A DNA stretch of 64,000 nucleotides from Harriotta raleighana (taxonomy: Eukaryota): assembly GCA_050575255.1 (NCBI GenBank), contig JBNZDD010013664.1:3599479-3663478 (forward strand). The letters are read 5' to 3'. The notes under the pieces were generated by a model that did no database searches, had not been told where the DNA came from, and saw only the letters and a list, made by a program, of their open reading frames with translations. Position 1 is the first letter of the stretch, and every line of letters starts with the position of its first letter. Shown here piece after piece: positions 1 through 64,000 of the stretch. The position numbers and the translations under genes were made by a program.

Positions 1-74
1 GCTGCAAGAGCGACACAAATAATAATATGCTAAGTGATGTTACATCTCAAATGGAATGAATGTATCCAGGATAT

Positions 75-352
75 TATTTAAGATAATTGGCAAAAGAATC
101 AAGGGGGAGGTGAGAATTTTATTTTATGCAGCGAGTTGTTGTGATCTGGAATGAACTACCTGAAAGGGTGGTGGAAACAGATTCAATATTAACTTTCCAA
201 AGGAAATTGGATAGATACTTTGAAAGAACAAAAAATACTGGGCGATGCGAGCGGGGGAGTGGGGCTAGATGGCAGCTATTTCAATGAGCCAGCCCAGGCC
301 ACGATGTGCTGATCGGCCACCTTCTGTGCTGTAGGGTTATGTGATTCTATCA
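75..352 (+). mobile_element. CR1 3' end fragment
   Basis: Same 3' end motif (ctggaatgaactacctgaaagggtggtggaa...cttctgtgctgta...tgattcta); similar at about 11515-11835+, 15230-15545+, 19690-19850+, 54500-54720+, 58110-58330-. Confidence 0.75.
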
Positions 353-1356
353 TAGAACTGATTTACTGTACACCCCTACAATTCACTGGATTTCTAGAGC
401 ATCTGTCACAGTCTCTCTCTCTCTCTCTCTCTCTCATAGTCACATACACACATTCTCTTATTCACATGCTCTCGTCTACACTTTACAAATATATCATTCA
501 CCATTGCCTAACACATAAACAATAAAATTACATTTACAGAGTGCCTGTCGTGTCAGGAGGATGTCCCAAGGCGCTGGGACAAACACTGTCTGACGCACAC
601 ACATTCGCACTCATATAAACACACACATGCACACACACACATGTATATCGTGTACACAAACACTGTCTGAAACACACACAAACACTCTGATACACACACA
701 CTGAATGAGATTAACAAAGAATGTTTAAAATACATTCATGATAAATATTTTTCTGTCTATTTATGCGCTAGACTTGCTCCCAATAGGACCTTTTTGATAA
801 CCAAACTGCTGCAGACATTGTTCCTTGACTTTTAGGTTATTTTGTTATTCAGTTTGGTGGTTGCGCTGGCACAGTCTGTTACACAGTCTGATCCCTATCT
901 CACATATACACTGCATTCTCTGCCAACTTGCGTGTCTGTCTGTTCATTCAACCTTAAGTGTCCACGAAGAGAACCAATACTTGGGTGAAACTCAATTCTG
1001 TGAAATTGAACTCCACCCAATTCTGTTATGATGAATTCTCTTGAATTAAACCTATTATGTGCATAGTGTGGTTCACTTGATTTGCATTCTGTGTTATGTA
1101 GGCGTGTATATGTTGACTTGGATTCTGTTGGCTGTATGTGTGTTATAATAATCCTTCCATTTGATATAGTGGTTTTCACATCCTCTGGACATGTCAAAGC
1201 ACTTCACAGAATATACAGTACTGTAAAGTGAATTGACTGTATATTTGTGGGCGAAACACGGCAGCCAATTGTGCACAGCAGCATCTCTACAAACAGTCGT
1301 GAATTGAAATGACCAATTTATAAAAAAATTTGGAGGGATTATTAGGGGTGCATTTT

Positions 1357-1389
<33 letters not shown>

Positions 1390-3763
1390 GTAGTGGAGTC
1401 TTGTAGCTTAGTGGTTACCACACTTGTCTCCCAAGCAAGAGAATCTGGGTTTGATTCCTGGTAGGATGAAACGTTGGGCAAGTGTTCTTACTCCACCCAC
1501 GTCTATTTGCCTAGCAGTAAGTAGGAACCCGATTGTTAGTCGATTGGTGGATCGCATTTCCAGTGGTAATAATTCCTTCAACATTTTAAAAAATAATTTG
1601 GTCACTCAATCCACAGCTGTTTGTGGGACACTGCTGTGTACAATTGGCTGCCGCGCTTTGCCCTCAAGATTTACAGTCAATTCACTTTATAGTATAGTCT
1701 CTGAAGTGCTTTGAGACGTGATTAAGACGGGATATCAACAAACAACAACAAAATTCCACTTGTATTGCGGCTTTCACATCAGGAGGACATCCCAAACCGC
1801 TGATAAGGTGCAATATCAAATGCAAGAATTGATATTATATTCAAAATTTTTGGACAATATCTTATTGTTTAGGACTGTGTAAATAGTATTCACAGCCAGC
1901 AAATCTTTTCGGGTAATATTCAATCTCTGATAGTGTCTGTGAATTAGTCCCATTTATATTTGGCTCTCGCCTCATCTCTTAGGAAATCACATACAGTTAA
2001 ACAGACAACAAACATCTTGCAGTTGATCTTGTCGCGTTCCCACATTGATGAAGCTGCAATGCTTCTGTGTTCAAACTCTCGGCCATGTTACATTATCTTT
2101 ATTATTTAACTTGTTAAAATAAAATTAAAACCTGCCCTCACAACCTCCTCCCTATGCTCAGATCCAACCAATCTTTGTTGCCAAGATGAGCTTTACCTGA
2201 GCTCTTCCTTAGGACGTCCTCCTGACGTGAAAGGCGCAATACAAGTGTAATTTTTTTGTTGTGTGAAAATTAAAGATCCAGTGTGACTATTGGAAAAGAT
2301 AAGGGAGTATTTCCCCAAATGTCTCCACACTTGATAGGATGTACATCATATGTAAAGTTTATTACTATCATCACAGGGTTGTAGATAAATTATTGCAAAT
2401 AAAATGTGCTTCATGGAAATCACTGATGAATTTGATAAGCTTCGCCTTGGACCTGGTTTATCTGCCAATGGAGGGTTGTTTAACTCGAATGTCCACATTC
2501 CAGCTGTCTCATCACCTCCCCATCCTCTCCTCCCTTTGCTCGGTGTCTGACGCTTTCTCTGTGAAGCAACAACAATGAATTACTGTACATTTACACAGCG
2601 CCTTTCACGTTAGGAGGACTACCCAAGGCACTGGACTGTCAAGGATTTGAACCGGAACAAGGGGATTGGGATCAGGAGGGTGGAGGGCAGGGAGGTTAGA
2701 GGTAGGTGTGTGACCGAAGTCAAGGTCAAAGAAGTGGGTCTTGAGACAGGCCTTGAAGGAGGCAAGGGAGAGAGTGAAGAGACTTGGGTTAGAGTTTTAA
2801 ATGTTGGGGGCAGAGAGGCTGAAGGCCTTTTGGGGCAGACCAGGCGGGAATGGAACAGGCTGGTGTCCGCTGAGCGGAGAGATTAATAATAATAATCCTT
2901 GAATTTGAAATAGTGTTTTTTCACGTCTTTTAGACGTCTCAAAGCTCTTCACAGAATATACTGTAAAGTAAATTGACTTTATATTTGTGGGCGAAACGCG
3001 GCAGCCAATTGCGAACAGCAGTGTCCCCCACAAACAGTCATGGATTGAAATGACCAATTTATTATTGTCTTCTTTTTGAGGGATTATCAGGTGTGTGGAG
3101 TAAGTAAACTTGCCCAAAGTTTCACCCTGCCTGGAATTGAACCCAGATTTCTCGCTTGCAAGGCAAGTGCTCTAACCACTGAGCCATTATCCTCTATGAA
3201 GGGCGCTTGCTGTGTAGATGCCCCTCATGAAGAAAAATGTCTCGAAGCCTTTCACAGGGATAATGTCAGATATTGAGCAAAGGAATCCGACACTGTCTCT
3301 CGCATTGTTCCCTGTCCTCTGGTGAAGTGTTGTGTGTTTTATCTGAAGTGTCCTGGGAAGTTTGCTGATCAGGTCAGTTGTATTGTGTTGGAGAGCAAGT
3401 AACTGTTGCAGATTTGTGCATTGTGGCAGCTCGGGTATTATTCTTGTTTTGGGAACATCAACCCAATGTGACAGATGCTACAAAAATGTAATAATAATAA
3501 TCCTTGCAATTGATATTGCACTTTGTCACTTGGTTGAGACATCTCAAAGTGCTTCACTGGGTGTAATATCAAGTGGATTGACTGCATCTAGACAGAGCCT
3601 TGGGACGTCCTCCCAACGTGAAAGGCGCTCTAGAAATGCGCTTTTGTTGTTGTTTGTTGTTGTATATTTTGTGAGTGAAACACAGCAGCCAATTGTGCAC
3701 AGCGGTGTCCACAAACAGCCGTGGATTGAGTGACCAAATTATTATTATTTTGAAGACTTGTTA

Positions 3764-4000
<237 letters not shown>

Positions 4001-5689
4001 CTAGGTAAACACAGGTGTGTGAAGTAAGTAAACTTGCCTACAGTGTTGCCGTACCTGGGAAATGAACCCGGGACCTCTCACTTGCAAGCTGCTCTCAGTT
4101 CCTACTGTACTTTCCCCACAGAGCAGCCCAGCCATAGAGGCTGGAGGCAGCTAGCTGCATCAAACTGATAGCTCCTTCCTGATGGATAATGACAGAGGTG
4201 ACACTTTGCAAACATCCACATCCTCTTGAGAACTTCACAGCCTGGTGTGTGGTCAAGGAATCAGTTGACTGCTATGAACCTCATCACACTGAATTGACTG
4301 TCCCACTGTAAATAAGAGATACCATACAGTTCACAAATACAATTGTATAGCACCTTTCATGTTGGGAGTACGTAGTAAGATGCAAATCAGATATGGAATG
4401 TAACTTCCTGCACAAAATCTTTCACACAAAGCTCCTTCCTCCTCTCCAGGTCAGTGACATCTATTTTTTTTGTTGGGGTGGGGGGAACGGGACGAGGGGA
4501 CAGATTGTTATCTGACACACACGGAAACCTATGCTCTTGGCTTTGAGTATCCAAAACAAGCTGAGGTTTCCATGTGTTCCACTTACACGTGGAAATCGCA
4601 GAGATAGATTGTCGCACGCTCTGCTTACCCATCACCACCAATGCTAGCGAGTATGCAAAGCAGATTGACAGTTCAATAGCATTCCACCTACACACACATT
4701 CCTGCGTTTGGAATGGAATGCCTGCTCCCTGCCCAGAGAGATGCATGTTGCCTCAGTGACTATTACAATACCACAGACAGTATCGTTCGGATGAGAGGTT
4801 AAACCGACGTCCCATCTCTCTCTATCTCTCTGTTCAGGTTTGATGTTAAAGATCCCCATTCAAAAGGAGAAAGGAGCTTCTCTCACCCGGGGTCCTGGTA
4901 ATCAATCCCCCCCAAATAACTCACTCCATGGTTGTTTGTGGTACCTTGCCGTGTGTAACTGGCTGCCGCGTTTCACCCACAAAACACACAGTGACTCCAC
5001 TCTGCGGTTATATGGAACCCGGTTGTTAGTCGATTGGCGAATTTCTTTCCAGTGGGTAATAATCCTTCATAATAATATTAGTAATTTGGTCACTCAATCC
5101 AGAACTGTTTGTGGGACATTGTTGTGCACAATTGATTGCTGAGTTTCTCCCACAAAGAATACAGTCAATTCATTGAACTGTATATTCTATGAAGAGCTTT
5201 GAGATGTCTGGAAGGTGTGATCAGTCAATATATCAAATGATTATTATTATTAAACTCGGGTTTGCAAGACCCAAGGAATTCAGAGTGTGTATTGAGCTAC
5301 ACCTGGAGTTTAAGCAGCTAAAACAGAATCGCGGCTTAATTGTAGTAACTCTCTTTGCTTTCTTCCAGTGTCTCTGGTGCTGAAGAGTTTAATGGGTTAC
5401 AGCCAGCCTGGTGACTGGTGAATGGATCTCACCGATGGATGGATAGCAATGCGATGCTCGGCTGCTCTAGCCATGTTCAGTCCTGGGAGCTGAAGACATC
5501 AAACCAGAGACCAAATAGCCACAACCACTGCAGTGGTTAGTGAGTGAAGTGAGACATTTACCAAGATCTTTATTGTGTGTAGTTTTCCATTCTTCCTTTG
5601 GTGGGGAAAACAAATTGGGGAATCTGTACAGTATTTATCGCTCTCGCCTCGCAAGTGAGTGAATCCGGGTTCAATTCCCGGCCAGTGTG

Positions 5690-5890
5690 ACTTGGTTGGG
5701 GGGAAGAGTTGGGAATCCAGAGAGCGGAGGACAGAGGGTAGGTGGTTGGCTGAAAGCACCGTCAAAGAGAAGGGTCTTCAGAAGTACTTTGAAGGAGGCG
5801 AGGGAGTGAGTGAGATGAAGGGAATGTGGGATGGAGTTCCAGAGGGTGGGAGCAAAGAGGTTGAAGGCCCAACTGCTGATGTTGGGGTGG
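5690..5890 (-). mobile_element. L2 LINE 3' fragment (AFNLFAPTLWNSIP...LASFKVLLKTLLFD)
   Basis: WNSLP/FKxxLKTxLF C-terminal motif of L2 ORF2. Similar L2 3' ends at about 2580-2880-, 7320-7640+, 13780-14130-, 20160-20410-, 23640-23860-, 26250-26520-, 27100-27330+, 31375-31570-, 48380-48730-, 50020-50315+. Confidence 0.7.
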
Positions 5891-6409
5891 TATATCAAAT
5901 TGCAAGGATTATTGTGGAGTCCTGTACCTCAGTGGTTAGAGCACTCGCCTTACAATTTCAGGCAGGGCAAGACTTTGGGCAAGATTCCTTACTCCACACG
6001 CCTGATGATAATCCCTCAAATAAAAACAATAATAATAAATTGGTCATTTCAATCCACAACTGTTTGTGGGACAATTGACTGCTGTGTTTTGCCCACAAAT
6101 ATCCAGTTAATTTCACTTTACAGTATATTCTGTGAAGTATTTTGAGACATCTAGAAGACGTGTAAAGTGCTACATCAAATGCAAGGATTATTATTATTAT
6201 AAACCTGTTTTCTTCCTGATGCAGTGTGCTGGTAACTGACGCCCTGATTCTCTGTTTCAGAACTCAGTCTGATATCCACCGAGACCGGAAGTGTGTGTGG
6301 AGCTGTGTGTGGGTGGGTGGGGTTGGCGTTCAGAGCTTGTGAGTGGGGTGGTGGGACAGAGTCTGTGTGAGGCGGGAGCCAGAGCCGGGTACTCAGTGAT
6401 CACGGAGCG

Positions 6410-27952
<21,543 letters not shown>

Positions 27953-30180
27953 TCCAGAGACAATGGGGATGACAGCGATGTGCCAAGGACTCTACAAGTC
28001 AGTTGGTCTCAGCCCTATGAGCCATTACCAAGCATTTATTTTCGGTGAGGAGGGGAAAGGGAATATCTACATATTCAATCCACTAAACCATCCTTCCCTG
28101 GATTACAGCTAACACTCTGCTTAAATACATCCTAGAACCCTGGGTTGGAGCAGATTACAATCTCATCATTTTGAAAGGGGGGGGAAAGGAACAGGGAGGA
28201 TATAGAAAATAATATTTTATTCCAGTAAGATATGGGCAAGAACTGGTTAAAACATGATACTCCGTGGCCAGACCTTGTTTGGTCTTTTGGTGACTGATAC
28301 AATAGCTTGCAGTGAGGAAACTATGTTCCTTTAGTTCAGGAATCTGAGATTGTTTGGAAAGCAAAGCAAATAATTGCCAAAGGATTGTTATATCTGTGTA
28401 ATTTCCTTTTTTTAAGAAAAAGCTGTGACAAAATCACAAGTGACATTCTCTCCCCTTTCCCCATCCCATTTTGCACCTGTTTTTTCAAAGTGCAAAATGG
28501 AAGATGGAAAGCATGTCGTGATTTCAAGGCAAATAGTGCAAAGCAGTAACTTTTTTTCAGGATAGGGTCAGCCTATTTTGCATATTCAAACAGTTCCCAG
28601 AGCAAAGTATACCCTTGTGGTTTCCTTAACTTTGTTGCTCGTTTCTTACCAGTGATTCAGAAATATTATTATTCTAGATGGAAATCCCCAGCTCCTCTGC
28701 ACAATCAGATGAGCTGCCCACATCAATGCTCGACACCTTCTCTAAAGAGCACAATCAGATCACCCCTCCCCACACACTCCCTCCCCCCCACCACCTTAAA
28801 AAAAAGTATGGCTTCCCAGTTACCGGCCTACAGTAACGATTACAGCGCTAAATGAATACTGTTTTTCATTATTCGTATACTGTATGTAGTTTGTGTAGTG
28901 AAGAAAACTGTAAAGCTTTTTAAAACAAATTGCAATTTTTCTGAAGTATAATTTTTAGCACAAGGATTAGTGATGGTGTTGAGATGCTGAACTGTGTGGG
29001 TGTCTTGAGTATCTGTTGGATGTGAATTGAACAGATTTAGGTGTAGGGTTAATGTTAGAAAGGGAAGCGAAGGCCAGTGGTACCGGGGATCCATTTACCA
29101 ACCCTTCTCTGGCCAACATTATCAAGTAGAGGAAGCCTTGGAATGGGCTCCAGTGCACTATTTGTTCCCAACCATCTGAAATGTTCCTCGACTTTGATCG
29201 TGTTTAGATAGAGCTGTGATAACATAACACACACCATACAGCCAGCAGCCATGCAGAGCAGTGAACTCGCTCAGTAACACTTACACTGCTGGGTACCAAC
29301 AAACAAGAAATCCTTATCTTATCAGTTTCATTGGCCTTTTTGGTGTCGCTAAACACTGCATTTTGTAATGATCCAGAATGTTTTAAAGCACATTTCAGCA
29401 CACAGCTCTTGGGAATCGAGGCACTATTGTGGATGCAGCAGATAAATGCGAGATTGGGGAATGTTGACTTAAGGTACAGCCGGATGTGTTTAGGATTGCG
29501 AAAGCGAGGAGAGAGGTACCACAGCAGGTGGTGAGAGAATGTTTTGAGAGGACAGAGGCAGGTGATTGAAAACTCAGTGATTATTAAATAGAATAAGGGT
29601 GCAGATAGAACTACAATCGAGGGCAAAGGCATCACAACCAGAATTATGGAAGTTCTTCTGAAAAAGATCCTGTTACTTTTGCTCACACACAGCTCTAATA
29701 TTTTGAACACTACATTTGGGTTTTCTGTATATCTCNTCTGAAAAAGATCCTGTTACTTTTGCTCACACACAGCTCTAATATTTTGAGTTAATTGAACCCA
29801 TCAAAAGTATATCAAAAGTATTTTTTTTCAGGCAACATGAAGCCAAATGAACAAGAGACCTTTTACTCTCATCCCAATCTAATTCAGCAAATACGTGGTT
29901 TCATAGTCAGGCTTGACTCATTTTTGCACATAACTCAGCCATCTACCACCATTTTATTTGACATCTGCATTGTCTAACCTGTGTAAAATCACTAATTCTA
30001 TGCAAAGCGAAGAAGGCTCCATGTATCAGAACTCTGGGCGAACAAGAGGAAACTCAACTTCTGAGTTGCACCATGTATATTTTAGATATTCTTACACTGG
30101 ATTTTACATTCAATTTTGATCTGTACTATTCTGCTATTTGAAATCACTTTACTATTTCTTACCAGTGTATATACTGTCTA

Positions 30181-30293
30181 AATAAATAGCACTTTGTTGG
30201 AACTTTGAATGTCTACATGTAGTGGGAGAAGGACAGGATAGTTTTCCCCCCCATTATAGGTAATTTGTTAAGAAAATATATGGATTTAATAAA
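30181..30293 (+). terminator. Candidate SYTL4 polyadenylation signals (AATAAA at 30181 and 30288)
   Basis: Two AATAAA hexamers about 2.2 kb after the stop; the second is followed by a GT-rich tract (tgttgttgttat). Confidence 0.5.
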
Positions 30294-32722
30294 GCATTTC
30301 TATGTTGTTGTTATCCGTTTCAAACTCCATCTGCTTTTAGATAAACTTGTCTCAATTTGTTCAATAGTTGTCAAATTTAACTTAATTTCACCCTAAAATA
30401 GTCAATCCATTTTGCAGTATATTCTGTGAAGCGCTTTGAGACATCTCATGGATGTGATCAGGAACTATCAAATGTAAGAATTATTATAATTAAGAAAATT
30501 ATGAAAAGGTCTGGGGAGTAAGCAGGAGAGTGTGATTAGATAACAGAATCTGCTCTAAGTGGTTTCATAGTCAGGCTTGACTCATTTTTGCGCAGTCAGT
30601 GACATCAAAGCCCAGATCACCCCCTGAGCAGCGTTATAACAAACCAATCTCTGGGTTCAATTAACTCAGCAAACCAGAGAGGAAACTTGGGCTAGTGTTT
30701 GAGAGCCACAGAGAAGGTTATTTAGTTCTTTAGGCAACTTTAATTACAAAATAAATCTAAAGTGGGAAGATTATACTTGTGTTTGTTATGACATCTCATC
30801 ACCTCGTTGAGGTATCTAGGGAAAATACTGCTGCAGAATAAGTAGTGCACACAAACCTGTCTCGGTTTGGGTTCCACGTTGGCCTTTTGGACTTCACAAG
30901 GCAGGAATATTCTGAATACTGGATTTTAAATATGCACAATGAGGTTAAGATAATAGCAAATACAAAAGCAGGGTGTATATTAACATACATAGTGGGAGAT
31001 AAGAATATTTGGAAACCCTTCAAGAACTGTTGTCACTCTGTGAAAGACTTAACAAAATTGCCGTTGAGTTTCACTCTCATACTGTACGACTAACTGAGCA
31101 AGTCTTTCTTTACATTTCTGTTTCTATTTAACATATCTAATCAGCATTACATGGTAAATTATAGTAAGGGACTGCCCATTTTAATAGCAGAATAAAGTTA
31201 CCCAGTACTTACTTTGCAGTAATAATCTCTGCTTGGTGTTTGTACATATGCACGATGGGAAAATACGGCTGTACAAGAGGTGGGTTTAGTAAATTATGTT
31301 TTAATTACAGTACAATAGAACGGTTTGTTATAAGACATGGTTTAAAGATTATTTACATATAAAATAGGTTTCAATAAACAACTTGCATTTATATAGAGCT
31401 CCAAACACAGGGCAGCGGCCCACAGGGTGTGACAGCGGTGGAGCATGAGGTCAAGCTGGGGGAAAGGGAGCTGACGGTAGGCCCGATCGAATAGGGAGAT
31501 CTTCAGGCGCGACCTGAAGGTGGGGAAGGAAGAGCGAAGGCGGAGTGAATAGAGGAAGAGTGTTTCAGAGTTTCTGATCTTGGAATAAAGAGAAAACACA
31601 CACAACATCCAATTGAAAGTTTCAACCTAAACTTGCGCCAGTCAGAACTGAGCTGAGGTGGTGGTCATGTTTCACCTCAGGAGGCAGCTCCCTCTCCAAG
31701 ACAAGTGCTCACTCGGGTACAGAGCTGGACCAGGAAATCCTGATTCCATTGGTTTAATTCAACAGATGGCTTGTATTGATGGCAGGTACACACACATACA
31801 CACTTTCCTATTGTTGCTTTGATCACGCTGCACTTACCTTCAGTGGAGCTGAATCTATCATCGACCAGGCTGAACTCAAAGCACATTAAGCTGAACTCGT
31901 TTTGATCATCTCTTGTCTGAGTGGTAGTTCATACCTATCTTGAGGCTGATGTACCACTCGCTGATGGCGAAGCTGAGAGACCACCGCTTCACCACTTATT
32001 CAATAACCAAACATGTGGCTTTCACACAATATCCAACAGTACAGATGCTCAAAGTGCAAAATCTAAACCCACTTGAACAAAAAGACTGAGCAGCTTTTAA
32101 TCACAAACAACGTTAGATGTCCAATAGTGCATGTATTACTTAAAGTTTGAACCTGTAGTGATCCTGAGCCAGTATGTTAGCATGTGAGTATCAGAGGGAA
32201 CACTCACAGGGAGTTAGTGAAAACTAGTAATAAACTAGGTTGCTAATATTTTTAATTTAAATTGTGTCACTGGGTTTTTAATTCTCCTCTCCTGCCTGCT
32301 CTCTCTATAAATTAATGAGAATCCTTACTAACGACTATAAACCTCACAGCTCCACACCAAACCCTCAGGTACTCTGTTAGTAAGTGCACAATACATTATT
32401 AACTTTGGAATGGCAGTTCTCTCAGGATTTACAAGGCTAGTGTGAGTTAAAGAAAAAAGTGCTCATTTTCACATTAAATCCATTCATTTTGTTTCATCTG
32501 AAAACACATGCTAACAATCACGATACAAGCTTCTCTGCCTGCATCATCACCCCGTTGTTAAAATCATCTTAGTACACAGATCTGAAGTGACGGTGTAGGC
32601 TTGTATTTCAACAACAAGACAGATCACTGCACACCAGAAACAAGGATGCTTTTTTTTAGTGCTACATTGAACACAAGCAGGTCACTCAGTCTGCACCGTG
32701 GCTGCCAGTGCTCTGTGTGGTT

Positions 32723-32854
32723 TCACTTCCGCAGCCAAAGCCAACTGTTGACAAAACAGGCCGTGATGATGATGGAATAGAGGATGAGTTCTTTACGCGC
32801 ACGGTCCCGGCTCTCTTGTTCCAACAACTGTAGCCTCCGATTCAATTTGTTCAG
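32723..32854 (-). CDS. MFF-like/FATE1 last exon (coiled coil plus C-terminal transmembrane anchor)
   Basis: LNKLNRRLQLLEQESRDRARKELILYSIIITACFVNSWLWLRK*; strong polypyrimidine acceptor. Confidence 0.93.
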   Translation of the reverse strand: MNKLNRRLQLLEQESRDRARKELILYSIIITACFVNSWLWLRK

Positions 32855-35800
32855 CTGCAAGACACAGAGAGAGAGAAGGTGGTGGGTGGACCCTATTGTG
32901 CGCTCAAGCGGCTCAGGTAGAAACCAGCTCAATAGCACTTGATGATCAATTATCTTTTAAGTAGTAAATGAGATACAAAGCGTTCAACTGCTCTAAACTT
33001 TTAATTGAAGAGGCGTTCGGAGAACTGGAGGTTTATGGCCAGCACTTCTGCAGGTCCCACACTGCTTGGCCAGAGAGCAGGAACCCTGACTTTGAACTTT
33101 CTCCAGCAGCAGCCGAACCATTGCACTCTGCTAGCAAACCACCACTGGCATCACCATCAACAACAAATGACATATGTATAGCGCCTTTCTCGTCAGGTGG
33201 ACATCCCCAAGACACTGCACAATAATCTAGTTCCTTATCAGGTCGCTGAGACGACTCATAAAGCACTTCATAGAATATCGTGGATGAAACACAGCAGCGA
33301 ATTGCGCCCAGCAGTGTCCCACAATGCATGTGGGGTAAGGAGACTTGCCTAAGGTTTTGCCCTGCTCCGGATCCAACTCGAGTCCTCCACCTTGCAAGGC
33401 AAGAGCTCTAAGCAATACATTGCAGGACTACACCAGTCACATCATCATAATAATCTTTGAATTTGATATAGTGTTTTTCATGTTTTCTAGACCAGTAGTT
33501 TTCAACCTTTTTCAGTCATAAGAACATAAGAATTATGAGCAAGAGTCAGCCATTCGGCCCTTCGAGCCTGCCCCGCCGTTCAATAAGATCATGGCTTTTC
33601 AAGTTTGTGGTTTTTTTTTGACCTAACTCTAATTACCAGCCATATCCCCTAATCCCTCTATTTTTAAAAAAAAATCTATCAGTCTCAGCCTTGAAAATGT
33701 TCAAGGACTGAGCATCTACAGCCTTCTTTTGGGATAGTGAATTCACTACCTCCTCTAATGTACCTCTTGTTAATTATCAACATTATCATGTACCCGCCAC
33801 CCAACCACATACACACACATACCACCCCCTCGTTCGACTTGCATTTTACGACCAAGCTTTTTTTATATAACAAAATAACTAGCACCTACAAAACAAGGGG
33901 AATAACAATTAAATATACAATTTGGAAGGCTATAAAACCCTAAATAAGAACTAAATAAACCAATGTACCCCCACCTGTACCCACTGGAAGTAATTTTGTA
34001 CCCCCTAGGGTACATGTACCCCTGGCTGAGAACCACTGTTCTAGACATCTCAAAGCGCTTCACAGAATATACTGTAAAGTGAATTGACTTTATATCTTTA
34101 CCTGGCGCCGGAGTGTTACAATTTCCATCACACTGAAATTTTCGAGAACTCCCTCGGGGACTCCGTAGTCGTGGGAAATGCTGCAAATTACAGAGACAAA
34201 CTGTCAACAAATCAATTCATTCCTTAATACTGGCTGCAAAAAGGGTAACTGCTTCACTTTGACCCTTTAATTTCAAATTAATTTCATCTTTACATTCCTG
34301 TGGAAGGACTCAGTTTGGAAGGACTCAGTGGGAGAATTCAGTGCTTTAAAAATATAATTTTGTTGTTACTGCGAGTTAGCTTTGTGTGTTCTTTATTTTG
34401 TTTCAGCACTTGGCTATGTGCCGTGCTCTGTGATGCAGAATAACACACTGCCATGGGCAGCCAGTGCAGCCACCAGGTGTAACTGCAGTGCGTACATACA
34501 CAGATGCTCTGTGATGCATAATGCCACAGGGTCACTTTGACTCGGCAGCCACCAAGTGTAACTGCAGCAAAAAAAACCATAAACTTGAAAATAACTCATG
34601 AATGATAGGAGATACACAAAAACAAATATGCCCATGTCATTCCCAAGTGCAAGACATTCCCGATGAAGCATAAATCATGCTTCTATGTCAATCAATTATT
34701 GAGAGCCTTCTTGAATCGCAGACAGACATTGTATTAGTATAAAGATAAATGTACATAACCAAATGTAGATTTTGTAGTTATGTTTGTCAAATAAACCCAT
34801 TAAAACAACCAGCAACTCTGATTTTTGACAAACACTTTATAAGCAAACAGTGAAAGAGTTTCAAGCCCACACGATCACTACTGCACCTCCCCATATGTGA
34901 ATATGGAGAGGGGAAGCGTCGTCATTGGGTGGGAGAGGGAGAGAAACCAAGAGAAAATGGCAAACAATACAAACTACATTTGTTATATACGCTACTAATA
35001 TTTTTCACCAGTCCCACGGTGGATTAATGTGTTACCGGGGGTATTATCCATAGCTGTGGGGTAGTGGCTAAGAATATGGACACCCCCGTTAATATTATTT
35101 AGGCTGGTTTCCCCGGACATACAGGTGTTTTTTTTAGGAATTTCAAGGTAGTCATTTTTTATGAAAANTGGGGTAGTGGCTAAGAATATGGACACCCCCG
35201 TTAATATTATTTAGGCTGCCTATACTGGTTTCCCCGGACATACAGGTGTTTTTTTTAGGAATTTCAAGGTAGTCATTTTTTATGAAAAGGCATGAAAGNC
35301 AGGTTGACTGACTGGTCAGAATTTGTCACTAAACTAGTTTCCTATTAAATTATAGTATCTAATCTGTCATTAATCACTTGAACCTTAACCTTCATTATTA
35401 ATCTTGTATCCCAAACTTTCCCAAAGTCTGGAAAGCCAAGCAGATGCATTCCATTATTAACCAAATTTAGTATCTTCTCAAACCTTCTTGGTTTGTTAGG
35501 TGTGTGACCGTTCCTATGAAAACCACACTGACTGTTCCCTACACGGCCTGCATTCCCCAGATTAACATTGACAGCACTTCAAAAAGTGCTCTTCTGAATT
35601 CTCCTCAGGACCAGGGTTGAGCAAATATTGGTTGCCTTTCATGCTTTTCAATGTAAAGGCAATGTTTGCTTTCCTTCAGTGCTAAAGTACAGCTGTTGGG
35701 TAGTGTAATATTACCCAGTGAGGTGCCTATCAGCCATGGACTAACAGAATGGCAGAATAGGCTTGAGGGGCTGAATGACCTACTCCTGGAACATTTGCTT

Positions 35801-38800
35801 CTCTCATTGCCTTGAAAACTCCACAGAGACCTTATAATAATTAGCTACATTTTTGTTCAAAACATTTTACTTGCATAAACACACCTGAATTCCTCGGGCA
35901 AAATGGCTGAATTCAACATTTTCAAATCCTTTTCATTTGTACATACACATGTGCAGAATTGATATTGATATGACATGAACTGTCAATTCCTGCATATTTT
36001 GTGGGCGAAATGCAGTACCCAATTGCACACAGCAGTGTGCCACAAACAGCCGTGGATTGAGTGACCATTTTTTTTTGGAGAGTTTATTATTAGGGCTGTG
36101 GAATAAGGAAACTTGCCCAAGTTTGTGCTAGGAATCAAAGAAATATGGGTGTCAGGCTGACACACAATTTATTCTGGACCAATCTGCAGTATCTCTAATT
36201 CCACTTAGAGAGAGATCGTTCAACTCAACAAAGACTAGGAATGGAACTTGGGAACTCTGTGGTCTGTCTGGCTCAGCTGTTCACCGGATATACCTATGGA
36301 AGCATTCTATAGCATTTTAATTTAAAATCACAAATACTTGTGCCAGGCAATGTACTTAAAAAAACACATGATGATCACCTTTGACTTCTCGTACGAGTGG
36401 TCACATCCACACATGGATTATGAGAGCGAAGTCGGTCGCGAGGTTGAGTCCTTAATAAGAACATAATAAAAATATCAAGGATGAGAAATACCCATTTGCC
36501 CCATTGAAGCTCCATCCTTCCTTCTGAAATGCACATCACTCAATATAACACCCTAGTTTCTGCCTTTTCCCCCTCACCTGGTAGACAAAGAACGCTCAGA
36601 GTAAAATGCTATTTCTGATATCCGTAAAACTACTCTTTGCTATTTCAGGTTTGTATCAGAAACAGTAGTTCCTTCGCTGCTCTCCTAATTTAATTTTATA
36701 TATTCTACTTTTGCTCTAACTATTTGCATCCATTTAATATTTTATGTAGCTCAATGAGCTACCTTTTGTAACCTTCTATACGAGGGAAAATCTGGTAACT
36801 GATCTCTGCATCTTTTCAAACTAATATAGTTTGTCTCAGTGGTGTATTAACCAGACAAACTCAGTACAGTATTCTCTGGAGATCTTTTTGTTCTATTTCT
36901 ATTTCCCAGAATTTGTTTTTTTTTGTACACAAAATCTTCCCCACATTGTCCTGACATTGAAGGCGCTGATCTTATAATCATTTCCAGATCCTTCCTCTGA
37001 CAATTCAACCCCATTCATTATGGATCACAAAACCATGTTTTTGTGTCTGCCTACTAATAATAATAATCCTTGCAATTCATATAGCGCTTTTCATGTCTTC
37101 TAGACCAGTGGTTCTCAACCTTTTTCAGTACCCCTTGTTAATTTTCAACATTATCATGTACCCCCACCCAACCACATACACACATACCAACCCCCTCATT
37201 CCACTTGCATTTTATGACCAAGCTATTCTTATATAACAAAATAACTAGCACATGCAAAACAAGGGGAATAACAATTAAATATACAATTTGGAAGGCTATA
37301 AAATGCTAAATAAAAGAGCTAAATAAATCAATGTACCACCACCTATACCACCCTGGAAGTAATTTTGTACTCACTGGGGTAAATGCACCCTCGGTTGAGA
37401 ACCACTGTTCTAGACATCTTAAAGCACTTCATAGAATAAACTGTAAAGTGAATTGACTATATATTTATGGGCGAAATGCGGCAGCCAATTTTGCACAGCA
37501 GTGTCCCACAAACAGTTGTGGATTGAAATGACCAATTTTATTACTGCTTTTTTGGAGAATTATTAGGCGTGTGAAGTAAGGAAACTTGCCCAAGGTTTCA
37601 CTCTGACCTGCCTGGATTCGAACAGAGATCTCACATTTATAAGTCGAGTGCTCTAACCAGTGAGCTACAGAACTCAACTAATGTCCCAAAAATGTCCCCC
37701 AAAATTTGGGGAATTGTTGGCCAGGATACCAGAAGAAACTCCCTTCCAGGTATTTGAACAAATACAACTTGCACCTAATGATGTCGATACTCTCTTCGTA
37801 TGAAAACACGCCAGTTAAATACTAGCAGCTTGCACGGTAAGTGTCAATAGCTTGTTTACAAATTTACATTGAAAATTAACAAATTATTGAGTAAATGGCT
37901 GCAAGTTTGAACTGAATGTGGATATTTGAAAAAGCCCAGTGTTTTCAATGTACATAAGCAAACATAGTGATTCCACGATGACTTTGCTATTGCTATTTTT
38001 GTTTTTGATTCATGTTGTAATTGCAGACATGCATGCAACTCTGGTGTAACATTTTTCGACTGGTATAGGGCTCGCACTGATGTTCACAAGCCACAAGTGT
38101 GACTCAGTACAAATCTGGGTTTGACAAGATTGGACTCGATCAAATCTGCCTCTAATATTCTCTTCCTGCAGGACTCGGCACACCTTATACAGTAGTTGAG
38201 ATCAGGAATCAAACCGCATGTGGGGGTAGGGGGGGCGTGGTTGGTGGGAAATTAAACCAGTTTGCTGAGGCAAATATTTTTGGGTTCTTTCAAGAATGTT
38301 TCAACATTCGTTACCCAATATACAAACAGATTGTCATGGATTGTTGTAAAAGAAACTTCACCAATAAAGCAATACATTCACGGTCAATTCATTCTGTGCA
38401 TCATAAAGTTTAACATCACACAATTAAGAATTTTCAGAAGCAAAGATCTTAATGAAAAAAGAGTGTTTGACTTTTGCACAGCCACTAACGTCTACAGCTG
38501 AACAGATCTCATGCTGGTAACAACAGTGAATAAGGACCAAGACAGGCTTTTACTTAAAATGCTCCAGTGCATTAGGCATGTTGTTCTTTACATTGTTTCT
38601 CAGCCACATGCACTCAATTCAAATCCTCTGAACTTTTATCTGTCTTGATCACAAACTGGTGATAAACACAATCCTAAATAGAAATACATGACTCTTATCT
38701 ATTTACAGATCATCCCTCACTTTGATCGAGTGATTAATTACCTTAACATTCAGGGAAACAAGAAGGGGCCCAGTGCCACTGTTGTTTATCACTACTCATC

Positions 38801-41800
38801 CAAAGTTACCTCCCAAAAATTAATTGGTTGCTCATCAGTGTTGTGTGGCACAAATCAGCTGTCACATTTGTCTCCATACATTCATTTCACCCCTGAAAGT
38901 GACCAATCTCACATTATAATTCAGTCAGTCACTCCACTTGCATTCTATAAGCGATTGCATATTAAATAATAATAATCCTTGCATTTAATAGCGCTTTTCA
39001 TGTCTTCTAGACACCTCAAAGGGCTTCACAGAATTGTGTAAAGTGATTGACTGTATATTTGTGGGCGAAACTCAGCAGTCAATTGCACACAATCCACCAA
39101 CAGACATGGATTGAAATAACCAATGTGTTATTTTTTTTGAGGGATTATTATTAGGTGTGTGGAATAAGGAAACGTCCCCAAGGTTTCACTCTGCCTGGAA
39201 TTGAACCCAGGTCTCTCGCTTTGTAAGGTGAGTGCTCTAACCACTAAGCTACAAGACTCCACAATTGGTTCTGAGGTAGCAGAAAAAACACAACAAAAAT
39301 ACTTAGTGGTTTAAAAGAGAATCTCTCTTGAATTATTCAGCAATTTGGGCACTATTAATGTGGAAAATAATTATTTGCAGTTAAAAGAGCAAGTAACAAC
39401 AGCACACCATTCAATGCTTAAATTTATTTCTCCTGATTCTACTATCTATATTGTTAGAGCTTGAATCTCGTTTTCCTCCAGTAAAAGTTTGTGAGCAACA
39501 GTCTGTGAATTCTGTGCTTTTATTTAGTATATTACATACACTCTCCATTAAGGAATATATTACTATTTTCAGGCATAAGTAAAATCTGCAGTTAGAACCA
39601 TCATTCTGTGCATGCAAAGAAGCACCTTGTAAAGCTCATGTCATTTCAGTTTTCTGTATAGATAGTCTGGTGCAGTTTTGTTCAATTCATCTCCAGCTAA
39701 TACTAAAGCCTCACGTTATATCCTGGCTTATACAGTAACCAAACCTCACGTTATTCTGAAACAAATTGAGACATAAACAGTAACCAACACTACTGGATGA
39801 GGATATTTTATACTGTGTTGAATCTGTAATCCATTCATAATAAGTCTTTGTCTTGCTGTACAAACAAAAATATCTGTAGTCTTAGATACAAGACAAAATA
39901 GGAATAAGCGGGACAATGTTACCAATAGGTACCTGGATTTGAGGTCGGCCGATGGGATGGAATGAAAATATACCATCTTTCTGGTCTACTGTATAATAAT
40001 AATAATACTTGCATTTGATATAGTGCTTTTCACATCTTCTAGACATCTTAAAAGAATATACTGTAAAGTTAATTGACTGCATGTTTGTGGGCAAAACGCT
40101 GCAGCCAAATGTGCACAGCAGTGTCTTACAAACAGTCATGGATTGAAATGACCAATTTTTTTGAGGGATTATTATAATATAGTACAGTATATGTGTACAT
40201 TGATACACTCATGCGGTGTTAATACATTATCATTATTATTGCATGGGTCCTAAAGAAATTTGATATTAGTCCCAATCTTATATGGCAGGTCAACAAAACT
40301 GCCTGATTTCCCAATGTCATTCATTCAGATCACAAGGTGTGGTATGGGAAGGGAAATGGAAAGGTCATGCTATTGTAGCCATCTAAGGCTGGGGGAGAGA
40401 TTTACTCTGCAGCTAAACCCCTTTGATCTATCAGCACAAGTGACAAAAGTACAAACCGGAAAAGTATCTAATTTTCTGGAGCAAATTAGAGTAACCCTCA
40501 CCTGATGTGCACAAAGCTCATGCTCCACCTCCCACTGCTTTAAAAACAGATAGCTTACTGTGGGACCAACATTCACCAAAACAAATTCACTTTTTGTTTG
40601 TTTGTTTTTGCTGAACATGAGCCTAATGACTGGGTGAAGCAGACACTATTGGGAGGCGTTTCACATGGAAGATCACAAATAAGTACCTTCGATAAAGCAC
40701 GTAGCCAGATCCCAAAGCAGCAGCTCAAGGGTTATTCAGATCCAAAAACTCTGTCAAAACGACACATCCCATGCAAAGGTTAAAAAGCAGGGAGGCCACT
40801 TCAACAAGAAGCTTTTAAAAAGTCACCCAAAGTAATTCTGGTCACCTTCTCTGCGTTTCCTGGTGGACCGTTTCCGTAAAGCGCTCTGACAATCTGTGCC
40901 CAATATATTTTAATACATTGAACGCATTGTGAGGCGAGAATAATGCCTGACCCGGTCCAGGCGATGGGAATGGAAACCTTACGCCATTGGAGTGATCAAC
41001 CCTGTGGATTGGATAAAAGTAAAACAGTGGTCAAAGGAAATTTTCTAAAATGAGAGAAGAGGAATAGAACCCCATATTTGCACAGGTTTAGAGTGGCCTC
41101 TCTTCTCTGTTGAAGGAACGTGTGATAAAATGATGGAGAACTTTATATCAACTGGTTTCGCTACTGTAACATGAGGGGTTCGAACAAGATCAAAGAATTG
41201 ACAAACAAGAAAAAGCTATTCTTGCTGAATCATCTGCTCACCTACTGGTTTGAATTCAATCAATGCTTTTCAATCACTATGACAATCAGTAAAACCTCGC
41301 TCACTTGCTTTCCTTTGCAACACACACAAATGAATGATCTGCCATCAAGTTAGCTCATACTTCGCCTCCCATTCCACATTGTAAATATTTCCTTGTCCAG
41401 GCCTCGTAGCAAAATCAAACCTGTCTCTCAAACATAGCACTTTCTGGGGTGTATGTCTTCCTCACAAGAAGAAGCAGATCCAATCTCCTACCACAAATCA
41501 TCAACATTTTCTGTCTGGCTCTCCATTCTCTCTCGCATCTACTGTTCTAAATTTATTCCCGACTCGGGTTGAAAATGATCTACGAATGCTTTTCAGCCAA
41601 CGGCCAACAAAGTTTGAAGGTTGATTGTTGACCTTAGACACAGGATACTGAGAACACATCAACCAGAAACCCGAGTTGACTCACCAGCAGCTCAAAAAGA
41701 GCCATTCTGTGCTTATCCACATCTACGGAATGAAACCACTCTTAACTCACAGAAAAAACTGAAGTAGAGACAGCATACTCCATGTAACAGTCATGTAACA

Positions 41801-44800
41801 TCATTATCATAGCTGTGCAGAAAAGGTTATAACCAGTGCGCTAAATAAGCCAGTGCAAGACTTCTTACTTACACGTTCCTCTGTTTTCTGGGCGCAGCAG
41901 ATAGACAGATTTCATTCTCATTCAATGTTCTTGAACTGTTCGAATTTTGGGAAGTGGCTAGCTGTACCAAAACAACACAGAGCACAGGGTAAGTTACGCT
42001 ACTGTTACACGAGAACAGATTGCACCCGAGTACTTGTCTACAATTTAATTTTGTTCAGCTGGGTCTCTGACACGTAACAATAATAATAATCCTTGTATTT
42101 GATATAGCGCTTTATCATGTCTTCTAGATGTCTCAAAGTAATTCACAGAATATATTGTAAAATAAATTGACTGTACTGTGTATATATATATGGGCAAAAC
42201 ACAGCAGCCAATTGCGCACAGCAGTGTCCCACAAACAGTCGTGGATTAAAATGACCAAATTTATTATTTTGGGGAGGAATTAATATTAGGCGTGTGGAGT
42301 AAGGAAACTTATAATATAAATAATAATGATCCTTGCATTTGATATAGCGCTTTTCATGTCTTCTAGACTTGCCCAAGGTTTTGCCCTGTCGGGAATCGAA
42401 CCCAGGTCTCTCGCTTGGAAGGAGAATGCTCTTAACCACTGAGCTACAGGACTCCATTTGTGGAAATCCATCACCTGCTTAAGCGTATCCAAACCAAGCT
42501 GAGAATTCCATGCTTCCCTCATCCACATGGAAATCCCAGAGATAAATTGTTGGGAGTGGAATATGCACTATCTGCCTGGAGAGACACATCCTGCTTACCT
42601 AATTCCAGAAAGCATTAGGTGCAGTTTGGCTAGAGACAAGGCTTGGGAACCCCAGAGTTTGCTGTGAGGTAACTACTATAGTCCAACCAGCTAATACCAC
42701 CTAGCTAATACCACCTAGTTGCTAGCTTCATCACTGCCTGTCCAGGACCACCCTATATTTAGAGCTTTGGCTTGCAGTAACCCTGGAGCTGAATGGAAGG
42801 ACTCCCTGCCAATGACTGATCTGCCCTTCCAGGTCTTGCCATACGTGTCTATAAGAATAGACTTGAGCAGTCTTAATCACAGAGCAAGTTTCTTTTTTAA
42901 AAAAAGGCTGGCCGTAATTCGGAATGTGAATTCTCTGTAAAGATTTCTCTGTACTTTCCACTCCCCGTGAATTACTTCCACTTGCATATTTTTCTCAGTA
43001 ACAGAAATGATGGAGGAGTTTTGTCAATGGATTATTGTAATAATTTTTCCACTTGATTTCCCCAAAACAGTATGCAGTTAACAGATCATTTTATATGTAC
43101 AGTAGCTGGAAACAAACCTATCCATAGTCTAAATCTATTTATCCTACCAGAAAACTGCTAAAGCCAAAATGGTACTGAGACTTTCTGCATTTCTGAAAAC
43201 ATCTGATTATGGCAATTTATGGCACTGAGTCCTATAACTCAGTGGTTGGAGCACTGGCCTTGGGTTCAAATCCAGGCAAATCCAAACGAAACCGTGGCCA
43301 AGTTTCCTCACTCCACATGCCTAATAATAATCCCTTAAAAAAAAAGGTCATTCCAATCCATGACTGTTTATGGGACACTACTATGCGCAATTGACCATCG
43401 AGTTTCACCCACAAACATACAGTTTACAGTATTTTTTTGAAGTGCTTTGAGAGGTCTAGAAGAGGTGAAAGCGCTATATCAAAAGAAAAACAATAATAAT
43501 CGTTACATTTGGTACAGTGCCTTATCATGTCGTTGAGACATCCCAAAACTCTTCACAAAATACAATAATAATAATCCTTACATTTATATGTAAATATAAG
43601 CATGAGACTTGTGTTCAAATCCAGGCAGATCAGGGAGAAACTTTGGGCAAGTTTCCTTACTCCACACACCTAATAATAATCCCTCCAAAAAACCACAATA
43701 ATAAAATTGGTCATTTCAATCTACAACTGTTTGTGGGACGCTGCTGTGCACAATTGGCTGCCGCATTCCGCCCACAAATATACAGTCAATGCACTTTACA
43801 GTATATTCTGTGAAGCGCTTTGGGACATTGATAGGATGTGAAAAGCGCTATATCAAATGCAAGGATTATTATTAATATTATTATTATTATTATAGCGCTT
43901 TCCACATCTTATCTATGTCTCAAAGCGCTGTGAACTGACTATGTTTTTTCAAGGGATTACTAACCCCTTAATTAACTACAAACGATTCTTACTGCTATGT
44001 AAAAACTAATGTGTGGGGTGAGGAAACTTGCTAATATTATGGTGAGCTAACACATCAGTAAACACCAGTTACATAACCAGAGTTCTATTTAGCACTTTTA
44101 GAACTAAGTTCAAGGGTTTGTCAGCCTTGAGACCTGACTTCACCCTAGCAATTAACTATGTAACTGCAGCTTCTGGTCCATTTCAACAATATAAATGGTT
44201 TATTTTAACATTGCAGTAAAGTACCTCTCGTCTTTGCAGTGGAATCTCTGGATTGTCCACTTTCAATGCCTGTGGGTTCCCGAACATCATGCAGGGAGAG
44301 ATGTTGACAGGTGGAGGATCTGACATTGACGCCGTATGTTGGAACCAACCATAAAAGTAAGGCCTCGCTCCAATGTCCTGCATGTCTGCTTCTGAACACA
44401 AAAGTGGGACAACTTTGAACTTAATAATGAGATCCTATAATTGTATATTTCCTATAATTGTACTTTATCACATTGTTGAGATGTCTCAAACAGGCGTCAC
44501 AGAATATACTGGAAAATATATTTGTGTAATACCTCTTCGACTGATATTACAGATGTACAGTTCTCCTCCCCCCATCCTCTATTCTCAATTTCGCCTTCCA
44601 TTTCACGTGAGAAACAGCAATACTTCACCTTGTGCAGTTAATGTCACCTCTTCACAGACAATGTGGTTGGTTCAAATCAATTTCATTTTAATAATGTGGT
44701 TCAACCCTTTATCAACAGGCCGGACGGCTAGAACAAAAAAAAGCTTGCTTTGCTCTGCTGAGTAATAAACGCAATTTACCTGCCATGGATATTCTTTCAG

Positions 44801-44984
44801 GGATGCACATATGCAGCGATGCCATCTGAATATCCTCTGCTTTTTCTTCATCTCCTAATTCCTCAGTCACCTTCAGTCTATTGGGAATTCTCATCTTCTG
44901 GCCGATGGTTTCCATGAAACTCAGATCACAACGTAGCCCCCCCAGGTCTCCAGGGTCAGCAGATGCTGCAAATGGGTCTGTCAT
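32723..44984 (-). CDS. FATE1: Mitochondrial fission factor family protein (MFF paralog at the FATE1 syntenic position), 7 coding exons, about 299 aa
   Basis: N-terminal MFF repeats (QKMRIPNRLKV, MCIPERISMAG), coiled coil LRRQLNKLNRRLQLLEQE and tail anchor ILYSIIITACFVNSWLWLRK*. Exon chain 205+167+89+156+72+79+132 = 900 nt in phase. Lies directly downstream of PRRG3 in the same orientation, as human FATE1 does. Symbol assigned from synteny. Confidence 0.8.
33493..34038. mobile_element. Second copy of the same hAT MITE, interrupted by a CR1 3' end (about 33517-33757)
   Basis: TIRs CAGTAGTTTTCAACC / GGCTGAGAACCACTG, TSD TTCTAGAC (33485-33492 and 34039-34046); internal sequence aligns to 37106-37407. 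Confidence 0.9.
34102..34180 (-). CDS. MFF-like/FATE1 penultimate exon (ISHDYGVPEGVLENFSVMEIVTLRRQ)
   Basis: Ends LRRQ| as the MFF penultimate exon does; tttgcag acceptor, CAG|gtaaag donor. Confidence 0.88.
36379..36450 (-). CDS. MFF-like/FATE1 candidate cassette exon (TQPRDRLRSHNPCVDVTTRTRSQ)
   Basis: 72 nt, phase 2-2, open, CpG-rich relative to the intron; aag acceptor and AG|gtgatc donor are weaker. Confidence 0.5.
37106..37407. mobile_element. Non-autonomous hAT (Charlie-type) MITE
   Basis: Perfect 15-bp TIR CAGTGGTTCTCAACC / GGTTGAGAACCACTG, 8-bp TSD TTCTAGAC (37098-37105 and 37408-37415), subterminal TGTACC repeats. Confidence 0.92.
40846..41001 (-). CDS. MFF-like/FATE1 exon (VDHSNGVRFP...NVLKYIGHRLSERFTETVHQETQR)
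   Basis: 156 nt, symmetric phase 2-2, open; predicted amphipathic segment like the MFF GILSLIQSSTRRAYQQIL exon. Confidence 0.7.
41873..41961 (-). CDS. MFF-like/FATE1 exon (LATSQNSNSSRTLNENEICLSAAPRKQRNV)
   Basis: 89 nt, phase 0 to 2, gtaagt donor; corresponds to the MFF RERSMSEN exon. Confidence 0.75.
44225..44391 (-). CDS. MFF-like/FATE1 exon (EADMQDIGARP...PLQRRE)
   Basis: Open phase 1 to 0 frame; tgttcag acceptor, GAG|gtactt donor. Confidence 0.75.
44780..44984 (-). CDS. MFF-like/FATE1 first ATG-containing exon (MTDPF...QKMRIPNRLKV...MCIPERISMA); exon begins at 44989
   Basis: Both MFF repeats; acceptor ccttcag, donor G|gtaaat. Confidence 0.9.
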
Positions 44985-45949
44985 GACAGCTGAAGGACAG
45001 ATGCCAATGAAACAAACAGTCACACAATAAGCAACCCTGCATACAAACTATGCAGTGCAAGTGCTGAAACTCTCACTTCATTGTAAGTACCCAACAAAAA
45101 AGAGAAGAAATAAAACCAAGTGTGAATGCACTGTTACAATAATAATCACCCTTACAGCTATTTACTGATGTGTTAGCTCAAGTTTCCTTACTCCACACAT
45201 TAGTTCTTATATTAGTTTCTACACCAGTAATACTGTGTATTTGGGGGACAAACTCAGCCTACAATCAACCGTGAAGCGAAACAACATTTGTTTTTATTGT
45301 AGTCATCTTTAACATCCACTGATCAGGCAGATGTGACTTTACCTTAACATCTAATCTCAGCACTGCCCAGCACAGCCCAGCACAGCGTTGGGAACTTCCA
45401 CGGGTCACATAATTAACATTCTCGTGTTTCCTCCAACAAACATAACATTTACAACAAAATTACATTAGCAGGAGGGCCTCACTTTGGGAGGACGGCGCCA
45501 GGTGTTGGTTCCAGGTTCTGGAGGAAGCGGCTGAGCCACAAACAATGTAGGGGGGGGGGACACACCCGCCATAAAGTCTGTACAAGTTCAACCCACAACC
45601 TTTAAATTAGAGACAGATGTTGGGTCCACCAGATACCGTCACCCCCCCCCCCCCTGTACAGTATATCCTGTGAAGCGCTTTGAGACGTCTCAACGACGTG
45701 ATGAGGCGCTGTATCAGGATTATTATTAGGAACCTGATCAGATGAGCCAGGCTGACGGGGGGGGGGGAGGCCCCAGGCTTCACACTGACAGGTGATGACT
45801 GTTGGGCTGCCTGTCTGACCTGCCTATCATGGCTTGGGGCGGGGGAAGGGAGCAAAGGGGGCAGGTGCTTCCTACTCACTCTCCACCCCCCCCCCCCATT
45901 CCTTTCTCCAATCCTCCCCCTCTCCTGCTCTGCACTAAACAACTACAGC

Positions 45950-46430
45950 ATCTCGCGGGGCAAGGTCTCGCAATGATTAGTACCCTATGGGCGTGTGTAT
46001 GTGTGTGAGGGAGCGAGTCCGCCATCACCCACCTCCTGCCGCCCTCTGACTGACTGCCCGCCCCTCCCTCCCGGCACCTGGTGCGCGCGGACGTCACAAG
46101 CCCTCGCGCTCCCTTTCGGACGCCATGACATCACAAGCCCACTCACGCTCCCCCTGTATCTCTCCGCGCCCCACCCACGTGACATGACGTTTTCCCCTCT
46201 CCCCTCCCACCCACCCCACTACATGATGCTGCTCATTTCCCCGCCCACACCGCCCACCACGTGACTCTCCTCCTTTCCAAGCCCACTCACAGCCACATGA
46301 CGTGATGCTCACCACCCCGCCTCCCTCACCACGTGATGTAACGCTCCCGCCTCCTCGGCCAGCGGGGCCCGGATTAGGGGGCGGGTTTCACGCCCAATTG
46401 GGCGGGTTTTGTGTTGTACGCGCGAATGGG
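45950..46430 (-). promoter_or_regulatory. CpG-rich promoter region of the MFF-like/FATE1 gene
   Basis: Most conspicuous non-coding CpG-dense segment in the window. CACGTG at 46176, 46258 and 46330, CRE-like TGACG/GACGTCA sites, GC boxes near 46377 and 46400, CCAAT near 46394; about 1 kb upstream of the first coding exon. Confidence 0.75.
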
Positions 46431-60346: not shown

Positions 60347-61919
60347 CTGAAACACCAGAGAAAGATTCCAGATACGAGGCCCGATCCGTTCACCCCCAGC
60401 ATATTCACCAAATGCCCCCGCTTTGTACAATATCATCGTTTTTCATTTTTGCAAACACTGACTATCCAGCACCTTGGGACATCCTCCCAACGTGAAAGGC
60501 GCTAAACAAATTCAAACATTATTCACATGGGCCAGAACAGAGTGAAGCTTCCACTACACTGTCCCAATACATGGAGTCCTGTAGAGTAGTGGTTAGTACA
60601 CTCACTGTGCAAACGTCAGGATCCATGTTCAAAGCCCAGTTAGGGTGAAATCTTAAGGCAACTTACTCCATGTGTTTCTTTCTGTTTACCTAGTAGTGAG
60701 TAGGAATTCTGTTATCAGTCGACGGATTGCTTTTCAAGGGCAATAATTCCTCAAAAAGCTCAATCACTTCACGATTCATGGGACATTGCATTGCGTAATT
60801 GGCTGCTGCATTTCACCCACAAAATATCGTCAATTCACTTTATAAAATAACGCATAAAGCGGTCTCAATGGTGTGATAATCTGCTATATCAAATGCAAGG
60901 ATTATTATTATTAATAGTTATTATTTACAATGGCCACAAAGCTTCCTCTATTGTTTCCCAATATCACAGGCAGGATTGGCTGAATGTCTCTATTTCTCCG
61001 AATACATGTCTAACACTGTTGACTCCTCTGTCGTTGCCATTGTCACCAGCCTTCCTCGTGGCTTTCCATAATAATAATGATCTTTGCATTTGATAAAGAG
61101 CATTACCACGTTGTTGAAAGGAGTCAAACGTGCTTCTGGGCATTTTACTATGAAGCAAAGTGACTGTATTTATAGGCAAATACAGGAGCCCATTTGTACA
61201 CAGCAATGTCTCACAAACAACCAGAAAATGACTAATCAATTCTATTTGGAGGATTGTTGGCCAGGCTACTAGGAGAGAGAAACTCCCTTCACTTTTTGAA
61301 TAGTGAAGCTTGGTTTAATTCCTCACTTGAAGGTCACTTTTTCTAACAATGTAACACAACCCCAGCACTATGTGGCTGTGTCACCCTAGATTGAAAGTTC
61401 AAAGACCCACAACATTTTGTCTCAAGAAGTGAGAGTGCTACCATCTAAGCCAGACTGACCTCAGAATTGAGTGAGATGATGGGAGAGGGATGCAATAGTA
61501 ATAATAATTCATGCATTTAATACAGCGCATTCCACGTCTTCTAGATGTGTTTCACGGAATATACTGTAAATATACGCAGCAGTATCCCACAAACAGCCGT
61601 GGATTGAAGTGACCGTTTTTTTTTGAGGGATTATTATTAGGCATGTGGAGTAAGGAAACTTGCTCAAGTTTTCACCCTGCCTGGAATCAAACCAAGGTCT
61701 CTCGCTTGTAAGGCGAGAGCTCTAATCATTGAATTACAGGACTTCATAATTGAGCTACAGGACTCCACGTGTGATGTAATGTGATGTTCCTAAGCATAAT
61801 TCATTCTTTGGGTTTCCAGAGATGATAATTAGGAACGATAACTGCTCTATGTCCCCTTTCCTGTCAGCAGGCTCTGGCTTGTTCTATGTCCCCCTATTCA
61901 GAACAAACCCATCTAGTTA

Positions 61920-62126
<207 letters not shown>

Positions 62127-62439
62127 TTAAAGCCAACTCAAGAGGATTTGTTGAGTTAAAAAGCTTAGTTAATGACTGGAGGAGACCATTTTTGAGTACA
62201 TCTCAATTGGCTTGTGATTATAGTTATGAAGTCCATTCCATTCTCATTCTGAGAATTTCCATGTGTAGGTGGCAAACATGCAACTCTTTCCCAGTTATCC
62301 TTCCTCTCCCAAATCTGGGTCCCTCACCAGCACTGCTTTCCTCCAGTTCAGCCACATTGCCCAATATAACCACAACAAAATTACATTTGTACAGGCCCTT
62401 TCATGTTGGGAGGACGCTGGTCCATGCTTTTATTAAGAT

Positions 62440-63812
62440 ACTGAGGATGGCAAAGTGCATTATAGAGAATGGAGGAGTGATATTAAAAGAGTGATAAGAC
62501 AGGCTAAAAGATCGCATGAGAAGAAGTTAGCGGGAAACATAAAGGGGAATCCTAAAATATTTTATAAGCACAGAAAGGAAAAAAGGTTAGTTAAAGGTAA
62601 GGTGGGGCCAATCAAAGATAATGACGGCAATCTTGTTGTGGAGGNNNNNNNNNNNNNNNNNNNNNNNNNNNNNNNNNNNNNNNNNNNNNNNNNNNNNNNN
62701 NNNNNNNNNNNNNNNNNNNNNNNNNNNNNNNNNNNNNNNNNNNNNNNNNNNNNNNNNNNNNNNNNNNNNNNNNNNNNNNNNNNNNNNNNNNNNNNNNNNN
62801 NNNNNNNNNNNNNNNNNNNNNNNNNNNNNNNNNNNNNNNNNNNNNNNNNNNNNNNNNNNNNNNNNNNNNNNNNNNNNNNNNNNNNNNNNNNNNNNNNNNN
62901 NNNNNNNNNNNNNNNNNNNNNNNNNNNNNNNNNNNNNNNNNNNNNNNNNNNNNNNNNNNNNNNNNNNNNNNNNNNNNNNNNNNNNNNNNNNNNNNNNNNN
63001 NNNNNNNNNNNNNNNNNNNNNNNNNNNNNNNNNNNNNNNNNNNNNNNNNNNNNNNNNNNNNNNNNNNNNNNNNNNNNNNNNNNNNNNNNNNNNNNNNNNN
63101 NNNNNNNNNNNNNNNNNNNNNNNNNNNNNNNNNNNNNNNNNNNNNNNNNNNNNNNNNNNNNNNNNNNNNNNNNNNNNNNNNNNNNNNNNNNNNNNNNNNN
63201 NNNNNNNNNNNNNNNNNNNNNNNNNNNNNNNNNNNNNNNNNNNNNNNNNNNNNNNNNNNNNNNNNNNNNNNNNNNNNNNNNNNNNNNNNNNNNNNNNNNN
63301 NNNNNNNNNNNNNNNNNNNNNNNNNNNNNNNNNNNNNNNNNNNNNNNNNNNNNNNNNNNNNNNNNNNNNNNNNNNNNNNNNNNNNNNNNNNNNNNNNNNN
63401 NNNNNNNNNNNNNNNNNNNNNNNNNNNNNNNNNNNNNNNNNNNNNNNNNNNNNNNNNNNNNNNNNNNNNNNNNNNNNNNNNNNNNNTGTTTCCGCTGGTA
63501 GGTGTGTCTGTGACCCGAGGTCACAGTCTTAAGATATCTACCAAAAGAAGCAGAGGGGAGGTTAGAAGAAATGTTTTCACTTAGTGAGTTGTTCGAATTT
63601 GGAATGATCTGAAAGGGTAGTGAGGTCCGATTCGATAGCAGCTTTTAAGAGAGAACTGGATAGGTATCTGGGGAAGACGGGTTTGCAGGGTTATGGGGAG
63701 AAAGCTGGTGATTGGGGTTAATGAAAGTAACATTGCTCTGTCAAAGAGCCGGCACAGACTCGATGGGCCGAATGGCCTCCTTCTGTGCTGTAACATTCTA
63801 TGAATCTATGAT
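62440..63812 (+). mobile_element. CR1 LINE spanning the N gap, in a PRRG3 intron
   Basis: IRQAKRSHEKKLAGNIKGNPKIFYK...VGPIKDNDG (CR1 ORF2), then 3' end gatgggccgaatggcctccttctgtgctg...tctatgaatctatgattct. Confidence 0.85.
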
Positions 63813-64000
63813 TCTACCTCTCGGCTGGACTACTCAACACCCTCCTCGCCCGTCTCCCCTCCTCCACCACCCACAAAATTCAGCTCATACAAAACTCCGC
63901 CACCCATATTCTCCTCCGCACTAAACTTCATGCTCCGATTACCCCAGTCCTTCCCAAACTGCACTCGCTCCCTGTCACAGAACGGATCAATTTCAAGTTC

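Follow-up and report, generated by a model that had tools for sequence, protein, structure and literature searches.

Human FATE1 is a short testis/cancer protein which shares mainly the C-terminal coiled coil together with the transmembrane (TM) segment with MFF. The window, a stretch of 64,000 nucleotides of Harriotta raleighana DNA, holds a gene at the FATE1 position which the first-pass annotation had read as a FATE1 orthologue with the full MFF architecture in an ancestral state, and as a possible second Drp1 receptor. The locus raises two questions: whether the gene is FATE1 or MFF by descent, and how much of the Drp1-recruiting equipment of MFF it still encodes.

All seven in-phase exons proposed between 32723 and 44989 were confirmed on the minus strand. 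The coding sequence is 900 nt in length and encodes 299 amino acids and a stop codon, with no internal stops. All six introns are GT-AG, with phases of 1, 0, 2, 2, 2 and 0. A tblastn search with P0002, the Callorhinchus model, recovered every exon, and 271 of 299 residues are identical to this model. Exon 1 (44780..44989, ATG at 44984, 205 coding nt) contains repeats 1 and 2 and scored 38.4 bits on Pfam Miff PF05644, while exon 7 (32723..32854, 132 nt including the stop) scored 51.5 bits. Both are above the cut-off of 23, placing the gene in the Miff family. The C. milii orthologue scored 127 bits. The remaining minus strand exons are exon 2 (44225..44391, 167 nt, phase 1-0), exon 3 (41873..41961, 89 nt, phase 0-2), exon 4 (40846..41001, 156 nt, phase 2-2), exon 5 (36379..36450, 72 nt, phase 2-2) and exon 6 (34102..34180, 79 nt, phase 2-0). 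Exon 4 is skipped in short isoform models of relatives (P0001, P0012 and P0014). The coiled coil begins in exon 6 (...TLRRQ) and its remainder lies in exon 7 (about 32804-32854), as does the tail anchor (about 32732-32788), which ends in RK and has a 19-residue hydropathy of 1.87. The intact introns, the intact ORF and the presence of orthologues across sharks and rays led us to reject the possibility of a processed pseudogene or of a recent duplicate.

Only two Miff loci were found in the genome. One is the window gene on contig C13664 and the other is a separate canonical MFF on contig G000:C13729, located beside COL4A3, 6 kb behind COL4A3-type NC1 exons. MFF orthologues lie directly behind COL4A4-COL4A3, which is not the position of the window gene. 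No COL4A5/6-type matches were present on the window contig. Searches for paralogue pairs shared by the two contigs gave no informative link, with BRICHOS matches on C13664 but not on C13729 and arrestin matches on neither.

The exons of the genome's own MFF are 211, 173, 89, 177, 60, 85 and 132 nt in size and their phases are identical to those of the window gene. The resemblance to MFF in exon sizes and phases that had been proposed was borne out, including the 89-nt third and 132-nt last exons. Between the two proteins 86 of 281 aligned residues are identical. Exons 1, 4, 6 and 7 were more similar to their MFF counterparts than 500 of 500 shuffles, and exon 7 has 24 of 43 residues identical. 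Similarity was marginal for exons 3 and 5 (17/500 and 25/500 shuffles as high, respectively) and no similarity to MFF exon 2 was detected for exon 2 (207/500). Like MFF (Pfam Miff PF05644; Drosophila Tango11) the window gene has a seven-exon skeleton with the same phases, two N-terminal repeats, a cassette middle exon, a coiled coil and a C-terminal tail anchor. It differs from MFF in clade and locus, in the absence of the TPPRxLTL block and of a RERS-type AMPK site, in its altered repeat 2, and in a more hydrophobic TM segment containing a cysteine. Of the full MFF architecture originally described, the gene thus retains the exon skeleton together with repeat 1, the coiled coil and the tail anchor, but not the conserved motif of exon 2.

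To place the gene, trees were constructed with MFF and FATE1 sequences. Relatives in bony vertebrates were found by a full HMM search, as a word-index search missed almost all of them. The window gene, all second-copy genes and named FATE1 genes (bird, turtle, marsupial and placental) formed one clade (96/89) and MFF formed another (97/96). Omitting the N-terminal repeat columns gave 93/91 for the FATE clade and 95/97 for the MFF clade. The window gene lies outside the MFF clade, and grouping the chondrichthyan copy with MFF was rejected (p-AU 0.0004). Branching in the FATE clade agrees with the species tree from platypus through marsupials to placentals (99/96, 95/100), and a FATE clade excluding all therian FATE1 was rejected (p-AU 0.021). 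These results, together with the PRRG neighbour described below, agree with the orthology first proposed, and the window gene is very probably the chimaera orthologue of FATE1 and the sister of MFF.

It is very unlikely that the window gene is instead a separate MFF paralogue, with placental FATE1 drawn into the clade by long-branch effects. Placental FATE1 does sit on a very long branch (2.19 changes per column), exclusion of the placentals only was not rejected (p-AU 0.054), and human FATE1 was not among the rows of the tree. Against this reading stand the rejection for therians as a whole and the agreement with the species tree. Placental sequences also keep a trace, …LxIAEMMERG, which resembles the turtle junction …LSLAEMMEAG.

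The neighbouring genes bear on the same point. On the same strand, at a distance of 15 kb upstream, lies a Gla/TM gene (59795..62126, minus strand), which we take to be PRRG3 and which served as the synteny marker. Its Gla exon (about 61920-62126) scored 53.5 bits and its last exon (59795-60442) encodes the TM and PPxY portion. A search of the ESM Atlas with this last exon returned only generic single-pass membrane clusters and therefore gave no name for the gene. In human, FATE1 lies immediately downstream of PRRG3 at Xq28 with CNGA2 as its other neighbour. The window gene occupies the corresponding tandem, same-strand position downstream of the PRRG3-type gene. The wombat FATE1 model P0242 is fused to a piece of the same PRRG paralogue, scoring 45.8 bits to the window neighbour compared to 22.3 to the genome's other PRRG, which argues against a separate paralogue. 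In favor of one, gene order beyond PRRG departs from that in human. The other immediate neighbour of the window gene is of SYTL type and is not CNGA2. The window contig had no CNG or VMA21 match, and three CNG matches were on other contigs.

The trees support the earlier proposal of an MFF/FATE1 duplication that took place before cartilaginous and bony fishes diverged. One lamprey gene was sister to the FATE clade (98/92), on a long branch and from a partial model. A duplication after the cyclostomes diverged was not rejected (p-AU 0.068), and the two lamprey genes joined each other in the C-terminal tree.

Repeats were scored with HMMs restricted to rows of MFF, lamprey and invertebrates. Repeat 1 of the window gene (QKMRIPNRLKV, 44868..44900, minus strand), by its sequence an MFF-type Drp1-binding motif, scored 26.6 bits compared to a shuffle maximum of 6.7. 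Repeat 2 (44781..44810, minus strand) had been given as ending in ...ISMAG. The residues MCIPERISMA were correct, but the last one came from reading through the donor site and the spliced end, across the intron, is ...ISMAE. The M-x-I-P-E-R-I core is present, and the repeat scored 4.3 bits compared to a shuffle maximum of 5.2 on the MFF/invertebrate HMM. The change from ...IVVAG of MFF is common to the whole FATE clade. The core of repeat 1 was invariant in 11/11 chondrichthyan rows, and repeat 1 scored above every shuffle in 21/21 non-therian rows and 0/10 therian rows. Both repeats were kept in all 21 non-therian rows, with remnants in marsupials and none in the placental rows tested. Repeat retention is general outside therian mammals and is not special to the chimaera. 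In the placental rows, among which human was not included, the HMMs did not find the R2-like motif that has been reported for human FATE1.

The TPPRxLTL block was present in 8/8 MFF and 7/7 invertebrate outgroup rows and in 0/31 FATE-clade rows. It was also kept in 29/31 invertebrate proteins. This block is probably motif R3, an equation made here, in which LKTPPRVLTL…LDFL stands for R3 with boundaries that we infer. Exon 2 of the window gene lacks this probable R3, which is found in exon 2 of MFF. Exon 3 corresponds in position to the MFF exon bearing the SUMO/AMPK site, which is not kept. The purely ancestral state that had been suggested is not supported, with the TPPRxLTL block lost and repeat 2 changed at the base of the clade.

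Mean TM hydropathy was 1.84 in the 31 FATE-clade rows compared to 1.41 in the 8 MFF rows, with the invertebrate outgroup between them at 1.65. The TM cysteine pattern was found in 27/31 FATE-clade rows and 0/17 other rows. Higher hydrophobicity and a clade-specific TM cysteine, as in mammalian FATE1, suggest that some of the protein may also be located at the ER. This argument is weak because the outgroup hydropathy is intermediate and the rows are related.

From these sequence features the window protein has about an even chance of being a Drp1 adaptor with a tail anchor and a coiled coil, binding Drp1 more weakly than MFF or only under some conditions. The hydrophobic C-terminal helix and basic tail would insert in the outer membrane of mitochondria and the near-MFF coiled coil would allow oligomerisation. 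The clustered repeats would capture the stalk of oligomeric Drp1, via repeat 1 and also via repeat 2 in its altered form. In one report, MFF fragments with R1 and R2 bind the stalk of Drp1 as well as a Drp1 without insert B, but in two-hybrid assays binding to full-length Drp1 is lost when a truncation takes away R3 (PMC4666140). Full-length Drp1 would be poorly engaged without the putative R3 block, so that fission would be tuned, with the protein as helper or competitor, and MFF would not be replaced. In therian mammals the repeats would then have decayed, leading to the non-recruiting human FATE1. A PDB sequence search with queries P0214 and A1 returned no MFF chain (0 matches and three chance matches, respectively), and the region is largely disordered.

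The second Drp1 receptor of the first-pass annotation is plausible, but it would probably not be equivalent to MFF. A fully active receptor redundant with MFF is unlikely, although repeat 1 is strongly kept, the last exon is close to that of MFF and the middle exon is probably spliced as a cassette as in MFF. Drp1 recruitment in cells required the first 50 residues, which include repeat 1 (PMC3002033), and Liu and Chan name R1 and R2 plus the Drp1 stalk as the minimal unit (PMC4666140). The missing putative R3 block, the alteration of repeat 2 throughout the clade and the unkept AMPK/SUMO site argue against full activity.

Mammalian FATE1 shares with the window gene the clade, the PRRG neighbour, the TM signature and the absence of the putative R3 block. 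It differs in its length of about 180 amino acids compared to 299 and in its repeats. The window gene keeps both, marsupials have remnants of them, and the placental rows tested gave no detectable repeat. Human FATE1 is located on mitochondria and ER, does not recruit Drp1 and causes Mfn2-dependent hyperfusion, as described in a preprint (bioRxiv 10.1101/2025.08.18.670752). It is rather unlikely that the chimaera protein already behaves in this way, acting at mitochondria-ER contacts and opposing fission without productive Drp1 recruitment. It might do so through Mfn2 or by joining the oligomers of MFF, and the repeats might be used by a different partner or hold Drp1 in an unproductive state. 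The TM signature and hydrophobicity common to mammalian FATE1, the human hyperfusion and the dating of putative R3 loss and repeat 2 change to the base of the clade would fit such a protein. The invariant, MFF-scoring repeat 1 does not fit easily, and is most simply explained if the partner is still Drp1.

A broader and tentative proposal extends the Drp1 adaptor reading to every group of jawed vertebrates other than marsupials and placentals. Ancestral FATE1 might be a second Drp1 adaptor, a natural R1 and R2 variant without R3, originating with the first genome duplication of vertebrates and recruiting Drp1 at ER-mitochondria contacts or competing with MFF. It might have turned stepwise into an anti-fission cancer/testis protein, with R3 lost, repeat 2 changed and both repeats then eroded in therians. 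Literature searches found no paper on stepwise motif loss and no functional study of non-mammalian MFF-like/FATE1 orthologues. The results recast the human cancer/testis antigen FATE1 as an old MFF paralogue of vertebrates in its final, eroded form. MFF, the FATE1 of sharks, fish, birds and platypus, and then marsupial and placental FATE1 form a graded natural series for testing the roles of R1, R2 and R3 in Drp1 recruitment. Studies of MFF loss in fish, amphibians and birds leave a paralogue with Drp1-type repeats unaccounted for.

The finding concerns the history of a well-annotated gene family and not a new kind of system. Database genes named mitochondrial fission factor-like or FATE1 in sharks, rays, bichir, bowfin, teleosts, coelacanth, lungfish, amphibians, lizards, turtles, birds and platypus are direct orthologues with the same motif pattern and no difference of substance. 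At NCBI the members from birds, turtles and marsupials already carry the name FATE1, and others appear in databases as MFF-like.

The window gene is encoded on the minus strand by seven exons, located by a splice-site scan and by tblastn with database orthologues at 44989-44780, 44391-44225, 41961-41873, 41001-40846, 36450-36379, 34180-34102 and 32854-32723 (exons 1 to 7, respectively). The six introns are GT-AG with phases 1, 0, 2, 2, 2 and 0. The joined exons give a predicted CDS of 900 nt encoding 299 residues and a stop, bearing out the seven in-phase exons with two N-terminal repeats of the first-pass annotation. Both repeats are read in a single minus-strand frame, at 44900 and 44810. 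Taken singly, exon 1 and exon 7 both passed the Pfam Miff cut-off. The protein was identical to a Callorhinchus milii model at 271/299 residues and to a horn shark model at 191/296, which marks the source as a chimaera. Exon 4 is the difference between long and short isoform models in several relatives. Database protein P0026, called on a contig of 1,260 bases, is identical to the C-terminal part of a skate model. It spans exons 2, 3, 5, 6 and 7, which points to a spliced skate transcript. The isoform models and P0026 are both indirect support for splicing of the window gene.

Two Miff loci were found in the genome. Of nine candidates for the Miff profile, seven matched: two lie in the window, the other five on contig C13729. 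A last-exon search recovered the same two loci; a separate canonical MFF is therefore present on C13729. Its exon sizes are 211/173/89/177/60/85/132 with phases equal to those of the window gene. It begins 6 kb past the NC1 exons of two head-to-head collagen IV genes, a layout which we take to be the human 2q36 COL4A4-COL4A3-MFF order. In one database model (P0081) the C-terminus of an MFF is joined to an NC1 domain of collagen IV, which mirrors the COL4A3-MFF adjacency in another vertebrate. The C13729 MFF (locus L012) has an apparent GC donor at intron 2 (G000:C13729:893075-893076), and its SUMO-site lysine is replaced by arginine (IRRERS) with the AMPK serine retained.

The phylogenetic tree comprised 48 rows and 231 columns, hand-picked from the relative sets for lineage coverage; most matches, largely fragmentary or nearly duplicate sequences, were excluded, and the rows did not include human FATE1. 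The window gene belonged to a 31-row jawed-vertebrate clade (FATE clade; support 96/89) that tracks the species tree, with cartilaginous fishes, ray-fins and lobe-fins, then platypus, marsupials and placentals. A separate clade (97/96) held eight MFF rows, among them the MFF of this genome. Both clades persisted without the N-terminal columns (93/91 and 95/97). AU tests rejected grouping of the window group with MFF (0.0004) and therian FATE1 outside the window clade (0.021). Placentals alone outside the FATE clade (0.054) and a duplication later than the lamprey split (0.068) were not rejected. The tree and AU tests therefore place the MFF/FATE1 duplication before the cartilaginous/bony split, as had been proposed; it may date to either the first or the second vertebrate genome duplication. 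At least two Miff genes are present in lampreys (P0089 and P0087/P0100). The TPPRxLTL block is retained in one and missing from the other, a partial model with a tendency to group with the FATE clade.

A Gla-domain, single-TM, PPxY gene, presumably PRRG3, lies 15 kb upstream of the window gene on the same strand. The PRRG piece fused in a wombat FATE1 model matched it (E 6e-10) with 45.8 bits, compared to 22.3 bits for the genome's other PRRG. In a genome search, CNG channel and VMA21 matches sat on other contigs and none beside the window gene, so of the human FATE1 neighbourhood only the PRRG link fits. That the window gene is not FATE1's orthologue is very improbable; the orthology first read here is real and well-supported by the clade, the rejected MFF grouping and the PRRG neighbour. 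Other neighbours carry FYVE_2/C2, TYW2, RRM, parvulin and GH15 domains. We take these to include SYTL4-type (FYVE_2/C2), CSTF2-type (RRM), PIN4-type (parvulin) and PHKA-type (GH15) genes, most neighbours presumably being X-linked in human. The SYTL4-type gene (FYVE_2 and C2 exons, ~6370-27230, plus strand) is convergent with the window gene. Between it and the CSTF2-type gene lies a multi-exon TYW2/TRMT12-type gene (L041, G000:C13664:3579297-3585463); the human gene is presumably elsewhere in the genome and intronless.

An exon 1 search returned 23 proteins, all from cartilaginous fishes and almost all labelled MFF-like. A profile search returned 175 representatives, and names were looked up for 30 of the 150 proteins listed. 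Second-copy proteins among these 30 came from coelacanth, lungfish, bichir, bowfin, cyprinids, salmonids, caecilian, newt, lizards, turtle, birds and platypus. NCBI uses "fetal and adult testis-expressed transcript protein" for many bird models, one turtle isoform, marsupials and placentals. The second-copy genes are thus already annotated, with names that already imply FATE1 orthology as far as birds and turtles.

Repeat HMMs were trained on MFF, one lamprey and invertebrate rows only. Repeat 1 scored 15.6-38.3 bits in 21/21 non-therian rows (26.6 in the window protein) against a 400-shuffle maximum of 6.7, and was under this maximum in all four marsupial and all six placental tree rows. The repeat 2 core was present in 21/21 non-therian rows and one of four marsupials, with its end altered from IVVAG to the ISLAE/ISMAE type; that of the window protein scored 4.3 bits, inside the shuffle range. 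HMMs trained on the clade picked up weak remnants in some of the marsupials, whereas placentals gave none.

The window protein and the genome's own MFF have 86/281 aligned residues in common. With 500 shuffles, similarity exceeded all 500 for exons 1, 4, 6 and 7, was marginal for exons 3 and 5, and was not above shuffles for exon 2. The full MFF architecture of the first-pass annotation stands for the exon skeleton, repeat 1, the coiled coil and the tail anchor, but not for exon 2, where the TPPRxLTL block is absent. This block was found in 8/8 MFF, 7/7 outgroup and 1/2 lamprey rows, by a looser pattern in 29/31 invertebrate proteins, and in 0/31 second-clade rows. Liu and Chan described a third conserved MFF motif, R3; in the available text, truncations without it no longer bound full-length Drp1 in two-hybrid assays, and binding by fragments 1-100, 1-61 and 1-50 was confined to Drp1 from which insert B was missing (PMC4666140). 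The TPPRxLTL block is inferred to be R3 from where it lies (residues 87-106 in P0214). The conclusion of R3 loss stands for R3 anywhere in exon 2, because all exon 2 similarity is gone.

The MFF SUMO/AMPK site is given as LKRE-RS in the available text of 10.1101/2023.05.05.539603, and had zero matches in the window protein. Ray-finned FATE-clade proteins P0048, P0054, P0040 and P0036 have a basophilic kinase motif (RRSYSD/RRSFSD) at the AMPK-site position, and AMPK control may persist in fish members; the well-formed motif is absent from the chimaera copy. Mean tail-anchor hydropathy was 1.84 in the FATE clade compared to 1.41 in MFF and 1.65 in the outgroup, and a tail-anchor Cys pattern occurred in 27/31 FATE-clade rows and 0/17 others.

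Structure, family, clade and motif pattern are established for the window gene. The available texts report that MFF cannot recruit Drp1 without its first 50 residues, which include repeat 1 (PMC3002033), and that Drp1 activation needs MFF coiled-coil oligomerisation, probably as a trimer (PMC8684745). It is unlikely that the window protein is a full second Drp1 receptor. The available text of 10.1101/2025.08.18.670752 describes human FATE1 as a protein of mitochondria and ER that has no R1, fails to recruit Drp1 and promotes hyperfusion dependent on Mfn2. That the window protein is already an antagonist of this type is rather unlikely. An even chance is given to a sequence-based prediction of a tail-anchored oligomer whose repeats would bind the Drp1 stalk; without R3 its engagement of full-length Drp1 would be weak or limited to certain conditions, and it may tune rather than drive fission.

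Among the matches listed, which cover subscription journals thinly, no paper was found on the origin of FATE1, on repeat-bearing non-mammalian FATE1 forms or on R3 loss. The available text of the 2025 FATE1 preprint (10.1101/2025.08.18.670752) does not contain "evolution", "ortholog" or "paralog", and its supplement may include an alignment. The motif history of the clade is clear and testable.

A CpG-island-like stretch at 45951-46450 (GC 0.62, CpG o/e 0.89), ~1 kb upstream of coding exon 1, is probably the promoter of the window gene and likely holds an untranslated first exon. It contains three of the window's eight CACGTG E-boxes and three of its 12 CRE-like TGACGT sites, part of them inside a degenerate 38-bp tandem repeat (46200-46290). 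In intron 5 a ~110-base stretch is present twice flanking a single N (35059-35299), probably an assembly artefact. A SINE-like repeat occurs in many copies across the window introns, and CR1/LINE-type reverse transcriptase ORF fragments are present in the window (repeat sites listed: 16677-17249, 62437-62650).
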